From assembly GCA_030059665.1 (NCBI GenBank), contig JANVYR010000001.1, positions 576,001 through 640,000 of the forward strand: 64,000 nucleotides of DNA, written 5' to 3'. Within the stretch, counting starts at the first letter, position 1, and each line of letters starts with the position of its first letter. This document shows, piece after piece, positions 1 through 64,000 of the stretch. Position numbers and translations under genes: made by a program. Under the pieces are notes generated by a model. It searched no databases and had not been told where the DNA came from. It saw nothing but the letters and a program-made list of their open reading frames with translations. The DNA is from Candidatus Calditenuis fumarioli (lineage in GTDB: Archaea > Thermoproteota > Nitrososphaeria_A > Caldarchaeales > Calditenuaceae).

Positions 1-2
1 AC

Positions 3-572
3 GCCAGCAGGAAGGCTCTGCCGCTGAGGGTCGGTGTGGACGCCACCTGGGCGGAGATCGTGGTCGAGGCGCAGAAGGTCTACAACGCAGCCTACTGGAT
101 ACCGGCCTACACGATCATACTGGGGATGGCCGGCGAGACGGACGACGACATTTGGGACACGATTGGGCTGATCAACTACATGGCCTCCCTGAACCTGTTC
201 TTCACGGTGACGCCGATGGCCCTGGTGAGCCTGGGGTCGCTGAAGGGGACGAGAACGCTCACCGACGTCTACGCGAGCATGACTCCTGCCCAGGCCGCTC
301 TGATCTACGTCTGCTGGAAGAACACCAAGAGGATGGCCGAGGCCCTCGCCTGGAGGATAAGCAGGGACAACCCGTTCTACCGGATCCTCACGACCTTCAT
401 CCTCAACATCGGCGCTAGGATCTGGGTCGATGCGCTCAAGCGCTACTTCGTCCACGTCAACCCAGAGAACGAGAGGGCCATCGAGAGGGCGGAGCGGTAC
501 GCGAGCATCAAAACGATGGGCACCGACTTCAGGAAGTACAGGGAGCAGTACAAGGCGATGCTCCACGCATGA
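3..572 (+). CDS. Radical SAM protein, C-terminal part (truncated by window start)
   Basis: Frame is open from base 3. The YTIILGMAGETDDDIWDTI motif is typical of the C-terminal half of radical SAM TIM barrels. Confidence 0.6.
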   Translation, partial: ASRKALPLRVGVDATWAEIVVEAQKVYNAAYWIPAYTIILGMAGETDDDIWDTIGLINYMASLNLFFTVTPMALVSLGSLKGTRTLTDVYASMTPAQAALIYVCWKNTKRMAEALAWRISRDNPFYRILTTFILNIGARIWVDALKRYFVHVNPENERAIERAERYASIKTMGTDFRKYREQYKAMLHA

Positions 573-1288
573 CCATCCCCGCAGGAAAGACCAGGTTCCT
601 CACCGGAATCTCAGAGCTGGACCGCATTACCGGTGGCCTTCCCGGATCGAGGCTCCTGCTGGTCTCGGGTGAGGAGAAGTCGGGGAGGACGAGCCTCGTT
701 CTGCAGATGTGCGCCATAGCTTCCTCCCAAGGAAGGGACTGCATGATCGTCGACTCGGGGATGGGCCTTCACATCGAGAGGATGCGATCGGTCTTCGAGG
801 CTTGGGGTGCTGACCAGACGAGGATCTGGATCTCGTCTCCCAAAACCCTCCGGGACCAGACGAGGCTCGTTCTCAAGGCTGCCGAGCTCTGCGGCGATGG
901 GGGGCTCATCGCGGTGGACGAGGCGACGCACCTCTACCGGGTCGAGCTCACTGGCATACCGGCCCTGGACAAGCCGAGGTACATGGAGCTGACCTTCGAG
1001 ATGGCGGTCCTGAAGGAGGCGGCGCTGCGGAGGGACGGGTTGGCTGTCGTCGTGACCGAGGCGCATGAGGTCCCTGTAGGAGGAACGTTCGTTACGAGGC
1101 CGGTCGCGGAGCGGATCACCACCTACTTCGCCGACATGAGGTTCTGGTTGGAGAACAGGGAGGGCGAGTTGAAGTCGTTGAGCTACGAGGTGGACGGCCT
1201 TCGGGGGACGACACTGGTCAGGCTCACGGGGTCCGGTCTGACCTCGGAGGGGATCAGGCCCCGATCTTCTGCGCGAGGATCGAGATGA
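569..1288 (+). CDS. radB: RadB-like RecA-family ATPase paralogue
   Basis: TGISELDRITGGLP N-terminus, degenerate Walker A SGEEKSGRT, IVDSGMG, Walker B LIAVDE. Confidence 0.7.
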   Translation: MTIPAGKTRFLTGISELDRITGGLPGSRLLLVSGEEKSGRTSLVLQMCAIASSQGRDCMIVDSGMGLHIERMRSVFEAWGADQTRIWISSPKTLRDQTRLVLKAAELCGDGGLIAVDEATHLYRVELTGIPALDKPRYMELTFEMAVLKEAALRRDGLAVVVTEAHEVPVGGTFVTRPVAERITTYFADMRFWLENREGELKSLSYEVDGLRGTTLVRLTGSGLTSEGIRPRSSARGSR

Positions 1289-1640
1289 TCATCAGGATCC
1301 CCAGGGCGAAGAGCCCGATACCAGCCCATACCGCGGCCCCCCTCCTGACCGAGAACCTGCCTATGGCGGTCAGGTGGATCACGTAAAGCCCCAGGAAGGA
1401 GAGGGAGTAGGCTAGGGCCACCAGCACGAACTCCACTATCGTCTGCCCGGTGACCGAGGGGAAGATCGGCCTGGTTCCGTAGAGGGCTGGAGGCGCAGCG
1501 ATGAGGACGTACAGGAACCCGCTGATTATGAGGACAGAGAAGACGAGGAACGCGGCCGTCACGATAGACTCGAGCCTCGCGGATCTCCCGCGGTAGGTGA
1601 GCAACCTGATCAGCGCCCTCTTCATCCGTTCGAGGTCCAT
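1254..1640 (-). CDS. Small membrane protein resembling the OSTC(DC2)/OST3-OST6 oligosaccharyltransferase accessory subunit TM domain
   Basis: Start taken at MDLERM (ATG 1640). Three TM segments and the IISGFLYVLIAAPP..G..F....GQTIVE pattern resemble DC2/OST3-6. Confidence 0.5.
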   Translation of the reverse strand: MDLERMKRALIRLLTYRGRSARLESIVTAAFLVFSVLIISGFLYVLIAAPPALYGTRPIFPSVTGQTIVEFVLVALAYSLSFLGLYVIHLTAIGRFSVRRGAAVWAGIGLFALGILMIISILAQKIGA

Positions 1641-1797
1641 TTGCCCACCCTTCACGCCATGCCCCGACGTACCCGGATTTAACCTGTGAACCCCGAGTAA
1701 GACATGAACGGCGCTCGGTGCCCCGGCGTTGTTTAACACGTTAGACGCTTGCTTTTACCCGCTGAAGTGGAACCTTTTCCCGAGGGGTGGGGAAAGC

Positions 1798-3849
1798 TTG
1801 GGCGTCATCAAGCCCAACACAGGCAGGAGGAAGTTCCTCGCGTACCTCGGCGCTGGGGTCGTGGTAGGCGCTGCGGCCGGATTCACGGCCGGAAGGCTGA
1901 TGACACCGACCGCACCACCGCTCGCGAAGGAGCTCACCGACATCATCGAGCAGAGGAAGCTGGAGCTGAGCCACGCAAAGGCAGCTCTGAAGACCTACGT
2001 CCCAGGCGGTTGGAAGGACGAGTTCCTGATGATCTCCTCCGGAGGACATTCGGGCCAGGTCCTGGTGATAGGCGTGCCGTCGATGAGGCTCATGAAGGTC
2101 ATCGCGGTCTTCACGCCGGAGCCCTGGCAGGGTTACGGGTACGGAGACGTCAAGACGATGAGGCTCCTCTACAAGGGATCCAACGGCGTCAAGCTCCTGA
2201 CCCTGGGCGATACGCACCACCCGGAGATAAGCAGGACCAACGCCGAGTACGACGGCGAGTGGGCCTTCATCGGCGACAAGCTCAACGCCAGGATAGCCTC
2301 GATCAGCCTCAAGGACTTCGAGACGAAGGACATCGTGAAGCTCCCCAACACTCAGACCCAGCACGGAGGTGCATGCGCGACGCCGAACACCGAGTACGTG
2401 GCGTGTGGCAGTCAGTTCCCAGCGCCGTGGGAGCCGGGCAAGGGGTACAAGCCTGGCAAGACGTACATCAAGCTCACCGAAAAGAACTTCGAGGAGTTCT
2501 TCAGGGGCACAGCGACCTTCCTGGCCTTCGACAGGAAGACCGGTAGGTTCGACCTCAGCAGGAGCTTCCAGATCGAGCTGCCTCCCTACATGCAGGACCT
2601 CGAGGTCGTCGGGTGGGGGCCGAGCGACGGCTGGGCCTTCATGAACTCCATCAACACGGAGCTCCACATAGGTGGCGTTCTGGAGGGGAAGCCGTCGCTG
2701 GAGGTCGGCGCCTCGAAGAACGACTTCGACTACCTCCACATCATCAACTGGAGGAGGGCCGAGGAGCTGGTCAGGCAGGGGAAGTACGTCGAGATGAACG
2801 GGATCAAGGTTGTGCCGCTCGACGTGGCTGCCAAGGAGGGCGTCCTATTCTTCGCTCCTGAGCCCAAGAGCCCGCACGGCTGCGACATCTCCCCCAGCGG
2901 CAGGTACGTCGTGGTGGGAGGGAAGCTGGCGCCCGTTGTGACGATCTACGACGTCGAGAAGATCAAGGACGCCATCAGGAACCAGAGGTTCGCTGGGACC
3001 GACAGGTACGGCGTCCCCGTTCTCAGGTTCGAGGACGTCAAGGCCGCTCAGATCGAGGTGAACCTCGGCCCCCTGCACAACGAGTTCGACAACAAGGGGC
3101 GCGGGTACGTGAGTTGCTTCATCGGGAACACCGTTGACCAGTACACGCTCGGGCCTCCGGACTACACCGGCGACAAGCCCTTCACCAAGATCGGAGAGAT
3201 ACCCATCCACTACAACGTCGGACACATCTGCACACCCGAGAGCAACTCTCCAGCGCCGAAGGGGAAGTACCTCGTCGCCCTGAACAAATGGTCGGTCGAC
3301 AGGTTCATCGATGTGGGGCCGCTGCTGCCGCAGAACCTCCAGCTGATCGACATCTCCGGAGACAAGATGGAGCTGCTGTACGACATGCCGATAGGGATCG
3401 GCGAGCCCCACTACGCCAAGATGATGCTGGCCACGAAGCTGAAGCCGTGGGAGGTCTACTCGCCGGTGGGTTTCGATCCGGAGACCTTCGAGGTCAGCCC
3501 GTACGCCACCAAAAAGGGCCAGGAGAGGATTGAGAGGAAGCAGGAGAACGGGAAGTGGGTGACCGAGGTCTACGCGACGCTGATCAGGAGCACTATAACG
3601 CCCGACATAATCAGGGTCAAGCAGGGCGACCTGGTGAGGATACACCTGACCAACGTCGAGACCACCAAGGACGCCACCCACGCCTTCGCGGTGAGCGAGT
3701 ACAACGTGATCGCCAGCGTCGAGCCCGGCGAGACGGCCACTGTCGAGTTCGTCGCGGACGTCCCCGGCGTCTTCTGCTTCTACTGCGTAGAGTTCTGCTC
3801 GCCGCTTCACCTGGAGATGGCAGGCTGGCTCGAGGTCGAGCCCGCTTAA
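1798..3849 (+). CDS. nosZ: Nitrous oxide reductase, clade II type, Tat signal
   Basis: TTG start after a G-rich SD and RRKFL twin-arginine signal. SSGGHSGQV..IGVPSMR..FTPEPWQGYG motif; CuZ His motifs DTHH, QH, PHG, GPLH, VGH, EPH; CuA HAF..C.EFCS.LH.EM. Confidence 0.97.
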   Translation: MGVIKPNTGRRKFLAYLGAGVVVGAAAGFTAGRLMTPTAPPLAKELTDIIEQRKLELSHAKAALKTYVPGGWKDEFLMISSGGHSGQVLVIGVPSMRLMKVIAVFTPEPWQGYGYGDVKTMRLLYKGSNGVKLLTLGDTHHPEISRTNAEYDGEWAFIGDKLNARIASISLKDFETKDIVKLPNTQTQHGGACATPNTEYVACGSQFPAPWEPGKGYKPGKTYIKLTEKNFEEFFRGTATFLAFDRKTGRFDLSRSFQIELPPYMQDLEVVGWGPSDGWAFMNSINTELHIGGVLEGKPSLEVGASKNDFDYLHIINWRRAEELVRQGKYVEMNGIKVVPLDVAAKEGVLFFAPEPKSPHGCDISPSGRYVVVGGKLAPVVTIYDVEKIKDAIRNQRFAGTDRYGVPVLRFEDVKAAQIEVNLGPLHNEFDNKGRGYVSCFIGNTVDQYTLGPPDYTGDKPFTKIGEIPIHYNVGHICTPESNSPAPKGKYLVALNKWSVDRFIDVGPLLPQNLQLIDISGDKMELLYDMPIGIGEPHYAKMMLATKLKPWEVYSPVGFDPETFEVSPYATKKGQERIERKQENGKWVTEVYATLIRSTITPDIIRVKQGDLVRIHLTNVETTKDATHAFAVSEYNVIASVEPGETATVEFVADVPGVFCFYCVEFCSPLHLEMAGWLEVEPA

Positions 3850-3905
3850 CCAGTTCCACATCTGGTTATATTGCGTTCGATCCCCGTTTTTCTGAGGTGA
3901 CCGGT

Positions 3906-4343
3906 TTGGCGAGCAGGACCGTGGTTGTTGCGGTGGTCGTCGTTGTGGTAGTGGTGGCCGTCGTCGGAGCCCTCTTCGCGACGGGCATGCTGGGAGGAGG
4001 TGGGCAGCCGCCGAGGCAGGGGAAGGTGGTGAGGATCGTCAGCAACAAGGACTCTTACATCCCGCCTGAGAACTGGAAGCCGGGAGACCCGCCGATCATC
4101 AGCGACAGGTACTTCAGCCCGAGCAGGGTGACCCTGAACGTAGGCGACACGGTGGAGTACGTCAACGAGGACACCACGCCCCACACCTTCACCACGATGA
4201 AAGGGAAGGCACCAGCGTCCTTCGACTCCGGGCCAGTCGAGCCTGGCAAGAGCTTCAGGTACACCTTCAGGACTGCCGGCGAGTACAACGTCTACTGCAC
4301 GCTCCACCCGCACAAGGGAGCCGTCATCAACGTGCTTCCGTGA
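3906..4343 (+). CDS. Membrane-anchored cupredoxin (plastocyanin/amicyanin-like)
   Basis: GAGGTGA SD then TTG 3906. Val-rich anchor, FSPSRVTLNVGDTVEYVNEDTTPHT, and YCTLHPH. Confidence 0.85.
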   Translation: MASRTVVVAVVVVVVVVAVVGALFATGMLGGGGQPPRQGKVVRIVSNKDSYIPPENWKPGDPPIISDRYFSPSRVTLNVGDTVEYVNEDTTPHTFTTMKGKAPASFDSGPVEPGKSFRYTFRTAGEYNVYCTLHPHKGAVINVLP

Positions 4344-4345
4344 AG

Positions 4346-4822
4346 ATGAGGCGTCGCGATTTCCTAATAGCGGTGGGGGCGGTGGCGGTCATGGGCGTCG
4401 CAGCCGCGGTGGCTCTTCAGCCGAGGAGCAGTGAGGTCCCGCGTCTCCAGATCAGGTTGGGAGAGGACAAGTGCTCAAGGTGCGGGATGATAATCAGCAG
4501 GCTCGAGTTCGCTGCGGGGCTGCTCATCCAAGGCGAGCGGCGATGGCGCGTCTACGACGACATAGGGTGCTTCGCCTACGACTACAACGAGCTGACATCT
4601 TCCGGAAAGGTCGTGGCCGATGCCAAGGTCTTCGATTACCACTCGAAAGAGGAGCTCGACGCGAAGACCGCTTACTACGTCATGGCCGACCCCAGGAACC
4701 TCTGGACGCCCATGAGCTACGGTGTGGTGGTGGTCAAATCGAGACGCGAGGCCGAGGAGCTGGCCGGGAGGGTTGGTGGTGAGGTGAGGGACTTTTGGTC
4801 GTTGCTGAGCAGGTTCAAGTGA
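4346..4822 (+). CDS. nosL: NosL copper chaperone
   Basis: RRRDFL signal, CSRCGMII, YDDIGC, TPMSYG; position in the nos operon. Confidence 0.9.
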   Translation: MRRRDFLIAVGAVAVMGVAAAVALQPRSSEVPRLQIRLGEDKCSRCGMIISRLEFAAGLLIQGERRWRVYDDIGCFAYDYNELTSSGKVVADAKVFDYHSKEELDAKTAYYVMADPRNLWTPMSYGVVVVKSRREAEELAGRVGGEVRDFWSLLSRFK

Positions 4823-5397
4823 GGAGGCTGCGGTTGGGCAGCGTTCTCAACGCATCCGCCGCAGTCCTGCCGCTCGTCCTCGCGGTGGCGTCCGTCTTCC
4901 TCCCCCTATGGTACTTCCAGTTCAACGCACCGTTCCTTGGACAGAGGTGGCCTGAAGTCACGATCTACCCGCTCGAGGGCATTAAGGGAGCAGTTCAGGA
5001 CGTCAACGTCATAAACCATTACGTAGGGCTCAGCATGATCGGCAATGAGTACGTCCCCGAGGTCTCATACCTGCCACACTTCTACGCCGCGGTGATTGCG
5101 GTGACAGCGGTCTACAGCTTCTCCGCCCTGACGAGACGGAGGAGGGCGGCCCAGGCCTCGCTCGTCGTGATGGCAGCACTGATCGTAGTCCTCTTCGTCT
5201 TCGTATACTTCTGGCTCTACAGGTTCACGCACACGATCCATCCCGATGCGCCGATCAAGATAGAACCGTTCGACCCGCCCTTCTTGGGCGAGCACAAGAT
5301 AGCGAACATAGTCGTCCGCAGCTACTTCGGTCCCTCAATAGGTCTCCACATCGCAGCTGTCGCTATCGGATTTGCGTCCATGAAGAGGATGCGTTGA
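4819..5397 (+). CDS. nosB: NosB-like membrane protein of clade II nos clusters
   Basis: GTG overlaps the nosL stop. LPLW...AP...I...G.V..VN..NHYVG...PE...LP motif and four TM segments. Confidence 0.75.
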   Translation: MRRLRLGSVLNASAAVLPLVLAVASVFLPLWYFQFNAPFLGQRWPEVTIYPLEGIKGAVQDVNVINHYVGLSMIGNEYVPEVSYLPHFYAAVIAVTAVYSFSALTRRRRAAQASLVVMAALIVVLFVFVYFWLYRFTHTIHPDAPIKIEPFDPPFLGEHKIANIVVRSYFGPSIGLHIAAVAIGFASMKRMR

Positions 5398-5401
5398 TGC
5401 G

Positions 5402-6733
5402 ATGCCGAGAAACGGATTCGTTCTCTTCCTTGCCGTCTTAACTTCACTTCCGCTAATCCAGCCAGCTCTCGGCGCAACGCACCCAGAAACCCCTCAGTTC
5501 TCCGATCTCCAGGCGTTAATCGACTCGGCTGAGCCTTACTCGACGATTTGGGTCGCACCGGGGACCTACGCTGGACCGATAAGGGTTTGGAAGCCACTCT
5601 CGCTCAAGGCGATGGGTGAGGTCGTGATAGACGGCCGAGGTCTCGGAGACGTGGTGGTGATAGCGTCGGACGACGTCCGCTTCGAGGGCTTCAAGGTCGT
5701 CAACTCCTTCCCTGACGTGGCCTTCGAGCCCGCTGGAATCAAGGTAGTCAACAGCAGGAACGTGACGATAGCGGGGGTTAGGACAGAGCGGGTGATACAC
5801 TCGGTGTACGTCGTCAACTCCTCACGGGTTACGGTAATGGGAAGCTCGCTATCCAGCTTCCCGGAGAGGTCGGTCAACGACAGGGGTCACGGCGTCTACC
5901 TCTGGTACTCGAGGGACGTAGAGGTAGTTGGGAACGCGATCGAATTCGTGAAGGACGGCGTCTACTCGGACCACTCCTATGGGGTCCTTGTGAGAGGCAA
6001 CGCCATCTCGCGATCGCGGTACGGGGTCCACCTGATGTACTCGGGGAAGCACGTCATCGAGCGGAACGAGGTGAGGCGGAACCTCGTGGGGATGGCGCTG
6101 ATGTACTCCTGCGGCCTCGAGGTCAGGGATAACTCCGTCACCGAGAACAGGGGGCTCGCTGTGAGCGAGGGGATCTTCGTGAGGGAGTCGTGTGATGTGC
6201 TGATTGAGGTCAACAGGATCGTCGGGAACGGCGTCGGGCTTAACGTCGTCAACTCGCCCTATCCGAGGGAGGGGAGCGTCGTGGTCAGAGGGAACGTGAT
6301 CGCCTTCAACAACGTCGGGGTGAGGTTCGAGGTGTGGGCATCGGCGACCTTCGAGCGGAACGACCTCGTGGAGAACGCCCATCAGGTCTCGATCTTAGCC
6401 GTCTCGACGAGCGCCCTCTGGCGGGGGAACTTCTGGAGCGACAGGGGCCTGCAGATAGGTGAGAGGCATCTTGTGGTCTCCTCGATCGAGGACCTCCTCG
6501 ACCGGTGGCCCGAGCTCTGGGCCTTCGCCTACGGTCCCGGTTACGTGGCGCTGAAGATGGCGCGGGCTCTCACGGAGCTGAGGCCGTCAGTGAAGGCCAT
6601 CGATGAGTCGCCTTCGAGGGCTCCGAACGTGCTCAATGCCGTCCCAACTCCAAGGTCGACGCTTTGGCTCCTAGCGTCCATCGCGCTAACCTTTTCACCC
6701 CTCGCGGCCATCGTTGCCGTCAGGCGGAGATGA
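5402..6733 (+). CDS. nosD: NosD maturation protein (parallel beta-helix)
   Basis: RGHGVYLWYS, VKDGVY, SRYGVHLMYS, GNFWSD. Confidence 0.93.
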   Translation: MPRNGFVLFLAVLTSLPLIQPALGATHPETPQFSDLQALIDSAEPYSTIWVAPGTYAGPIRVWKPLSLKAMGEVVIDGRGLGDVVVIASDDVRFEGFKVVNSFPDVAFEPAGIKVVNSRNVTIAGVRTERVIHSVYVVNSSRVTVMGSSLSSFPERSVNDRGHGVYLWYSRDVEVVGNAIEFVKDGVYSDHSYGVLVRGNAISRSRYGVHLMYSGKHVIERNEVRRNLVGMALMYSCGLEVRDNSVTENRGLAVSEGIFVRESCDVLIEVNRIVGNGVGLNVVNSPYPREGSVVVRGNVIAFNNVGVRFEVWASATFERNDLVENAHQVSILAVSTSALWRGNFWSDRGLQIGERHLVVSSIEDLLDRWPELWAFAYGPGYVALKMARALTELRPSVKAIDESPSRAPNVLNAVPTPRSTLWLLASIALTFSPLAAIVAVRRR

Positions 6734-7554
6734 GCGCCGTCGAGATCAGGGGTCTGAGCAAGAGGTTCGGTGAAAGACTGGCCCTCGACTCGATAAGCTT
6801 GGAGGTTCAGCGAGGCGAGTCGGTCCTGCTGATGGGCCCGAACGGTGCCGGTAAGACCACGCTCCTGAGGTGCGTCGTGGGGATGCTGAGCTTCGAGGGC
6901 GAGGTCCGAGTGATGGGGCTCGACGTGAAGAGGGAGGGGAAGGAGGTCAGGAGGATCATCGGGTATGTGCCCCAGCAGGTCAGGTTCCCGGAAGACGTGA
7001 CGGTTTACGAGCTGGTGGACTTCGTCTCCGACGTGAAGGGCGTCGACGTCGATCTGGAGGAGGTGCTGGGACCATTCGGGCTGATCGATGCTGCCCACAA
7101 CAAGGTCGGCTCCCTCTCCGGAGGGATGAGGCAGAGGCTCGCGATAGCGCTGTCCTTGATCGGCGACCCCCAGCTGGTCCTGATGGACGAGCCCTTCAGC
7201 AACCTCGACGCCATGTCGAGGAACAGCGTCCAGGAGATGATGAGAGGGCTGATGCGGAGGGGGAAGACCCTTTTGGTCAGCGTCCACACCGTAAGCGGCC
7301 TCATCCACGCCTTCGACAAGGTGGCGGTGCTCAGGGACGGAAGGTTGGTTGGCCTCTTCAGGTCGGAGGACGTCCTCAGGGCCCTGAGGCCAGTCTACAG
7401 GGTCCACATCAGGGACGGCAGCGGCTGGACCACCTACAGGACGGAGGACCTGTTCGGAACCCTCTCCAGCCTCCAGAGCAGCGGTCACGACCTCCGGGAG
7501 GTCTGGGTCGAGGAGCCTGACGTGGAGGAGCTGCTGAGGGCGATGGGCGGTTGA
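6730..7554 (+). CDS. nosF: NosF ABC ATPase
   Basis: GPNGAGKTT, LSGGMRQR, LMDEP; ATG overlaps the nosD stop. Confidence 0.9.
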   Translation: MSAVEIRGLSKRFGERLALDSISLEVQRGESVLLMGPNGAGKTTLLRCVVGMLSFEGEVRVMGLDVKREGKEVRRIIGYVPQQVRFPEDVTVYELVDFVSDVKGVDVDLEEVLGPFGLIDAAHNKVGSLSGGMRQRLAIALSLIGDPQLVLMDEPFSNLDAMSRNSVQEMMRGLMRRGKTLLVSVHTVSGLIHAFDKVAVLRDGRLVGLFRSEDVLRALRPVYRVHIRDGSGWTTYRTEDLFGTLSSLQSSGHDLREVWVEEPDVEELLRAMGG

Positions 7555-8375
7555 GGTCGGCCGTGTTCCTGCTCCTGAAGCGCGACATCGCAGGCTCTTT
7601 GAGGAGCAGGTGGCTCCTCGGGTTCGTCTTCTCCTTCGCAGCAATGGGCGCGTCTTTCGCCTACCTCGGTGCCCTCGGGCTAAGTCAGGTGGGATTCAGG
7701 GCCTACAGCGCGGCGGTCGCGGGCATCATCAACCTGAACCTGTACGTCGTGCCGCTCGCAGCGGTGGTCTCGTCCTCGCTCTCGCTCGTCTCAGAAAGGG
7801 AGAGGGGGACGATGGAGTTCCTCCTTTCCCTTCCGATCGCGAAGTGGGAGCTGGTGCTGAGCAGGCTCTGCGCCGGTGTGCTCTCGCTGACCGCGGCCAT
7901 CGCGATGGGTTACGGCCTGGCGTCCTGGGCCCTCTGGCTCTTCCTCTCGGAGACCGACCTCTGGGTCTACCTCAGCATGCTCTGGGCCTCCGTGCTCCTC
8001 GCCTTCTCCTTCGCCGGGATCGGGACGTTGATCTCCTCCCTCACGAGGAGCAGGTTCGCCGCGCTCGCCCTCGCCCTCGGAGCGTGGATAGGGCTCGTGA
8101 TGGTCTACGAGGTGGTGCTGATGGCGGCCGTCATCCTCTTGGGCCTTGACGCGTCGACGGTGATCGCGCTGATGGTGTTGAACCCCGTGCAGGCCTCGAG
8201 GCTGATGATGGTCCAATCCGTCGACCCTACGATGTCCTTCCTGGGCGAGTTCGGCGTTCTGCTAATCAGGGAGCTCGGCGGTTACCTGCAGCCCGTGTTG
8301 GTCGCGTCTCAGCTCGCGGTCGGGCTTGTATGCACCCTGTTGGCGCTCATCTCATTCGAGAGGGCCGAGCTCTGA
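7551..8375 (+). CDS. nosY: NosY ABC permease
   Basis: Multi-TM protein with the ERERGTMEFLLSLP motif; last gene of the nos operon. Confidence 0.88.
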   Translation: MRSAVFLLLKRDIAGSLRSRWLLGFVFSFAAMGASFAYLGALGLSQVGFRAYSAAVAGIINLNLYVVPLAAVVSSSLSLVSERERGTMEFLLSLPIAKWELVLSRLCAGVLSLTAAIAMGYGLASWALWLFLSETDLWVYLSMLWASVLLAFSFAGIGTLISSLTRSRFAALALALGAWIGLVMVYEVVLMAAVILLGLDASTVIALMVLNPVQASRLMMVQSVDPTMSFLGEFGVLLIRELGGYLQPVLVASQLAVGLVCTLLALISFERAEL

Positions 8376-8444
8376 GTTCGGTGTTCAGACGCTTAGTGCG
8401 ATTGAGTGAGTGCTGTTCCCACCCGAGTCAAGCGCCTACGGCGT

Positions 8445-8476
8445 ATGCAGTTGTATACATTTGGATACATCTGCAT
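8445..8476. promoter_or_regulatory. 12-bp inverted repeat, candidate operator
   Basis: ATGCAGTTGTAT-N8-ATACATCTGCAT (11/12 match) upstream of the HTH regulator. Confidence 0.35.
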
Positions 8477-8534
8477 AACTCTGGTTCCAAAATTAGGGGT
8501 TAAATCGACGAAGCCACTCATATCATGATGGACC

Positions 8535-9191
8535 ATGGCACTCAAGAAGGTCACGGTGGCAATTGACGTCCCACCCACTGCTTGGGTCAGGGACCTCATC
8601 GGGACGGGCATCGAATCGGTGAGCATTCTCGATTGTTTGCGGAACGCAGACGGAACCATCACCCACCTCTTCATGATCAGGACTTCGGACCACGCGAAAT
8701 CCGTTCGGGTGATCGAGGCCCTGAAGAGGTCCGACCTAGTCGAGGGGTTCTCGCTCGTCAAGGCCGAAAGGCCCAACGGCGTCGTCTGCGGGCTCGTCAG
8801 GTCACGCAGGTGCGACGTCTGCGGCGTGATCGCGACGAGATGCCTGATGAGGCGGGGAGTTTACAGGGTCCGGGAGGGTAAGCTGACCTGGACGTTCGTG
8901 GCGGACGAGGAGGAGATCCCCAGGGTCCTGGAGGCGCTGAGGGAGAAGGGGATAGAGGCGGAGCTGGTCGAGAGCGTCGGCGTCGAGCCATCGGGACTTG
9001 TTTCGATGCCGCAGCTGAACCTGATCATGAGGGCGATGGAGATGGGGTACTTCGACGTGCCGAGGAGGGCATCGATCCACGAGATCGCAAGGGAGCTGGG
9101 CTTGTCGCCCGCATCCCTCTCGGTCTCGATACGCAGGGGCGTGAAGAGGGTCCTGAAGGACTACATCGCGATACAGGGCTACCTTGCCTGA
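8535..9191 (+). CDS. Bat/HTH_10-type transcriptional regulator
   Basis: C-terminal QL..AMEMGYFDVPRRASIHEIARELGLS motif. Confidence 0.85.
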   Translation: MALKKVTVAIDVPPTAWVRDLIGTGIESVSILDCLRNADGTITHLFMIRTSDHAKSVRVIEALKRSDLVEGFSLVKAERPNGVVCGLVRSRRCDVCGVIATRCLMRRGVYRVREGKLTWTFVADEEEIPRVLEALREKGIEAELVESVGVEPSGLVSMPQLNLIMRAMEMGYFDVPRRASIHEIARELGLSPASLSVSIRRGVKRVLKDYIAIQGYLA

Positions 9192-9862
9192 ACGCGTCCG
9201 GACCTCGCGAGGATCTCGTCCACCACTTTCGCCACCGCCTGCTCGAGCGAGTCTCTCTCGTTAACGACCCACAAGACCCTTTCACCCTCATCCTTCCGGA
9301 AGTCCGCGTAGTATTGTCTGACGAGATTCTGAAACGTCGAGTCGAGCTCGAGGAAGCCCGCACCCCTCTCGGACCTGACGCGCCGCAACCTCTCCTCCTC
9401 GTCGACGTCCACGACCACGTAGAGGTGGGGCCTGATGACGTGGTGGCCAGAAAGCGATTCGAAGAGCCGCACGAGCTCCGTGACCCGAATGCTAACCTCG
9501 ATCCCAGACCTGCTGAGGTATGCGAGTCCGAAGACGATCGAGCAGAGGTAGTACCTGTCCAGCAGCAGGAAGTCGGCCGACCTCCTTTTGCATCTCCTCA
9601 GCATCTCCCGCGTCTCCTCGACGGTGTTGGTGAGGAAGAGGAGCATCCTCGAGATCGGCGCTGTCCCCCGCCTGTTGCCGTACTCGACCGCGAACCTGCC
9701 GGTTGGTGAGGGGCCGGGAGTCTTGTAGGTCACCACCGCGTACCCCATGCCCCTGAGCTCCCTCGCGACCTTGCGCAGGACGGTCGTCTTCCCGGAACCG
9801 TCGGGGCCCTCGAAGTCCACGACGAAGGCCCTGAAGGGCGCGGCAGTCTGATGAGACGTCAA
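9179..9862 (-). CDS. tmk: Thymidylate kinase
   Basis: FEGPDGSGKTT P-loop and LLDRY motif. Confidence 0.8.
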   Translation of the reverse strand: MTSHQTAAPFRAFVVDFEGPDGSGKTTVLRKVARELRGMGYAVVTYKTPGPSPTGRFAVEYGNRRGTAPISRMLLFLTNTVEETREMLRRCKRRSADFLLLDRYYLCSIVFGLAYLSRSGIEVSIRVTELVRLFESLSGHHVIRPHLYVVVDVDEEERLRRVRSERGAGFLELDSTFQNLVRQYYADFRKDEGERVLWVVNERDSLEQAVAKVVDEILARSGRVQAR

Positions 9863-9991
9863 CCCACCACCCGGTCGCCTGCGTCATGGACCAATTTAGC
9901 CTGCTTCCCTCCGGTGACAGACGACCGATCCCCAATCTCGACCCGGATGGTCCGGTTAAGTTAATGATCAGGGACGTCGCAATGGAACGCG

Positions 9992-10903
9992 GTGGACGCC
10001 TCGAAGGGCCTGGAGTTCCTCAAAAGCCTGACCGTCGAGTCGTTGATGAAGGCGCTCGAGGAGAAGCTCTACGTCGCCGACCGGGAGCTTGCTACTGCCC
10101 TTTACCTCGCGATCCAGATGAGGAAACCCCTGCTGATCGAGGGGGAGCCGGGATGCGGCAAGACCGAGGTCGCGAAGGTCCTCGCGGAGATTTTGGGGAC
10201 GGAGCTGATAAGGCTCCAGTGCTATGAGGGGCTCGACGCCTCCGACGCGATCTACGAGTGGGACTACCCGAGGCAGCTGCTCTACATCAAGATGCTCGAG
10301 TCGAGGAAGGACATCACGGAGCTCGAGAGCGAGATCTTCAGCGAGCGCTTCCTCCTGAAGAGGCCCCTCCTCAGGGCAGTACTGCACCCGGGACCGCTTC
10401 CGCCGGTGCTCCTGATCGACGAGATAGACAGGGCAGACGAGGAGTTCGAGGGGTTCCTGCTCGAGTTCCTCGCGGAGTACCAGGTGACGATCCCAGAGAT
10501 CGGGACGATCAAGGCCAAGGTCGAGCCGATAACGATACTGACGTCCAACAGGACGAGGGAGATCGGCGACGGCCTGAAGAGGAGGTGCCTGTACTACTAC
10601 GTCACGTACCCGTCGAAGGAGAAGGAGATGAGGATACTGAAGCTGAAGGTGAAGGGGCTGAGCGACTCGCTCGCGGAGCAGCTCGTGGCCTTCGTCAACG
10701 TTTTGCGTCAGAGGCCAGACATAATGAAGAAGCCCGGGATATCGGAGACGCTCGACTGGGCGAACGCTCTGATGAAGCTCGGTGCCAAGGAGCTGAACAG
10801 GGAGGTGCTGAGGTCGACGCTGGTCTGCATCGTCAAGACGCAGGACGACCTGGCGAGAATAGACGTCGACTCGTTCGCGTCCTTCACAAACAGACAGGGC
10901 TGA
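9992..10903 (+). CDS. MoxR/CoxD-like AAA+ ATPase
   Basis: GEPGCGKT, RLQCYEGLD..AIYEWDY, LIDEIDRADEEFE. Confidence 0.9.
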   Translation: MDASKGLEFLKSLTVESLMKALEEKLYVADRELATALYLAIQMRKPLLIEGEPGCGKTEVAKVLAEILGTELIRLQCYEGLDASDAIYEWDYPRQLLYIKMLESRKDITELESEIFSERFLLKRPLLRAVLHPGPLPPVLLIDEIDRADEEFEGFLLEFLAEYQVTIPEIGTIKAKVEPITILTSNRTREIGDGLKRRCLYYYVTYPSKEKEMRILKLKVKGLSDSLAEQLVAFVNVLRQRPDIMKKPGISETLDWANALMKLGAKELNREVLRSTLVCIVKTQDDLARIDVDSFASFTNRQG

Positions 10904-10907
10904 GAGG

Positions 10908-12071
10908 GTGGAGGTGGACCCGTACCGGTTCGTGGTCGAGATCGCCGAACACCTCAGAAGGCACCAGCTGAAGGTGGGCGTCTCCGAGTCCCTCGACGCC
11001 TGCCAGGCCCTGAACCTCGTTGCCGGGTACGGGCTGCCAGAGATCAAGACCGCGATAAAGGTCACCATGATCAAGGACCCGTCGAAGTACCACCTGCTCG
11101 AGGAGGTGATGTCGCAGGCCCTTGAGCGGGCCGCCTCCTCGGAGGGCGAGGGTGAGGGGGAGGACGAGCAGGGCGACACCTCATCGGGCAGCAGGCTCAG
11201 CCAGGTCTCGGTCTCCAAGGACGCTCAGGGAAGGGACCAGAGGTCGGACAGGACCGTGGACGTCTACATGTACAGCCCGATGGAGACGCTCAGCCGCAGG
11301 AACCTCAGACCCATAGACCCGATGAAGGTCAGGCTCGGGAAGAGGATCGTGAAGAGGATGAGGAGGAGGCTGGCGGTCCTCCCCGGGAGGAGGTACAGGA
11401 GGTCGAAGGCCGGTGAGCTGGACTTCCCGAGGACGATGAGGGCTGCGCTGGGGACGGCCGGCGAGCTGCTCGAGCTGAGGAAGACCAAGCCGATCCTCGC
11501 ACGGCTGAGGGTGGTGGCCTTCTTCGACATCAGCGGATCGATGGACACCTACACCGACTGGATCGTCAGGGCCATGTACCTCGTCAAGCGTCTCGGAAGG
11601 AGGGTGGAGGTCTTCGTCTTCAGCACGAGGCTCCTCCGGGTCACGGAGCTACTGGAGACGACCAACCTCGAGGAGATCAGGCGGAGGCTCTCGGAGAGGG
11701 TGGACCTGTGGGGGAGCGGCACCAGGATCGGAAGCTGCCTGAAGCAGTTCCTCGACCGGTACGGCAACCTCGTGGACAGGACGTGGACCGCGATCGTCGT
11801 CAGCGACGGATGGGACACGGGCGAGCCGGAGCTGCTGAGGTACACCATGGAGGCCCTCAGGATGAGGGTGGGGAGGATCGTCTGGCTTAACCCCCACGCG
11901 GACAAGCCCAACTTCAAGCCCATGACCATCGGGATGCTCACGGCGCTGCCCTACGTGGACGTCCTCGCGGGCACCATGGTGCTGGAGGACATGAACTCCT
12001 TCCTCAGGTTCTTCGGCAGGGCAATAACGCCGATGAAGGTGAGGGGAAAACCGGTCCCGAAGCCCTTCTGA
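10908..12071 (+). CDS. CoxE-like vWA domain protein
   Basis: DISGSM MIDAS motif, WGSGTRIG, SDGWDTG, WLNP. Confidence 0.88.
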   Translation: MEVDPYRFVVEIAEHLRRHQLKVGVSESLDACQALNLVAGYGLPEIKTAIKVTMIKDPSKYHLLEEVMSQALERAASSEGEGEGEDEQGDTSSGSRLSQVSVSKDAQGRDQRSDRTVDVYMYSPMETLSRRNLRPIDPMKVRLGKRIVKRMRRRLAVLPGRRYRRSKAGELDFPRTMRAALGTAGELLELRKTKPILARLRVVAFFDISGSMDTYTDWIVRAMYLVKRLGRRVEVFVFSTRLLRVTELLETTNLEEIRRRLSERVDLWGSGTRIGSCLKQFLDRYGNLVDRTWTAIVVSDGWDTGEPELLRYTMEALRMRVGRIVWLNPHADKPNFKPMTIGMLTALPYVDVLAGTMVLEDMNSFLRFFGRAITPMKVRGKPVPKPF

Positions 12072-12084
12072 GCTCCCGAGCGGC

Positions 12085-12408
12085 TCACTCGATCACGCAG
12101 ACCTCGCCGTCGAACTCGATCCTCCTGTAGGGTACGAGTATCCACCCCCTGTCGTAGACCTCATCGCCCCTCCGCTGGATCCCCACCATGCCGAACGCCT
12201 TAGTGCGGATGATCAAGTGCCGCGCCACGAACTCCTCCTCCAGATGGAACCGTGAACCTTCCAGCCTACCGGTCCCTATCACCCAGCCCGGCGGGGCCTC
12301 GGGCCCGTAGCTCTTGAGGTAGTTGATCCTCGCCGCCCTACCCTTCAGCTGCACCTCCTTCATCCCCTCGTCGGGCATCACCACCTCGTCGTAGACGTAC
12401 GTCGACAT
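12085..12408 (-). CDS. Hypothetical protein (~107 aa)
   Basis: Start moved to ATG 12408, because the longer ORF runs into the tRNA. No family recognised. Confidence 0.5.
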   Translation of the reverse strand: MSTYVYDEVVMPDEGMKEVQLKGRAARINYLKSYGPEAPPGWVIGTGRLEGSRFHLEEEFVARHLIIRTKAFGMVGIQRRGDEVYDRGWILVPYRRIEFDGEVCVIE

Positions 12409-12563
12409 CGTGCCCCTGCTACTGCGGCATTTCATAAACGTCCCCCAGAAGTGGGCCCATGCACCTAACGTTGAAGACGTGACCGAGGATTTCCGTTGAG
12501 ACATGGCTGCCGCCCGAGCGCTGAATCGTGCGGCTACTGCAATGGAGATGCCAGGGAGTTGAG

Positions 12564-12691
12564 TGGTCCCCCGGGCAGGATTTGAACCTGCGACCACCCG
12601 GTGTTTGCGGGATGTAGCCTGGCCGGCCGGCGAGGGCCGGCGACCGCCGCCCTCTACAGCCGGGCGCTCTACCAGGCTGAGCTACCGGGGG
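12564..12691 (-). tRNA. tRNA-Tyr(GTA) with ~51-nt intron at 37/38, CCA encoded
   Basis: Cloverleaf CCCCCGG..GCTCAGCCTGGTAGAGC G CCCGG CTGTAG|intron|A CCGGG..TTCAAAT..CCGGGGG ACCA with a relaxed BHB. Confidence 0.93.
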
Positions 12692-12737
12692 TCACCATGA
12701 AAGCTGTCTGGCTCGATTTAGAGGTGATGCGGGAGGG

Positions 12738-13415
12738 TCAGAGGAGGGCCGAGAGCAGGACCACTGAGATAGCGAAGGCCAGCACCAGCGCGTCACTCGG
12801 GAGGAACGGGACCCGCCTCAAGGGCCTCCAGGTCTGAGGGTCGAACCCCCTCGCCTCGAGCGCCACCGAGACCTTCTCGGCCGACGAGAGCGACTCGGCA
12901 ACGAGCGCCCTGACGAGCACTCCCAGACGCGTCACCGGGTGAAGAGGCGAGGAGATCACGCCCTTCGATCTGAGCGCGGCCATCACGTCCTCGAGGGCCC
13001 TGAGCGACCTCCTCAGCAGGACGTGCGCGATCCCCAGCGATGCGGAGAACCATCCCGGGAGGCCCGCGGAACGGAGCGAGTAGGCCAGCTCCCAAGATTC
13101 GACGCCGTAGGCGAGGAGCATCGACCCCATAACCATCGCCTCCACCCTCACGAGGAGCAGCGCCACCAGCCACGGTTCCCTTCCCCCTGAGGCGAGGAAC
13201 GCGAAGGCGCCCAGGCCCAGGCCCATCGGGAGGAACCTGATGGCCCACGTCGCTATCAGCGAGGGCCTCCTCACCGCCAGAAGGGCGAGCACCAGCGAGG
13301 CCAGGGCGATGATCAGCGATCCCCCTATCTCCCTCTCGAGCGTCACGGCGCCAGCCAACAGGGCCACTGCGATGGAAGCGACGATCGGGTGTACAGCGCT
13401 CCTCCTGCTGGCCAT
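12738..13415 (-). CDS. ECF transporter T component
   Basis: TM helices and the ALRSKG / ALEARGF Arg motifs. Confidence 0.85.
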   Translation of the reverse strand: MASRRSAVHPIVASIAVALLAGAVTLEREIGGSLIIALASLVLALLAVRRPSLIATWAIRFLPMGLGLGAFAFLASGGREPWLVALLLVRVEAMVMGSMLLAYGVESWELAYSLRSAGLPGWFSASLGIAHVLLRRSLRALEDVMAALRSKGVISSPLHPVTRLGVLVRALVAESLSSAEKVSVALEARGFDPQTWRPLRRVPFLPSDALVLAFAISVVLLSALL

Positions 13416-13419
13416 CAGA

Positions 13420-14703
13420 TCAGAGCTCAACCAGCCTCCCCTCCTCCAGCCTGAAGACCCTGCTGGCAACCCGCTCTACGAAGGACTCGTCGTGGGACGA
13501 GATCAGCACCAGGGAGCCCTCCTCAGCAACCCTGCTCACGAGGTTCCCGATCGAACCGGCGTTCCGCGGATCGAGGCCCGCGGTCGGCTCGTCCAAGGCC
13601 AGAACAGCAGGCCTCCTGGCGGCCAGCAGGTAGGTCGCCAGAACCCTCCTTGAACCCGCGCCCAACTCCCCTATGGTGGTCCTCTCGAGGGCAAGGCGCG
13701 TCGTCTCATCGGGAGGCTCGACGAGACCGTTCGAGACGAGAGGGACGAGCTCCTCCCAAACGGTCCGCTCCGTCAGCACCGGGTCTGGGTTCTGCGGGAG
13801 GTACAGGGATCGCGGGGGTCCGGGCCGGGAGCCGTTCAGCAGCACCGTCCCCCTTTTCGGCTTGAGGACGCCCGTGAGGAGCTTGAGGAGCGTCGTCTTG
13901 CCTGAACCGTTGGGGCCCGTGATGCCGATGACCTCACCGCCCTGTGCGCTCAGCTCGACCTCCCGCAGCACATCCCCAGTTCCCGGATACCCGAACCCGA
14001 TGCCCCTCGCGACGAGCGACGGCCTGAAGTTCCGACCACCGGAGCTGCGCAGCTCGGGCAGCCTCAGCTCCTGGTTCTCCGCCGGAGGAAGCTCGATCAC
14101 GCCGTCGGGCCTCAGGGGGAGCTTCCCGGGGTCGCTGACGGCGATCAGGACCGAGGTCCCGGAACCCACCGCATCCCCCAGTGCCTCAGCGATCGCCTTC
14201 CTCCCCTCGGAGTCCACCTGGGAGAGGGCGTCGTCCACCAGCAGGAGAGAGGGCGACGTGACGAGGGAGCAGGCCATGACGAGCCTCTGCAGCTGCCCTC
14301 CCGAGAGCGCCTCCACGGGGTCGAGGGCCCTCCTCCCGAGCCCAACGGCCTCCAGGGCCTTGAGAGATCGCCTGAGGGCGTCGTCGGGGTCCATGCCGAG
14401 GAACTCAGGTCCGGCCAAGACCTCGTCCAGCACGTGGTTCCTGACCAGGTAGCTCACCGGGTCAGCAGGGACGTATGAGACCTTCGACCTGAGGACGCGC
14501 CCGTCGATCGAGGAGAGCTCAGCACCGTCGAGCTCAGCGTACCCCTCGTGGTCGATCAGCCTCACGATGGCCAGCAGCGTCGAGGTCTTCCCCGAGCTGT
14601 TAGGTCCGACGAGGGCCACCACAGCGCCGTCGCTGACGGAAGCGTCGACCCTCGGCCCCCTCCACTCACCCCGCCTTGCCCTGAACGACCTCAGCCTGAG
14701 CAA
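13420..14703 (-). CDS. ECF transporter fused double ATPase
   Basis: Two Walker A motifs (GPNSSGKT, GPNGSGKTT), LSGGQ, DEPT. Start (TTG 14703) is approximate. Confidence 0.85.
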   Translation of the reverse strand: MLRLRSFRARRGEWRGPRVDASVSDGAVVALVGPNSSGKTSTLLAIVRLIDHEGYAELDGAELSSIDGRVLRSKVSYVPADPVSYLVRNHVLDEVLAGPEFLGMDPDDALRRSLKALEAVGLGRRALDPVEALSGGQLQRLVMACSLVTSPSLLLVDDALSQVDSEGRKAIAEALGDAVGSGTSVLIAVSDPGKLPLRPDGVIELPPAENQELRLPELRSSGGRNFRPSLVARGIGFGYPGTGDVLREVELSAQGGEVIGITGPNGSGKTTLLKLLTGVLKPKRGTVLLNGSRPGPPRSLYLPQNPDPVLTERTVWEELVPLVSNGLVEPPDETTRLALERTTIGELGAGSRRVLATYLLAARRPAVLALDEPTAGLDPRNAGSIGNLVSRVAEEGSLVLISSHDESFVERVASRVFRLEEGRLVEL

Positions 14704-15277
14704 CAGGCCACCCCTTGAGCCTCCCCGCAGCCACCAGGGCGTCCACCACAGCCTTGACCAGGACCCCGCCGAGGAGGGCACCGCTGACGACCATGGCGGC
14801 GACGATCGATGTGTGGAGCTCCAACGGGTAGAACCGGCACCGCGGATAGAAGGGCGAGACGAGGCAGTCGAAGGGGTAGGCCGCTATGACGGGGAGGGCG
14901 CCGGCGAGCGCCATGGTTCCGTACCCCCATTTCCTGTACCTCCTGAGGGCGAAGGCTGCCTCGCTCATTATCCCCTGCACTGGACCGTAGTAGTAGAGCA
15001 GGACCGAGTAGGGGCTGACCAGCAGCAGCTCCACTATCGCTCCAATCGTCTCGCCGACGAAGGCGGCCCACCTCCTCCTCAGCACGTACGCCGGCAGCGT
15101 CCCTCCGATGTACCAGACGCCGTAGATGGCAGCCACCCCGAGGTGCCCGCCGAGTCCGAGCGCGACCGGGGCCACCAGGTGGCTCCAGACCGCGAAGACG
15201 AGCCCCGAGACGACCGATAGCGCCGCGAGCCCCACGAGATCCCGAACCGTCCAGGAAGGCCTTCGGCCGGCCTCCAT
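14666..15277 (-). CDS. ECF S component, YkoE (thiamine/HMP) family
   Basis: WTVRDLV..., GVWYIGG, AAFVGE..GA.VELL, G.VQG..SE motifs. Confidence 0.8.
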   Translation of the reverse strand: MEAGRRPSWTVRDLVGLAALSVVSGLVFAVWSHLVAPVALGLGGHLGVAAIYGVWYIGGTLPAYVLRRRWAAFVGETIGAIVELLLVSPYSVLLYYYGPVQGIMSEAAFALRRYRKWGYGTMALAGALPVIAAYPFDCLVSPFYPRCRFYPLELHTSIVAAMVVSGALLGGVLVKAVVDALVAAGRLKGWPVAQAEVVQGKAG

Positions 15278-15368
15278 GTCTCTCCCGGTCCGCCGATCCC
15301 TCACCGTTCAATAAACCTGATTATAAACGGGTTATGGGTGGAAGAGGTAACCTGACCGGGGTGCCCGC

Positions 15369-16259
15369 TCAGAAGGTCAGCTCCAGCTGGCGCTCGAGCC
15401 TGCGCTTCTGGGTCAGGTACTCCTCGTGGGCCAGCTCGCCAACCTTGTATCTCACCTCGAGCTTCAGGATCTCCGTCCTGATCCGCTCGTACTGCTTGAC
15501 GAGGTCCTGCATTGCGTCCAGCAGCGCGTTCAGGTTCCCCACGACCCTCTCGACGAAATCCTGGGGGAGCTTCAGCTGAGGTCCCTTCGCCTTGACGTCG
15601 TCTATCAGCTTCAGGACGTCCTCCCTGAACTTCGGTATGTCGCCTATCTTGATCTCGATCGGGTTCTGCAGGACCGCGAGCTTGGGCTTGAGCTTGCCGA
15701 GCTCGTTGTCGATCTCGATCTTCTGCCGGATGTACTCGCGCTGGGAGATCTCGCTGACCTCGTGCCTCAGCTTCAGGGTCTCCAGCCTCTGCGTGAGCTC
15801 CTTCATCCTGCTCTCGTACCGTGCGATCATCTCGAGGCGCTTCTCGTTGAGGGCCTTGATCCTGGACTCGTAGTCCGAGTAGATCTCCATGAAGATCTCC
15901 GGCGTCGACTCGCCCTCGAGGAAGAGGTTGATCAGCTTGATCTGCCAGTTGTAGAGCTTCGATAGCTGCTCAACAACCCGCCTCTCCTCAGCGATGTCCT
16001 CCCCAGTTGCCTCTTTCGTCTGCTCACCGGTCTGCACCGTCTCGGCTGCCTGGGACCTCTGCTCCGACGGACCGATGGGGGTCGTCTGTCCGGAAGCGGC
16101 TGTCGCGATAACGGGCTCAGGTTGGACGACCTGCTGTGTGACCGGGGTCGTTGCCTGTGTCGGTGGGGCCTCCAGCTCCTTGCCACAGTTCATGCAGTAC
16201 TTCCCCTTGATCGTCAGCTTGCCGCAGTGCGGGCATACGACCCTTCCGAGCACCGCCAT
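15369..16259 (-). CDS. Zinc-ribbon plus CdvA-like coiled-coil protein
   Basis: CPHC..CMNC at the N-terminus, a low-complexity linker, and repeated L..RY/H..GE(I/L)S.EEY coiled-coil units. Confidence 0.6.
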   Translation of the reverse strand: MAVLGRVVCPHCGKLTIKGKYCMNCGKELEAPPTQATTPVTQQVVQPEPVIATAASGQTTPIGPSEQRSQAAETVQTGEQTKEATGEDIAEERRVVEQLSKLYNWQIKLINLFLEGESTPEIFMEIYSDYESRIKALNEKRLEMIARYESRMKELTQRLETLKLRHEVSEISQREYIRQKIEIDNELGKLKPKLAVLQNPIEIKIGDIPKFREDVLKLIDDVKAKGPQLKLPQDFVERVVGNLNALLDAMQDLVKQYERIRTEILKLEVRYKVGELAHEEYLTQKRRLERQLELTF

Positions 16260-16348
16260 CCCTTTTCCCTCTGCGTTTCCGAATCCCTCATATGCTATAT
16301 ATTTTCCACTGGGACGCCTCCCGGACCGGAACCGGGATATCCTCCGTG

Positions 16349-17767
16349 TTATCCTCTGGGATTACGCAGTGAATTGATCTCCTCCGCGAGGGCCGCCATG
16401 CCCCTCTCCAGCTTCTCCAGCGAGTCGCCGACGCTGAGCCGGAAGAACTCGCGGTAGTCGCCGAAGACGGTTCCGGGAGCGACGGCCACGCCCCTCTTCC
16501 GGAGCAGGTCGAGAGCGAACTCCATCGGGTCCCTTCCGCCGAGCGGGATCCTCGGGAAGACGTACATCCCTCCTCCCGGCCTGACGTACTCCGCGCCGAT
16601 CGCGTCGAGGTACCTGCAGATCACCTCGATCCCCCTCAGCATGTGATCCCGGTAGGCCCTCGGGGTCTCCCTGTCGGAGAGGGCCTTGAGCGCCGCGACC
16701 TGGACGAACTCGGGGACGCACGTGAGCAGACTCCCCTGCAGCTTGGCCATTCTCTCCGCGACCTCGACCGGTGCGACCGCGTACGCTATCCTGTAGCCCG
16801 TCATCCCCCAGCTCTTGGAGAAGGACATGATCATTATGACCCGCTCGTAGCCTGCGGAGAGGGCCGTCACGTGCTCACCGAAGGAGTAGTCCATGTAGAC
16901 CTCGTCGCTGATGACGTAGAGGTTCCTCCTGCGAGCCACCTCCACCAGCTCCTGAAGCAGCTGCCTCCCGACCACCGCCCCCGTCGGGTTGTTGGGGTAG
17001 TTCAGGACCATCAGCCTCGTCGAGTCCGACGTCAGGTCCTCGAGCTTCGCCGGGTCCGGGAGCCAGCGGCCCTCGAGGGAGGTGCTGTGGACGACGGCCC
17101 TACACCCGAGCATCGAGATCACCTGCTTGTAGTGGGGCCAGGAGGGGTCGATCACCAGCGCCTCGTCGCCGATGGAGAGCGTGGCCGCCATCGCGAGGTA
17201 GATCCCGAACCTCCCTCCCTGCGTGACGACGACCTGCTCCGGCTTCACGTCGACGCCGAACCTCTCGTTCAGGTCCTCAGCGATCGCCGACCTCAGCTCC
17301 GGAAGCCCGTGGGCCTCTCCGTAGAACGCGTACCCCTTCAGCGCTGCATCGGTCAGCTGGGCCGCGATGTGCTCCGGCGCTCCGAGCGTCGGCTCACCCA
17401 CCTCCATGTGCACGACCTCCCTACCCTCCCGCTCCATCCGCTTGGCGAGCCTCATCAGGTCCATGTGCGTCATCCCCTGAGGACCCTGTCCTTTCGCCTG
17501 GATCTCGGTTGATCTCCTCAGAAGTAGCGTCAGAACCCTCATGACCGTCTCGACGTCGAGCCCCAGCTCCGCCGCCCGACTCACCACCGCTTTCCTCAGC
17601 TCCCTCTCGACCTCTGGGTTGACGATCCCCTCGCCCGATCCGGACTTGAGGGCCGCGACCTCCCTCACGAGCTTCTCCCTCTCGGCCATCAGCTCGAGGA
17701 TCCTCAAGGTGACCTCCCTGATCCTCTCCCTGAGCTCGGCGATCCCGCCCCCTTTCTCGCGCTCCAA
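16349..17767 (-). CDS. Chorismate mutase - class I/II PLP aminotransferase fusion
   Basis: N-terminal IAELRERI...REKLVREVAALK...NPEVE (CM type 2), followed by NYPNNPTG, SDEVY, SFSKSWGMTGYRIAY. Start is approximate. Confidence 0.85.
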   Translation of the reverse strand: MEREKGGGIAELRERIREVTLRILELMAEREKLVREVAALKSGSGEGIVNPEVERELRKAVVSRAAELGLDVETVMRVLTLLLRRSTEIQAKGQGPQGMTHMDLMRLAKRMEREGREVVHMEVGEPTLGAPEHIAAQLTDAALKGYAFYGEAHGLPELRSAIAEDLNERFGVDVKPEQVVVTQGGRFGIYLAMAATLSIGDEALVIDPSWPHYKQVISMLGCRAVVHSTSLEGRWLPDPAKLEDLTSDSTRLMVLNYPNNPTGAVVGRQLLQELVEVARRRNLYVISDEVYMDYSFGEHVTALSAGYERVIMIMSFSKSWGMTGYRIAYAVAPVEVAERMAKLQGSLLTCVPEFVQVAALKALSDRETPRAYRDHMLRGIEVICRYLDAIGAEYVRPGGGMYVFPRIPLGGRDPMEFALDLLRKRGVAVAPGTVFGDYREFFRLSVGDSLEKLERGMAALAEEINSLRNPRG

Positions 17768-17865
17768 CCCGCCGCCGGGTTGCAGTCCTTCAATAAAAGC
17801 ATCCCCGGGTGAGGCGCAGCCCTGGGCGAACCTTCTCATACCCCACACGGCATCTAAGGCCGGGG

Positions 17866-18093
17866 ATGAGCGAGCTCTCGACGGCACCGATGCACAGGCT
17901 CCTGAAGAAGGCTGGCGCGGAGCGAGTGAGCGAGGAGGCCGCGGAGGAGCTGAGGAGGGTCCTCGAGGAGGTGGGGATCATGGTCAGCAACGAGGCGATA
18001 CGGAGGGCCCTCGCCGCGGGCAGGAAGACCGTGCGGAGGGAGGACGTGAGGGAGGCGGCCCTGTCGCTGATACCGAACATCAGGCTGGACTGA
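17866..18093 (+). CDS. Archaeal histone (HMf family)
   Basis: MSELSTAPMHRLLKKAGAERVSEEA...A..AGRKTVRREDV histone fold. Confidence 0.92.
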   Translation: MSELSTAPMHRLLKKAGAERVSEEAAEELRRVLEEVGIMVSNEAIRRALAAGRKTVRREDVREAALSLIPNIRLD

Positions 18094-18208
18094 GGCCCGA
18101 TCGTCGACACGGCTGGCGGAGCGGGATCCCGGTGGAGGCCGGGCGCCGTGTGAGAGAACTCGCACCGCACGTCTATTAGGACCGCAGTGAAGCGTATGAT
18201 CGCAGGCC

Positions 18209-18817
18209 TTGGTCAGGGTTATCGTCACGGCGGTCCCCGGCTCCGGCAAGACGACCGTTTTGAACATGGTGAGGGAGAGGGCGCCCGACGTGACCGTGAC
18301 CAACCTCGGAACCGTGATGTTCGAGATCGCTAGGGAGCGGTACGGCGTCGCCAACAGGGACGAGATGAGGAAGGTCATCCCGGTCGAGGATTACAGGGCC
18401 GTCCAGATTGAGGCGGCCGAGAGGATCGGCAGGATGGAGGGGAAGGTCCTGATCGACACGCATGCGCTGATCAAGACCCCCGTGGGATACTACCCGGGGC
18501 TGCCTCCGCCGCTGCTGGACGCGATCAGGCCCCACGCGATCGTCTTCCTCGACTTCAGGCCGGAGGACATACTCGAGCGCAGGAGGAAGGACGAGGACGT
18601 CCTCAGGAGCAGAGGTCTGGAATCGCTGGAGGAGATCGAAGAACACCAGAGGCTGAGCGAGATGGCCGCAGTCGCAGCAGCGAGCTACTCCTCCAGCTAC
18701 TTCCTCAAGCTCTCCTGCAGGTACCCTCAGAGCTACCCGTTCCAGCACGCTGAGGAGCTCTCCGCTAAGCTGATCGATTACCTCGCGAGGCTCGAGGCGA
18801 TGTCCAGCTCTACCTGA
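18209..18817 (+). CDS. adkA: Archaeal adenylate kinase
   Basis: VPGSGKTTV, RDEMRK, IDTH..I.TP.GYYPGLP. Confidence 0.92.
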   Translation: MVRVIVTAVPGSGKTTVLNMVRERAPDVTVTNLGTVMFEIARERYGVANRDEMRKVIPVEDYRAVQIEAAERIGRMEGKVLIDTHALIKTPVGYYPGLPPPLLDAIRPHAIVFLDFRPEDILERRRKDEDVLRSRGLESLEEIEEHQRLSEMAAVAAASYSSSYFLKLSCRYPQSYPFQHAEELSAKLIDYLARLEAMSSST

Positions 18818-19628
18818 ACCCGAAAGGCAGCTTCAGGTTCCAGCCCGAGACGTCCTGCTCCTCCAGCTTCCTCCCGGAGATCACGAAGACCGTGTGGCCC
18901 CTCGTGACGTGGACCGGTCTCGTCGCACCCTCCCTCACCCTCCACGGCCTTATCATCAGCTCTCCGACGAAGAGATCGATGATGCCGTTCCTCCGCATCG
19001 CCACGACGGACCGCTCCAGCTGGTTGACCGACGGGACGATCGAGACCAACACCCCACCTCCCTTCAGGCACCTCCTCGCTGCGGGCATCACCTCCCACGG
19101 CTCGGGGACGTCGGCGACGAACCCGTCCGCTCCCTCGACGTCGGCGTCCCTCAGGTTCCCCCTCCTCAGCTCCAGGGCCTCCTGAACCCCCAGCCGCTCG
19201 GCCGCCTTCCTCACCGCGGGGAAATACTCGTCGGAGAGGTCGTAGCTGATCACCTTTCCTCCGGGATGGACTCGTGTGGCCAGGTAAAGGGCCAGGACGC
19301 CGCTTCCGGTACCTCCCTCGACGATCACCGATCCGGGCCTCGCGTCGAGAAGGAACGCCATCAGCCCTAGGTCCTTCGGGTAGACGATCTGGGTCTTCCT
19401 CGGCATCGAGGCCAGGAGGTCGTAGACCTGAGGGTAGAGGATCGCGACCTTGGTGCCGGTGCTGGTCTCCACCACGGAACCGTAGGGTTTCCCGACGAGC
19501 TCGTCGTGGCCGAGGACGCCGTCCTCGGAGTGGAAGCGCTCGCCCCTCTTCAGGGTGATCAGGTACCTGTTGCCCTTCTCCGTCAGCAGCAGCACCCGGT
19601 CGCCATGGGTGGGTGACCTCAGCTCCAA
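18810..19628 (-). CDS. trmI: tRNA (adenine-N1)-methyltransferase TrmI
   Basis: PRKTQIVYPKD, EGGTGSG, DVPEPW, TRP. Confidence 0.92.
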   Translation of the reverse strand: MELRSPTHGDRVLLLTEKGNRYLITLKRGERFHSEDGVLGHDELVGKPYGSVVETSTGTKVAILYPQVYDLLASMPRKTQIVYPKDLGLMAFLLDARPGSVIVEGGTGSGVLALYLATRVHPGGKVISYDLSDEYFPAVRKAAERLGVQEALELRRGNLRDADVEGADGFVADVPEPWEVMPAARRCLKGGGVLVSIVPSVNQLERSVVAMRRNGIIDLFVGELMIRPWRVREGATRPVHVTRGHTVFVISGRKLEEQDVSGWNLKLPFGFR

Positions 19629-19673
19629 CTCCCCTTCTCGTGACCCGGGCTCTCTTTAAAACCGGAACGCGGC

Positions 19674-20936
19674 TCAGACCTCGTATACCGCTCCTAACTC
19701 GGGATCCACCGCCTCCGTTCCGAGCTCCTCCCGCGCCCACCTTGCCAGCTCCGCGCAGGACTCCGGCTCACCGTGCACCGCGAAGACCCTCGCGCCCTCC
19801 GCGGTCCTCCTCAGGTAATCGTGGAGCTCCTTCCTTCCCGCGTGACCCGAGAGCCTGAACTGGGAGACCTTGGACCTGACGGTGACCGATTCGCCGTCCG
19901 CCTCGAGCACCTTCCTGCTGAGGACCGCCTCGCCCGGCGTGCCCGGGACCTGGAAGCTGACGAAGGTTATCGAGGAATCCTCGCGCTCCGCGACCGCCCT
20001 GGCGTAGTAGACGGCAGGCCCTCCCTGGAGCATCCCGGCCGGGGAGATCACGACCGCCGCCTCACTTGACAGGCGCTCCCTCATCCTCCTTCCCCTCACG
20101 TACCTCACCCTCTTCACGGCCTGGCCGAGCAGGTCAATCCCGTCGACGAACTCCTCCAGCTCGAGGTAGAGGTTGGTCAGCTCCTTAGCCATCCCGTCCA
20201 TGTAAACGTCGTGCGGGAAGTTCAGGGCCCTGAGGATCATCGCCACCTCCTGGGACCGGGAGACCGAGAAGGCCGGGACCAGAGCCGTCCCTCCCGACTC
20301 GACCGTCTCCCTCAGCTGCTCCACGAGCGCCCTCTCCAGCTCCCTCCTCGGCTGGTGGTCCTCCCTCGCGTAGGTCGACTCGGTTATCACGACGTCGAAG
20401 CCTCCCGATGGAACGTCGGCACCGTCCATCAGCCTCGTCTTGACGGTGGTGAAGTCGCCGGTGTAGAGCAGCGTCTTGTCCGAGTTCAGGATCACCTGCG
20501 CGCTCCCTGGGATGTGGCCGGCGTCGATCAGCTCGATCTCGACGTCCTTGACCCTCACCGTCTCGTTGAAGTTGACGCGCTCCCCCTTCCCGAGCGCCTT
20601 CCGGACCTCTAGCTCACCGAAGAAGAGCCGGTCGCCGTTCAGCTTGATCATGTCGTTGAGCAGGTACTCCGACTGCCGGTACGTGGCCTCGGTCGCGATC
20701 AGCCTTGGGCTGGCGCTGACGAAGAGCATAGGGATCGCTCCGGAGTGGTCGAGGTGCGCGTGCGTCAGGACAACGGCGTCCAGGTCCTTCGGCGACACGT
20801 GCATCGGGAAGTGGATCTCGTCCTCCGGGTCCACCTTCACCCCGTAGTCCAGCAGTATCCTCGCTCCGCCCTTGCTCTTGACGAGTATCGCTGACCTTCC
20901 CACCTCTCTGGCCCCTCCGAGGAACCTTATCTCCAT
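19674..20936 (-). CDS. MBL-fold beta-CASP ribonuclease
   Basis: LGGAREVGRS, THAHLDHSG, AGHIPGS, YTGDF, ESTY, SGHAG, VHGE. Confidence 0.9.
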   Translation of the reverse strand: MEIRFLGGAREVGRSAILVKSKGGARILLDYGVKVDPEDEIHFPMHVSPKDLDAVVLTHAHLDHSGAIPMLFVSASPRLIATEATYRQSEYLLNDMIKLNGDRLFFGELEVRKALGKGERVNFNETVRVKDVEIELIDAGHIPGSAQVILNSDKTLLYTGDFTTVKTRLMDGADVPSGGFDVVITESTYAREDHQPRRELERALVEQLRETVESGGTALVPAFSVSRSQEVAMILRALNFPHDVYMDGMAKELTNLYLELEEFVDGIDLLGQAVKRVRYVRGRRMRERLSSEAAVVISPAGMLQGGPAVYYARAVAEREDSSITFVSFQVPGTPGEAVLSRKVLEADGESVTVRSKVSQFRLSGHAGRKELHDYLRRTAEGARVFAVHGEPESCAELARWAREELGTEAVDPELGAVYEV

Positions 20937-21076
20937 CCCTCGCTCACTTTCCCGTTAATCCTGCCCGTCCATCAACAACCACAGTAATAAACTGAGCGGT
21001 TAAGCGGGGGACGTCACGTGCTTCGGGAGCTGGAGCCTGTGGCCCGGGATCTGATGGGCGATGGGTCAGCGGGCGG

Positions 21077-21280
21077 TCACTTCTTCGAGGAGAGCCACCA
21101 GGTCAGGTACTCGTCCTTCCAGCGCTTTGCTCGTTCCTGTCTCTCCCTCTCCGCCCTCACCCTCTCGGTTGCCTCAAGCAGCTCCTGGAGGTTCATGACG
21201 GTGCCGCACGACGTGCAGACGTACTGCTTCACCGAGCGCTCGTAGACCATCGTCCCACCGCACTCGGGGCACGGCCTCAT
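21077..21280 (-). CDS. Small zinc-ribbon protein
   Basis: CPECGG...CTSCG followed by a charged helix ending in WWL. Confidence 0.65.
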   Translation of the reverse strand: MRPCPECGGTMVYERSVKQYVCTSCGTVMNLQELLEATERVRAERERQERAKRWKDEYLTWWLSSKK

Positions 21281-21348
21281 CCACGCTCGCCTCCCATCAG
21301 CAGGTTTTGAGTCTTTTGCAGGTCGACCGGCGCGTGGGCTCGTCCCTC

Positions 21349-22290
21349 TCAGTACATCTCACGGAGCACGTCCTCGGGCAGGAAGGCCCGCTCGATCTCC
21401 CGATAGCGCTCTATCCCGACCAGGGAGTGATGGTCTGAGGTGGGAAGCCCCTCCTCGAGCTGCTCCAGCTCCCACTGGGCCTCCTCCTGCCGCTCAAGCA
21501 GAGCCTTCGCGAACCTGTATACCGCGGCCATCTCCGCGTGGAGCGCCCCCATGCTCACGATTATCAGCTTGTAACCCCTCGAGGCTATCTCCCGGAATCT
21601 GAGTCTGCTCCTCGATTTCGTCCATCTGAAGCTGGAGGAGTAGTTGAAGAGGAGGGGAACGTCCGGGTGCTCGGCCCTCACCCGCTCCGCGAAGTCCCAG
21701 GCCCTCTCGTCGTCAGGTCCCGTGAACTCGGCCCAGAGGACGTCAGCTCCGGCGTCCGCGAAGGCGATCGCCCTCCTGACGGCCTCCTCGAGCGTTCCTC
21801 CCTTCGTGCCCAGGACGTCGGTCCTCGCTATCAGGACGAAGTCCGGGTCGACCTGGTCGCGGGTCCTGCAGAGCGATCTCACCTTCAGCACCGCCTCCTG
21901 GAAGGGGAGCACGGTCTTCCCGGCAAGGTGGCCGCACCTCTTCGGGAACCTCTGGTCCTCCACGTGGATCGCAGCCACCCCTGCCCTCACGAACTCCTCC
22001 ACCGTTCTGGTGGCCGTGACGGCGTTGCCGTAGCCGTCGTCGGCGTCCGAGATCACAGGTATCCGGACGGCCCTCGCCACCCTACCGGCGAACTCGACCA
22101 TCTCGGTCATCGTCAGGAACCCGATGTCGGGCCTCGTCAGGTACCCGATGGAGCAGGAGTAGCCGCTGACGTAGGCGACCTTCAGCCCCACCATCTCGAG
22201 TAGCTTCGCCTGAATGGGCGTGTAGACGCCGGTGGTCCAGACGTACTCCTCCTTCCTGAGGAGGTTCCGCAGCTCCCTCGAGCTGTCCAC
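21349..22290 (-). CDS. aceA: Isocitrate lyase, short archaeal (Haloferax-like) type; ICL/PEP-mutase family
   Basis: DADDGYG, EDQ..PKRCGH, IARTD, FNYSSSF.W. The last motif is ICL-like rather than PrpB-like. Confidence 0.72.
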   Translation of the reverse strand: MDSSRELRNLLRKEEYVWTTGVYTPIQAKLLEMVGLKVAYVSGYSCSIGYLTRPDIGFLTMTEMVEFAGRVARAVRIPVISDADDGYGNAVTATRTVEEFVRAGVAAIHVEDQRFPKRCGHLAGKTVLPFQEAVLKVRSLCRTRDQVDPDFVLIARTDVLGTKGGTLEEAVRRAIAFADAGADVLWAEFTGPDDERAWDFAERVRAEHPDVPLLFNYSSSFRWTKSRSRLRFREIASRGYKLIIVSMGALHAEMAAVYRFAKALLERQEEAQWELEQLEEGLPTSDHHSLVGIERYREIERAFLPEDVLREMY

Positions 22291-22513
22291 ACCTTTTCCA
22301 ACTCGGGTCCGGCTAAAGCGTTACCCCCTCAACGCGTTGTCTCGATCCGTGGAGAGAGATCCATCGCACACGCTTTCCGGTGTTGGTGGAATGACCGAGC
22401 GGGTCGGAGGGTGAGAGTAGCGGCACTCCGCTTGGATCCCTAGCGCAACTGGAGGGAGCAAGAAACGCGTGACCTGATCACCGTTTATCCCGTGCCGCTC
22501 CAGGGCATTCAGG

Positions 22514-22813
22514 ATGGCCAGCCTCTCCGAGCTCCAGAGGATGATGGACCGGCTCTACGGCGACCGCGACAGGAAAAGGGGGCCCGAGCGGACGCTGCTC
22601 TGGCTCGTCTCCGAGGTGGCCGAGGTCGCGGAGGTCCTGATCAAGGGCAAGGCCTCTGGATCCAGCTACGAGGACGAGCTGGCCGATGCCCTGGCCTGGC
22701 TCCTCAGCTTCTCGAACCTGGTCGGCGTGGACCTGGAGTCGGCCTTCATGAGGAGGTACGGATCAGGGTGTCCCCGTTGCAAGCGGATCCCCTGCGTCTG
22801 CCCGGAGCGATGA
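22514..22813 (+). CDS. MazG-like NTP pyrophosphohydrolase
   Basis: LWLVSEVAEVAE, DELADALAWL, C-terminal CPRC...C.C. Confidence 0.85.
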   Translation: MASLSELQRMMDRLYGDRDRKRGPERTLLWLVSEVAEVAEVLIKGKASGSSYEDELADALAWLLSFSNLVGVDLESAFMRRYGSGCPRCKRIPCVCPER

Positions 22814-22846
22814 GGTCGTTCCGGATATCCGGTGAGCAGAGCCACC

Positions 22847-23650
22847 TCAGTCGGTGAGGAAGCCGCCGTCGACCGCGATCACGGCGCCGTTGACGTAGCT
22901 CGAGAGGTCGGAGGCCAGGAAAAGCACGACCCGTGCCACCTCGTCCGGCTCCCCCAGCCTGCCGAGAGGTACCCTGCGGAGGAAGCTCGCCCCCGTCAGA
23001 AGGAATCCGAAGTCGAGCCTCTTCAGCGCCTCGTTCCTCATCCTGTCCGCGCCCGGAGTTTTGATCCCGCCGGGCATGACCGCGTTGACCCTGAAGCCCT
23101 TCGGTCCGTACTCCCTAGCGAGCGCCCTCGTAAGAGCCAGCACTCCGATCTTGCTTATGCCGTAATGCACGAGTCCCCTCACAAGGTGGAGGACCGCCTC
23201 GACGGAGCTGACGTTGATTATGTTTCCACCCTGCTTCTCCCTGTGTTTTATCATGTGCTGACACATGTAGAACACCGACTTCAGATTGACCGCCATCGTC
23301 CTCTCAAGCAGGGCCTCGTCCACCTCGAGGAAGTCCCTCGACTGGTAGATGCCTGCGTTGTTCACCAGTATGTCCGGAGGGTTGTCGCCGATCTCGTTCC
23401 AGAGCGCCTCGATCTGTTCCCTCCTCGAGAGGTCGACGACGTGCTGCGTCACCTTCCTGCCGAACGTGCTGGATATTTCGGACGCGGCCTCGGCGAGCGC
23501 CTCCGCGTTGACGTCCACCAGCATCAGGTCCGCACCTGCCTCCGCAAGCCTCTCCGATATGGCCCTTCCTATGCCCATCGCCGCACCAGTGACAAGTGCG
23601 GTTCTCCCCTTGAGGGAGATGAGGTCTGCAATTGTTTTGCTGTTGTGCAC
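22847..23650 (-). CDS. Short-chain dehydrogenase/reductase
   Basis: TGAAMGIG, NNAG, YGISK, VNAVMPG. Start set at GTG 23650. Confidence 0.9.
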   Translation of the reverse strand: MHNSKTIADLISLKGRTALVTGAAMGIGRAISERLAEAGADLMLVDVNAEALAEAASEISSTFGRKVTQHVVDLSRREQIEALWNEIGDNPPDILVNNAGIYQSRDFLEVDEALLERTMAVNLKSVFYMCQHMIKHREKQGGNIINVSSVEAVLHLVRGLVHYGISKIGVLALTRALAREYGPKGFRVNAVMPGGIKTPGADRMRNEALKRLDFGFLLTGASFLRRVPLGRLGEPDEVARVVLFLASDLSSYVNGAVIAVDGGFLTD

Positions 23651-23711
23651 GACTTCACACGTCCTGCGGCCTGCATAAGCCTTTTCATCCCCGGGGACAC
23701 AATAGAACTGG

Positions 23712-25382
23712 GTGACCTTCGTGGAGGAGGTCCGGGTTGACGCACTCGTGGTGGGATCAGGTGCTGCAGGCCTGGTGGGAGCCCTGACGATAAGACACGC
23801 TGGATACGAGGTGCTTCTGGTGGAGAAGACCGAGCTCATCGGTGGATCGAGCGCCATGTCCGGCGGCGGCCTCTGGATACCGAACAATCCGGTTTCGGCA
23901 GAGGCGGGCGTCGAGGACTCCTTCGAGCAGGCCCTCACTTACCTCCGCAACGTCGTCCCGGAGATGAGGGATGCATCGTCCCTCGAACGGATCAAGGCCT
24001 ACCTCACGTACGGGCCGGAGATGGTGCGCTTCCTGAGGGATCTGGGCTTCAGGTGGAGACCATCGCTCGGATATCCCGATTACTACCCCGAGGTCCCCGG
24101 AGGATCCGTAAAGGGCAGGTGCATTGAGGGAGCCGTCTTCAACGGGAGGAAGCTGGGGGAGTGGAGAAAGAGGCTGCGACGGTACCCGGGAGCGCCTCCG
24201 CTGCCGATCCACACCAACGAGGCGTGGCGCCTGTACCTCATGAGGAGCAGGATCGGGGTGGCAGCTCTTCTCAGGATAGGATTCAGGCTGTTGGGAAACT
24301 GGATGCTGGGAAGGATACCGCTGACTCTGGGAGCCTCCCTCGTCGGGCAGCTCCTCTACCTCTGCCTGAAGCACGGCGTTCGGATCTGGCTGGAGTCTCC
24401 CCTCGTTGAGCTGGTGACCGATGACGGTCGGGTCATCGGGGCCGTGGTCATGCACGAAGGCAGGTACGTCCGCGTGACCGCGAAAGGAGGGGTGCTTCTC
24501 GCTGCGGGTGGGTTCGAGCACAACCAGGAGATGCGCGAGCGGTTCCTGCCTAAACCTACAAGCACCGAGTGGGCGGTGGGCTCTCCCGGCAACACTGGCG
24601 ACGCCATTAGCGCAGCCATGAGAATCGGTGCCAGGGTCGCTCTCATGGACAAGGCCTGGGGAGGGCCCGTGGCCGTCACTCCCGAGGGTAAGCCTCTCTT
24701 CCTGCTCGCCGAGAGGTCGCTGCCTTTCGGGATCATCGTCGACTCCAGCGGCGAGCGTTTCATGAATGAGTCGGCCTCCTATGTTGACTGCTGGCACAGC
24801 ATATATCGGAGGAACAGGGAGGTACCAGCGATACCGTCTTGGCTGATCATCGATAACAGGCACAGGTCGAGGTACCTCTTCGGGACCTTGCCTCCGGGCT
24901 ACACTCCATCGAAGGCGACCAGCTCTCGCTTCCTCGTGAGGGCTCGCTCTCTCGATGAGCTCGCCGAGAAGGTAGGCGTTGACTCGCAGGGCCTGAAGGC
25001 GACGGTGAGGAGGTTCAACGAGATGGCCAGGAAAGGGAGGGACGAGGACTTCAAACGAGGAGAGAGCGCTTACGACCGCTTCTATTCGGATCCCTACGTG
25101 AGGCCCAATCCGAACCTCGGTCCGGTGGAGAAACCACCGTTCTACGCCACCGCCGTCTATCCCGGAGAGCTGGGGACTTGCGGCGGCCTACTGACCGACG
25201 AGTGGGCGAGGGTCCTGCACGAGGACGGCCACCCGATAGAGGGCCTTTACGCTGCGGGTAACGCGTCAGCCTCCGTCTTCGGCGGAACCTACCCTGGCCC
25301 GGGATCGACGTTGGGGCCCGCCTGCACCTTCGCCTACATAGCGGCCAGACACATCGTTCAGCGCCTCCGCGAGATGCCTTGA
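23712..25382 (+). CDS. FAD-dependent 3-ketosteroid-delta1-dehydrogenase-like flavoprotein
   Basis: GSGAAG, GGSSAMSGGGLWIPNN, YPDYY, ERSLP..IIVD..GERF.NES, YPGPGSTLG. Confidence 0.8.
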   Translation: MTFVEEVRVDALVVGSGAAGLVGALTIRHAGYEVLLVEKTELIGGSSAMSGGGLWIPNNPVSAEAGVEDSFEQALTYLRNVVPEMRDASSLERIKAYLTYGPEMVRFLRDLGFRWRPSLGYPDYYPEVPGGSVKGRCIEGAVFNGRKLGEWRKRLRRYPGAPPLPIHTNEAWRLYLMRSRIGVAALLRIGFRLLGNWMLGRIPLTLGASLVGQLLYLCLKHGVRIWLESPLVELVTDDGRVIGAVVMHEGRYVRVTAKGGVLLAAGGFEHNQEMRERFLPKPTSTEWAVGSPGNTGDAISAAMRIGARVALMDKAWGGPVAVTPEGKPLFLLAERSLPFGIIVDSSGERFMNESASYVDCWHSIYRRNREVPAIPSWLIIDNRHRSRYLFGTLPPGYTPSKATSSRFLVRARSLDELAEKVGVDSQGLKATVRRFNEMARKGRDEDFKRGESAYDRFYSDPYVRPNPNLGPVEKPPFYATAVYPGELGTCGGLLTDEWARVLHEDGHPIEGLYAAGNASASVFGGTYPGPGSTLGPACTFAYIAARHIVQRLREMP

Positions 25383-25473
25383 TGCCGTCGTGTCCCTTCA
25401 CCTGCGGCCCCACTGGATCCCAGAATCGCGTTTCCGAGAAAGGGATATTGGAGACGGCGACCCACTTCGTGCG

Positions 25474-25839
25474 TTGCCCTTCAAGGTGAAGCGGGTCTAC
25501 GAGGCGCCCTCGCCCGATGACGGGTTCAGGGTCCTCGTCGACAGGTTATGGCCCAGGGGCCTGAGCAAGTCCACGGCAAGGGTCGACCTATGGCTGAAGG
25601 AGGTGGCGCCCTCGGATTCCCTCCGGAAATGGTTCGGTCACGACCCCAGGAGGTGGGAGGAGTTCAGGCGTAGGTACTTCGCCGAGCTCGAGGGGAAGAA
25701 GGACCTAGTGCGGGTGCTGATCGATGCGGAGCGGGAGCACGGGACAGTCACGCTCCTCTACTCCGCGAAGGACGCGCTTCACAACAACGCGGTAGCCCTG
25801 CTCGAGTACCTTCAGGGCGAGCTCAGCCGTAGGTCGTGA
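25474..25839 (+). CDS. DUF488/YeaO family protein
   Basis: KRVYE...DGFRVLVDRLWPRGLSK, APS..LRKWFGHD, HNNAVAL. Confidence 0.9.
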   Translation: MPFKVKRVYEAPSPDDGFRVLVDRLWPRGLSKSTARVDLWLKEVAPSDSLRKWFGHDPRRWEEFRRRYFAELEGKKDLVRVLIDAEREHGTVTLLYSAKDALHNNAVALLEYLQGELSRRS

Positions 25840-26836
25840 CGACCCTCAGCCAGTCCCGAAGGCGTATCTCCATCCCGTACCTCAGCTCCTTCGACTTCAT
25901 GTGGAGGAAGATCCCGAGCAGCAGCCTCAGGTTCGTCAGCGGGTTCCCCTCGCCGCGTATCTTGTTCCTGATGTACCTGAACGCGGTCCAGAGGGGCTCG
26001 AAGAACCCGATCAACTTCGAAGGGTACTCCTCGAGCCTTCCCTCACGGAGAAGGGACGAGAACAGCTCAGCCGACTGCATCCCCGGTATGATGCCCTCCC
26101 CGAGGACGGGGTAGACGGCTCCCACGCTCTCGCCGACACCGTAGACGTTGCCATGGACTATGGGGACCGCGAGACGGGGCGGGGTTATCCTGACGGGCCT
26201 TCCGACCTTCGCGATCACCTCTCCGCCGTTCCTCGCCACGAACTCGTTCAGGACCTCGACGTGGCGCTTGTAGTAGTCACCTGCCCCGACGTGGGCCAGC
26301 CCGTCGCCCAGGGGGAAGTACCAGAAGTAACCCGAGAGCGGTTTGATGGGTTTGACGTAGAAGTCGTCGAGCGGGGGGTCCCTGTACCTGATCAGGTACT
26401 CCAGAGTCGGGATGTAGTAGTCCTTCTGGAGCCTTGGGAGCAGCACCCTGTGGAAGCCTGTGGCGTCGACCACCACGTCGCCCCTCACCTCGTCGACCCT
26501 TCTGACCTCAGCTCCGTACGTGACCTCGACCCTCCTGTGCATGTCGAGGATCAGCCTCCGCTTGTCGAAGGTGCAGAGCCCCTTCAGCGGGACTTCGATC
26601 GCTTCGTCTCCGAGGTCAACAGTCATCCGCTTTCCGACGTGGAGGACGTAGTCGTCGAACTCGATGTCGACGAGCTCCAGTAGCCTCCTCATCTCGTGGT
26701 AGCTCGTGCCCCAGGCGCAGACCGCCCTGAAGCTCTCCGGTCTCTGTCGCTCGAGGACCCTCAGGTCGTGCTCCCCCCTAAGCAGGTTCGCGAGGTAGCT
26801 CCCGACGATCCCGCCGCCCGCGATCGTCACCCTCAT
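25823..26836 (-). CDS. Geranylgeranyl-reductase-like FAD oxidoreductase
   Basis: GGGIVG, CAWG, GYFWYFP, GES.G.VYP..GEGI. Confidence 0.8.
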   Translation of the reverse strand: MRVTIAGGGIVGSYLANLLRGEHDLRVLERQRPESFRAVCAWGTSYHEMRRLLELVDIEFDDYVLHVGKRMTVDLGDEAIEVPLKGLCTFDKRRLILDMHRRVEVTYGAEVRRVDEVRGDVVVDATGFHRVLLPRLQKDYYIPTLEYLIRYRDPPLDDFYVKPIKPLSGYFWYFPLGDGLAHVGAGDYYKRHVEVLNEFVARNGGEVIAKVGRPVRITPPRLAVPIVHGNVYGVGESVGAVYPVLGEGIIPGMQSAELFSSLLREGRLEEYPSKLIGFFEPLWTAFRYIRNKIRGEGNPLTNLRLLLGIFLHMKSKELRYGMEIRLRDWLRVVTTYG

Positions 26837-26994
26837 CCGGAAGACGGTTCTCGGAGCGGCTATTATCGGTAAGCTCCCGTATGGGGACCGGGTCATCGAT
26901 CATTTCTCATAATCCCATCCAGGCGCGCTGTAGCTCTATGTCCAATAAAGACTGTTGCATGCCGCACGTCGGATGATTAACCTTTTTCAGCCGG

Positions 26995-28116
26995 TTGAGG
27001 AATGCGAACGTAGGGAAGCTCTTGATCAAACTGCACTTGAGGAACTTCAAGGGCGTAGTTGAGGGAGAGATAGAGCTTCCTGACGTCTCGATATTAGTAG
27101 GAGGAAACAACTCGGGCAAGTCGACCATTTTGGAGGCGATCTTCCTAGCTCCTGATCCCTTAAGGGGGACTCCATACGGAGCTAAGATGCCTCCAATTGC
27201 AGTAATCGAACGCATACATTCTACACTTCGGGGTCGAGGATATGCCTTCCTCCTCAACAATTATTCAGCCGATACCGCAGAAATCTCCCTATCAGTTGAC
27301 TCAAAGGAATTTAACCTTCACATCGTTAAAGGCGAGCGTACTATTGGATTCTGTACGAAAAACCCAGCAGGTTTAACTTATTTTTATGGTGCTGGAGACA
27401 AGTTCTCAACTACATACTATTTGACTTTCGGCCAGCCATATAACGACACTTATCCACAAAGTTGTATGGACGATGCTGAAAGGACCCGAAGATTCATAGA
27501 GCGAGCGGGCCTCAGTTTCGACTATATTATCAAGCGTCGAGATCGTATTGAGACACTCCTTTATCATCCATCTTTACTTGATCTTGTAATCGAAGGTCTT
27601 CCGCATAGGTGGGCAGAGGTACAACCTTTAACCAAGAGCGTCGCATCGAAATTATCAGGTCTTTCGTGGGATGCGATTGTAAACATCACGTTCGAGCCGT
27701 TCGGAGGCTCGGTTGAAAACATCACACTCTACGCGCAATTGGAAGATGGTAGGAGGGTCAGAATAGGTGACCTAGGGGACGGAGCTAAAAACTTGTTAGT
27801 CAGTATGCTCCTCTACGAGATCTCACGACCTAAAATTCTGCTATTAGATGACCTGGAGAGTCACATGAACCCTAGAGCATTGGACGTGATGTTCGATTGG
27901 TTATGGGATGAAATCAAAGAGGGTCTCCGGGTTGTGGCGTCCACACACAACATAGAAGTGGCAAAGAGGTTTCTGAGCAGGTTTGATCAGTCAAAGGCCA
28001 TCCTAGTGGGGCTGAAGCAAGGCAGGCTTGGTTACAGGTCGTTCACGTTAGACGAACTCGAAGATTTGGAGGCGGGGGGCCTGGACATCCGAGTTGCGGA
28101 GGCCTTTCTGCTATGA
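26995..28116 (+). CDS. ABC/SMC-type ATPase (AAA_15/AAA_21-like)
   Basis: LRNFKG, GGNNSGKSTILEA, LGDG signature, LLDDLESHMNP, STHN; AT-richer than its flanks. Confidence 0.85.
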   Translation: MRNANVGKLLIKLHLRNFKGVVEGEIELPDVSILVGGNNSGKSTILEAIFLAPDPLRGTPYGAKMPPIAVIERIHSTLRGRGYAFLLNNYSADTAEISLSVDSKEFNLHIVKGERTIGFCTKNPAGLTYFYGAGDKFSTTYYLTFGQPYNDTYPQSCMDDAERTRRFIERAGLSFDYIIKRRDRIETLLYHPSLLDLVIEGLPHRWAEVQPLTKSVASKLSGLSWDAIVNITFEPFGGSVENITLYAQLEDGRRVRIGDLGDGAKNLLVSMLLYEISRPKILLLDDLESHMNPRALDVMFDWLWDEIKEGLRVVASTHNIEVAKRFLSRFDQSKAILVGLKQGRLGYRSFTLDELEDLEAGGLDIRVAEAFLL

Positions 28117-28862
28117 GGCTTGACATCACATCAGCAAAATACCGGATAAAGTCGGCTATAGAAAAGGCGTTTGATCTTTGCAGCATTCAACTTAAGCGGG
28201 CGATGGGTGAAATAGAGCTTGTGGTCGTTATAATGGACGGTAGCGAGGACTCACGTGTCATTGCCTTACTACTGCACAGACTTAACGGAGAATGCTCAGC
28301 AGCCATAATCACACCAAAAGATCTCGGAACGGACAACGTTGGCAAAAATCTCGCAACCTATATGAGCAAGGGAGTGAAGCAAAGGGCATTCCTCGTTGTG
28401 CTCGATCAAGAGGAGCTACAGTTAAATGAAGTATGGCGAAGGATTGAGGATTCGCTCAAAAAGCACGGAATTGCATACAAAGAGTGCGAACCCGGAGATA
28501 GGTGGAAAATATATTCGTGTAACCACGGTGATAAAGAGTTCCTCGTTGGCGTTGTCATTAACGGGCGAGATCTGCCGTTCCAAAAGCATTCTATTGAGGA
28601 CCACCTGCTCGAGCTGCTCAACAAGCTCGCGGACACGACGTCATCACAACAGTTAACCAGTCTGAGAGTAGCTGCTAATTCATCTAAGGATGCATGGTCG
28701 AAAATTGCAAAGAATAACCACGATGTCCAGCGGATGGTTTACAGTGCGGTCGTGAACAGCGAACACGCTTCCACTGTTTTCCAGCAACATGTGAACGCTG
28801 TAGAGAGATTGAGGAAGATGCTGCGTGGGCAGAGGTTCGATTGTGGTAAGTCATCAACGTGA
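28113..28862 (+). CDS. TOPRIM-like (DUF3226-like) partner of the ATPase
   Basis: Translationally coupled. DGSED, VLDQE and IEDHL acidic motifs are spaced like a TOPRIM domain. Confidence 0.55.
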   Translation: MRLDITSAKYRIKSAIEKAFDLCSIQLKRAMGEIELVVVIMDGSEDSRVIALLLHRLNGECSAAIITPKDLGTDNVGKNLATYMSKGVKQRAFLVVLDQEELQLNEVWRRIEDSLKKHGIAYKECEPGDRWKIYSCNHGDKEFLVGVVINGRDLPFQKHSIEDHLLELLNKLADTTSSQQLTSLRVAANSSKDAWSKIAKNNHDVQRMVYSAVVNSEHASTVFQQHVNAVERLRKMLRGQRFDCGKSST

Positions 28863-29005
28863 TCCCGTCATAACACCGTTAACCCTGAGCGGGTAATGCG
28901 TAACATCCGAGGGTGAGTGTCGAGGACTGTTGGGAGTCGTAGGAAGGTCATTCCCTCTGCCATAAAACCAGTACCGTCAGACCGTCAGCATACCGTTAAC
29001 ATGTC

Positions 29006-29093
29006 TGGTGCGGGGGGTGGGATTCGAACCCACGAACCCCTACGGGACAGGGTCCTGAGCCCTGCGCCTTTGACCAGGCTTGGCTACCCCCGC
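29006..29093 (-). tRNA. tRNA-Leu(CAG), CCA encoded
   Basis: GCGGGGG..CAGGG CT CAG GA CCCTG, long variable arm, GTGGG TTCGAAT CCCAC CCCCCGC ACCA. Confidence 0.97.
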
Positions 29094-29163
29094 CCGGTGT
29101 TCACATCTCCATAGCCTGCTAATAGAAGTTGAGCCGTTCGGAGGGAGCGGCGGGCTCCGGGCG

Positions 29164-29376
29164 CTACCACCTCATGAGGATCAGGTACAGCGCCAGCAGG
29201 ACGACGATGAGGAGCGGTGAGGTTCCCACGGTGACGTCGCCCACCTTGACCGAGACGAAGAGCAGGGGGTGGAGCTCTCCGACCGCCGGAAGATGCCTCG
29301 CCAGCAGGGAGCCGAAAACGAGCGCCGCACCCATCGCGATCAGAAGCAGGCCCAACGCGATCAACGGGTCCCTCAC
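29164..29376 (-). CDS. Small membrane protein
   Basis: 70 aa with two hydrophobic segments; coupled to the upstream gene. Confidence 0.5.
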   Translation of the reverse strand: MRDPLIALGLLLIAMGAALVFGSLLARHLPAVGELHPLLFVSVKVGDVTVGTSPLLIVVLLALYLILMRW

Positions 29377-30020
29377 GTCCCCCTCACCGCCCTCGCGGCC
29401 CTGAGCAGCCCTATCACCTCCTCGTCGTCCACCTGCGGGAAGTGCTCGTAGAACTCTCCGACCGCGAAGAACTCATCCGGAACGAAGACCGCCTCGGCCC
29501 TGTCAGCCTCTAATGCGGCCCTCATCAGCGCCTCCCTCGATGAGACGGGAACCGCGACGCTCACGCTTTTGGCACCGAGCCGCCTCGCGGACCTTATGCC
29601 GGCCATCATCGTCGACCCGGTCGCCATCCCGTCGTCGACGAGCACCACGCTCCTCCCCCTGACCTCGAGCCTCTCCGCCCCTCCCCTCAGGCGCTGCGCC
29701 CTCTCCCTCACCTCGCCCAGCATCGACGAGGCCCGCTCGAAGACGTACGATTCGTCGAGTCCGTAGAGCTCTATGACCTCGCGCTCGACGTAGACCTCGC
29801 CGTCCTCGGAGACCGCACCCGCGGCCAGCTCCGGGTTCCCGGGAACTCCTATCTTTCGGACCATCAAAACGTCAAGCCCCGCGCCAAGCCCCCTCGCCAC
29901 CTCGTACCCCACCACGACCCCTCCCCTCGGTATGGCCAGCACCAACTCCGGAGGCTCGGGCCACCTCCTGACGAGCTCCAGAAGCCTCAGCCCTGCCTCC
30001 CTCCTGTCCCTGAACCTCAT
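29373..30020 (-). CDS. Type I phosphoribosyltransferase family protein
   Basis: FRDRREAG, IPRGG, VLVDDGMATGSTM, AVGEFY..F.QV.D.EV. Confidence 0.9.
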   Translation of the reverse strand: MRFRDRREAGLRLLELVRRWPEPPELVLAIPRGGVVVGYEVARGLGAGLDVLMVRKIGVPGNPELAAGAVSEDGEVYVEREVIELYGLDESYVFERASSMLGEVRERAQRLRGGAERLEVRGRSVVLVDDGMATGSTMMAGIRSARRLGAKSVSVAVPVSSREALMRAALEADRAEAVFVPDEFFAVGEFYEHFPQVDDEEVIGLLRAARAVRGT

Positions 30021-30174
30021 GCCCTTCTCCCAAATCAGTGGCGCCTGCCGGGTAAAATAATCCCTCATTACGTCATCAACTGCTCAAGGACGGGTATCGC
30101 CTGCGTCTCCCCTATCTGAACCAAAACCTCCTTCAGGAGCCTGGACACTAACTCACATTCCTTATGAACGTGCA

Positions 30175-31254
30175 TTGCGATATGAGATGATAGGAATGAT
30201 CGGAGAAGCAAACCAAAAACATCTCGATTGGAAGCTGAAGGAGAAAGCCCTTGAGCTGTTCAGGAGACTCGAGCAGATATCAGAGCTTCCGAGGTTTGAC
30301 GGAGCATGTGTTGATTTCCATCAGAAGAGGCCGGCGATGGTTTTCATAGCGGAGAAAGAGCTGATATCTCAAGTCGAGAACGGAGAGCTCCCGGGGTTCC
30401 TCGTCGCGCAGGGCGTCCGCCGCGTGCTGGTGGACGCCCTGTGGCCGACGAACGTAGCCATCCTCAAGCAGCTAATCGAAAACGGGGTCGAGGTCTGGGT
30501 CCTAACCAGACCATCGGCCCTTCACGGATGGAGGAGGAAGAAGAATTCAGGGAAGCCAAAGGGACTCATTGAGTGGTTGGAAAGACACAACCCACAGGTC
30601 CTCGAGGGTTTCAAGACGGAGATCAAGAACGATGTTTATGATGCCGTCTTACTGCGCTACATGAAGCCGAAATTCATGAGGCCTCTCATGAAAGAGCATC
30701 TGACGTGTTGGGTAAGCATGCTGTTATATCGGTATGCCAGAAGGAATCGTCAGGGACTGCTCCAACAGCTCGACGCTCTACCAGTATCAGAGGACGAAAG
30801 GTCGTGGAGAGTAGAGATGGCCGAGGACTATCTGATGATGGAGGCGACGAACTTCATTCAGATCATCAAGAGTTGCTATCCTAAGATCTGCGAAATGTTC
30901 AAGGATCTGCGCATCGATGGCGGAGATGTCGTAACACAGGCACTCGTCTGCGACGTGTTCATGGAGATTGATGAGACCAAGAGCTTGACCGAGGTTTACA
31001 GGAAATTCGGACTCATCCCTAAGAAGGATCAAGAAGGTCTGATATATGACGGAGCGGCCAAGCACTCACTGGTTCAGTTGACCGCGAAGAGGCTCGGGGT
31101 TAATCCGAAATACCTGACCGCTGAGGAAAAGAAAGAGTTGGTGGAGGAACAGAGGATAACAGTAGAGGTGATCTATAAATGGAAGAGGAAGATGATGGGC
31201 CTAGGGGCGGGCGCTTCAGCGGGGGAGACCCGGGCACGGGCGCTAGCCGGGTAA
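30175..31254 (+). CDS. IS110/Tas-like RuvC-domain protein (element E1); start may be 30187 or 30196
   Basis: D47 (VDFH), D87 (VDAL), KND153..D156A, coiled coil, FGLIP. Motif-by-motif homologous to 51173-51949. Confidence 0.7.
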   Translation: MRYEMIGMIGEANQKHLDWKLKEKALELFRRLEQISELPRFDGACVDFHQKRPAMVFIAEKELISQVENGELPGFLVAQGVRRVLVDALWPTNVAILKQLIENGVEVWVLTRPSALHGWRRKKNSGKPKGLIEWLERHNPQVLEGFKTEIKNDVYDAVLLRYMKPKFMRPLMKEHLTCWVSMLLYRYARRNRQGLLQQLDALPVSEDERSWRVEMAEDYLMMEATNFIQIIKSCYPKICEMFKDLRIDGGDVVTQALVCDVFMEIDETKSLTEVYRKFGLIPKKDQEGLIYDGAAKHSLVQLTAKRLGVNPKYLTAEEKKELVEEQRITVEVIYKWKRKMMGLGAGASAGETRARALAG

Positions 31255-31370
31255 AAAGTCGCCCCCGCCGTGAGGCGGCGAGGCGTACTTTATGGGTTTA
31301 AGCACCGGCCCGGGCCCCAAACGGCCGAGGACACCCTGAGCTGACGGTGGAAGCGATCCAAACCCCTCCC
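31205..31370 (+). ncRNA. Structured RNA downstream of the E1 gene (candidate guide/bridge RNA)
   Basis: Nested helices (CCCGGGC/GCCCGGG, AAAGT/ACTTT, CGCC-GTGA-GGCG GNRA hairpin). Shares ACCYGGGCA and TNAAGCA words with the E2 RNA. Confidence 0.45.
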
Positions 31371-31393
31371 CTTTTCTTCCTTTCTTGAGCTAT

Positions 31394-31841
31394 GCCTTGT
31401 GGCTTAATTCCTCTAGCTCTACCCCCTTCTCCAGCTGGTGGTTCTTCGTCTCAGGTTCATTTTGTGTCCAGCAAACAGGATGTATATGAACACCTTCTGT
31501 ACCATCTCTACCTTCATCCATCTAGGCTTCTTGGATAGCACTTCTTCTCATCAAATCGTCTTGAATGCAAATAATACCATTTCGATCGTCCACCTTCTCT
31601 CTCCTAAAGCTCATCTGCATAACGCTTAACGAAATTCAGGTCAAGTATGACCTTTCCCCTCTTGATAAGCCTTTCGTCAACTCCCTTCCAATAGTTGGAA
31701 GCCATTGAGATGAGGTAAGTAACAGCAGGCCATAGGCCTTACTCTTCATAAAGAGCCACCTTCAAAGTCCAGAGGTACCGATGCGAAGCTCAGAGAATGG
31801 GCTCAGGAACCGGGAGAAGTCTGCGAATTAAGCCACAAGGC
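31394..31841 (-). mobile_element. 448-bp non-autonomous IS5 (IS903-group-like) derivative / MITE
   Basis: Perfect 17-bp TIRs GCCTTGTGGCTTAATTC (31394-31410) and GAATTAAGCCACAAGGC (31825-31841). Transposase remnants YWKGVDERLIKRGKVILDL and EMVQKVFIY lie on the minus strand. Confidence 0.8.
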
Positions 31842-31900
31842 GCGCCACAGCTCTCTTACCTCCGAGCACGCCCTTATCCGGGCAGCACTTAGGCATCCGC

Positions 31901-32473
31901 GTGAGGTACGGCACCGGTGACGACGGAAGCACCTGGCTCCTGGAGGGCAAGAGGGTGAGGAAGTACCACCCGAGGGTGGTGGCCTGCGGGGAGGTGGACG
32001 AGCTCAACTCGGTCCTGGGCGTCTGCAGGTCCATCCTTAGGGAGAGACATCCAGACCTGGACGAGGAGCTGAGGAGGGTTCAGGAGGCGCTCTTCCGGAT
32101 GGGCGCGGAGCTGGCCTCCGAGGAGCCTGCGAAGCTCGGCATCAGGAGGATAGACGCCGATGACGTCGCGTCGCTCGAGAGGGCCCTCGAGAGGCTCGGG
32201 TCCGAGGTGGAGGAGCTGAGGCACTTCGTTTACCCGTCCGGCACGCTCGCCGGCTCAATGCTCCACCTGGCGAGGGCCGTCGCGAGGAGGGCCGAGAGGT
32301 CTGTGGTCTTCCTCTCGGATCAGGAGGGCCTGAACCCGGAGATCATACGGTACCTGAACAGGCTCTCGACCCTGCTCTTCCAGATGGCACGGGCGGTGAA
32401 CGCGAGGGAGGGGTCGTCGGAGGACCGGTGGCTGGGTAGGTGGGGTGAAGGTGGAAGGACCGATCAGGGTTAG
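31901..32473 (+). CDS. PduO-type cob(I)alamin adenosyltransferase
   Basis: GTGDDGST, GEVDELNS, ARAVARRAER, YLNRLS. Confidence 0.92.
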   Translation: MRYGTGDDGSTWLLEGKRVRKYHPRVVACGEVDELNSVLGVCRSILRERHPDLDEELRRVQEALFRMGAELASEEPAKLGIRRIDADDVASLERALERLGSEVEELRHFVYPSGTLAGSMLHLARAVARRAERSVVFLSDQEGLNPEIIRYLNRLSTLLFQMARAVNAREGSSEDRWLGRWGEGGRTDQG

Positions 32474-33105
32474 GGGGGAACGCTCCTCCGCCGGGAGGTC
32501 CTGTTGTGGAGCAGCCGCCTTACCAGGAACTCGGAGACCGTCACCGCGTCCTTCCCGTCCAGGTATCGGACCGCGTGGGGAGAGAGCTTGACGCTCACCT
32601 CAGCCCTCCTGAGGCCCGATTCGTCGGAGGGCCAGAGCTGGACCAGCGCGAGCAGCTTGGGAAAGAACTTGAAGCTGAAGGATATGCCGCCCAACCTCTC
32701 CCTTCTACCTCCGGTAGCGAAGGCCGACTGGACGAAGAGCTCCGAGCGAGACCCGAATGCCTCCGATAGCGGCCGGAGGACCCGCCGGACGTACTCGCCG
32801 TGGTAGGGCTGGACGTTTGCGAACCGCTCTATCCCCACCCATCCCTTTTCGAACTCGACGTGGACCTGGTTGATCAGGTACTTCGCCATCACGACCGAAA
32901 GCTCCCTCTCGGCAGCCTCGTTCCTGACCACCTCCTCGGCGGTGCCGTCGTTCAGGTGGAAGCAGTACGTGAGGTCGAGCACGTTGATCAGGTACCTCGG
33001 GCCCTTCCCCTCCTTCGGCGGCAGGTACGCGACCTCGCACTTCCTGCTGACCTCCTTCGGGTCGAGGACCCTGAGGTGAGAGAGGAGCTCCTGAAGCGCG
33101 ATCAC
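32470..33105 (-). CDS. DUF3786-like protein
   Basis: W..F...G.YH.., F.FFPK....V.LW..DE. Resembles DUF3786 proteins associated with corrinoid genes. Confidence 0.55.
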   Translation of the reverse strand: MIALQELLSHLRVLDPKEVSRKCEVAYLPPKEGKGPRYLINVLDLTYCFHLNDGTAEEVVRNEAAERELSVVMAKYLINQVHVEFEKGWVGIERFANVQPYHGEYVRRVLRPLSEAFGSRSELFVQSAFATGGRRERLGGISFSFKFFPKLLALVQLWPSDESGLRRAEVSVKLSPHAVRYLDGKDAVTVSEFLVRRLLHNRTSRRRSVPP

Positions 33106-33155
33106 GGAATCGAGACCCTCACTGAGGAGTTAAGCGTATTGCCGTCCCGTATTGT

Positions 33156-33590
33156 TCACGTCTTACCAAGAGCTTCCGACGGTGATACCACCTTGGTCCT
33201 GAACCTTCCCCTGTACTCCCTGCGCCAGGTCACGTACCTCGTCACGTCGTGGTTCGTCTCCAGAGCCCGCTCGATCAGGACCCCGAGGTAGTCGACGCCC
33301 CTGACGAGGTCAGGAAAGACCTCCTCGACGTGCTCCTCCCAGGAGCCAGGAGGTGGCGGGAAGAGCACCACGTGCTCCTCGCTCCTGAGGTATGCCAGAT
33401 AGATCTCCCTGCCGGCCCTCTCACCGACCGCCTCCGAGACCGCAGCGACCAGGTTCAGGAGGTCGAAGATCGTCACGGCCTTCAACAGGCCCCTCGTCAT
33501 CGAGATGTACTCCTCGTTGTCGGCGTACCTCGGGTCGTCCTCGAGCGCCAGGTGGTGGATCGTCAGGACGTCGTGTCCGATCGCGTCCAC
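33156..33590 (-). CDS. Divergent PIN-like protein (putative toxin)
   Basis: D.HDV N-terminus, D...I..ALE, YVTW...V.SP.E C-terminus; overlaps an RHH gene. Confidence 0.45.
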   Translation of the reverse strand: MDAIGHDVLTIHHLALEDDPRYADNEEYISMTRGLLKAVTIFDLLNLVAAVSEAVGERAGREIYLAYLRSEEHVVLFPPPPGSWEEHVEEVFPDLVRGVDYLGVLIERALETNHDVTRYVTWRREYRGRFRTKVVSPSEALGKT

Positions 33591-33850
33591 CGCTCCACCA
33601 CCTCCTCCCTCCTCCTCGATGCCTTGAAGACCAGCTCTGTCGGCGATCCCGACCTGGGAAGCCTCCCGCCCAGATAGAGGGCCGTCGCTCTACCCTCGGG
33701 GCTCGTGCGTGAATACCGGAGGACGAGGTACCTCAGGGCGTCGTTCACAGCGTCGCTCCTGTTCTTGAAGAGGCCCTCCGCGCAGAGCTCATCGACCCTT
33801 CTGAGCAGCGCCGCGCTCACCCTCACCTGGAGCAGCACCGTGTCCGTCAA
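33563..33850 (-). CDS. Ribbon-helix-helix (CopG/MetJ) protein, putative antitoxin
   Basis: LQVRVSAALLRRVDEL..EGLFKNRSDAVNDALR. Confidence 0.75.
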   Translation of the reverse strand: MTDTVLLQVRVSAALLRRVDELCAEGLFKNRSDAVNDALRYLVLRYSRTSPEGRATALYLGGRLPRSGSPTELVFKASRRREEVVERWTRSDTTS

Positions 33851-33923
33851 CTCCCTGCAGCATTCAAAATGAAAGGCCAATGATAAATTTTGATCGGACG
33901 GGTCGGAGGGTTCCGAACGCGCC

Positions 33924-35534
33924 TCAGCCGGCCGGTCGGACGCTCAGGTAGGGCTGGAGAACCCGCTCCAGGTACTCGGCCCCCAGGTCGTGGAGGTAAG
34001 GGCCGAGGCGGGGGCCGCTCTCCCGGTTCAGCAGGACCCTGTAGAAGGTCCTGAAGGTCACCACGGGGTCGACGCCCATGCTCCTCGAGACGTCGAAGAC
34101 CGCCGACTGGATCTCCTCGGGGCCAGCACCGGACTTGATGACCTCGAGGACCCTCGCCATCACCTCGGCCACCTTCGGGTCCACCTCCACCCTCGGAGCC
34201 GCAGCCTCCCTCTGGCCCAGGTCCCTCAGGTAGTTCACGGCGTAGTAGAGCCTCCTCCTGGCGTCCTCGTCGACGGCGTACCCGTAACGCTGGAGCCTCT
34301 GGAGGACGAACTCCTCGATCCTGTCCTGGGGGGCTATCTGGGCCAGCTGGAGGAGGAGTCTGTAGGGAACCCTCCGCTTCGGCCCATCGGGGACCCTCAG
34401 CAGGTGAGCGTACTCGTAGAGGCCTCGCAGCTTCGCCGTCTTGAGGTCGTTCGATTGTCGGTTGCGGAAGTAGAACTCCTCGAGCCTGTCGAGCTCCTCC
34501 ATCATCCTGGGTATCGCTGACGGCGTGACCTTCCTGGTCCTCGTGCCCCTCTTCAGAAGGAACAGCATCAGGCTCTGTGGCGATGCGTAGCGGTACCACA
34601 TCTGTGGTGTGAAGACGTTCCCCGTCGACTTGGAGATCTTCCTCCCCACCGCGTCGAGGAACATCTCGTACCTCACGTGGTATGGATGCGGGTGGCCGAG
34701 GATTTCGTCCGAGACCCAATCGTTCACCCTCACCGAGTCGGCGATGTCCTTCCCGTACGCCTCGAACCTGATGTCCAGGGCCGCCCACCTCGCCGCGAAC
34801 TCCACCTTCCAGGCGAGCTTGCCCTCGTCGGTCGAGACGTCGGCCTCACCCTCGTATCCGCACCCGGGATACCAACCCGACTTGAGCTGGACTCCCACGC
34901 ACCTGTACCTGACCTTGCCGCGGACCGGGTCGAAGTCGTAGGCCTCCGCGGTGTAGATGCGGCCGCATCCCTTGCATATGGGGAAGTAGGGCAGAACCCG
35001 GGTGAACTTCTCCTGACCGGTCATCTCCTTGATCCGCTCGCCGATCCGCGAGGCCTGGCTCAGGATCCTGCGGGCCTGCTCCGCCATCAGGCCTCTCCTG
35101 CAGGCCTCCCTCCCGGACCAGAAGACGTACTCGATGCCGGCCTCGTCCAGCGCGGACTTCAGCATCTCCTCCATCCGCTCCGCGAAGGACCTGTAGCTGC
35201 CGAAGGGGTCCTCGATGTGGCTGACCGGCCTCAGGAGCTCCTCCCTCAGCCTCTCAGGCATCCCCGCAGGCACCTTCCGGAGCCCGTCCAGGTCGTCGCA
35301 GAAGAGCACCATCTCGGAGTTGTACCCCATGTCCCTGAGGGCGAGGGTGACCGCGTAGGCCCTGACCGCGTCCGCCATGGAGCCGATGTGGGGTATCCCG
35401 CTCGCGCCGAAACCGCTCTCGGTCCTGATCAGGTCGAGCGACCTGCCCAGCTCCCTCTCGCGCCGGATCAGCCGGTGTGCCACCATGTCGATCCAAGTTC
35501 CCCTTCCTATCACCCGCTTGCCCTCTGCACCCAA
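33924..35534 (-). CDS. lysS: Class I lysyl-tRNA synthetase
   Basis: SGIPHIG, DDLDGLRKVP, GKLAWKVEFAARW, KISKS.GN, GPRLG. Confidence 0.97.
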   Translation of the reverse strand: MGAEGKRVIGRGTWIDMVAHRLIRRERELGRSLDLIRTESGFGASGIPHIGSMADAVRAYAVTLALRDMGYNSEMVLFCDDLDGLRKVPAGMPERLREELLRPVSHIEDPFGSYRSFAERMEEMLKSALDEAGIEYVFWSGREACRRGLMAEQARRILSQASRIGERIKEMTGQEKFTRVLPYFPICKGCGRIYTAEAYDFDPVRGKVRYRCVGVQLKSGWYPGCGYEGEADVSTDEGKLAWKVEFAARWAALDIRFEAYGKDIADSVRVNDWVSDEILGHPHPYHVRYEMFLDAVGRKISKSTGNVFTPQMWYRYASPQSLMLFLLKRGTRTRKVTPSAIPRMMEELDRLEEFYFRNRQSNDLKTAKLRGLYEYAHLLRVPDGPKRRVPYRLLLQLAQIAPQDRIEEFVLQRLQRYGYAVDEDARRRLYYAVNYLRDLGQREAAAPRVEVDPKVAEVMARVLEVIKSGAGPEEIQSAVFDVSRSMGVDPVVTFRTFYRVLLNRESGPRLGPYLHDLGAEYLERVLQPYLSVRPAG

Positions 35535-35914
35535 CCCTCCCTGCCACCCTCACGCGGCCCCAATAAACCGTCTTCCGAGGGCCGACGGAGTCCCTGGACC
35601 CGTGCATCCGGGCCGCGATCGCGGCCGCTCTGCAGCACAACCGTTCAACCGCGTATTACAACCAAAATACGTTCGTCCTCAACCCTGGGAACTCATAACT
35701 ATTGGATAGATTACAAAAGATGCTGAAGGCGGGCCGGCAGAGGTGGTCGCCGGGGTCCGGGGGAAGCCTCGGGCTCGGGTGCCCCGACCGGTACCAGGGC
35801 CCGAAAGGGTGCCGCAGCCGGAAGGGGTACGGGCGGCTGACGCTCACCGGCGGCAACTGGGAAGGTGGGCGTGAAGCGCCCGCGAACCGCCGAATGCCCG
35901 TCTCCGTTCTCCCC

Positions 35915-38203
35915 TCAACCGAATTCCCTCACGAGCTCCCAGAGGTAGTTTGGCTTTGCGGGCGACCCGTCGATCCTCAGGGGCCAGAGCGCGTCCTCGA
36001 TCGCGTTCATCACCGCCTGCGCGAACCCTATCGTGGCCGCCTCCCCCACGCCCTTCGTCCCGAGGACGTTGGGTGCCGGCGTAACCGTCCTGTCCAGCTC
36101 GAACCTCGGAACCTCCGCCGCGGTCGGGACCAGGTAATCGGTCAGCGTCGCGGTCAGTGGCTGCCCCTCCCCGTCGTAGACCACCTCCTCGTGAAGGGCC
36201 TGGCCCAGCGCCTGCACAGCGCCTCCTATCAGCTGACCCTCGACCAGCATCGGGTTCACCACGTTGCCGCAGTCGTCCACCATCACCGCCTTCAGCACCC
36301 TGACCTGGTACGTCTCGGGATCGACCTCGACGACGACCGCGTGGGCGCCGAACGGGTACGTCAGCCTCGGCGAGTGGTGCGCTGAGGCCTCGAGTCCGGG
36401 CTCGATCTCCTCGGGCAGGGAATCCTCGTCGTGTGCCGCCGCGGCGACCTCCCTGAAACCGACGGATCTGTCCTCGTGGCCCCTCACGTGGAACCTCCCC
36501 CGCTCGAAGACGACGTCCTCGGGCCTCACCTCCAGGAGGTGCGCGGCCACCCTCACCATCTTCTCTTTGACCCTCTCGCACGCGGCGATGATCGCGGCCC
36601 CTCCCGACGTCAGCGTCCAGCTCCCCGCCGTTCCCCCTCCCTCGGGCGCGGTCTCCGTGTCGCCGTACAGAACCCTGACGTCGTCGAGCTCGATCCCGAA
36701 GAAGTCGGCCACCAGCTGGGCGAAGGCCGTCTGCTCTCCCTGGCCGTGGGGCATGGTGCTGGTGTAGACGGTCACCCTGCCGTCGCTCTCCACCTTCACG
36801 CGGGCCGACTGGGAAGCGAAGTTGCAGACCTCCACGTAGGCGGAGAGCCCTATCCCCACGAGCTTCCCCTCGGCCCTGGCCCTCTCCTTCAGGCCCCTCA
36901 TCTGCCGGTACCCGAGGAGGTCGAGGGCCCTTCTCAGCGCCGCGGCGTAGTCGCCCGAGTCGTAGGTGTGCCCCGTAACGGTCCTGTAGGGGAACTCGTC
37001 ACGTCCGATGAAGTTGCGGAGCCTCAGCTCAGCCGGGTCGATGCCGAGCTCCCTCGCGAGGCGTTCGACGGTCCGCTCGATGAGGTAGGATGCCTCCGGC
37101 CTTCCAGCCCCCCTGTAGGGCCCCGCGGGGACCTTGTTGGTGTAGACGCCCACCACCTCGCCCTCTATGCCCTTCAGCCTGTAGGCTCCCGGGAGCATGC
37201 TGAGGACGCTCAGGAACGGGGCCTTGGTGAGGCTGTAGAGGTAGGCGCCGACGTCGCCGAGGATCCTCGCTCTGATGCCGGTGAGCAGGCCGTCCCTCCT
37301 CGCGGCCACCTCGATCTCAGCGACCACGCCCCTGCCCTGAGTCGACGCGGTGAGCGACTCCGACCTCGTCTCGACCCACTTGATGGGCCTCCCGAGGAGC
37401 CTCGCGGCCGCTGGCACCGCCACGTCCTCCGGGTAGTGGGCGATCTTCGACCCGAAGGCCCCTCCGACGTCGTGGACCACGATTCTCAGGTCGCTGATCG
37501 GGATGCCGAGGGCCTCTGCAGTCCACCTCCTCAGGTCGTGAGGGAACTGGTGCGTCGCGTGGACCACCAGCCTCCCGGTTCCCGGCTCCGGAACCGCCAA
37601 CACTCCCCTCGTCTCCATGGGCACCGCCGCGAGGCGCTGGATCCTGAACCTGTACCGCTTGACGACCTCCGCCGCACCGAAGGCCCCTTCCGGGTCACCA
37701 CCGGTCCTCCTGTGGGTGAAGGCCACGTTGGTGCCAAGCTCCTCGTGGACCAGCGGAGCCCCCTCGCTCAGCGCCCGCTCCACGTCCGTGACCGGAGGCA
37801 GCCTCTCGTACTCGACCTCGACCATCTCAGCGGCGTCGTAGGCGACGTACCTGTCCTCCGCTATCACCATCGCCACCGGCTCCCCGTAGTACCTGACCTT
37901 CTTCGAAGCCAGCGGCCAGGCCCTCGGGACGTCGCTGCCCGCGTCCGTGCTAACGGGCCCCGCGTGCCTCGCCATCTCCTCCGCCGTGAGGACGGACACC
38001 ACTCCCCTCATCCTCTCGGCCCTACTCGCGTCGATCGACCTGATCCTCGCGTGGGCAACCCTGCTCCTGACGAAGGCCGCGTACAGCATGCCTGGAACCC
38101 TCAGGTCGTCGAGGAACGTCCCTGTGCCGGTCACGAACCGCCTGTCCTCAACCCTCGGAACGGGTCTGCCCACGTACCTGAGCGACGCGAACGGCCAGCT
38201 CAA
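35915..38203 (-). CDS. Xanthine-dehydrogenase-family Mo-binding large subunit (CoxL form II / CutA-like)
   Basis: PRVEDRRF.TG.G.FLDD, GGAFGSK, active-site PYRGAGRPEA, GQL.GG..Q, KGVGE. Confidence 0.92.
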   Translation of the reverse strand: MSWPFASLRYVGRPVPRVEDRRFVTGTGTFLDDLRVPGMLYAAFVRSRVAHARIRSIDASRAERMRGVVSVLTAEEMARHAGPVSTDAGSDVPRAWPLASKKVRYYGEPVAMVIAEDRYVAYDAAEMVEVEYERLPPVTDVERALSEGAPLVHEELGTNVAFTHRRTGGDPEGAFGAAEVVKRYRFRIQRLAAVPMETRGVLAVPEPGTGRLVVHATHQFPHDLRRWTAEALGIPISDLRIVVHDVGGAFGSKIAHYPEDVAVPAAARLLGRPIKWVETRSESLTASTQGRGVVAEIEVAARRDGLLTGIRARILGDVGAYLYSLTKAPFLSVLSMLPGAYRLKGIEGEVVGVYTNKVPAGPYRGAGRPEASYLIERTVERLARELGIDPAELRLRNFIGRDEFPYRTVTGHTYDSGDYAAALRRALDLLGYRQMRGLKERARAEGKLVGIGLSAYVEVCNFASQSARVKVESDGRVTVYTSTMPHGQGEQTAFAQLVADFFGIELDDVRVLYGDTETAPEGGGTAGSWTLTSGGAAIIAACERVKEKMVRVAAHLLEVRPEDVVFERGRFHVRGHEDRSVGFREVAAAAHDEDSLPEEIEPGLEASAHHSPRLTYPFGAHAVVVEVDPETYQVRVLKAVMVDDCGNVVNPMLVEGQLIGGAVQALGQALHEEVVYDGEGQPLTATLTDYLVPTAAEVPRFELDRTVTPAPNVLGTKGVGEAATIGFAQAVMNAIEDALWPLRIDGSPAKPNYLWELVREFG

Positions 38204-39015
38204 ACCCCATTACCTCGCACACACTGTTCCCGGATCGACTTGAACCTGTTCCTCGCCCTGCGGAGTTGTGAGGGCAGGGCGCCGCGCTCCAGGAGGTCCA
38301 GCGTCCGCTCGCACTCCCTCAGGAAGGCCCTCATCACCCTCATGGACGCCGCGGAACGCATCGGCTCATCCAGGTAGAAGGAGTCGGATTCGGAGAGCGC
38401 GATCTCGACGAGTCTCATCAGCGCTCCCATGCTGTTGGTGGGGAGGGGCTCAGCGGCCGACCTGGACAGGGCGAGGGCCGCGGCGAGGCCGATGAAGTGC
38501 GTGAGACCGACCGAGTAGCGGACGGAGGCGTCGTGCTCCCTCAGCCCCATCGTGATGACCCTCGTGCCGGGGAGGATCCGATCGATCACGCTCCTCTCCG
38601 CTTCCTCGTCACCGGGCTCGACGTGGACCGCCACCGTACCCTCCAGGTCCTTCGTCCTCGGACCGAAGAGGGGGTGGAGCATCACCACGGTCATCCCTTT
38701 CCGCCGGAGGCGCCTCACCTCCCCCGCGACAGGCCCCTTCAGCGCCGAGATCTCGACGACGAACCCGTACCTCTTCGGAAGGGAACCGAGCTCCCTCAGC
38801 GCTCCCCTCGCTGCCCTCGACGGTACCGCGACGATCACCCCATCGCCTCCGCCGGACTCCCGGAGATCCCCTATCGGCCTCCCTCCCACCTCGGACGCAA
38901 GCCTCTCTGCGGCGTTCCGGTCGACGTCGTAGAGCTCAAGGGAGTGCCCGAGGGAGCTGAGGTGCCGCGCGAACCACCCTCCCATCTGGCCGCAGCCGAC
39001 GACGAGGAGGCGCAA
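38200..39015 (-). CDS. tyrA: Prephenate dehydrogenase
   Basis: GCGQMG, ISALK, HPLFGP, EHD...GLTH. Confidence 0.85.
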   Translation of the reverse strand: MRLLVVGCGQMGGWFARHLSSLGHSLELYDVDRNAAERLASEVGGRPIGDLRESGGGDGVIVAVPSRAARGALRELGSLPKRYGFVVEISALKGPVAGEVRRLRRKGMTVVMLHPLFGPRTKDLEGTVAVHVEPGDEEAERSVIDRILPGTRVITMGLREHDASVRYSVGLTHFIGLAAALALSRSAAEPLPTNSMGALMRLVEIALSESDSFYLDEPMRSAASMRVMRAFLRECERTLDLLERGALPSQLRRARNRFKSIREQCVRGNGV

Positions 39016-39030
39016 GGCCGCGTGGCCCGC

Positions 39031-39837
39031 TCACTCGATGTAGGAGACCCTGTCCCTCTCCTGCTCGTCGTACTCCTGCTCCAGCCCCCTCACCAGCTCC
39101 TTCAGGTCCTCGTCGCCCTCGACGAGCGAGTTGACCTTGCTGTCGAAGACCGCGGCGTCGACGTAGAGCCTCTCGAGGCTGAGGTTGATCTCGAGGACGG
39201 AGCTGAGCTTCTCGAGCACCGCCAGTACCACCCTCGGGTTCGGGATGTTCAGGTACGTGGGAACGTGACCCCAGAGCGAGAGCGCCTCCAGACCCTTCAG
39301 CGCGGAGTTGTAGATGATGTAGCTGTGCATGCTCGCGGGGCCCCTGTAGTTCGACGGGTTCATGCCGAGGGCCATGCACTTGGCGTAAAGCCTCCTGCTC
39401 GTGGTGAGGAAGGAGAGCTTCACCGGCCTGGTGTGCGGGGTCCGGTCGATGAGGCCGCCGATCGTGACGAGCGTCCTCGAGCCGAACGCGTCCATCAGCT
39501 CGAAGAGGGCCTTGACGAACTGGTCCCAGCCGTGGGAGAGCTCGTACCCCGAGAGCAGGATCAGGTCCGCGTCCTTCCTCATGGCGTAGTGTATCTCCCA
39601 CCCGGGCATCCTGATCTCCTTGATGAATCCCCCCTCGATGGTCACCACGGGCCTGTGCTGGGTGTGGTCGATCAGGTCGGAGGTCTCGATCCTCCCCAGC
39701 TCCATCGCTCCCTCAGCCTCCCTCAGGTACGCAAGGGAGAGGGTGGAGACGTTCCCGGCGTCTGCCCAGCCTCCGAAGCCCATCACGGTGATCGGGTTCC
39801 TCATCTCCGGAGTCTTGTACAGCACCAGCCTGCTCAA
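39031..39837 (-). CDS. PAC2-family proteasome assembly chaperone
   Basis: GFGGWADAG, RP.V, TIGG, PHTRP, LWGHVP.Y. Confidence 0.88.
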   Translation of the reverse strand: MSRLVLYKTPEMRNPITVMGFGGWADAGNVSTLSLAYLREAEGAMELGRIETSDLIDHTQHRPVVTIEGGFIKEIRMPGWEIHYAMRKDADLILLSGYELSHGWDQFVKALFELMDAFGSRTLVTIGGLIDRTPHTRPVKLSFLTTSRRLYAKCMALGMNPSNYRGPASMHSYIIYNSALKGLEALSLWGHVPTYLNIPNPRVVLAVLEKLSSVLEINLSLERLYVDAAVFDSKVNSLVEGDEDLKELVRGLEQEYDEQERDRVSYIE

Positions 39838-39898
39838 CCCAGTGCTACCCCTTCACGTCCCTAATAGCTCTGCTACCTCGAAAGCTGGGGGAGAAGCC

Positions 39899-40630
39899 TC
39901 AATCCACCACGCCCGACATAGCCCTGTCGATCTCGTCGGCGTCCATCTTCTCGTACCTCTCGATCGAGCCGACGTCGAGCCAGAACTCCGTCACGGTGTA
40001 CGGCACCACGACGAACCCCCTCCTGATCATCTCCGGTATCAGGTCCCTCATCAGGTCGGACCTCGGCCCCAAACCCTCGAGCAGGGCCAGCCCCCTCCCG
40101 GAGAGCGTCAGGACGCCGATCGTCACCATCAGCGGCAGCCTCGGCTTCTCCACCAGCTCGACGACCCTCTCCCCCTCCACCCTCGCAACGCCCACGGGAA
40201 GCTCGTAGCCGCTCGAGAGGGCAAGGACCGAGTCGGCCGACCTCTCCCGGTGAAGGTCGACCATCCTCGAGACGTTCAGGTTCGTCAGTATGTCGCCGTA
40301 GTGGACCAGCACGTCCTCCTCCGGCGAGAGGGCTCCGATCCTGATCGCGTTGAGGAGAGATCCTCCGGTCCCCGAGTACTCCTCTGTGTCCTCAACGTAC
40401 GTGATGCTCCAGCCGAAGCGCTCTCCGGACCCGAAGTAGTTCCTGACCTGCTCGCCCCTGTACCCCACGAGCACCACGAAGTCCGTGATCCCGTGCCTCG
40501 CGATGTTCGCTAAGACGTAGTGGAGCAGCGGCAGCTGCCTCTTCCCGACCGGGACCATGCACTTCTGAAAGTAGTACGTCAGGGGCCTGAGGCGCTTCCC
40601 CTCACCGCCTGCGAGGATTACCGCCCTCAT
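39899..40630 (-). CDS. NDP-sugar nucleotidyltransferase family protein
   Basis: LAGGEGKRLRPLT...KCMVPV, GTGG, YGDI, EKP, WLDVG. Confidence 0.88.
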   Translation of the reverse strand: MRAVILAGGEGKRLRPLTYYFQKCMVPVGKRQLPLLHYVLANIARHGITDFVVLVGYRGEQVRNYFGSGERFGWSITYVEDTEEYSGTGGSLLNAIRIGALSPEEDVLVHYGDILTNLNVSRMVDLHRERSADSVLALSSGYELPVGVARVEGERVVELVEKPRLPLMVTIGVLTLSGRGLALLEGLGPRSDLMRDLIPEMIRRGFVVVPYTVTEFWLDVGSIERYEKMDADEIDRAMSGVVD

Positions 40631-40722
40631 CCCTTCCTCGAATGCGGTGTGCTCAGACCGAATTTAACCGTTGGAGAAAAGCTGTGAGAGTGAGGGTGAG
40701 GATTTGCGGAGGAGGTTTTGGG

Positions 40723-43700
40723 TCAACCGGAGACGCAGACGGACCATCCGCAATCGGCGCACGTGACGCACCCGCTCTGGTGGATGAGCGTCCTGCTGCC
40801 GCAGACCGGACAGGCCTCTTGAGCGCCGACTTCGCCGCGGCCTCCACCCGTTGATCCTTCCACCTCCTCGGCCGCTGGGCCCACCTTCAGGAAGACCTTC
40901 GCCTCCTCCGGCGACTTCTCCTCCAGGTGGCGCAGGAAAGGCGTCACGTCGATCCCGAGCGACCTCATCATCTCGATCGTGTTGTTCCTGACCCTGAGCA
41001 CGTACCTCTCGGTCCGCTGGGATGGCGTCACAAGGACCTGCCCGGGCTTCGACTGGTCCCTGTAGATCGTGATCCCCTTGAGACCGAGCCTGTAGGCGAA
41101 GAGGTAGGCCGCCTCGACGTCCTCCACGGTCACCCACGAGGGCATGTTGATCGTCTTGCTAACGGCCGCGTCCACCCAGAGGCCGACGTGGTACTGCGCC
41201 CTCACGTGGTCCCACCAGGGTATGTCGTAGGCCACCACGAAGACCCTCATCGCCTCCTCGTCGAAGAGGTCGTCCAAGCCCTGGATCGAGCCGCCGTTCT
41301 CCGCGACCCTCTTCAGGACCTCGTCGGTCTTCATGCCCCTCTCCTCCAGGTACCTCTCGAACTCGGGGTCGATGTAGTAGAAGGTACCGACGGTCACCCT
41401 CTTCTCGTAGACGAGCGCGAAGACCGGTTCGAGGCCCGAGCTCGTGTCGACGAGCATCGATATGCTCCCCGTCGGAGCGATGGAGAGGACGAAGCTGTTC
41501 CTGATCCCGTTCCTCTTTATCTCCTCCACGACCCTGTCCCAGTCCATCGTCCAGAGCTCCCTGTGGTAGAAGCCCTCCAGCGGCAGATGGCCCTCGGGAT
41601 AGCTGCTCTGCCAGTAGAGCGGGAACGGCCCCCTCTCCTTCGCCCTTTTGGCGCTCTCCATGTAGGCGTGCCAAGCCACGAACTCCATTACCCTCTGCAT
41701 CGCCTCGAACCCCTCCTCGCTGTTGTAGGGGATCCTCAGGGCGTACAGCATGTCGGCGAGCCCCATTATCCCGAGGCCCACCCTTCTCGTCCTGTGGGCC
41801 ATCTCGTCGATCTCCTTAAGCGGGTAGTTGTTGACGTCGATCACGTTGTCCAGGAACCTGTAGGCGATCCTGACGGTCTCCGCGAGGGCCTCCCAGTCGA
41901 CCTCCGCCTTCCCGTTGACCCTCTTGACGAAGGCGTGGAGGTTGACGGACCCGAGGTTGCAGACCTCGTACTCGTACAGAGGCTCCTCACCGCAGTTGTG
42001 GACGAGGAGCCCGTTGGCGTCGAACGCGTTTATCCCCGGCACGGAGACGTCGTAGACCTCCTCGACGCCGTCAGGGCAGACCGACTCCACGGTGGCGACG
42101 AAGAGCTCTCCGTTCGGCCTCCTCCGGTAGCTTGCCAGGTGCTCCAGCAGCTTCCTCCGCTTTTCGGTATGGGAGAGGCCTATCAGCTCGGCGAATCTGA
42201 CGAGGCTCTCGTTCGAGATCACCAGCTCGTACTGCGGTGCCGTCTCGTACTCCCTGTAACCTCCGCGCCCGTCCGGCAGGGGTTTCACCGCGCGGTCCCT
42301 GCGCTTGTAGATCCTGCTGAAGATCCCGAGCCTGAGCAGCATCCGCTGGACGGATTTCAGGAATGCCAGATCGCTCTGCGCGAGACGCAGCGAGACGCCC
42401 TTCCTGTGACTGCCCTGAACCGAGCCGTCGCTGTCGAAGAGCGCCCTAAGGTAGCCCCTATAGAACTCGGACGATTGGCGCTCCAGCTCCGGAGTAACGA
42501 CCCGTGCCCCTCCCCTCCCGGGCCTGAGGCCGAGCCTCGCGGCGAGTTCCGTGATCGCCGAGAGCCTCATGACGTAGCGCCCGCCGTGCGGGCCGATCCA
42601 TCCGCCCCAGTCGCTCCTGTGGGGGAGGTGTGATGCGGCCTCCTCCAGCTCGAGCATCGTCTCGGCAGCCCCTCCGTCCGCTGCCCATACCGCTATGACT
42701 GCGCGAGTCCTCCCTCTTCCTCCGTTGGTGATCCAACCGTCGCCAGCCAGAGCTCCCACCAGCAGCCCCTCTTCGTAGCCCAGCTCCCCAGGCCATCCGG
42801 CGAGGGCCCTGTGGTCGTTCAGTAGGACCTTGTCCCCCGGTCTCAGATCAGAAGCCCTGCACCACTCCCAACTGACCTCGTAGCTCCACCCGCCTCCGAT
42901 CCATTTCCTCCTCACCGAGGTCACCTTCGCCACCGGATGGTCGCCCGTGAGCCGGAGCTCGTATCCTTCACGAGTGATGAGCCTCAGGACGGGTTTGACG
43001 CCGGTGCTGAAGAAGCCGCTCTCGGACCTGTAGACCCTTCCGTTTACCACCAGGTCCACCGGTCGTCCGACCAGCTCCTTGACCTGCCTCGGCCCCTCTG
43101 CGGTCATCACCCACGTGTCTCCGGTAACGCAGGGGTTGGTAGCCCGTATCTCGCCGAGCGCCTTCCTCAGGACGTTCCGTCTGTTGATGTTGTCCAGGAA
43201 GAGGACGCCTGGGTCCGCGGTCTTCCAGGCCATCTGCGCGATGAGCCTGAAGAGGTGCCTCGGGTTGACCCTCCCCCAGACCTTCCCGTTCCTCGGGTTG
43301 ATCAGCGGGTAGGGCTCGTTCCTCTCGAGGTGCTCCCAGAACGAGGGCTCTATCAGGACGCTGATGTTGAAGTTCTCCAGGACGCCCGGCTGCTCCTTCG
43401 CCCTGACGAACTTCTCGATGTCAGGGTGCCAGACCTCGAGGATCCCCATGTTCGCTCCCCTGCGCTTCCCTCCCTGCTTGACGACGTCGGTCACCGTGTC
43501 GATGATCCGCATGAACGTCACAGGCCCCGAGGCCACGCCGGATGTCGATGCCACTATGTCTCCCTCGGGCCTCAGCTTCGAGTAGTTGATCCCAATCCCT
43601 CCACCGCTCTTGAAGATCATCGCCGCATCGGTGGCCGCCTTCATGATCGATTCCATGTTGTCGTCTATCGGGAGGACGAAGCACGCCGACAGCTGTCCGA

Positions 43701-44526
43701 GCCTCGTCCCGGCGTTGAAGAGGGTCGGGCTGTTGGGCATGAATTTCTTCTCCGCCATGAGGTCGTAGTACCTGAGGTAGTCGGCGGCGTGGTCGTCGAG
43801 CTCTCCGGACCTCAGCATCTCCAGGAACCTCGAGAAGGGAACCCTCATCGCTCCCTCGGAGTTCAGCCGGTCGTAGAGCGCCTTCATCCGGTCCAGGTGC
43901 CATCGGTTCCAGGTGAAGAGGAGGTTGCCCTCGCTGTCCCTCAGCCCGAGCTTCCCCTCCCAGAGGACCGGGTCGAACTCCTCGTTCGGGTGGACCGGCT
44001 GGCCCCTGTCGACGTCGAAGACCCTCGGGTCGTAGAGGAGGTCCGGGATCACCACGAGCGCCGCGATCCTCTGGAACATCTGCTTCGGTCCCTCGATGAG
44101 CTTCCCCTCCTCGTTCCTGAGCAGGTACCTCGAGGCCATCAGCCTGAGCGCGTTGACCGAGAAGCGCTTGTCCACCTCGTCCAGGTAGTCCTTCTCCAGT
44201 ATCCGCATCTTCTCCTTCCTGATCCTCTCCCTCTCCTTCCGGTAGAGGATGTAGGCCTTGGCGACCTCGTACAGGTCGAACTTCACCAGCGTCAGCTCCA
44301 CCAGGTCCTGGACGTCCTCGACGTGGGGGATCCTCTCTGTCCCGAACTTCTCGGCTATCAGCTGGAGGACGTGCTGCGTCACCTTGTCCAGCAGCTGCTC
44401 GTCGAGCTTCCCCGTGGCGACCATCGCCTTCCTTATCGCGTTCCTGATCCTCTCGGGATCGAAGTCGACGACCCTTCCGTCGCGCTTTACGATCCTCTTC
44501 ACCGGGTACTGCTCAACGTCGTACAT
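40723..44526 (-). CDS. nrdJ: Class II (B12) ribonucleotide reductase with ATP cone and intein
   Basis: KRDG ATP cone, PNSPTL.N, LSAC, GGG.G, NP|C..CGE, GLG.MG, APTGSIS, C-terminal CxxC..CxxC. Confidence 0.96.
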   Translation of the reverse strand: MYDVEQYPVKRIVKRDGRVVDFDPERIRNAIRKAMVATGKLDEQLLDKVTQHVLQLIAEKFGTERIPHVEDVQDLVELTLVKFDLYEVAKAYILYRKERERIRKEKMRILEKDYLDEVDKRFSVNALRLMASRYLLRNEEGKLIEGPKQMFQRIAALVVIPDLLYDPRVFDVDRGQPVHPNEEFDPVLWEGKLGLRDSEGNLLFTWNRWHLDRMKALYDRLNSEGAMRVPFSRFLEMLRSGELDDHAADYLRYYDLMAEKKFMPNSPTLFNAGTRLGQLSACFVLPIDDNMESIMKAATDAAMIFKSGGGIGINYSKLRPEGDIVASTSGVASGPVTFMRIIDTVTDVVKQGGKRRGANMGILEVWHPDIEKFVRAKEQPGVLENFNISVLIEPSFWEHLERNEPYPLINPRNGKVWGRVNPRHLFRLIAQMAWKTADPGVLFLDNINRRNVLRKALGEIRATNPCVTGDTWVMTAEGPRQVKELVGRPVDLVVNGRVYRSESGFFSTGVKPVLRLITREGYELRLTGDHPVAKVTSVRRKWIGGGWSYEVSWEWCRASDLRPGDKVLLNDHRALAGWPGELGYEEGLLVGALAGDGWITNGGRGRTRAVIAVWAADGGAAETMLELEEAASHLPHRSDWGGWIGPHGGRYVMRLSAITELAARLGLRPGRGGARVVTPELERQSSEFYRGYLRALFDSDGSVQGSHRKGVSLRLAQSDLAFLKSVQRMLLRLGIFSRIYKRRDRAVKPLPDGRGGYREYETAPQYELVISNESLVRFAELIGLSHTEKRRKLLEHLASYRRRPNGELFVATVESVCPDGVEEVYDVSVPGINAFDANGLLVHNCGEEPLYEYEVCNLGSVNLHAFVKRVNGKAEVDWEALAETVRIAYRFLDNVIDVNNYPLKEIDEMAHRTRRVGLGIMGLADMLYALRIPYNSEEGFEAMQRVMEFVAWHAYMESAKRAKERGPFPLYWQSSYPEGHLPLEGFYHRELWTMDWDRVVEEIKRNGIRNSFVLSIAPTGSISMLVDTSSGLEPVFALVYEKRVTVGTFYYIDPEFERYLEERGMKTDEVLKRVAENGGSIQGLDDLFDEEAMRVFVVAYDIPWWDHVRAQYHVGLWVDAAVSKTINMPSWVTVEDVEAAYLFAYRLGLKGITIYRDQSKPGQVLVTPSQRTERYVLRVRNNTIEMMRSLGIDVTPFLRHLEEKSPEEAKVFLKVGPAAEEVEGSTGGGRGEVGAQEACPVCGSRTLIHQSGCVTCADCGWSVCVSG
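41995..43131 (-). mobile_element. 379-aa intein with LAGLIDADG homing endonuclease in RNR
   Basis: Starts CVTGDT after ATNP and ends LVHN before CGE. Blocks LAGDG and LFDSDGS are present. Confidence 0.95.
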
Positions 44527-44740
44527 CCGAAGACGTCACCACCGATTGGGGCCTTATGCGGGTTTCCCTCACGACCCACTCTGTGTACCCCTCGGCCCGT
44601 GATAAAGACTGCACGGTATGACCGTCGCAGATTATCAGGGAATGGATCTCGGGCGCCAGTTTGGCCAGAGCTGGACCCTGTGCCGTCTTCCGAGCTACCT
44701 TTTTTATAAGGCGGTGCGGAAATCACGCCAAGTCGGGATC

Positions 44741-45292
44741 ATGTTCTTTCTGGTCAGGGTGGAGGACGTCGTGGGCATAGAGCCGCGCGAGTTCGGGAGG
44801 CCGCTCAAGCAGGTGGTGATGGAGAAGCTCTCAAGCGCCTACGAGGGGCTCGTCGACGAGGAGCTGGGCTACGTCGTCGCGGTCATCGACGCAGAGGTCG
44901 ACCCGATAGGAGTACTGCTGCCGAAGGACCCCGCATCCTACCACAGGGTAGTCTGCACCCTGCTCGCGTTCATCCCGCAGGTCCAGGAGGTCGTCGAGGG
45001 CGAGGTCGTGGACGTCACCGAGTTCGGTGCCTTCGTCAGGATAGGAACCGTCGATGCGCTGCTCCACCTCTCCCAGATCATCGACGACTACGTCTCGTTC
45101 GACAAGAGGAACATGGAGCTCATCGCCACCAAGTCGGGCCTCCGGCTCGGCGTCGGCGACAGGGTGAGGGCGAGGATAGTTGCGGTCTCGATCGCCGGAG
45201 GTAAGGTAGGGCTCACCACCCGGCAGCCGTACCTCGGCAAGCTCGAGTGGATCGAGCAGCAGCTGGCCCCGAAGCCTCAGGCGAAGAGGTGA
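44741..45292 (+). CDS. rpoE1: RNA polymerase subunit Rpo7 (E')
   Basis: IEP..FG, EGEVV....FGAFVRIG..DALLH.SQI.DD, RQP.LGKLEW. Confidence 0.95.
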   Translation: MFFLVRVEDVVGIEPREFGRPLKQVVMEKLSSAYEGLVDEELGYVVAVIDAEVDPIGVLLPKDPASYHRVVCTLLAFIPQVQEVVEGEVVDVTEFGAFVRIGTVDALLHLSQIIDDYVSFDKRNMELIATKSGLRLGVGDRVRARIVAVSIAGGKVGLTTRQPYLGKLEWIEQQLAPKPQAKR

Positions 45293-45298
45293 GCGGCC

Positions 45299-45484
45299 CT
45301 GAGGGAGAGGGCCTGCAGGGAGTGCAGGGCCATCACCACCGGTGACAGGTGCTGGAACTGCGGCTCCACCAACCTTTCCAACAGCTTCTCCGGGTTGATC
45401 GTCGTCCTGGTCCCCGAGGAGTCGGAGATCGCGAAGCTGCTGAACATCGCCAAGCCGGGGAGGTATGCGGTCAAGGTCGAGTGA
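45299..45484 (+). CDS. spt4: Spt4 (RpoE''), apparent CTG start; missed by the ORF track
   Basis: ACRECR..CWNCGS..S..FSGLIVV..PEESEIAKLL.I..PG.YAVKV. A GAGGTGA SD lies 6 nt before CTG 45299. Confidence 0.9.
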   Translation: MRERACRECRAITTGDRCWNCGSTNLSNSFSGLIVVLVPEESEIAKLLNIAKPGRYAVKVE

Positions 45485-46019
45485 GGTCTTCCCGCCCGGT
45501 GCGGAGGTCCTCAGGCTCAAAGACGAGCACCGGCAGCTCCTGAAGAGGCCGCTCGGTCGCCTGATCACCGGCCCGCCGGACCAGGTCTCGCTCGAGTTGG
45601 GGAGGGCGATCTCGGCCAGGAAGGGCCCTCTGGTGGTGGTGGGGGACGTGGTCTCTTCGACCGTCTCCCCTTTCTCGCCCAACGAGGTCGTCTACGTGAC
45701 CGACGGCAAGACGCTCCGCGAGCTCACGTCGGAGGTGAGGCTCGATGTGGACAGGGTGGTCAGGTGCCGGAACGAGGCTGGGACGATCTCGAGGGAGGCC
45801 TTCGAGGCCCTCGAGGAAGCGATTCGCTCCGGCGGAAGGGTCCACCTGGTGGTGGAGGGGGAGGAGGACCTCCTGGCGCTCGCGGCCGTCTACCTCGTCC
45901 CCTCGGGCGGCCTCGTGGTCTACGGTCAGCCCGGCGAGGGCGTGGTGGTTGTGGAGGTGGACGACGCGATCAGGTCCTTCGCGTATTCGGTGCTGAAGGC
46001 CATGGTCCCTGAGCGGTGA
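45465..46019 (+). CDS. GTP-dependent dephospho-CoA kinase (DUF359)
   Basis: LKRPLG, VGDVV, DGKT.R, N..GTI, V.GEEDLL, YGQP.EG.V. Confidence 0.88.
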   Translation: MRSRSSEVFPPGAEVLRLKDEHRQLLKRPLGRLITGPPDQVSLELGRAISARKGPLVVVGDVVSSTVSPFSPNEVVYVTDGKTLRELTSEVRLDVDRVVRCRNEAGTISREAFEALEEAIRSGGRVHLVVEGEEDLLALAAVYLVPSGGLVVYGQPGEGVVVVEVDDAIRSFAYSVLKAMVPER

Positions 46020-46023
46020 GCTG

Positions 46024-46236
46024 TCACCTCCTCCTCGCTCTTGCGGGTGAGGGCTTCGGCGCCTCTGCGGTCTTGAAGATCGTGTGGTGGCACCGGCCGC
46101 AGTAGTACCTGTCTCCGTGGTCGGCCATGAAGTAGCCCTCTCCGCAGACGGGGCAGAACCTGCTCTTCCTCACCAATTTCCCGTCCTGCGTGACCTCGTA
46201 CAGCTTGTAAAGCGGTCTCGTCCCTCCCCTCACCAT
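46024..46236 (-). CDS. rps27ae: 30S ribosomal protein S27ae
   Basis: LY.V..DGK..RK..FCP.CG.GYFMA.H.DR.YCG.C. Confidence 0.93.
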
Positions 46237-46279
46237 CGGAGGAGTCCGCTGAAGGCCCAGTAAAGAACGTTCGCCGGGC

Positions 46280-47500
46280 TCAGACCAGGTCCCTTCCGAT
46301 GAGGGTCCTCGCGACGATCAGCTTCATGATGTTCTCGGTTCCCTCGGCTCCGACGACGTAGCTGAAGGCCCCGAGCCAGGCCCTCATGATGGGGAGCTCC
46401 TTGAAGTACGCCGCTCCCCCGAACCACTTGGTTACCTCCATCCCTATCTCGACCGCGAGCGGAGCGCACTTCAGCTTTGCCATCGCGCCGTACAGGGCCA
46501 CGTCGCTCAGCGTGAAGTTGGGATCCTTGTGGAAGTAGTAACGGTCTGCGACCCACGCGGCCTTGTAGCAGAGGAGCCTCGCGGCCTCGAGCTCCTTCGC
46601 CAGCTCCGCGAACCTGAAGCTGATGGACTGGTACGAGGCTATCGGCCTCCCGAAGACCTCCCTCTTTCTGATCCACTCGAGGCCCTGGTCTAGCAGCCAC
46701 CTGGCGCATCCTATCGTGACAGCACCGATCATGCTCCTCGCGAGGTTGAAGCCCTCCATCGCGATCTTGAACCCGCCGTTCACCTCGCCTATCCTGTAGT
46801 GGTCCTTCACCCTGGTTCCGTTGAAGGTGATCACCGATGTGTCCAGGCCCCTCCTCGCGATCTCTGTCCATGGTCTGTACGAGACCGTTGGGTCCCTTAC
46901 GCCGTTCCGCTTCATCGGCACGAAGAAGTCGGTTATTGTCCTGTGCTTCAGCGCCGGATCCCCTGTCCTGGCTATCGTGAACCAACCTCCTCCCCACCTG
47001 AGGGACTCGATCACCGTCGGGAGCGAGGTCATGGTCTTCTCGCCGCTGATGACCCACTCGTCACCCTCCCTCACGGCCCTCAGCCTGACATCGGAGACGT
47101 CGCTTCCCCCGTGGGCCTCAGTGCTCGAGATCCCCATGGCCGCCCTCCCCTTCGCTATCTCAGGAAGGACCTCGGCCTTCGCCTCCTCGGTGCCGTAGAG
47201 CTGGAGGACATAGGGCCATGAGGCCTGGATGAGGAAGAGCACCGCGATCGAGAGCGCTGGGCCGTGGTAGGCGAGCTCCTCCCCGGCGATGGCTGCCTCC
47301 GTGAAGGTCCCTCCCTGACCTCCGTACTCCTCGGAGATCGTGAGGCCGTAGATCCCCGCCTGGGCCATCCGCTCGATCAGGTCGGTTGGTATGACGCCCC
47401 TCTCGTCGACGTCGATCCAGATCGGCTCCACGTGCCGCTTGCAGAACTCCCTCACCGACTCCCTGAAGATCCTGTGCTCGGGCGATTCGGAGAAGTCCAC
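46280..47500 (-). CDS. Acyl-CoA dehydrogenase
   Basis: [39 protein letters not shown]. Confidence 0.92.
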
Positions 47501-47587
47501 GCCGGAACCGCGCGTCCGCCGTATTTCTCCCTTGGTGGACGACCTCTTGCAGTTGCTCCCGAGAGGATCCGTATCAGGGCTTCGCCG

Positions 47588-48478
47588 CTATCCCACAGAC
47601 GGCACGACGTCCTTGACGAACTCCCTCATCTTCGAGAGCAGCGCGTCCACCGGCAGGTCTCCGAGGTAGATTGCGACGTGCTCGACGCCGAGCTTCGCGT
47701 ACCTCGAGAGCTCCTCCGCCACCCTGGATGCCCATCCCCCCACGATGTACCTCCTCTCACCGGAGCCGGATCTGGATTCCTCGCTCTTCGCGCTGGGATC
47801 GAGCTTGACGGTCAGCCTCCCGCTGACGGTGAAGCCCTCCCGTCCAGAAGACCTGATCAGCGCCATCCGCTCCTCCAGCTCGTCGAACGGTATCCCCGTG
47901 AAGTGCCAGCCGTCGGCCAGCGAGAGAGCCCTCCTCACGGCCCTCTCCGTGTTCCCTCCGACCCAGATCCTGGGCCCTCCTTTCTGCGCCGGCAAAGGGC
48001 TGAAGATCACGTCCCTCACCCGGTGGAACCTGCCCTCGAAGACGGGCCGCTCGCTGGACCAGAGCACCCGCAACAGCCTCAGCTGCTCCTCGAGGAGCGC
48101 GCCCCTCCTCCTGAAGTCGACGCCGAAGGTCCTGAACTCCGTCGGCTCCCAACCCGCGCCCACCCCCACGATCAGCCTCCCTCCGGAGAGGTAGTCGATG
48201 GTGGCCAGCTGCTTCGCCGTCAGGATCGTCGGCCTCAAAGGCATCACCACGATCGAGGTCCCGAGCGTGATGCTCTCGGTCTTAGCGGCGATGTAGCTGA
48301 GCGTCGTCAGTGACTCGAGGATCCTGCCGTAGGGATAGGGGTGGGCTGCGCCCACCGTGATGTGGTCTGTGGTCCAGACCGAATCGTACCCGAGTCTCTC
48401 CGCCTCCATCGCCGATCTCACGACTCCCTCCCTGCTGAGGTTGTTGCCGAAGTTGGGCACGCAGATCCCGAACCTCAC
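47588..48478 (-). CDS. LLM-class (F420-dependent-like) oxidoreductase
   Basis: GYDSVWTTDH, LGTSI, AKQLATID.LS.GR..VGVGAGW, P.IWVGG. Confidence 0.88.
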   Translation of the reverse strand: MRFGICVPNFGNNLSREGVVRSAMEAERLGYDSVWTTDHITVGAAHPYPYGRILESLTTLSYIAAKTESITLGTSIVVMPLRPTILTAKQLATIDYLSGGRLIVGVGAGWEPTEFRTFGVDFRRRGALLEEQLRLLRVLWSSERPVFEGRFHRVRDVIFSPLPAQKGGPRIWVGGNTERAVRRALSLADGWHFTGIPFDELEERMALIRSSGREGFTVSGRLTVKLDPSAKSEESRSGSGERRYIVGGWASRVAEELSRYAKLGVEHVAIYLGDLPVDALLSKMREFVKDVVPSVG

Positions 48479-48514
48479 GGAACCCCTCCGGCTTTTCCTG
48501 GATTTAACCGGATT

Positions 48515-49492
48515 TCACCGCTCGATGACCTCCGCACCGCCTCCGATCCCCGAGACCAGGACCTCGAACCCCGCGTCCCTCAACCTCTGGACCACCTCGT
48601 CGATGTGCTCCGGCATCGCGTTGACGTAGACCGTCGGGCCCGTCTGCATCGAGAAGTAGGCCTCGATACCTTCAGACCTCATCCTCCTCACCAGGGAGAT
48701 CACCCGGAGCGACTCGGGCGTCATGAGGATCATCCCGGATGATCCGGTCATGGTGACCGCGTGGAGCTCCAAGGAGTCCTTCTCGACCTCCGAGCCGAAG
48801 GTCTTGAAGTCCCCCTCGATTATCGCCCTCTCAACTCTATTGCACCTCTCGTTCGCGACCTCGATCCTCCTGCTGAAGTACGGCGACGACTCCGCCTCCC
48901 TGTGGGCCTCCTCGGTGGTCACGTCGATGCCCAGAGGAACTATCGCGAAGCGCAGAGGCAGGTTCCCCTCGTCCGCGAACCTGACCGCGTAGCTGTCCTC
49001 GTCCCCGGTCCCCGCGTACCATCGGGCGTACTTCCCGACCACCGACCTGCAAGCAGAACCTGCGAGGAGCCTCGCTATCCTCGAGATCAGGGCCTCGTTC
49101 CTGCCATAGACCTCATCGAGGCCGGCGGCGAAGTACGCGGCCGTCGCTATCGAAGCACCGGCAGCGGATGAGAACCCCAGCCCCTTAGCACCGACCTTCG
49201 GGTGGTTCTCGGTTCTGACGAGGGCCCTCTCCTCGATCCCCGAGAGCTCCCGGACCCTGTCGAGCACCGCGACGACCCGTTCCCTCGCCCTCCCGGTCAG
49301 GATGCTGCCGTTGGCGATCACCACGTCCTCGTCGAGGCCGCCGAAGCTCACCTCAGCCACAACGTACGCGACGTCGGTGTTGACGGAGATGCTGTCGTGG
49401 TAAGGTATCCTGAGCTTCCAGTCGCGGAGGCCGTGGTACTTCACCAGAGCCTGCATCGTGTATGCCCTCGCCACAGCCCTCATCTTCCCCAT
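48515..49492 (-). CDS. mvaD: (Di)phosphomevalonate decarboxylase
   Basis: ALVKYHG...RIPYHDSISV, GLGFSSAAGA, AR..AGSACRS, QTGPTV. Confidence 0.88.
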   Translation of the reverse strand: MGKMRAVARAYTMQALVKYHGLRDWKLRIPYHDSISVNTDVAYVVAEVSFGGLDEDVVIANGSILTGRARERVVAVLDRVRELSGIEERALVRTENHPKVGAKGLGFSSAAGASIATAAYFAAGLDEVYGRNEALISRIARLLAGSACRSVVGKYARWYAGTGDEDSYAVRFADEGNLPLRFAIVPLGIDVTTEEAHREAESSPYFSRRIEVANERCNRVERAIIEGDFKTFGSEVEKDSLELHAVTMTGSSGMILMTPESLRVISLVRRMRSEGIEAYFSMQTGPTVYVNAMPEHIDEVVQRLRDAGFEVLVSGIGGGAEVIER

Positions 49493-49571
49493 CTGACCAC
49501 CCGGCTTCCGGCGACCCGCCGCCTCCCAACCAAATAACGTTGATATCTGCCCTGCACCAAAGCGATCGGGG

Positions 49572-49760
49572 ATGGCGCAGCAGGTGGTCTACCAGTGCGT
49601 CAGGTGCGGAACCCTCTTCGAGCGGGACATCGGTCCGAGGGCTGCGCAGCTCAGGTGCCCCAACTGCGGCTACCCGGTTATCAGGAAGCCGAAGCCTAAC
49701 GTGGCGAAGCTCATCGTCACCTCCCAGCTCTCGGAGGAGGTGAAGCTGTTCTACACCTGA
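49572..49760 (+). CDS. rpoP: RNA polymerase subunit Rpo12 (P)
   Basis: Y.C.RCG...RCPNCGY.VI.KP. Confidence 0.85.
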   Translation: MAQQVVYQCVRCGTLFERDIGPRAAQLRCPNCGYPVIRKPKPNVAKLIVTSQLSEEVKLFYT

Positions 49761-49939
49761 TCCTTTGGCTCTCCCTTCCTGGAACCCTGAAGTCGTCTCG
49801 TGTCGCGCTCGCAACCGCCACAACTGTCTATGAACCCGAGGGCGGATCGGTCTTTCGGCGAGACATCCGGGTCGCCCAGTATCGTGAAGAAGCGTTTTTC
49901 CGGTGACCGAGCTGGTGAAATTGCGGGTCCCGGTTCATC

Positions 49940-50362
49940 ATGGAAGGCGAGCTCAGACCCGAGATCGAGGACTGGTTCTATGAGGCCTGCGTCGACCTCG
50001 AGGAGGCGGAGGACGCCCTCAGCAGGGGAAGGAACAACTGGGCCTGCTTCGCAGCCCAGCAGGCCGCAGGGAAGGCCCTCAAGGCAGCGTACCTCGCGAT
50101 CAAGAGGAGGCGCTTCCCTAGGACCCACGACCTCCTCGAGCTTTACCTCGAGCTCCGGGGTGAGATCTCAGTCGGTGACGAGGGGAAGATCGGGCTCCTC
50201 TCGTCCTTCTACGAGCTGTCGAGATACCCCAACGCGGGCGTCAGGAGACCCTCCAGGTCGATCTCAAGCGACGTTGCCCGGGAAATGCTTAACCTCGCTA
50301 AGGAGGTAGTGAGGACGGTCGGTGAGAGGATTGGCCTCGCGTGCGGCCCCCAAACTCGGTGA
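49940..50362 (+). CDS. HEPN domain protein
   Basis: WACF.AQQAA.KALKA, RTHDL, Y..SRYP. Confidence 0.9.
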   Translation: MEGELRPEIEDWFYEACVDLEEAEDALSRGRNNWACFAAQQAAGKALKAAYLAIKRRRFPRTHDLLELYLELRGEISVGDEGKIGLLSSFYELSRYPNAGVRRPSRSISSDVAREMLNLAKEVVRTVGERIGLACGPQTR

Positions 50363-50690
50363 CCTCGGTTTGCCCGAAGACGTGAGGAGGAGGATCGAGA
50401 GGGCCGTCGAGGTGATCAGGAGCGTCGCGGCCGACGCGAGGGTTCTGCTCTTCGGGAGCTTCGCCCGAGGGGACTGGCTCGAGGAGAGCGACATCGACCT
50501 TCTGGTGATATCCGACGCGTTCGGGGGGATGAGCTACCTCGAAAGGCTCGAGAGGATAAAGAGGGCCCTTCTGGAGAACGGCCTCCCGAGGGTCCACGTG
50601 ATACCGCTGACGTGGGGCGAGCTTGAGGAATTGGGTGAGAGGAGCGTCGTGATCAGCGACGCGCCTGAGTATGCCGTGGAGGTGGTCTGA
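50322..50690 (+). CDS. Minimal nucleotidyltransferase (MNT), HEPN-MNT pair
   Basis: LFGSFARGD..EESDIDLLVIS. Confidence 0.9.
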   Translation: MRGLASRAAPKLGDLGLPEDVRRRIERAVEVIRSVAADARVLLFGSFARGDWLEESDIDLLVISDAFGGMSYLERLERIKRALLENGLPRVHVIPLTWGELEELGERSVVISDAPEYAVEVV

Positions 50691-50773
50691 TTCCGAGATC
50701 TTCTGCTGTGTTAGCCCTCAACTTTCCTCGCGAGAACGACGAGTTCAGCCGAGAAAACGCGAAATCTCCGTTG

Positions 50774-50875
50774 CGGGCCCGGTGGGACTCGAACCCACGA
50801 CCTTCCGGTTAACAGCCGGGCGTTGAAGATATTGGGGGAATACCCCAATATACTCTTCCGCTGAGCTACGGGCCC
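50774..50875 (-). tRNA. tRNA-Asn(GTT) with a 30-nt non-canonical intron at 24/25 (50823-50852); CCA not encoded
   Basis: Spliced product is a 72-nt cloverleaf. Relaxed BHB: GAAG/CTTC helix, bulges AG|T and AA|C, intron hairpin ATATTGGGG/CCCCAATAT. C27-A43 mismatch. Confidence 0.92.
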
Positions 50876-50902
50876 ACGTACTGATTATTTTCCATCTTAG
50901 CA

Positions 50903-50908
50903 TTTAAA
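50903..50908 (-). promoter_or_regulatory. TATA box for the reconstituted tRNA-Asn
   Basis: TTTAAA about 28-33 nt upstream of the mature 5' end, inside the AT-rich element. Confidence 0.55.
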
Positions 50909-51055
50909 CCTTAGTAGACGAAAGAAGACACCGTTCGGATGAGCGTCAGCTCCGTCGATCTCTGCTCATCCTCATCGCTTACCGAAATCACATGATTAAC
51001 TCGATGATAAGAAAGGGAGTGATTTCAGTTAGCAGATGGTTGTCAGTATTGTTTA

Positions 51056-51170
51056 GGGGAGCCGGAATGAGGACCTCAGGCATTCGGCTGTTAATTGCTT
51101 CATCCCCCCTCGCGGTAGGTCTGCATTCGGCGCTCTATTGCCCAGGTCCCCATCCGGCTCTTTCCCCCGT
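51056..51170 (-). ncRNA. Dual-spacer guide RNA (tigRNA/bridge-RNA-like)
   Basis: Long hairpin with a GCGA tetraloop and a symmetric 13x13 loop. GCAA-N9-GAATGC occurs twice, and the spacers match the empty tRNA-Asn site on opposite strands. Confidence 0.85.
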
Positions 51171-51172
51171 TC

Positions 51173-51949
51173 TCACCTCTTCATCGCTTTTAGTGTATTC
51201 TTTACGGTTTTCAGGACCTCCCGCACCTCTTTGCCCTTGATCTTCTGCCTTCCCTTCACACTAATTGTCAGCGATTCTGTCGCATCTTTCAGCATTTTGT
51301 TGTACTTTCCGTCGTTCGGATAGTAGTTACCAGTATAGGTCAATATCTTCCTCAGCCCTAAGCTGAAGTCCACGTACAACAGCAGTTGGACCAAAGCTAC
51401 CCTGCCGTAGAGGCATTTGCCTGAGCTGATCCTCAATCTCTCCGATATCTGATGGATCGGTAGGAAGCTTCTCGCCAGTGCGTCTATCTCCCTGGCCAGC
51501 TTATCTTTCCGCCTCCTCAGGTGATTGATGAGATGTCTGTAGTGTGCCCTGGTCTCCTCATCGTCCGCTTCGCGTGACAGTTGCTTTACAAGTTTCAGGT
51601 GCGATTTCGTCGTCGTGTATTTGTGCAGAAGCCTTCTGACCTCCAGCTCCTTTCCTGTGAGCTCCCTGAAGAGGTGTTCCGGTATTCTAGCTAGGGCCCT
51701 GGCGTCGTCCTCGTCGCTCTTCGTCTCCCTGTACTTCTCTATGACATCAGTCCTCCTCAGGTAGAATATCCGGACGCCTCTAGCTAATAGCTCCTCGAAC
51801 TCCCTAAATCTGCTCGGTAGTATCGCATCCACGTACAGCTCGTCTCCGGCCTGAGCGGGTATGTCGCTGAGCTTCCTGAACCTCTTAACGACACCGTCGG
51901 CCACTACCACGTGATCCTTCCTCCAGTGGACGTCGGCGTAGATCTTCAT
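51173..51949 (-). CDS. Compact IS110/TasR-like protein: RuvC-like D6/D41/D79/D82, coiled coil, Nop/Tnp-like C-terminus
   Basis: IYADVH, YVDA, KSDEDDA (the KxDxxDA motif), YTG..YP..GKYN.MLK. AGGTGA SD precedes the ATG. Confidence 0.8.
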   Translation of the reverse strand: MKIYADVHWRKDHVVVADGVVKRFRKLSDIPAQAGDELYVDAILPSRFREFEELLARGVRIFYLRRTDVIEKYRETKSDEDDARALARIPEHLFRELTGKELEVRRLLHKYTTTKSHLKLVKQLSREADDEETRAHYRHLINHLRRRKDKLAREIDALARSFLPIHQISERLRISSGKCLYGRVALVQLLLYVDFSLGLRKILTYTGNYYPNDGKYNKMLKDATESLTISVKGRQKIKGKEVREVLKTVKNTLKAMKR

Positions 51950-52118
51950 ATCACATCACCTGCATAACCTGCATGAACGTCACCGTCAGCAAGTCATATG
52001 ATGGCGATCTATATCTGATCGTAATAGAGAAGGCAGGAGAAGCAGGGATTGATGTTAGGAACGTTGTGCGATATGTGTAGAGGATCGATCCTTCCATATC
52101 TCAAATTAACCTCCAACT

Positions 52119-52148
52119 CCGGGCGCTCTACCGCTGAGCTACGGGCCC
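52119..52148 (-). pseudogene. Orphan intronless tRNA-Asn 5' half (positions 1-31)
   Basis: GGGCCCGTAGCTCAGCGGTAGAGCGCCCGG is identical to the spliced tRNA-Asn 5' half except one D-loop base (T vs A), then breaks off into AT-rich sequence. Confidence 0.9.
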
Positions 52149-52155
52149 TTCTCCG

Positions 52156-52215
52156 GGGGCTCCGCCAAGGCTGAACTCATCACCAAGCAGCATTCACCTC
52201 CCCGGTCATCGCCCC
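52156..52215 (-). ncRNA. Candidate box C/D sRNA
   Basis: GGGGC/GCCCC terminal stem, C-like GATGA, C' GTGATGA, D-like CGGA. Guide TTCAGCCTTG is complementary to the conserved archaeal 16S CAAGGCUGAA. Confidence 0.4.
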
Positions 52216-52306
52216 GTCAAGGACGAATCACCTATCACTTCAACTTAACCGTCCAAGCCAGGCAGGGGAACCGGTTTAAACCCGTAGGGCACAACGGGCT
52301 GCGGGA

Positions 52307-53557
52307 TTGGTCATCTACGCGGTGACGTGGGCGCAAACACCTGTTCACCACGCCCGCCACCACGACGTCATGCTCTCCGCCGCGAGGGCCTGGGGGAGGT
52401 TCGAGCTGCTCGTCGACCGATCGCCGGTCACGCCGGACGTCTTCGCGGAGGAGAAGCCCAGGTCTGCGGTAACGGTCCTGTACTCGGGCGAGAGGCCCGT
52501 CAAGGTCACGAGGCGCTCGGTGGTGGTCGAGCTTACGCCGAGGGCCGCGGAAAGCAGCGTTCGCGACCCCGAGTTCTTTCTGAGGGTTGAGGTCTGCGAA
52601 GACGGCATCCGTGTCGAGACCGACCACTTCTCCTCGGTTCCGGCACACGCGGTCCACTGCGGCGTCGCCTGCCTCCTCCCCTTCCCAACCAGTTCGGTTG
52701 GACCATTCCGTCTGATCCGCAGGCTGCCTCCGTTCACGTCGGCGAGGATCGACGCGGAGGGGCTCTTCACGGTCACCGAGAGGGCAGAGAACGTCGAGAA
52801 CGTCGTCAACCCTGAAGCTCTCCTGCAGGACCTCACCGAATCGATCTCGAGGAACGTGGGAAACAGGTGCGCGATCGCCTTCTCCGGAGGGCTCGACAGC
52901 GCGGTCCTGCTCTCGCTCATCGCCTCTACCGGGAGGAAGGTGCTCGCGGTGACGGTCGGGATGAGGGGGTCGGAGGACGTGAGGAGGTCGACCGCTGTGG
53001 CTATGGAGATGGGGGCAGATCACGTGGTCTGCGAGCTGGACGAAGAGGAGGTGCGAGACCTCTCCGCTTACCTGAAGCGCGTCCTTGACCTCCGGAGGCC
53101 CATGGACCTCGCTCTGGGAGTCATCTTCCACAGGGTCGCGCTCGAGTCGGCGAGGAACGGGTTCAGGCAGCTGATCTCCGGACAGGGAGCCGATGAGCTC
53201 TTCGGGGGATACGCGAAGTACCTCAGGGCCTACAGGCAGCACGGACCGCGCGGCGCGGAGCTGGAGATGCTCAGTGACCTCGAGGAGCTCTGGGGGTGGG
53301 GGATCGTGAGGGACTTCAACGCCGCGGCCCTCGGAGGCTGCCACCTCACGCTGCCGTACCTGAGCAGGAGGGTGATCGCCCGTGCCCTCTCGGCGGGGAC
53401 GGAGCTGAAGGTCGACGGCCAGCGAAGGAAGCTCTTGCTGAGGGCCATCGCCCGTGAGCTCGGCCTACCGGGTTCCGTCGTGGAGGGTGAGAAGAAGGCG
53501 GCGCAGTACGGGAGCAAAGTCGAGCGGGCGGTGAGGAAGGTCCTCGGGATGAAATGA
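52307..53557 (+). CDS. Asparagine-synthase-like protein
   Basis: AFSGGLDS, SGQGADELFGGY.KY, LPYL, K..LR.IA, KKAAQYGS. Confidence 0.85.
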   Translation: MVIYAVTWAQTPVHHARHHDVMLSAARAWGRFELLVDRSPVTPDVFAEEKPRSAVTVLYSGERPVKVTRRSVVVELTPRAAESSVRDPEFFLRVEVCEDGIRVETDHFSSVPAHAVHCGVACLLPFPTSSVGPFRLIRRLPPFTSARIDAEGLFTVTERAENVENVVNPEALLQDLTESISRNVGNRCAIAFSGGLDSAVLLSLIASTGRKVLAVTVGMRGSEDVRRSTAVAMEMGADHVVCELDEEEVRDLSAYLKRVLDLRRPMDLALGVIFHRVALESARNGFRQLISGQGADELFGGYAKYLRAYRQHGPRGAELEMLSDLEELWGWGIVRDFNAAALGGCHLTLPYLSRRVIARALSAGTELKVDGQRRKLLLRAIARELGLPGSVVEGEKKAAQYGSKVERAVRKVLGMK

Positions 53558-53608
53558 GGTGGTAGAAAGCTCGGAGAGACGCGCCCGTGCCGGAGGTGAA
53601 GTAAGGCA

Positions 53609-55087
53609 TCAGACGTCGAAGTAGAGGTAAAACTCGTATGGGTGCGGCAACGCGCTCACCGCCTTGAACTGCGCCATCTCGATCTCCACCAGGGCGTCCA
53701 CCACGTCGTCCGGGAACACCGGCCTGAGGAACTCCCTGTCGGAGAGGAGGGCATCCACCGCCTCCTTCAGGCTCCCCGGCAGCTCCCTTATCCCGAGCTC
53801 CCTCCTCCGCTCCGGCGTCAGGTGGTAGATGTTCTCGTCGACCGGATCCCCCGGGTCGATCTTCCTCCTGATCCCGTCGAGCCCAGCGCAGAGGATGGCC
53901 GCGAAGCAGAGGTACGGGTTTGCGGACGGGTCGGGCGTCCTGAACTCGATGCGCTTGGACCTCGCAGCCCCGGGCGTCCCCTTCAGGTATACCGGAACCC
54001 TGACGTTCGCGGACCTGTTGGACCTGCTCCACGCGATGAAGATCGGTGCCTCGTATCCCGGAACGAGTCGCTTGTAGGAGTTGGTGGTGGGTGCCACGAT
54101 CGCGGCGAGCGCCCTGCTGTGCTCGAGCAGCCCTCCTATGAAGTACCTGGCCAGCTGGCTCAGCTCCGCGTAGCCGTCGTTCGGGTCGTAGAAGAGGTTG
54201 ACGCCGTCCTTCCAGATGCTGACGTGGACGTGCATCCCGGAGGCGTTGTCGCCGTAGATCGGCTTCGGCATGAAGGTCGCTATCAGGCCCATCTGCTTCG
54301 CCACGTTACGCGCCACGTACTTGTATGTCTGGGCCTTGTCGGCCATCCTCACCAGCGTGTCATACCTCATGTCGATCTCGCACTGGCCTGCGGTGGCCAC
54401 CTCGTGGTGGTGGGCGTCGATCTGGATGCCGAAGTAGTCCAGCAGGTAGGAGCTGACCAGGTTCCGGTACTCCATCAGCGTGTCCTGCGGCGGTGCGGGG
54501 AAGTACCCCTCCTTGTACCTGATCGGGTAGGAGTCGCCATGGGCCCTGCTGTTCCACGCCCCCTCCTTCGACTCGATGGAGAAGCTCATCCCCTTCTGCG
54601 GCACAGAGACGTCCCACTCGACCCGGTCGAAGACGAAGAACTCGATCTCCGGGCCCCAATAGGAGACGTCGAAGCCCTGCTCCCTCAAATACTGCTCCGC
54701 CCGCTGCGCAACGTACCTCGGATCCCTAGTGAACCTGCCCTCGCCGAACCCCCTGTAGACGTCGCAGATCATCCTGGCGGTCTTCCCTGCCTCCTGACCC
54801 CAGGGAAGAAGGGCGAAGGTCGTCGGGTCGGGCTTCAGGACCATGTCGGACTCGTGGATCTCGGCGAAGCCCCTTATCGATGAGCCGTCCAGCTTCGGAA
54901 CGCCCTCCGCGAACCTCGACTCGTCGAAGTACTCGGCCGTCACGGTCACGTGCTGCAGCTTCCCCGGCAGGTCCGTGAACTGGAGGTCGATGAACCTCAC
55001 GCCCTCCTGCCTGATCAGCCTGATCACCTGATCAGCCGTCGCCTCCCAAGGAATCGCACCGCTCTTCTCGTACACCTGAAGGACCAT
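53609..55087 (-). CDS. glnA: Glutamine synthetase type I
   Basis: DLQFTDLPG, DGSSIRGF, HHEVA, FMPKP..DNASGMH.H, RLVPGYEAP, RIE.R.PD. Confidence 0.97.
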   Translation of the reverse strand: MVLQVYEKSGAIPWEATADQVIRLIRQEGVRFIDLQFTDLPGKLQHVTVTAEYFDESRFAEGVPKLDGSSIRGFAEIHESDMVLKPDPTTFALLPWGQEAGKTARMICDVYRGFGEGRFTRDPRYVAQRAEQYLREQGFDVSYWGPEIEFFVFDRVEWDVSVPQKGMSFSIESKEGAWNSRAHGDSYPIRYKEGYFPAPPQDTLMEYRNLVSSYLLDYFGIQIDAHHHEVATAGQCEIDMRYDTLVRMADKAQTYKYVARNVAKQMGLIATFMPKPIYGDNASGMHVHVSIWKDGVNLFYDPNDGYAELSQLARYFIGGLLEHSRALAAIVAPTTNSYKRLVPGYEAPIFIAWSRSNRSANVRVPVYLKGTPGAARSKRIEFRTPDPSANPYLCFAAILCAGLDGIRRKIDPGDPVDENIYHLTPERRRELGIRELPGSLKEAVDALLSDREFLRPVFPDDVVDALVEIEMAQFKAVSALPHPYEFYLYFDV

Positions 55088-55189
55088 TCTCGCGACGCTC
55101 AACCCCCACCCAAATATAAGGTTGGTGCATTCCACCCCACAAACGTCCATCAAGTTTTAAATAACAACGATGTTTGTTCAGGAATTGAG

Positions 55190-55723
55190 TTGGTGGCTGT
55201 GGAGCTTGACGAGATAGATTTGGCCATCTTGGGAGAGCTCATCGAGGATGCGAGACGATCGTACAGGGAGATCGCGAAGAGACTGAACGTCTCTGTGGGA
55301 ACGGTCGCGGCGAGGGTGAAGAGGCTGGAGTCTTTGGGCGTGATAAAGGGTTACTCGGCCATCGTGGACTACGAGAAGCTCGGGTACGAGCTGACGGTGG
55401 TGACGGAGGTGACCGTCTCGAAGGGCAGGCTCCTCGAGGTCCAGAGGGAGATATCGCTGATACCCAACACGGTCTCCGTCTACGACGTCACAGGTACGGT
55501 CGACAGCATCGTCGTCTCCAAGTTCAAGAACAGGCAGGAGGTGAGCAACTTCACCAAGAAGCTCCTGAGCATCCCGTACGTCGAGCGGACCAACACCCAC
55601 GTCGTCCTGACGGTCGTGAAGGAGGACCCGAGGGGGCCGCTGCTGAAGGAGCTGGGGAGGGCCCTGCCGGGAAGGGAGAGGATGCCGGAGGAGCCGAGGG
55701 AGGAGGTGGGAGGTTACGGGTAA
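55190..55723 (+). CDS. Lrp/AsnC family regulator, divergent from glnA
   Basis: LDEID..IL..L.EDAR.SY.EIA..L.VS.GTV..RVKRL...GVIKGY. Confidence 0.92.
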   Translation: MVAVELDEIDLAILGELIEDARRSYREIAKRLNVSVGTVAARVKRLESLGVIKGYSAIVDYEKLGYELTVVTEVTVSKGRLLEVQREISLIPNTVSVYDVTGTVDSIVVSKFKNRQEVSNFTKKLLSIPYVERTNTHVVLTVVKEDPRGPLLKELGRALPGRERMPEEPREEVGGYG

Positions 55724-55724
55724 G

Positions 55725-56558
55725 GTGAGGGTGGCCATCGCCCAGATCTCGAGCAGGATCGGCGACGTCCAGCACAACGCGGAGAAGCACCTGCGGCTGA
55801 TGGAGGAGGCGGAGGCAGAGGGCGCTGACGTCGTCATCTTCCCGGAGCTCTCCCTCACCGGTTACGTTTTGAGGGACTTGGCTTACGAGGTGGCGAGGCC
55901 CTGCCGTGAGGCCGTCCGCAGGATGGTCGGTGAGGGACCCAAGCTCACGTCGGTCATCGGCTTCGTCGAGGAGGTAAGGGACGGGGTGCTGAGGAACTCG
56001 GCGGCCGTGATCGGTTCCGGGAGGGTGATGGCCGTGATCCCGAAGTTCTACCTGCCGACGTACGGGCTCTTCGAGGAGGCGAGGTACTTCGCTCCCGGCG
56101 ATCCGCTGAGGGACGTCAGGGTGATAGACGCGCCCTTCGGAAGGATGGGCGTGGCGATCTGCGAGGACCTCTGGCACCCCGAGCCCGCGGAGGCCCTCGT
56201 GAGGATGGGGGTCGAGCTCCTGGTCTGCATCGCGTCCTCGCCGGCGAGGGGGATCGGCCAGGGTCCGGAGGGAGAGCCTTGGATCGCCTCTGCCTGGAGG
56301 TCGATACTCGCGGCCACGGCGCTGATGAACTCGGTCCACGTCGTCTTCGTCAACCGAGTGGGGCCTGAGGACGAGGAGTACTTCTGGGGCGGCTCGATGG
56401 CCGTTGGCCCAGACGGCAGGATCCTGTACAGGGCGCCCCTGTACGAGGAGGGGCTCTTCGTCTGCGAGCTGGACCTGTGGGAGAACGCCAGGGCGAGGCG
56501 CTTCAGCTCCTTCAGGGTTCATCAGAGGGACTTCCACCGGCTCCTCTCGGAGCTCTGA
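55725..56558 (+). CDS. Nitrilase-superfamily C-N hydrolase (NAD-synthetase glutaminase-like)
   Basis: FPELSLTGY, K.YLPTYGLFEE.RYF.PG, ICEDLW, FWGGS. Confidence 0.88.
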   Translation: MRVAIAQISSRIGDVQHNAEKHLRLMEEAEAEGADVVIFPELSLTGYVLRDLAYEVARPCREAVRRMVGEGPKLTSVIGFVEEVRDGVLRNSAAVIGSGRVMAVIPKFYLPTYGLFEEARYFAPGDPLRDVRVIDAPFGRMGVAICEDLWHPEPAEALVRMGVELLVCIASSPARGIGQGPEGEPWIASAWRSILAATALMNSVHVVFVNRVGPEDEEYFWGGSMAVGPDGRILYRAPLYEEGLFVCELDLWENARARRFSSFRVHQRDFHRLLSEL

Positions 56559-56562
56559 GGCC

Positions 56563-57498
56563 TTGACGGGGTCGGCGCTCGAGGAGGTCGCGCACACCGT
56601 CGCTTCCGCAGCCACCAAGGCCCTGTTGGTCGAGGCCCTCGCCGCACCGAAGCCTGGGCTTGTGGACAGGTACCGCGACCTGAAGGAGCTCAACGTCTTC
56701 AGGATGGCGGTGAGCGCGGTCTCGGCCTACCGGTGGTTCGCGAGGGCCGCCATCGGAGGTGCCAGAGGGTCGAGGGGTGTGGTGGGGAGGTGCGTGCTCG
56801 GAGCTGTCCGGGACTCGATCTCCTCCCAGCGCGGCGGCAACGCCCACCTCGGCGCCCTGTTGCTGCTGGTCCCGCTCTGCGCGGCCGCTGGCAGGCTGAT
56901 TTCCTCCGGGTCGAGATCGGGTGAGAAGGGCCTGCGGAGGGAGGTCGTCAAGGTGATGAGGTCAGCGGGTGAGGCCGATGCGGTCGACGTCTTCGCGGCC
57001 ATCCGCGAGGCCAAGCCCGGAGGTCTAGGGAAGGTCGCGTACCTCGACGTCACAGACCCCGAAACCTACCACGAGATCAGAAAGAGGCGGATCCGCCTCC
57101 TGGAGGCCCTCTCGGTATACCGGGGGAGGGACCTCGTCGCCGACGAGCTCGTCGAGGGCTACCCACTGACCTTCGAGGTTTGCCTGCCGGTCATGAGGCG
57201 TTACCTCGGGTCCACGAACAGGCTGGACGTCGCGGTGGTCAACGGCCTGCTGGCCGTGATGGCAGCTCGCCCTGACACGCACGTCGTCAGGAGGAACGGC
57301 CTTCACGTTGCCCGATACGTCTCCGACCTGGCAAAGGGCGCGCTGAGGCTCGGGGGGATCGCAACCCCGGCCGGGAGGAGGGCGGTCGAGCGCATGGACT
57401 CCTACATGAGGTCGAGGGACGTAAGGCCCGGCTCCTCGGCCGACGTGGTAGATGCGGCGCTCATGGCGCTCCTGCTCCTCCACCGCGTCAAGCCCTAA
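56563..57498 (+). CDS. CitG-family triphosphoribosyl-dephospho-CoA synthase-like protein
   Basis: E..A.PKPGLV, G.N.HLG..LL, PDT.V.R..G, PGSSAD. Confidence 0.82.
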   Translation: MTGSALEEVAHTVASAATKALLVEALAAPKPGLVDRYRDLKELNVFRMAVSAVSAYRWFARAAIGGARGSRGVVGRCVLGAVRDSISSQRGGNAHLGALLLLVPLCAAAGRLISSGSRSGEKGLRREVVKVMRSAGEADAVDVFAAIREAKPGGLGKVAYLDVTDPETYHEIRKRRIRLLEALSVYRGRDLVADELVEGYPLTFEVCLPVMRRYLGSTNRLDVAVVNGLLAVMAARPDTHVVRRNGLHVARYVSDLAKGALRLGGIATPAGRRAVERMDSYMRSRDVRPGSSADVVDAALMALLLLHRVKP

Positions 57499-58337
57499 CC
57501 GCGCACCGGCCTGCCGATGAAGGCAGAGGCCATCCTGACGGCGTCCAACGTCTCCCTAACGTTGTGCGTCCTCACGACGTCCGCGCCCTGCAGTACCGCG
57601 ATCGCCTCCGAGGCTATCGAGCCGTACAGCCGCTGCTCCGGATCCTCCCTTCCCGTCAGCTTCCCGATGAAGCTCTTCCTCGAGCACCCGATGAGTACAG
57701 GCCTACCGAGGGCCCGGATCTCCCGCAGCCTCCGGAGGATCTCCAGGTCGACCTGGTACCACTTCAGGTCCCTGTGGTTCCGGTGGAAGCCTATCCCCGG
57801 GTCTATCAGGATCCTCTCCTCCTCTATCCCGGCGTCCAGCGCGGCCTCCACCGACGCCCTCAGCCTCCGGATTATCCCCTCGATCACGTCGCCCGATTCC
57901 ACATCGCGCGCCATCAGGACGAGCGCCGCTCCGCTCTCGGCTATCTCCCTGAGGACGGGTTTGAGGTGGGCGAGCCCGTAAACGTCGTTGACGGCTTCAG
58001 CGCCCATCCTCAGCGCCTCCAGCACCGGCCTCGGCCTGAACGAGTCCACGGACACGGGCAGGTCGGTCGCGTCCCTTATCGCCTTCAATGCCCACCTGAT
58101 CCTCTCCGCCTCCGTCTCCTCGTCGATCCAGGACTCGAGGTAAGGCGCCGAGGACATCGCTCCCAGATCTATCACATCAGCCCCCTGCTCCTCCATCTCC
58201 GATGCGGCCCGTGCGACCTCCTCGGGAGACCTCCTGACCGATCCCTTGTAGAAGGACTCCGGGCTGACGTTGATCACGCCCATCAACCTGACCGGCAGGC
58301 CCTCTCCTACCTCGACCCTCCCTATCCTGGCCCTCAT
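57495..58337 (-). CDS. folP: Dihydropteroate synthase
   Basis: MGVINVSPESFY, IDLG..S, SVDS, NDV.G, DPGIGF, G.SRKSFI, RTHNV. Confidence 0.93.
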   Translation of the reverse strand: MRARIGRVEVGEGLPVRLMGVINVSPESFYKGSVRRSPEEVARAASEMEEQGADVIDLGAMSSAPYLESWIDEETEAERIRWALKAIRDATDLPVSVDSFRPRPVLEALRMGAEAVNDVYGLAHLKPVLREIAESGAALVLMARDVESGDVIEGIIRRLRASVEAALDAGIEEERILIDPGIGFHRNHRDLKWYQVDLEILRRLREIRALGRPVLIGCSRKSFIGKLTGREDPEQRLYGSIASEAIAVLQGADVVRTHNVRETLDAVRMASAFIGRPVRG

Positions 58338-58432
58338 CCGGAACCGGATGCGCGGCCGTCCCTATCAAGCGTCCTCCGCATCGCGCTACGAAAGGAAACG
58401 TTGATCACCCGCCTGGAGCGAGTAAACCCGGA

Positions 58433-58753
58433 ATGTCGGAGGAAGAGATAACGGTGGAGAAGGTGCTGGAGGCGCTGAAGATGGTCTACGACCCCGAGAT
58501 ACCGGTGAACGTGGTGGACCTCGGCCTGATCTACGACATCCAGATCAACCAGCAGGAGCGGTCGGTCTACGTCAAGATGACGCTCACCGCACCCGGCTGC
58601 CCGGTCGGTTTCCTCGTGGTCGAGCAGGCGAAGGAGGCCATCAGGTCCATGATACCCTCGGTGAAGAAGGTCGATGTGGAGCTGACCTTCAACCCGCCCT
58701 GGACGCCCGACAGGATGAGCGACGAGGCCAAGGAGATACTGGGCTTCATCTGA
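58433..58753 (+). CDS. DUF59/SufT-like Fe-S assembly protein
   Basis: VYDPEIPVNVVDLGLIY, MTLTAPGCP, PPWTP.RMS. Confidence 0.92.
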   Translation: MSEEEITVEKVLEALKMVYDPEIPVNVVDLGLIYDIQINQQERSVYVKMTLTAPGCPVGFLVVEQAKEAIRSMIPSVKKVDVELTFNPPWTPDRMSDEAKEILGFI

Positions 58754-58765
58754 GGTCTATTCGCG

Positions 58766-59842
58766 TCAGTTCTGCCTAGGCCCGAAGTACCAGTCAATGA
58801 ACCCTTCGACCCGGGCCTCCAGCTCCGTCCGCCTCATCTCGTTCAACTTCGAGTACCTTATCGCCTCCAAGAGGTCGTAGCAGAGCTGCTCCGAATCGTC
58901 GCCGATAGGGGCAGCCCTAGCCTCGACGACCGCACGGTCCTCCAGAGTGGGCGTCACGTCGTAGAGCCGGTTGGCGCAGATAGCGAGGAACCTCAGCGTA
59001 GCCACCCCTACGCCACGACGCATCAGCAGGTCCCTGAAGTCCTCGGGCACGTCTTTGCAGAGCCCCTCCAGCACCCTCCAGTTCACCCGCACCGGCGTGG
59101 TCAGCGGGTTCTCCTCGGCCTGCAGGTCCGGGACGTACTCGAGCAGCGACCTCTGCTCCCGGGGCCTGTACGACGCCGCCACCCTTCTCAGCCTCCCCAA
59201 TCCCTCCCTGAGTACCTCCACCGAAGACCTCCGGAGCTCCCAGTTCATCGAGTGCGTGAAGTCGAGACAGTACCTCGCCCTCGAGTCTGAGAGGATGAGC
59301 GTGTGGGGCTCGTCGACGAGGTCCCGCTCCGCTGCCCTCCTGGAGCTCCAAAGGTAGAGCCTCCTGAGTACGCTCTTGTGGCCTATCTGCACGACCGACC
59401 AGGCGCACTCGACCGAGAAGGCCATCACGTGCAGCCATAGCTCGTAGCCGTCCTGGACCGCGACGCCGTCGACCTTCGCGGTGGCCCTGCTGACCTCCTT
59501 CAACATCTCGACCTGAGCCTCGGGCATCCCCATGTACGTCGCCAGCCCGTCGATCTCGTCGGGCACCCTGAACTTCTCCGAGTAGACGCCGCCGACCACG
59601 ACTACACCGTCCATCGGCGTGAGCGCGTCCTTCAGCAGCGAGAACATCAGCTCGACCGCTCCCGACGTCGGTGACCCCGGGCGGATCAGCGTCAGGAAGC
59701 ACTGGAGGCCGGCCGGATCGCCCAGGAGCTCGACGAACCTGGAGGGCCCGAAGTAGCCGGTGAAGGAGCCGACCACGGTCCTGATCTCGGCCCTGAGCCT
59801 CTCGTACTGGGCCCTGCTGGGCCGCTGAACCGGTGGCTCCAC
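58766..59842 (-). CDS. Hypothetical protein
   Basis: 357-aa ORF filling the gap with host-like codon usage; no family recognised. Confidence 0.6.
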   Translation of the reverse strand: MEPPVQRPSRAQYERLRAEIRTVVGSFTGYFGPSRFVELLGDPAGLQCFLTLIRPGSPTSGAVELMFSLLKDALTPMDGVVVVGGVYSEKFRVPDEIDGLATYMGMPEAQVEMLKEVSRATAKVDGVAVQDGYELWLHVMAFSVECAWSVVQIGHKSVLRRLYLWSSRRAAERDLVDEPHTLILSDSRARYCLDFTHSMNWELRRSSVEVLREGLGRLRRVAASYRPREQRSLLEYVPDLQAEENPLTTPVRVNWRVLEGLCKDVPEDFRDLLMRRGVGVATLRFLAICANRLYDVTPTLEDRAVVEARAAPIGDDSEQLCYDLLEAIRYSKLNEMRRTELEARVEGFIDWYFGPRQN

Positions 59843-60003
59843 CGCGCCTCACCTGGCTGGCGAGGACCAATCGACGTTGCGGATTTAACCGTATGGTGTG
59901 TAGCAGCGTAGCGTATTACGTGCATCGGACTACGCGCATGATACGTGAAGGGACGTGTCCGTAGCGGGTTTGGTGGTAAGGGAAAAAGAGGCTGTTTGGG
60001 GGA

Positions 60004-60249
60004 TCAGGCGAGACGGGGCGGGAGTAAATCCTGGAGGAGTACGTCCTCGTAGGTCCCGTCGGGGTAGCGCCTCCTGATGACTATCGGTAGAACGCCGGCC
60101 TTCAGCTCCTTGACCGCGATGGTGAATATCGTGTCGCCCGGCTCCGGCTTAACCAGCGGGAACGCGCCGACCGAGAGCTGGAGCGCCCTCCCACCGATTA
60201 TCCTCGTCTCCTCGTACTTGGTGAGCCTTCGCTGCGTAGCGAGCACCAT
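60004..60249 (-). CDS. rpoK: RNA polymerase subunit Rpo6 (K)
   Basis: LTKYE..RIIG.RALQL..GA..L, ELK.GVLPI.IRR..P.G. Confidence 0.95.
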   Translation of the reverse strand: MVLATQRRLTKYEETRIIGGRALQLSVGAFPLVKPEPGDTIFTIAVKELKAGVLPIVIRRRYPDGTYEDVLLQDLLPPRLA

Positions 60250-60284
60250 CGCTCCTTTCCTCTTCAGCCTTCAGCGAGGTCTGT

Positions 60285-61946
60285 TCAGTCGAAGTCGGTG
60301 CTGGTGCTGCTCTTCTCCTCCTCTTCCTCCTTCTTCTCCTTCTTGCTCTCCTTCTCCGAGAGCTTGGACGCGGCGATGATGTCGTCGATCTTCAGCACCA
60401 GGGAGGCGGCCTCGACGGCCGACTTGATCACCTGCTTCTTCACCGCGACCGGATCTATGACGTTGAGCGACATCATGTCGTGGAGCCTGTTGTTCAGGAC
60501 GTCGACGCCGAACCAGATCTGGCCCTCCTTGTGCTTGCTCCTCAGGGTGACGATGCTCTCGACCGGGTCGAGGCCGGCGTTCTCGGCCAGCTGTATCGGG
60601 ACTATCTCAAGGGCCTCAGCGAACTTCTCCACCGCGAGCTGCTCCTTCCCCGGCAGGGTCCTCGCGTAGTCCCTGAGCCTCAGCGCGAGCTCGGTCTCGA
60701 TGGCACCTCCGCCGGCGACGATCTTGGGCTCGATCAGGATGTCCTTGACGACGTTGATCGCGTCCTTGAGGGAGCGCTCGGCCTCGTCGACTATCCTCTG
60801 GGTCCCTCCCCTGACGAGGATCGTCACCGACCTCGGGTTCTCGCAGCCCTCGACGAAGACCATCTTGTCCTCTCCGACCCTCCTCTCCTCGACCAGCTGG
60901 GCCTTTCCGAGGTCCTCCGGCGTGAGGTCGTCGATCCTCGAGATCACCCTGCCGCCGGTGGCCTTGGCGAGCTTCTCCATGTCGCTCTTCTTTATCCTCC
61001 TGACCGCGAGTATCCCCTTCCTCGCGAGGAAGTGCTGCGCGAGGTCGTCGATCCCCTTCTGGCAGAAGACTACGTTGGCCCCGGTCGCCGCGATCTTGTC
61101 GACCATCTCCTTAAGCATCTTCTCCTCCTGCTCCATGAAGGCCCTCATCTGCTCCGGCGTCTCGATGTGGAGCTTGGCGTCGAACTCGGTCTTCTCGATC
61201 TCGAGCGGCGCGTCCAGCAGCGCTATCCTCGCGTTCCTCACGAGCTTCGGCATGTCAGGATGGACCACCTCCTTGTCGAGCACGATGCCCTCGATCAGCA
61301 TAGTGTCGACCACCGACATGCCCTCCTTCTTCTCGATCTTGATGTCGTCCAGGTCCACCTTCCACTTGCCGTTCTCGAGCCTGGCCACCTTGAGCACCGC
61401 GTCCACCGCTATCCTCGCGAGGTGATCGGCGAACTCACCGACCAGCTTGCTGGAGAGCGAGGTCTTCGCGATCCGGATGAGGTACTCCCTGTCCTGCGGG
61501 TTGACGGGCACCCCGATCTCGTCGAGGATCCTGAGGGCCTCTGCGGCTGCCTTCTTGTAACCCTCGATGATCAGCGACGGGTGTATCTCCTTGTCGATCA
61601 GCTCCTCGGCCTTGGCCAGTAGCTCACCGGCCACGACGACGGCGGTGGTAGTGCCGTCACCGACCTCCTCGTCCTGGGCCTTGGCGACCTCCACGAGCAT
61701 CTTAGCGACCGGGTGCTCGACGTCCATCTCCTTCAGGATCGTCGCTCCGTCGTTGGTGATCACGATGTCCCCGAAGCTGTCGACGAGCATCTTGTCCATT
61801 CCCCTCGGGCCGAGCGAAGTCCGCATGGCCTCAGCGATCGCCTTCGCCACGGTTATGTTGGCCGCCTGCGCCTCCCTTCCCCTGGTCCTCTGCGTCCCCT
61901 CCTTCAGGATGATCACGGGTACCGTAGCTCCTGGAGCTGCTGCCAT
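60285..61946 (-). CDS. ths: Thermosome (group II chaperonin) subunit
   Basis: [35 protein letters not shown]. Start set at ATG 61946. Confidence 0.97.
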
Positions 61947-62157
61947 ACCAAAACCACCTGTCGTTACCGTCATCGCCTTCCTTTTAAACGTCGTCTCAAC
62001 GGTCATAGAGACACGGTCCGTTGACCCGGAACTCCGGTCTCCGCTGAATCGATGGACGCAAGGGCGCATGTCCTGCACGGCAACCACGTCGGGAGGCAGC
62101 TCGCCGCCCCTTTTCCCGGGAACGTTTACGTCAAAGGCCTTTCGGTGATCCAAGGAG

Positions 62158-63165
62158 TTGGCGGAGAGGAAGCTCAGGTTCGCGATACCGAAGGGCTCGC
62201 TGGAGCAGGATACGCTGAAGCTCCTCCAGGCGGCTTTCTACGAGGTCAAGGGCGCGGACAGGTCGTACAGGCCCTCGATCAGCGACCAGGAGATATCGCT
62301 GAAGATCCTGAGGCCCCAGGAGATCCCCGTCTACGTCCAGGACGGTCTCCACGACATAGGCATCACGGGATCCGACTGGGTCCTCGAGACGGGCGCCGAC
62401 GTGGAGGTGCTGAGGGACCTCGAGTACGGAAGGGTCCGGCTGGTCTTCGCGGCCCCGGCCTCTGACGACTCGACCAGCATCAGCCAGTTCCTCGAGCGGA
62501 GGCTCTCCAGAGGTCTGCCCGTGAGGATATCGACTGAGTACCTGAACATCACAGCCCGGACCATCGCGCAGAACCCCGTCTACCGGAGGTACTTCGGGGA
62601 GATGAGGCCCATGATCGTCACGCCGTGGTACCGCGTCGGCGAGAACGAGAAGGTCGGGATTTACCTCTCCTTCGGTGCAACCGAGGCCAAGCCTCCTGAG
62701 GAGGCGGACGCAATAGTGGACAACACCGAGACGGGGAGGACGCTCGAGCAGAACAACCTCAGGATCGTCGAGCAGATCATGGTGAGCAGCGCCACGCTCA
62801 TCGCCAACAGGGATGCCCTCAAGGACCCCTGGAAGAGGGAGAAGATACTGGACGTCCTCTCGATGTTCACGGGCGTCATAGAGTCCCGCAGGAGGCTGCA
62901 CGTCTTCCTGAACGTCCGCGAGGAGAACCTCCAGGAGCTCCTCTCCATCCTCCCTGGGCTGAAGTCGCCCACGATCAGCAGGCTCGCGGCACCGGGGTGG
63001 TACGCGGTGAACACCGTCATCGAGAGGTCGGAGCTGTTCCGGATACTGCCGAGGCTGAGGAGAATTGCCCAGGGTCTCGTGATACACGAACCACAGCTGA
63101 TCCTCTCGATCGAGGAGGTGATGAGGGGAGTTGAGGCCGATGAGGGTGAGCGGAAGGGAAGTTGA
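62158..63165 (+). CDS. hisG: ATP phosphoribosyltransferase, long form
   Basis: AIPKGSL, RPQEIP.YV, D.GITG.D, GATE..PP..AD.IVD, C-terminal regulatory domain. Confidence 0.93.
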
Positions 63166-64000
63166 GGCTCTGGCCCGGGAGATCAGGAGGACCTCTCGAT
63201 CCGACACGCAGCTCTCCGAGACCGTGAGGAGGATCATCGCAGATGTGAGGGAGAGGGGCGACAAAGCGCTCGTCGAGATGGCGAGAAGGTTCGACGGCGT
63301 CGAGCTGAGCGTTGAGGACCTGGTCTCCGGCAGGAGCGAGATGGAGGAGGCCGTCTCGAGGGCCGACAGGTCGCTGGTCAGGGCCCTGAGGAGGCTCGCG
63401 TCGAGGGTTTCGAGGCTGGAGCGGAGGCGGCTGAGGTCCGTCTCGTTCCGGGTCAGGTATCCCGAGGGCACGGTCATCGAGTCCACCTGGAGGCCCCTGG
63501 TGTCGGTCGGGTGCTACGCTCCGGGCGGTAGGGCCCCCTACGTCAGCACGATCGTCATGCTCGGCGTCCCCGCATCGGTGGCCGGCGTCGGTCGGAAGGT
63601 CCTCGCCACACCCCCACCGAGGAGCGAGGAGACCCGGACTGCGGTACTCGCGGCCGCTCACGTCGCCGGTTTCGACGAGGTGCTCTGGTCGGGTGGTGCT
63701 CAGGCGGTGGCGGCCCTGGCCTATGGGACCGAGAGCGTCAAACCGGTGGAGAAGGTGCTCGGCCCCGGTAACAGGTACGTCGCCGAGGCGAAGAGGCAGA
63801 TCCAGTCGGACGTGGCGATCGACTTCGTCGCAGGTCCCACCGAGCTCGTGGTGCTCTTCGACAGGTCATCGAGCGCGGAGCTTGTGGCGATGGACATGAT
63901 GGCCCAGGCCGAACACGGCCCCGGATCGATAGCGGTTGCCGTGACAGCCGACGAGGATGCGGCGAACGCGCTGGCGTCCGTCCTCGAGTCGGAGCTCAGG
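63140..64000 (+). CDS. hisD: Histidinol dehydrogenase, truncated by window end; not in the ORF track
   Basis: ATG 63140 gives [72 protein letters not shown]. Confidence 0.93.
   Translation, partial: MRVSGREVEALAREIRRTSRSDTQLSETVRRIIADVRERGDKALVEMARRFDGVELSVEDLVSGRSEMEEAVSRADRSLVRALRRLASRVSRLERRRLRSVSFRVRYPEGTVIESTWRPLVSVGCYAPGGRAPYVSTIVMLGVPASVAGVGRKVLATPPPRSEETRTAVLAAAHVAGFDEVLWSGGAQAVAALAYGTESVKPVEKVLGPGNRYVAEAKRQIQSDVAIDFVAGPTELVVLFDRSSSAELVAMDMMAQAEHGPGSIAVAVTADEDAANALASVLESELR

Follow-up and report, generated by a model that had tools for sequence, protein, structure and literature searches.

The sole tRNA-Asn gene of Candidatus Calditenuis fumarioli, a hot-spring archaeon, is occupied by a selfish element of about 1.3 kb, which encodes a 258-aa protein and a stem-loop RNA with two short guides, one in the sense of the tRNA and one antisense to it, that jointly match one contiguous 19-bp site of the uninterrupted gene. 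Among relatives of this RNA the guides change together with the tRNA, and congeners that lack the element hold the site intact. In our explanation, to which we give an even chance, a mobile element of Caldarchaeales (Aigarchaeota) would be guided by RNA specifically to tRNA genes and would spread by nuclease-triggered homing. A dual-guide RNA and a RuvC-like protein that recognise opposite strands of the empty tRNA site of the element itself had been proposed in an earlier sequence-only reading, and this proposal is supported by guide-target co-variation, by empty loci and by the TasR/IS110 fold of the protein.

All features lie on the minus strand of positions 50774-52148 of the window (the whole stretch of 64,000 nucleotides analysed), and on re-reading the sequence we found the orphan half, leader, ORF, RNA, TATA box and intron-bearing tRNA-Asn exactly where the sequence-only reading had placed them (Table 1). 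The GC content of the element is 50% vs 63% for the window, and ARAGORN called the element as a 1,303-nt 'intron' at tRNA position 31. It is flanked by a 7-bp direct repeat, CGCCCGG, at 52125-52119 and 50822-50816, so its boundary is ambiguous inside the repeat. The orphan half is identical to the tRNA-Asn of the congener G026:C17 over 30/30 nt, with a syntenic upstream flank, and it holds the intact guide-1 site. The leader showed no conservation among the three copies in the C. fumarioli genome. The T-rich tract behind the RNA is likely the archaeal terminator of a joint ORF-RNA transcript, and a CCC(C)T-rich tract of like kind follows the RNA in most family loci. The TATA box precedes the start of the rebuilt tRNA, with its end at a distance of 27 nt and its centre at about 30 nt, and other family loci have a TATA-like word at the equivalent place.

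Table 1. Features of the element and of the interrupted tRNA-Asn gene (positions in the window)
Feature	Position	Strand	Basis or remark
Orphan 5' half of original tRNA-Asn(GTT)	52119..52148	minus	GGGCCCGTAGCTCAGCGGTAGAGCGCCCGG; tRNA positions 1-31
Inserted element, 1,303 nt	50816..52118	minus	comparison with G026 empty site
AT-rich 5' leader	51950..52118	minus	sequence only; ORF promoter presumably inside
ORF, 258 aa	51173..51949	minus	sequence
Stem-loop guide RNA	51056..51170	minus	at or just after ORF stop codon
Guide 1, UAGAGCGCC	51129..51137	minus	= TAGAGCGCC; tRNA sense strand, positions 20a-28
Guide 2, UUAACAGCC(G)	51085..51094	minus	reverse complement of tRNA positions 29/30-38 (anticodon stem-loop)
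T-rich tract 3' of RNA, CCCTTTCTT	51009..51017	minus	sequence
TATA box TTTAAAT for rebuilt tRNA, element-borne	50902..50908	minus	sequence
Rebuilt tRNA-Asn(GTT)	50774..50875	minus	Rfam tRNA 47.2 bits; contains 30-nt insert
Replacement 5' exon, element-borne, tRNA positions 1-24	50853..50875	minus	sequence
Intron, 30 nt, tRNA position 24/25 (D arm)	50823..50852	minus	bulge-helix-bulge scan
Exon 2, host-derived 3' part, tRNA positions 25-73	50774..50822	minus	Rfam tRNA match; identical to G026 gene

The replacement 5' exon differs from the original by a single change, A for T in the D loop. The intron forms a canonical bulge-helix-bulge (GAAG/CUUC helix, bulges AG|U and AA|C, 9-bp inner helix) and divides the guide-1 site 5+4 in the rebuilt gene; an intron of the same position and kind is present in at least 13 family loci. 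No other tRNA-Asn occurs in the ARAGORN tRNA list of the genome. In an Rfam scan of 49500-53500 the tRNA alone passed, with sR60, sR58 and Plastid-ycf2 far under threshold. Logan contigs of metatranscriptome X20 cover 50774-50888 (unspliced tRNA) and 51725-51877 (a piece of the ORF), for which DNA carry-over is possible, and those of X24 cover the tRNA ends only. No contig lies over the guide RNA, which speaks neither for its transcription nor against it. Hot-spring metagenomes of 11 studies contain the locus.

The RNA folds with a minimum free energy of -55.9 kcal/mol (z = -3.7). Its outer stem pairs 51168-51139 with 51082-51056, and around an inner hairpin (51125-51096) lies a pseudo-symmetric internal loop that reads GCAA-N9-GAAUGC on either side; the family consensus structure is backed by compensatory pairs. 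Guide 1 matches both the orphan half and the G026 empty site at 9/9 positions and, from its sequence, would pair with the bottom strand of the target. Guide 2, a 9-mer TTAACAGCC at 51094-51086 that extends to 10 nt (TTAACAGCCG), matches the rebuilt tRNA and the empty site at 10/10 positions and would pair with the top strand. Because of this tenth nucleotide the two guides cover the entire 19-bp site TAGAGCGCC-CGGCTGTTAA (= TAGAGCGCCCGGCTGTTAA) contiguously. Of the two 9/9 spacers, one target base apart, that had been reported before, the matches were thus exact, and the apparent gap disappeared in the longer guide 2.

The two 9-mer matches are beyond chance, as the family makes clear. A covariance model of the RNA (R1) found 33 relatives in 11 genomes, and co-variation was analysed in 26 related RNAs from 11 genomes, in which the scaffold is constant and variation is confined to two windows. 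The second window, corresponding to guide 2, is the exact reverse complement of positions 30-38 of a downstream tRNA in 17/26 loci, where the matching tRNA lies 120-340 nt downstream of the RNA; 2000 permutations averaged 1.6 and never exceeded 6, controls (sense, reversed, complement-only) gave 0 matches, and 4 further loci matched with one mismatch. The first window (guide 1) tracks tRNA positions 20a-29: its 3' half agrees with tRNA positions 25-29 at 83/105 positions (permutation mean 53, maximum 70 in 5000), and against orphan 5' halves it fits 9/9 in two loci and 8/9 in three. At L060 guide 1 fits the orphan but fails to fit the rebuilt exon. With its one constant scaffold the family targets at least 12 tRNA species, and the covariation of spacers and targets that homologues had been expected to show is therefore present for both guides. 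Several loci count against our explanation, namely 5/26 RNAs with no matching tRNA within reach, L066, which adjoins the wrong tRNA, L059, whose rebuilt tRNA has no intron, and L056, where guide 1 does not fit its own tRNA.

An intronless empty site, predicted earlier by joining the orphan half to the tRNA 3' half, proved to be real: G026:C17 has a syntenic, intact, intronless tRNA-Asn with the exact 19-mer. Congeners without the element likewise have intact intronless tRNA genes that contain the target at 19/19 positions for Asn (syntenic), 19/19 for Lys(TTT) and 18/19 for Thr(GGT). Within the element's own genome no intact target was found at ≤1 mismatch. The family occurs in 32/76 genomes of the class, with up to at least 32 matches per genome. 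For copy 2 of C. fumarioli, an orphan half of tRNA-Thr(GGT) was not found in the 91%-complete assembly. Two apparent leads were rejected: joints skipping about 1,320 nt in the DNA run X2 were tRNA genes of other organisms aligned by their conserved ends, not an excised or empty form, and a CRISPR spacer at C1:362,1xx resembling the copy-2 intron (11-mer plus 4) was a chance match to a loose pattern.

The AF2 model of the 258-aa protein (pLDDT 96) comprises a RuvC-like domain (D6, D41, D79, D82), a coiled coil (about 99-159) and a Nop-like RNA-binding domain (about 160-258). In structure comparisons with Foldseek and VIA-align, TasR (9mty_B) was the best match (VIA-align Z 14.8, rmsd 4.6, 238 aligned over residues 1-258; sequence identity only about 9-12%), TasH gave Z 13.3 with rmsd 2.4 over residues 98-258, and its Nop domain was also matched by sequence profile (E = 6e-5). 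The family conserves D6, D41 and K77-x-D79-x-x-D82, so that the D-D-D-D RuvC tetrad of the putative nuclease is kept. No Pfam family matched the protein even at E ≤ 10. The homodimer model scored 0.68 vs 0.05 for the best of 3 controls, passing a mark that 20/30 solved homodimers and 1/23 monomers reach; the runs agreed in at least 91% of contacts, with partner pLDDT at least 88 and an interface of coiled-coil residues 110-147, and this pass may reflect likeness to the solved TasR and Nop5 dimers.

The same fold is found in the IS110/IS1111 bridge-RNA and seekRNA recombinases (Durrant et al. 2024, PMC11208160; PDB 8wt6, 8wt9, 9t56), and the likeness of the protein to IS621/ISCro4 (Z 12.6-13.0, 248 residues aligned) nearly equals that to TasR. 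This suggests a rather unlikely alternative, a single-loop bridge recombination in which an IS110-like RNA-guided recombinase or strand transferase would join an excised circular copy directly to the 19-bp site in the tRNA gene; its single guide loop would read all of the target and part of the donor junction. The acidic, DEDD-like tetrad stands in the K-S/T-D-x-x-D-A pattern, which we take to be nearer IS110 than published TasR and have counted against our own explanation. Like IS110, the element is mobile and has a non-coding RNA with an internal loop, whose 5' side equals the top strand left of the site and whose 3' side is complementary to the top strand right of it. The RNA lies 3' of the gene, as does the seekRNA of IS1111-type elements. 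The product resembles att-site integration, given the tRNA-derived direct repeat at its flanks; at five loci the inferred donor junctions agree with the target over 5 nt left and 2-6 nt right of the guide centre, and the high copy numbers per genome suggest active transposition.

Bridge recombination nevertheless meets several difficulties. The serine nucleophile loop of IS110 is missing: when the C-terminal parts were aligned by MAFFT with those of a canonical IS110 of the same class (about 9% identity), the family showed a 9-residue gap and lacked a conserved Ser at PSERSSGG, and no alternative nucleophile is conserved, with no invariant Ser, Thr or Tyr in residues 160-258 of the family and Y216 in only about 60% of members and deleted in copy 3. 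(An hhalign comparison of the family alignment with one canonical IS110 returned a 16-column match, which is meaningless.) PF01548 and PF02371 had no match in the protein at E ≤ 10, and PF02371 was absent from the whole genome, while the same search found canonical IS110 in G028 and six control genomes. IS110 RNAs have separate target and donor loops, whereas here there is a single loop without a donor-binding loop, and model R1 found no second guide unit per locus in 28 loci, except for a reverse-strand echo of the same unit. Left junctions differ between lineages: orphan halves end at tRNA positions 27-35 (six loci), at no fixed distance from the guide centre, a variability that we counted against homing as well. 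We also looked, following the TasR cleavage rule, for a crossover at one fixed point or for a target duplication of 9 bp; left and right repeats agreed at 4-8/9 positions, a result compatible with staggered cuts at 24/25 and 33/34 but no proof of them. The family differs from IS110 systems further in that its guides measure 9-10 nt and abut, and in that guide and tRNA target are particular to each lineage, with the gene rebuilt.

Insertions of this kind have been known since 2012, when one in the tRNA-Thr(GGU) gene of Caldiarchaeum subterraneum was described (Sugahara et al. 2012, PMC3293823). The description includes an orphan 5' fragment, a rebuilt tRNA, intron gain at 24/25 and multiple copies per genome. 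This insertion belongs to the same element family: its ORF 'b' (813 bp) is P0004 and is 43-45% identical to the protein of the window, and we located its guide RNA (locus L047/L021, TGGAGCGAC / TTACCAAGC), which fits tRNA-Thr(GGU). That paper classified the ORF as a generic 'DNA recombinase' by SVMProt, proposed pNOB8-type attP/attB integration, and describes neither RNA, guides nor an IS110/Tas link (PMC3293823). The sequence-only reading knew of no description of the combination; the element itself, with its orphan half, rebuilt tRNA and 24/25 intron, was already in print, and only its RNA-guided part appears undescribed. On the published model the element would be a pNOB8-type plasmid remnant placed by a conventional integrase (attP x attB), with the RNA matches incidental or leftovers of att sites. 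It accounts for the orphan half, for the rebuilding of the tRNA and for the gain of an intron; however, the 1.3-kb element has no tyrosine or serine integrase, its only real ORF having the TasR/IS110 fold, and the two matches face opposite ways within a structured, conserved scaffold and in 17 loci or more follow the tRNA, behaviour not expected of leftover att homology. We consider this origin very improbable. Integrative elements of the SSV/pNOB8 type share the tRNA duplication, which here is interrupted by an intron, and the present element has no tyrosine recombinase.

An action at the RNA level was weighed too, with a C/D-box-like or antisense sRNA, held by a Nop5-like scaffold, that would modify, process or control the tRNA transcript, or else with a catalytically silent RNP that would repress the intact gene. 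Four points speak for it: the antisense orientation of guide 2 to the anticodon stem-loop, a further likeness of the C-terminal domain to Nop5 (Z 7.7-7.8), the words GAUGA and CUGA in this copy, and the repressor activity of dead TasR and TasA proteins (bioRxiv 10.64898/2026.09.09.750476). Guide 1, however, has the same sense as the tRNA, so pairing with it is impossible, and in L060 and in this window it fits the orphan or empty DNA site and not the rebuilt spliced tRNA; moreover, other family members do not keep the CUGA word, the RuvC acidic residues are conserved, and no Rfam C/D family rose above threshold. The same points (unconserved C/D boxes, a sense guide 1 and the modest Nop5 score) set the element apart from the box C/D sRNP (Nop5-fibrillarin-L7Ae), and a role of this kind has in our view only a slim chance of being right.

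We therefore return to nuclease-triggered homing. The protein would be a RuvC, coiled-coil and Nop-domain enzyme of the TasR/IS110 superfamily that, as a symmetric dimer, probably binds a single stem-loop RNA, whose pseudo-symmetric internal loop would display the two guides of 9-10 nt. Guide 1 would pair with the bottom strand over tRNA positions 20a-29 and guide 2 with the top strand over 30-38, the two jointly reading one contiguous 19-bp site that is present only in the uninterrupted, intronless tRNA gene. By occupying this site the element would disrupt the gene and yet keep the host alive through the supplied promoter and the new 5' exon, and the spliceable intron at 24/25 would protect the rebuilt gene by halving the guide-1 site. 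We infer that an RNP forms, pairs with DNA and cleaves it, and by our own estimate the most likely route of spread is homing, in which the RNP would cut empty alleles, whether on further chromosome copies or on DNA entering the cell, and the element would be copied in by repair from the occupied allele, with the conserved tRNA halves as homology arms. One C. subterraneum population holds occupied and empty alleles with >98.5% flank identity (PMC3293823). Under the 'C-5' cleavage rule of TasR, counting from the first guide base as +1, the bottom strand would be nicked at tRNA 24/25, precisely at the end of the element's intron. Homing alone does not explain how a lineage comes by a new pair of guides and, with it, a 5' exon that matches.

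TasR is an RNA-guided double-strand nuclease with two spacers on opposite strands, which biases plasmid inheritance (PMC12045711). The TIGR-Tas systems to which it belongs (Faure et al. 2025, PMC12045711; PDB 9mty; TIGRFinder preprint 10.64898/2026.09.09.750476) share with the element the RuvC, coiled-coil and Nop architecture, the TasH Nop profile, a predicted coiled-coil dimer, box-like words (GCA ... UG) and stems flanking each spacer, and, as far as the sequence tells, an RNA unit with two 9-10-nt spacers, within the 8-12 nt of TIGR-Tas, for opposite strands of a contiguous site. They differ in that TIGR-Tas has a tandem array of repeated units beside the tas gene, lies in phage or CPR genomes and has published functions without mobility, whereas the element has a single unit, is itself a small mobile element, has a known target in its own empty insertion site in a tRNA gene, and brings a replacement tRNA exon and an intron. 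In function it is analogous to the TnpB/IscB omega-RNA nucleases (IS200/IS605) and to intron and intein homing endonucleases, selfish nucleases directed at the element-free allele whose site is destroyed by insertion. The RNA architecture of TnpB/IscB is unrelated, and in the element two short guides would read both strands; and in contrast to intron and intein homing the gene is repaired by a carried exon and a host-spliced BHB intron, not by self-splicing.

TIGR-Tas was discovered in 2025 without natural targets or a clear role, and here a close structural relative has an unambiguous target in dozens of loci. As this target is the vacant insertion site of the element itself, the finding points towards a native function in mobility or in biasing inheritance; if true, this would be the first Tas-like system of known biological role (RNA-guided homing or integration), and would provide a mechanistic origin of disrupted archaeal tRNA genes. 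The mechanism is testable and addresses an old puzzle, that of non-canonical tRNA introns, orphan fragments and split tRNAs. It also bears on the idea that introns shield tRNA genes from integrating elements, as here the element brings the intron that breaks the guide site. Further, we lean slightly towards the wider view that the family is a thermostable, single-guide system of natural origin, with a protein of 258 aa, which inserts or cuts DNA under RNA programming. On this view it would have diversified to enter most Caldarchaeales tRNA genes and would be the direct cause of non-canonical 24/25 introns, of orphan halves and, where copies have recombined, of split archaeal tRNA genes. In its features it lies between IS110 and TasR, with an IS110-like acidic motif but no serine loop and with one loop instead of two or an array, and such intermediate features bear on the kinship of RNA-guided recombination, cleavage and snoRNP-type modification. 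A protein of 258 aa with a single RNA of about 90-115 nt, which would read 19 bp without an obvious flanking motif and comes from a thermophile, is a compact candidate tool. In the literature searched, which covered few subscription journals, no report was found of tRNA genes as targets of Tas-like, IS110-like or bridge systems.

Other RNA scaffolds of the family (L024, L026, L028, L030) have visible variable guide windows, with no targets found within 1.5 kb; a 10-mer match of L028 was compatible with chance. Downstream of L004, a distant paralogue (35% identity), lies an RNA of another kind, with one 11-mer match 950 nt away.

The features that the sequence-only reading had placed on the minus strand of the window were all found in the sequence and the RNA fold where it had put them, both guide 9-mers exactly as given. 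That reading had left one target base between two 9-nt matches; the matches stood and the gap did not, as guide 2 matches one base further. With that base, guide 2 reads TTAACAGCCG, and together the guides span 19 bp without a gap, TAGAGCGCC-CGGCTGTTAA. Over its 1,303 nt (52118-50816), the inserted segment has a GC content of 50% vs 63% for the window, and the 7-bp repeat CGCCCGG lies at both flanks. The interruption of the rebuilt tRNA-Asn, the gene restored downstream of the element, lies at tRNA position 24/25 in a textbook bulge-helix-bulge motif (4-bp helix GAAG/CUUC, 3-nt bulges AG/U and AA/C, 9-bp inner helix), and from its sequence a normal D stem would be expected once this intron is spliced. 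Since the genome holding the window (G000) has no other tRNA-Asn gene, intron removal is needed for the cell to live.

Features of the element in the window
Feature	Position	Strand	Evidence
Orphan tRNA 5' half (left over from the original gene), GGGCCCGTAGCTCAGCGGTAGAGCGCCCGG	52148-52119	minus	sequence
AT-rich leader, 169 nt	between orphan half and ORF	minus	sequence
ORF, 258 aa	51949-51173	minus	sequence
Strongly folded RNA, beginning at the ORF stop codon	51170-51056	minus	MFE -55.9 kcal/mol, z = -3.7
Guide 1, TAGAGCGCC	51137-51129	minus	sequence
Guide 2 9-mer, TTAACAGCC	51094-51086	minus	sequence
T-rich tract	after folded RNA, before TTTAAAT box	minus	sequence
TTTAAAT box	50908-50902	minus	sequence
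Complete tRNA-Asn(GTT), 30-nt interruption at 50852-50823	50875-50774	minus	sequence

Within the element, an 8-bp hairpin, GGATGAGC...GCTCATCC, with GAUGA and CUGA words (50937-50971, minus strand) lies downstream of the guide RNA and ahead of the tRNA promoter; this hairpin is absent from the other two copies. Directly upstream of the orphan half, 52155-52185 (minus strand) shows faint similarity to a C/D-box sRNA (Rfam sR60, 21 bits vs a gathering score of 50), and its words GATGATGAGTTCAGCCTTGG are also kept upstream of the intact tRNA-Asn in the related genome G026.

Four family copies were present in G000, three close (100, 87, and 75% protein identity) and one distant (35%); the RNA scaffolds of the three close copies are nearly identical except in two windows, each matching the tRNA that follows its copy. 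A covariance model built on nine RNAs and searched in 76 genomes of the class matched 33 RNAs in 11 genomes, and 26 of these were aligned for co-variation statistics. The consensus is GGGCAA-[guide 1]-AAYGC-hairpin-GCGAU/GCAA-[guide 2]-AAUGC, with 96% scaffold pairing vs 31-43% when partners were slid. The exact reverse complement of guide 2 occurred 120-340 nt downstream in 17/26 loci (one mismatch in four more), always at tRNA positions 30-38; guides permuted among loci gave 1.6 matches on average and never more than 6 in 2000 permutations, and sense, reversed, and complement-only controls gave 0 matches. Guide 1 corresponds to tRNA positions 20a-29, and its last five bases agreed with the five bases preceding the guide-2 site at 83/105 positions (53 on average and at most 70 in 5000 permutations). 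Compared with the orphan half up to 1.5 kb upstream, guide 1 matched 9/9 in the window and L060, and 8/9 in L069, L055, and L071; in L060 the D arm differs between the orphan and the element-borne exon and guide 1 fits the orphan, indicating that guide 1 matches the original gene. The targeted tRNAs include Thr(GGT), Met, Asn, Lys(TTT), Lys(CTT), Ala(TGC), Leu(CAA), Tyr, Arg(GCG, CCT, TCG, CCG) and one with a UCA-like loop. The first reading had proposed looking in homologues for co-variation of the two guides with the insertion site, and both guides do co-vary with it.

Five of the 26 RNAs had no matching tRNA in the available sequence, guide 1 of L056 does not fit its own tRNA, the rebuilt tRNA of L059 has no intron, and the L066 RNA adjoins the wrong tRNA, as would be expected if copies recombine. 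L066 (G007:C2), L073 (G007:C9), and L059 (G006:C39) have identical Lys(TTT)-guide RNAs; one adjoins a rebuilt tRNA-Met, probably a chimera from recombination between copies, and one an intronless tRNA-Lys to which guide 1 has two mismatches. The orphan tRNA-Lys half of L003, the Lys copy in G000 (G000:C2:493409-493447), has the sequence AAGAGCGGCCGGCTTT; at two positions it agrees with neither the guide nor the native genus gene (AAGAGCGACGGGCTTTTAA), and it resembles the tRNA-Lys(CTT) anticodon stem, which could reflect decay, gene conversion or escape from targeting. Contigs from hot-spring metagenome runs X2 and X4 carry the window's RNA scaffold with guide 2 altered at four positions (window 51085-51104) to fit a tRNA-Thr(TGT)-type anticodon loop, so more guide variants circulate in the same communities.

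The G000 assembly comprises 1.57 Mb in 3 contigs (91% complete), and no copy of the protein family was found in the six other representative genomes of its genus. The intronless empty tRNA-Asn locus that the first reading had suggested seeking in related genomes exists in G026 (contig C17), where a syntenic locus with a homologous upstream flank has an intact, intronless tRNA-Asn holding exactly TAGAGCGCCCGGCTGTTAA. Likewise, the guides of the Lys(TTT)-targeting paralogue (AAGAGCGAC / UUAAAAGCC) matched intact tRNA-Lys(TTT) of G022 and G023 at 19/19 positions, and those of the Thr(GGT)-targeting paralogue (UAGAGCACC / UUACCAAGC) matched tRNA-Thr(GGT) of G027 at 18/19. A scan of G000 itself gave no site with one mismatch or fewer for the Asn, Lys or Thr target. 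In two genomes of the genus without the element, tRNA-Asn (L043, G025:C10; L044, G023:C15) has a 15-nt insert, GCGCCCG/ACCACATGGGGCGAC/GCTGTTAA, at position 30/31, the centre of the 19-bp guide target; this insert may represent a footprint or an intron with a protective role, and tRNA-Asn of G027 has an insert in the variable region instead, leaving the target intact.

The 258-aa protein matched no Pfam family, and an exhaustive profile-free search gave 81 relatives, of which none is characterised and one is C. subterraneum H1UCX7. The AlphaFold2 model of the protein (31-sequence input, pLDDT 96) has an RNase-H/RuvC-like domain (1-97), a pair of long helices (99-159) and a C-terminal domain made of helices, and matched TIGR-TasR (9mty, Z 14.8, 238 residues aligned), TasH (Z 13.3, C-terminal 160 only), the IS110 bridge recombinases IS621 / ISCro4 (Z 12.6-13.0, 248 residues) and Nop5 (Z about 7.7); the family sequence profile matched the TasH Nop domain (E = 6e-5). 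The family conserves D6, D41, and K77-S-D79-x-x-D82-A, in which D6/D41/D79/D82 form a putative D-D-D-D version of the DEDD tetrad. The loop bearing the IS110 catalytic serine is absent from the family. PF02371 was detected neither in the protein nor in G000, and was found by the same search in G028 and control genomes. Aligned to one canonical IS110 protein of the class (at about 9% identity), the family has a 9-residue gap and variable residues at the serine loop PSERSSGG. A homodimer through a coiled coil (residues 110-147) was predicted with a score of 0.68 vs 0.05 for the best control, passing a mark reached by 20/30 solved pairs and 1/23 single chains, and runs agreed in at least 91% of contacts (partner pLDDT at least 88); because TasR and Nop5 dimers are solved structures, this pass may show likeness only. 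The modelled symmetric dimer would fit the pseudo-two-fold RNA loop (GCAA-N9-GAAUGC twice) and the match of the RNA covariance model to its own reverse strand.

Sugahara et al. 2012 (PMC3293823) described the same element family at the C. subterraneum tRNA-Thr(GGU) locus, where the insertion measures 1,868 bp and includes a repeated region called 'a' as well as ORF 'b' of 813 bp. In their account, a 5' fragment is left as an orphan, the rebuilt tRNA has gained an intron at 24/25, each genome has six to seven copies, and empty and occupied alleles stand side by side with flank identity >98.5%. They reported no RNA and proposed a pNOB8-like plasmid with integrase-mediated attP x attB integration. 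We found that the guide RNA of this locus (L047/L021, UGGAGCGAC / UUACCAAGC) matches tRNA-Thr(GGU), and its orphan matches guide 1 at 8/9. The TIGR-Tas papers (PMC12045711; bioRxiv 10.64898/2026.09.09.750476) cover guides with two spacers, units shaped as stem-loops, TasR dimers and cleavage, call natural targets and biological role unclear, and do not mention tRNA genes; our full-text literature search found no paper joining TIGR-Tas systems and the tRNA-gene element. Thus, co-variation, empty sites and fold support the earlier proposal of an RNA-guided, tRNA-targeting system, whereas its view that the combination was undescribed does not hold for the element itself, known since 2012; only the RNA-guided nature appears new. 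The element belongs within the IS110/TIGR-Tas superfamily and resembles both in its mode of reading DNA, and it lacks one defining feature of each: TIGR guide units stand in an array, which the element does not have, and IS110 has a catalytic serine and a second loop, of which it has neither.

With anatomy, fold, guide-target co-variation and empty sites established, we propose that the protein dimer would hold the RNA while the two guides invade, on opposite strands, the 19-bp site, which would be present only in an intact, intronless tRNA gene. At the occupied locus the orphan retains the guide-1 half only, and in the rebuilt tRNA-Asn gene the intron divides that half 5+4, and the element would therefore not target itself; the host splicing endonuclease would remove the intron, so the host would keep a working tRNA. 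For movement, we favour nuclease-triggered homing, with roughly even confidence, because the best structural match, TasR, is a hydrolytic double-strand nuclease, which biases inheritance of the target, and because the conserved tRNA halves on either side could serve directly as homology arms. Direct RNA-guided recombination by a single-loop bridge is a serious rival that we consider possible but rather less probable: the acidic motif is IS110-like, the product resembles att-site integration, and around the guide centre the inferred donor junction is target-like, but the serine nucleophile defining IS110 chemistry is missing from the family, which also argues for homing. TasR cuts on the 5' side of the base that pairs with the fifth base of the guide (TIGR-Tas papers); with the first guide base as +1, this rule would place the bottom-strand nick at tRNA 24/25 and the top-strand nick at 33/34, a numerical coincidence with 24/25 as the exact element-intron/host-exon boundary in every type-1 locus. 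The orphan 3' limits (tRNA positions 27-35) are compatible with such nicks and too imprecise as proof.

Other loci differed from this arrangement. L032 (G004:C2, about 1025-1420 in ORF orientation) belongs to the same protein family and has a second RNA scaffold, CCGG-UAUGAC-[guide]-hairpin-UGUC-[guide]-CCGG, with mutually overlapping guides CUGCUUCGUAAC and GCUCUUACGAAC that cover both anticodon-loop strands; the element is oriented opposite to tRNA-Val(TAC) and introduces a whole foreign tRNA-Val, while the 5' half left behind as an orphan is cut at 38/39. The distant paralogue L004 (G000:C1:325048-325800, 35% identity) has no adjacent tRNA, and the structured RNA that comes after it is GC-rich and of a different kind; the paralogue appears to lie inside a larger integrated element, which has small zinc-finger-like ORFs. 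Outside the window, a CRISPR array with repeat GAATCTCGCGAAGAGAGTTGAAAG lies at about G000:C1 362,080-362,300, and tRNA-Arg(TCG) (G000:C2:429497-429603), which has no adjacent element, carries a different short D-arm insert and a second intron, perhaps left by an earlier event.

Follow-up and report, generated by a model that had tools for sequence, protein, structure and literature searches.

Does a small protein that resembles both the IS110 recombinases and TasR, encoded in the middle of a tRNA gene, recombine DNA or cut it? The question is raised by P0001, the sole gene of a 1303-bp insertion in the tRNA-Asn gene of Candidatus Calditenuis fumarioli, within a window (the whole stretch of DNA that was analysed) of 64,000 nucleotides. 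The first-pass annotation had described a very small protein of IS110/TasR-like architecture with a RuvC-like tetrad and a coiled coil, from which the catalytic serine segment of IS110 was deleted, and had proposed that it may cut intact tRNA-Asn alleles. The size, 258 residues, was confirmed. From the sequences and the structure model, we lean slightly towards an RNA-guided DNA endonuclease of the TasR/IS110 class that works as a dimer, with P0001 as its subunit, and would drive a homing-type element. Most likely, P0001 and the adjoining guide RNA would cut intact tRNA-Asn genes, so that the 1.3-kb element is copied in. The features of the locus are collected in Table 1.

Table 1. Features of the insertion and of the interrupted tRNA-Asn gene (positions in the window).
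Feature	Position	Strand	Basis and remarks
Orphan 5′ tRNA-Asn fragment, intron-less, tRNA positions 1-31	52119..52148	(-)	Behind the native upstream flank; repeat, synteny
Left arm, non-coding	51950..52118	(-)	Not conserved in paralogous copies (blastn)
ORF (P0001)	51173-51949	(-)	258 aa, uninterrupted; RuvC-like, coiled coil, Nop-like
Guide RNA gene	51037..51179	(-)	Covariation, covariance model
Guide 1, UAGAGCGCC	51129..51137	(-)	Sequence; exact match to the orphan fragment and to the G026 empty site
Guide 2, UUAACAGCC	51086..51094	(-)	Inverted repeat; extra matching G at 51085
Spacer with TTTAAA box (~50902-50909)	50876..51036	(-)	Sequence
Element-borne tRNA-Asn 5′ exon copy	50853..50875	(-)	Differs from the orphan fragment at one D-loop position (A for T)
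30-nt hairpin intron, D-arm position 24/25	50823..50852	(-)	Rfam match to tRNA, 38 nt being inserted in the D region; fold
tRNA-Asn (GUU) 3′ part, position 25/26 to 3′ end	50774..50822	(-)	First 7 nt duplicated in the orphan fragment

The insertion follows position 31 of the tRNA, and ARAGORN combines the orphan fragment, a 1303-nt 'intron' and the 3′ part into a single tRNA-Asn. Positions 50853-50875 and 52126-52148 form a direct repeat of 23 nt (22/23), and seven more nucleotides, CGCCCGG, are common to both sides. The TTTAAA box lies about 30 nt upstream of the rebuilt tRNA, and a similar box is found at the same distance in L002, L003, L005 and L006; this element-borne box is a putative tRNA promoter. 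In the rebuilt gene the hairpin intron interrupts the target of guide 1. Genome-wide, the hairpin motif is confined to three tRNAs, each of them following one of the three element copies. At the syntenic site of G026, a genome of the same genus, tRNA-Asn is uninterrupted and intron-less, and the 30 nt corresponding to the orphan fragment run straight into the remaining tRNA; an empty tRNA-Lys site was also found in G022. Comparison of G026 with this genome shows that the recognition site is the element-free allele and that it is destroyed by insertion. Because the intron splits the target and the orphan fragment is truncated, neither the rebuilt gene nor the orphan holds the full 19-bp target, and none is intact in the genome. 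Rfam at its gathering threshold misses most of the rebuilt two-intron tRNAs and is therefore unusable for counting the tRNA association across the family.

Two other histories of the locus were considered and rejected. A native D-arm intron combined with an element-owned intron-less fragment (attP × attB) is contradicted by the G026 empty site, where no intron is present and the native flank of the orphan runs on without a break; this reading also fails because the hairpin intron is found only beside elements. Co-conversion from a donor of the tRNA-Lys 3′ part next to the L003 copy (the anticodon stem of the orphan differs) does not hold either, since G022 shows that the rebuilt gene is native-like and the orphan deviant.

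The guide RNA is encoded immediately 3′ of the stop codon of P0001. The RNAalifold consensus of ten copies has 31 pairs, five of them with compensatory changes, and describes a long outer stem, a GCA:UGC closing stem and a symmetric internal loop with A-N9-GAA on each side, topped by a covarying inner stem and a short variable apical hairpin. The covariance model R1 scores 99.8 bits at this position and matches only three places in the genome, each 3′ of a paralogue. The minimum free energy of the RNA is -54.2 kcal/mol (z -4.1). Both strands of the single internal loop match the target tRNA. Guide 1 reads in the sense of the tRNA, along the 3′ strand of the D-stem and the start of the anticodon stem, and would therefore pair with the bottom strand; guide 2 has the antisense orientation and covers the anticodon stem and loop (GGCTGTTAA). 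Together they specify 9+1+9 = 19 contiguous bp of the empty tRNA-Asn site on opposite strands, and eight further copies have guides arranged in this way on one contiguous target. The intact tRNA-Asn allele, which had been proposed as the target from the outset, is strongly supported by the two guides and by the empty site of the same genus. Since the apex is a short variable hairpin, the RNA offers no donor-binding loop. According to the covariance model each copy contains one guide unit, and the element is free of tandem repeats. As a separate observation, one contig present in two public runs also contains this RNA scaffold, and the changes in it are concentrated in guide 2.

In every parsed copy the guides follow the tRNA. 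The paralogues of this genome occupy three different tRNAs, Asn, Thr(GGU) and Lys(UUU), and the same coupling was found in other genomes for Thr, Arg(CCU), Arg(GCG)-like, Tyr and Met. To reach a new tRNA, an element must change both guides and its carried exon in concert, which goes beyond what homing by itself explains.

At least 81 clusters, nearly all of 230-330 aa, make up the family of P0001, and the three paralogues of this genome are under purifying selection (dN/dS ~0.18-0.19). In an alignment of 30 family members K77 and D82 are invariant, and D6, D18 and D41 are each at least 90% conserved. D79, located in K-S-D-x-x-D-A, is the majority residue and is replaced by A, T or H in a Caldiarchaeum-type subclade. 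The tetrad D6/D41/D79/D82 of the first-pass annotation is complete in P0001; across the family D6, D41 and D82 are conserved and D79 is lost in that subclade, so that the acidic tetrad is better written D/D/(D)/D and strict invariance does not hold. A RuvC-like acidic active site is thus predicted to be present. The replacement of D79 weakens the assignment of the catalytic set, which counts against the nuclease reading; elements of the Caldiarchaeum type are polymorphic in nature (PMC3293823).

P0001 has no match in Pfam, none of the 30 members matches Transposase_20 (PF02371), and five weakly match DEDD_Tnp_IS110 (PF01548; best E 0.0098). The N-domain profile gave no signal against IS110 (probability 0.9%) or against PDB sequences, and a single-sequence search of the PDB with P0001 returned nothing useful. 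An NCBIfam chorismate-mutase match falls within the coiled coil and was dismissed as chance. The family profile matches residues 96-234 of TasH, the Nop region, with an E value of 4.9e-5; TasR was absent from the results of the sequence searches with the family, and its sequence identity to P0001 is 10-12%.

The AlphaFold2 model of P0001 (pLDDT 95.8, pTM 0.91) comprises a five-stranded RuvC-like N-domain (residues 1-97), two long antiparallel helices forming a coiled coil (99-127 and 131-159) and a helical Nop-like C-domain. The top structural match in VIA-align was TasR (9mty; Z 14.7 over 240 residues, rmsd 4.5), followed by TasH (Z 13.2 for residues 98-258, the coiled coil and Nop domain, rmsd 2.5-2.9), IS621/ISCro4 (Z 12.5-13.0) and Nop5 (Z 7.3). 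Foldseek at full length gave E values of ~2e-6 to 7e-6 for IS621, ISCro4 and TasR, and the match of the fold to IS621/ISCro4 starts at residue 1. The model and these matches bear out the architecture and the coiled coil described in the annotation. A symmetric homodimer is predicted through residues 110-147, with an ipSAE of 0.68 (best of three controls, 0.00), 100% contact agreement between runs and a partner pLDDT of at least 88. The mark used for the dimer was reached by 20 of 30 solved same-chain pairs and 1 of 23 solved single chains, a rough calibration (own alignment used), and the pass may reflect likeness because dimers of TasR, IS621 and Nop5 are already solved.

The catalytic Ser of the Transposase_20 domain, in its P-x(3-4)-S-G block, has no counterpart in P0001. 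Aligned by hhalign with five archaeal IS110 transposases (E 2.4e-4, but a probability of only 43%), the block with the invariant Ser falls in a 12-residue gap of the family; the QSG deletion previously proposed by manual alignment is therefore upheld, and the C-terminal string on which it was based had been correctly read. The equivalent loop, residues 207-217, contains no conserved Ser, Thr or Tyr among the 30 members. Furthermore, the paralogue P0004 lacks eight residues of this loop and its gene is still intact. On the model, the Nop-like domain is predicted to be an RNA-binding domain without the IS110 serine loop.

P0001 and its RNA share much with TIGR-TasR and especially with its 'stem-loop' tigRNA systems (PMC12045711; 9mty): a RuvC domain, a coiled-coil dimer and a Nop domain, two short spacers in a pseudo-symmetric RNA (8-12 nt there, 9 nt here) directed to opposite strands of one contiguous site of 18-20 bp, no evident flanking motif and no catalytic serine. 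The two systems differ in several respects. TIGR-TasR has a tandem guide array and this element a single unit; TasR has ~330 residues; the RNA of TaTasR has UG/CCA boxes where the loop flanks here read A-N9-GAA; and TIGR-TasR is hosted by viruses or CPR bacteria, whereas the P0001 family resides in Caldarchaeales-like chromosomes. Unlike the tigRNA spacers, the guide described here is carried by a mobile element, and its target is the empty site of that element in a tRNA gene of the host. With IS110/IS1111 elements and their bridge RNA or seekRNA (IS621, ISCro4; 8wt6, 8wt9, 9t56) the likeness extends to the full-length fold, the motif K-[ST]-D-x-x-D-A, sequence-specific insertion and a structured element-encoded guide RNA in which the 5′ and 3′ sides of a loop address opposite target strands. 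However, these elements possess the Transposase_20 serine block and a guide RNA with two loops, for target and donor, whereas the P0001 family is devoid of the block and its RNA has one loop; moreover, the ends of the P0001 element are not conserved, and it duplicates and repairs part of its target.

A mechanism can be proposed from these comparisons. The dimer with one guide RNA would unwind the intact tRNA gene, and the RuvC sites would nick the two strands close to base five of the respective guide, in the manner of TasR, leaving 3′ overhangs of ~9-10 nt. Repair from an element-bearing copy, or capture of element DNA, would then copy in everything between the tRNA halves. The host tRNA-splicing endonuclease would excise the intron, so that the essential tRNA is kept, and the native tRNA promoter, now facing into the element, may express the ORF and the guide. 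TasR cuts at the fifth spacer base and produces 3′ overhangs (PMC12045711). The orphan fragments of five copies retain 6, 7, 7, 9 and 9-11 nt past the intron position, which fits a TasR-type staggered cut, the rule predicting a 3′ overhang of 9-10 nt. The left arms vary from 170 nt to ~11 kb between copies and are not conserved: among three copies compared by blastn, homology of L1 with L2/L3 begins only at codon 2 of the ORF, and L2 and L3 have in common ~280 nt of a different upstream segment. Such arms are predicted by homing and not by transposition that recognises ends. The nuclease reading is thus favoured by a guide RNA whose one loop directs both arms to the target and which has no donor loop, by a duplication of 7-11 bp that is in keeping with a TasR-type staggered cut, by the absence of conserved ends with a variable left arm and cargo, and by TasR being the top structural match.

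The most serious alternative, although rather unlikely in our judgement, is that P0001 is a serine-independent RNA-guided recombinase or transposase, an IS110 derivative joining the element to the tRNA at the 7-bp core CGCCCGG by means of its RuvC site, either unaided or together with a host factor or another nucleophile, and perhaps through a circular intermediate. The full-length fold match to IS621/ISCro4, nearly equal to that with TasR, and the hallmark motif K-[ST]-D-x-x-D-A count both for this explanation and against the nuclease, and the weak DEDD_Tnp_IS110 matches, the precise insertion and the short sequence common to both junctions are in keeping with recombination. The guide RNA lies 3′ of the gene, as is reported for IS1111-type elements in the seekRNA work. 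In relatives, more than 30 family copies per genome, often at contig ends and accompanied by pseudogenes, recall an insertion sequence, and the occupation of three different tRNAs in one genome also counts for a recombinase. Further points weigh against homing: the L003 orphan fragment is 2 nt off the native sequence; in L024 element-derived sequence runs past the intron, so that the right junction is not simply the nick site; and L004 and L007/L011 have no tRNA nearby. Recombination, for its part, has to do without the catalytic Ser block or any conserved substitute, in a loop that is partly deleted in the intact P0004. The sole guide loop has both arms on the target, and a putative circle junction would be matched by no more than the 4 and 3 nt of the core; element termini are not conserved; and the orphan fragments of different copies keep between 6 and 11 nt of target, where a fixed crossover would give a constant junction. 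The partner in trans that the annotation had allowed for has no candidate: Transposase_20 proteins are absent from this genome, and P0001 is the only gene of the element. The element occurs in hot springs sampled in 12 studies. In Logan contigs from four public runs neither a circle nor an empty tRNA-Asn joint was found, although contigs cannot show absence; the joints present in them belong to other tRNA genes. The preference for a nuclease with homing over a recombinase, expressed in the first reading of the locus, is favoured indirectly, and the copy numbers and the retargeting are not explained by simple homing.

Alternatively, the protein and its RNA could bind DNA in an RNA-guided manner without moving the element, another enzyme (e.g. 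a plasmid or virus integrase, as Sugahara et al. proposed) having integrated it; the pair would then be a guard that represses, blocks or kills intact or competitor-occupied tRNA alleles, or an addiction module. We consider this improbable. Catalytically dead TasR and TasA are RNA-guided repressors (bioRxiv 10.64898/2026.09.09.750476), D79 is lost in one subclade, and the tRNA fragment with the rebuilt tRNA resembles integration borders of the pNOB8 type (PMC3293823). One copy is also located at the end of a 12-kb island of plasmid-like genes, including a HerA/TrwB-like ATPase and wHTH genes, but no integrase is found among them, and the 1.3-kb and 1.6-kb copies contain no other gene. The family-wide conservation of D6, D41 and D82 also counts against a mere binder, as do the coupling of module and target in every parsed copy and the multiplication of the family within genomes. 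As for a decayed, inactive remnant of an IS110 transposase, a refuting case that had been named, its smaller size relative to IS110 proteins and the lack of a Pfam match and of the catalytic Ser would suit it; it is nevertheless highly improbable and already contradicted by the data, because the short form is a family of its own with 81 clusters evolving at a dN/dS of ~0.18. Furthermore, the structure model is very confident, the partner RNA is conserved and covarying, and the L003 copy is flanked by repeats that are perfect or nearly so.

Returning to the RNA-guided nuclease, its logic is shared with TnpB/IscB, in which an element-encoded guide RNA leads a RuvC nuclease to the empty site and repair reinstates the element. 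Meers and colleagues are said to have reported in 2023 that TnpB/IscB with the omega-RNA of IS200/IS605 cut the element-free site and so promote re-copying. TnpB/IscB are an unrelated protein family, act as single-guide monomers and need a target-adjacent motif, and IS200/IS605 elements have a separate transposase, TnpA, whereas the P0001 element is without a second enzyme. Homing endonuclease genes of archaeal introns likewise target the uninterrupted allele and destroy the site, the host gene being saved by RNA splicing. Their recognition is by protein and here by RNA guides; unlike them, the P0001 gene lies outside the spliced intron, and rescue relies on a new promoter and a second copy of the 5′ exon, together with a small intron spliced by an endonuclease.

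To our knowledge, odd archaeal tRNA introns, orphan halves and split tRNA genes have received only general explanations by integrating elements, with no enzyme or targeting rule named. In this locus the DNA itself reveals the targeting rule, with two 9-nt guides that spell the D-stem and the anticodon arm and an intron that sits inside the target. The homing model gives a testable origin for such introns and, the enzyme being a single small gene, can be tested directly in vitro. Extended to the whole family, it becomes a tentative proposal that we rate slightly short of even: a self-contained RNA-guided homing system, made of a TasR/IS110-like nuclease of ~260 aa and one 9+9-nt guide, would plant non-canonical tRNA introns, orphan halves and possibly split genes in archaea, each invasion rewriting the tRNA (promoter, 5′ exon, intron) into immunity. 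If this is true, the varied intron positions in tRNA-Asn of sister species would be traces of an arms race, and the proteins would be among the smallest programmable DNA cutters, requiring no flanking motif and active at high temperature. With 258 aa per subunit, a thermophilic host and no evident flanking motif, P0001 may interest those seeking compact programmable nucleases. The family also links the TIGR-Tas nucleases to the IS110 recombinases, combining an IS110-like motif and RNA placement with a TasR-like guide and no serine, and represents a use of the RNA-guided scaffold for mobility without tandem array or donor loop.

Our literature search found no link between these RNA-guided systems and tRNA introns, and the supplements of the TIGR-Tas paper do not mention Caldiarchaeum, Aigarchaeota or tRNA (PMC12045711). 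An element of the same kind had nevertheless been described. In Caldiarchaeum subterraneum, tRNA-Thr(GGU) is interrupted by a multi-copy 1,868-bp insertion sequence with an 813-bp ORF 'b' (Sugahara et al. 2012, PMC3293823). These authors suggested that the element brought the intron with it and that the intron prevents renewed invasion, and they regarded ORF 'b' as the generic recombinase of a pNOB8-like plasmid acting by attP × attB recombination; the guide RNA, the TasR/IS110 fold and the missing serine were not recognised. We find that ORF 'b' (P0005) is 43-46% identical to P0001 and that the insertion has the same orphan 5′ tRNA fragment, rebuilt tRNA and new intron at 24/25. The two elements differ in their targets, tRNA-Thr(GGU) and tRNA-Asn, and in the sequence of their introns.

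The gene of P0001, the 258-aa protein under study, lies between a tRNA-Asn(GUU) gene interrupted in its D-arm and a repeat of the 5′ end of that gene. In G026, a genome of the same genus, the syntenic upstream flank leads into an intron-less, unbroken tRNA-Asn. This empty site indicates that 1303 bp were inserted after position 31 of tRNA-Asn, that the repeat is the original 5′ part of the gene, left as an orphan fragment, and that the rebuilt tRNA owes its 5′ exon, its intron and a promoter-like TTTAAA box to the element. The hairpin motif of the intron was found, genome-wide, only in the three tRNAs downstream of the three paralogues. The two other copies sit at tRNA-Lys(UUU) (L003, insertion of about 1.6 kb, with an empty site in genome G022) and at tRNA-Thr(GGU) (L002, about 12 kb, orphan fragment 12.1 kb upstream). 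Homology of the three copies is confined to the ORF and about 130 nt 3′ of its stop codon; the left arms measure from 170 nt to about 11 kb, and conserved element ends were absent in the copies compared. The long L002 interval encodes XdhC, CoxL/M/S-like molybdoenzyme subunits, a HerA/TrwB-like ATPase and wHTH proteins, and no recognisable integrase was found within it; these 11 kb are either element cargo or the product of a later rearrangement.

Coordinates of the element, its surroundings and related loci
Feature	Position (strand)	Remarks
tRNA-Asn(GUU), rebuilt	50774-50875 (-)	Rfam match; 30-nt insertion in D-arm
ORF of P0001	51173-51949 (-)	258 codons, no interruption
RNA scaffold shared with a second contig of X3 and X4	51080-51134	
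Orphan fragment	52119-52148	23-nt direct repeat of tRNA-Asn 5′ end plus 7 more nt in common
Leader ahead of original tRNA-Asn start	52149-52260 (-)	box C/D sRNA-like; with TTTAAA box
sR60 match (Rfam, weak)	52155-52185	within the leader
Overlapping ORFs adjoining rebuilt tRNA	49940-50690 (+)	140 and 122 aa
L002 interval (L072)	G000:C1:745600-758100	about 11 kb between orphan tRNA-Thr(GGU) fragment and paralogue
Distant paralogue L004	G000:C1:325048-325800	35% identity
Complementary loop strands in L007	about 4844-4900	GAGACCC / GGGUCU

The region 3′ of the ORF folds significantly (z -4.1), and a consensus from ten copies in several genomes contains 31 pairs, five with compensatory changes. In it a long outer stem and a GCA:UGC closing stem are combined with a symmetric internal loop (A-N9-GAA on both sides), an inner stem that covaries and an apical hairpin that varies; in this genome the covariance model matched only behind the three paralogues. 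The 5′ loop strand of the window copy (guide 1, UAGAGCGCC) has the sense of the D-stem/anticodon-stem junction, the 3′ strand (guide 2, UUAACAGCC(G)) is antisense to the anticodon stem and loop, and the two jointly span 19 contiguous bp of the empty site. The loop strands vary with the tRNA in every parsable copy (Thr, Lys, Arg(CCU), an Arg(GCG)-like site, Tyr and Met). In the copies L006, L017 and L024, whose carried 5′ exon and orphan fragment are not identical, guide 1 agrees with the orphan and hence with the original target. No intact 19-bp target is left in this genome: the intron splits it in the rebuilt tRNA-Asn, and the orphan fragment is devoid of its right half.

As a lone query, P0001 gave no informative match in Pfam, NCBIfam or PDB sequences, and relatives were therefore gathered by an exhaustive HMMER search, which returned 81 clusters (E <= 1e-3), almost all of them 230-330 aa long. 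The aspartates D6, D41, D79 and D82 named in the first-pass annotation are all present in the frame. Across the 30-member family alignment every sequence has K77 and D82, conservation of D6, D18 and D41 is 90% or higher, and D79, within a K-S-D-x-x-D-A block, is the majority residue, with A, T or H in its place in the Caldiarchaeum-type subclade. The three close paralogues of the genome (100, 87 and 75% identity) gave pairwise dN/dS values of 0.18-0.19, which indicate that the ORF is maintained rather than decaying. More distant paralogues, such as L004, bring the profile matches in the genome to 9 in all; no tRNA lies within 1.5 kb of them, and the covariance model had no match in their downstream non-coding regions.

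The AlphaFold2 model, computed from the 30-member alignment (pLDDT 95.8, pTM 0.91), comprises a five-stranded alpha/beta domain (residues 1-97), two long helices (99-127 and 131-159) and a helical C-terminal domain, with the lowest confidence in loop 207-217. Foldseek against the PDB returned full-length matches to the IS110 recombinases IS621 and ISCro4 and to TasR (E 2e-6 to 7e-6, TM 0.59-0.61). With VIA-align, the highest score was that of TasR 9mty (Z 14.7, 240 residues aligned), followed by TasH (Z 13.2, rmsd 2.5-2.9, over the coiled coil and Nop domain only), IS621/ISCro4 (Z 12.5-13.0) and archaeal Nop5 (Z 7.3). The family profile reached the Nop region of TasH at the sequence level (E 4.9e-5), and 5 of the 30 members gave weak DEDD_Tnp_IS110 matches. 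A symmetric homodimer through residues 110-147 was predicted (ipSAE 0.68, best of three controls 0.00; 100% contact agreement between runs; partner pLDDT at least 88). Of 30 proteins whose solved structures are pairs of one chain, 20 attained this mark, against 1 of 23 known as single chains; these rates apply only roughly here, since the alignment was one made for this analysis. Since dimers of TasR, IS621 and Nop5 are already solved, likeness to them may be the sole cause of the pass.

All five archaeal IS110 transposases compared, from genomes of the same phylum, carry a G-L-x-P-x(3-4)-S-G block with an invariant Ser. In hhalign their C-terminal domains aligned with those of the family (E 2.4e-4, probability only 43%), and the Ser block fell opposite a 12-residue gap. 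The corresponding loop holds no conserved Ser, Thr or Tyr among the 30 members, and eight further residues are missing from it in the intact paralogue P0004. The deletion of the QSG segment, first proposed from a manual alignment, is thus borne out, with the profile match being weak.

The missing serine, the absence of conserved ends and the unequal left arms jointly point to P0001 being a hydrolytic RNA-guided nuclease, which would break the tRNA site, the repair then copying the element in. The RNA has the anatomy of one stem-loop tigRNA unit of the TIGR-Tas systems, with two spacers (8-12 nt there) on opposite strands (PMC12045711). This anatomy differs from that of an IS110 bridge RNA, for which a second, donor-binding loop is required. 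In TasR, cleavage falls at the fifth base of the spacer and produces 3′ overhangs (PMC12045711). By this rule the bottom strand would be nicked at the D-arm intron position and the top strand in the anticodon loop, giving an overhang of 9-10 nt, with the spacer register uncertain by one base. Of the predicted overhang interval the orphan fragments keep 7 nt (Asn), 7 (Thr), 9-11 (Lys), 6 (L006) and 9 (L024). Such variable retention, of 6-11 nt, is unlike a fixed crossover, which would give a constant junction, and suggests processed, filled-in staggered ends. In L024, element-derived sequence runs beyond the intron.

What the first-pass annotation saw in the protein is confirmed; its suggestion of a homing nuclease rather than a recombinase is partly supported. 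The family occurs in 32 of the 76 genomes of the class and in none of the six same-genus genomes; some genomes have over 30 matches, and many of these lie at the end of a contig or contain stop codons. These copy numbers are IS-like and argue against simple homing, as do the copies with no tRNA nearby, the joint change of two guides and carried exon that retargeting requires, and the loss of D79 in a subclade with naturally polymorphic elements (PMC3293823). For these reasons we retained two rivals. P0001 could be a serine-independent recombinase, which we consider unlikely given the missing serine, the lack of conserved ends and the varied orphan junctions; that P0001 and its RNA form a non-mobilising guard or repressor seems more doubtful still.

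A sister element at tRNA-Thr(GGU) of C. subterraneum was described by Sugahara et al. 2012, and its 813-bp ORF 'b' is P0005; these authors proposed that the 24/25 intron arrived with the integrating element and blocks re-invasion, and assumed a pNOB8-like integrase mechanism (PMC3293823). The TIGR-Tas papers (PMC12045711; bioRxiv 10.64898/2026.09.09.750476) do not mention tRNA-targeting single-guide elements, and full-text searches found no paper with a link between TasR/IS110-type guided systems and tRNA introns. Judged from sequence and model, the element is a putative new variant inside the TasR/IS110 class, combining a serine-less, single-guide RNA-guided enzyme with a tRNA-rewriting mobile element.

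Several further observations concern the guides and their targets. The loop strands of L007, L008 and L011, with no tRNA nearby, are mutually complementary, and this RNA may be a closed non-guiding variant or address a palindromic non-tRNA target. Runs X3 and X4, from two hot-spring metagenomes, hold a second contig with four changes clustered in guide 2, which suggests that the community also contains a paralogue directed against a different tRNA. In the orphan tRNA-Lys fragment of L003 the sequence is CGGCCGG, against CGACGGG in the native gene (empty site of G022, L063), the rebuilt gene and the guide. The first 25 nt of the fragment equal the rebuilt copy exactly; both changes lie where a single-stranded overhang is predicted, and they resemble tRNA-Lys(CUU). 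Introns of tRNA-Asn differ in position among same-genus genomes: none in G026, 15-16 nt within the guide target at about position 30/31 in G025 and G023, a canonical 37/38 intron in G024 and one in the variable-arm region in G027. The D-arm intron with the element occurs in this genome only, as against these five, and the scattered sites may be the trace of repeated invasion or of protection.

The leader and TTTAAA box ahead of the original tRNA-Asn start are also kept at the G026 empty site. After insertion, the native tRNA promoter faces the element ORF on the same strand; the ORF may be expressed by read-through from it, the tRNA having been given a new one. The overlapping ORFs beside the rebuilt tRNA look like a HEPN/minimal-nucleotidyltransferase toxin-antitoxin pair, with a GSFARG...DIDLLV motif.
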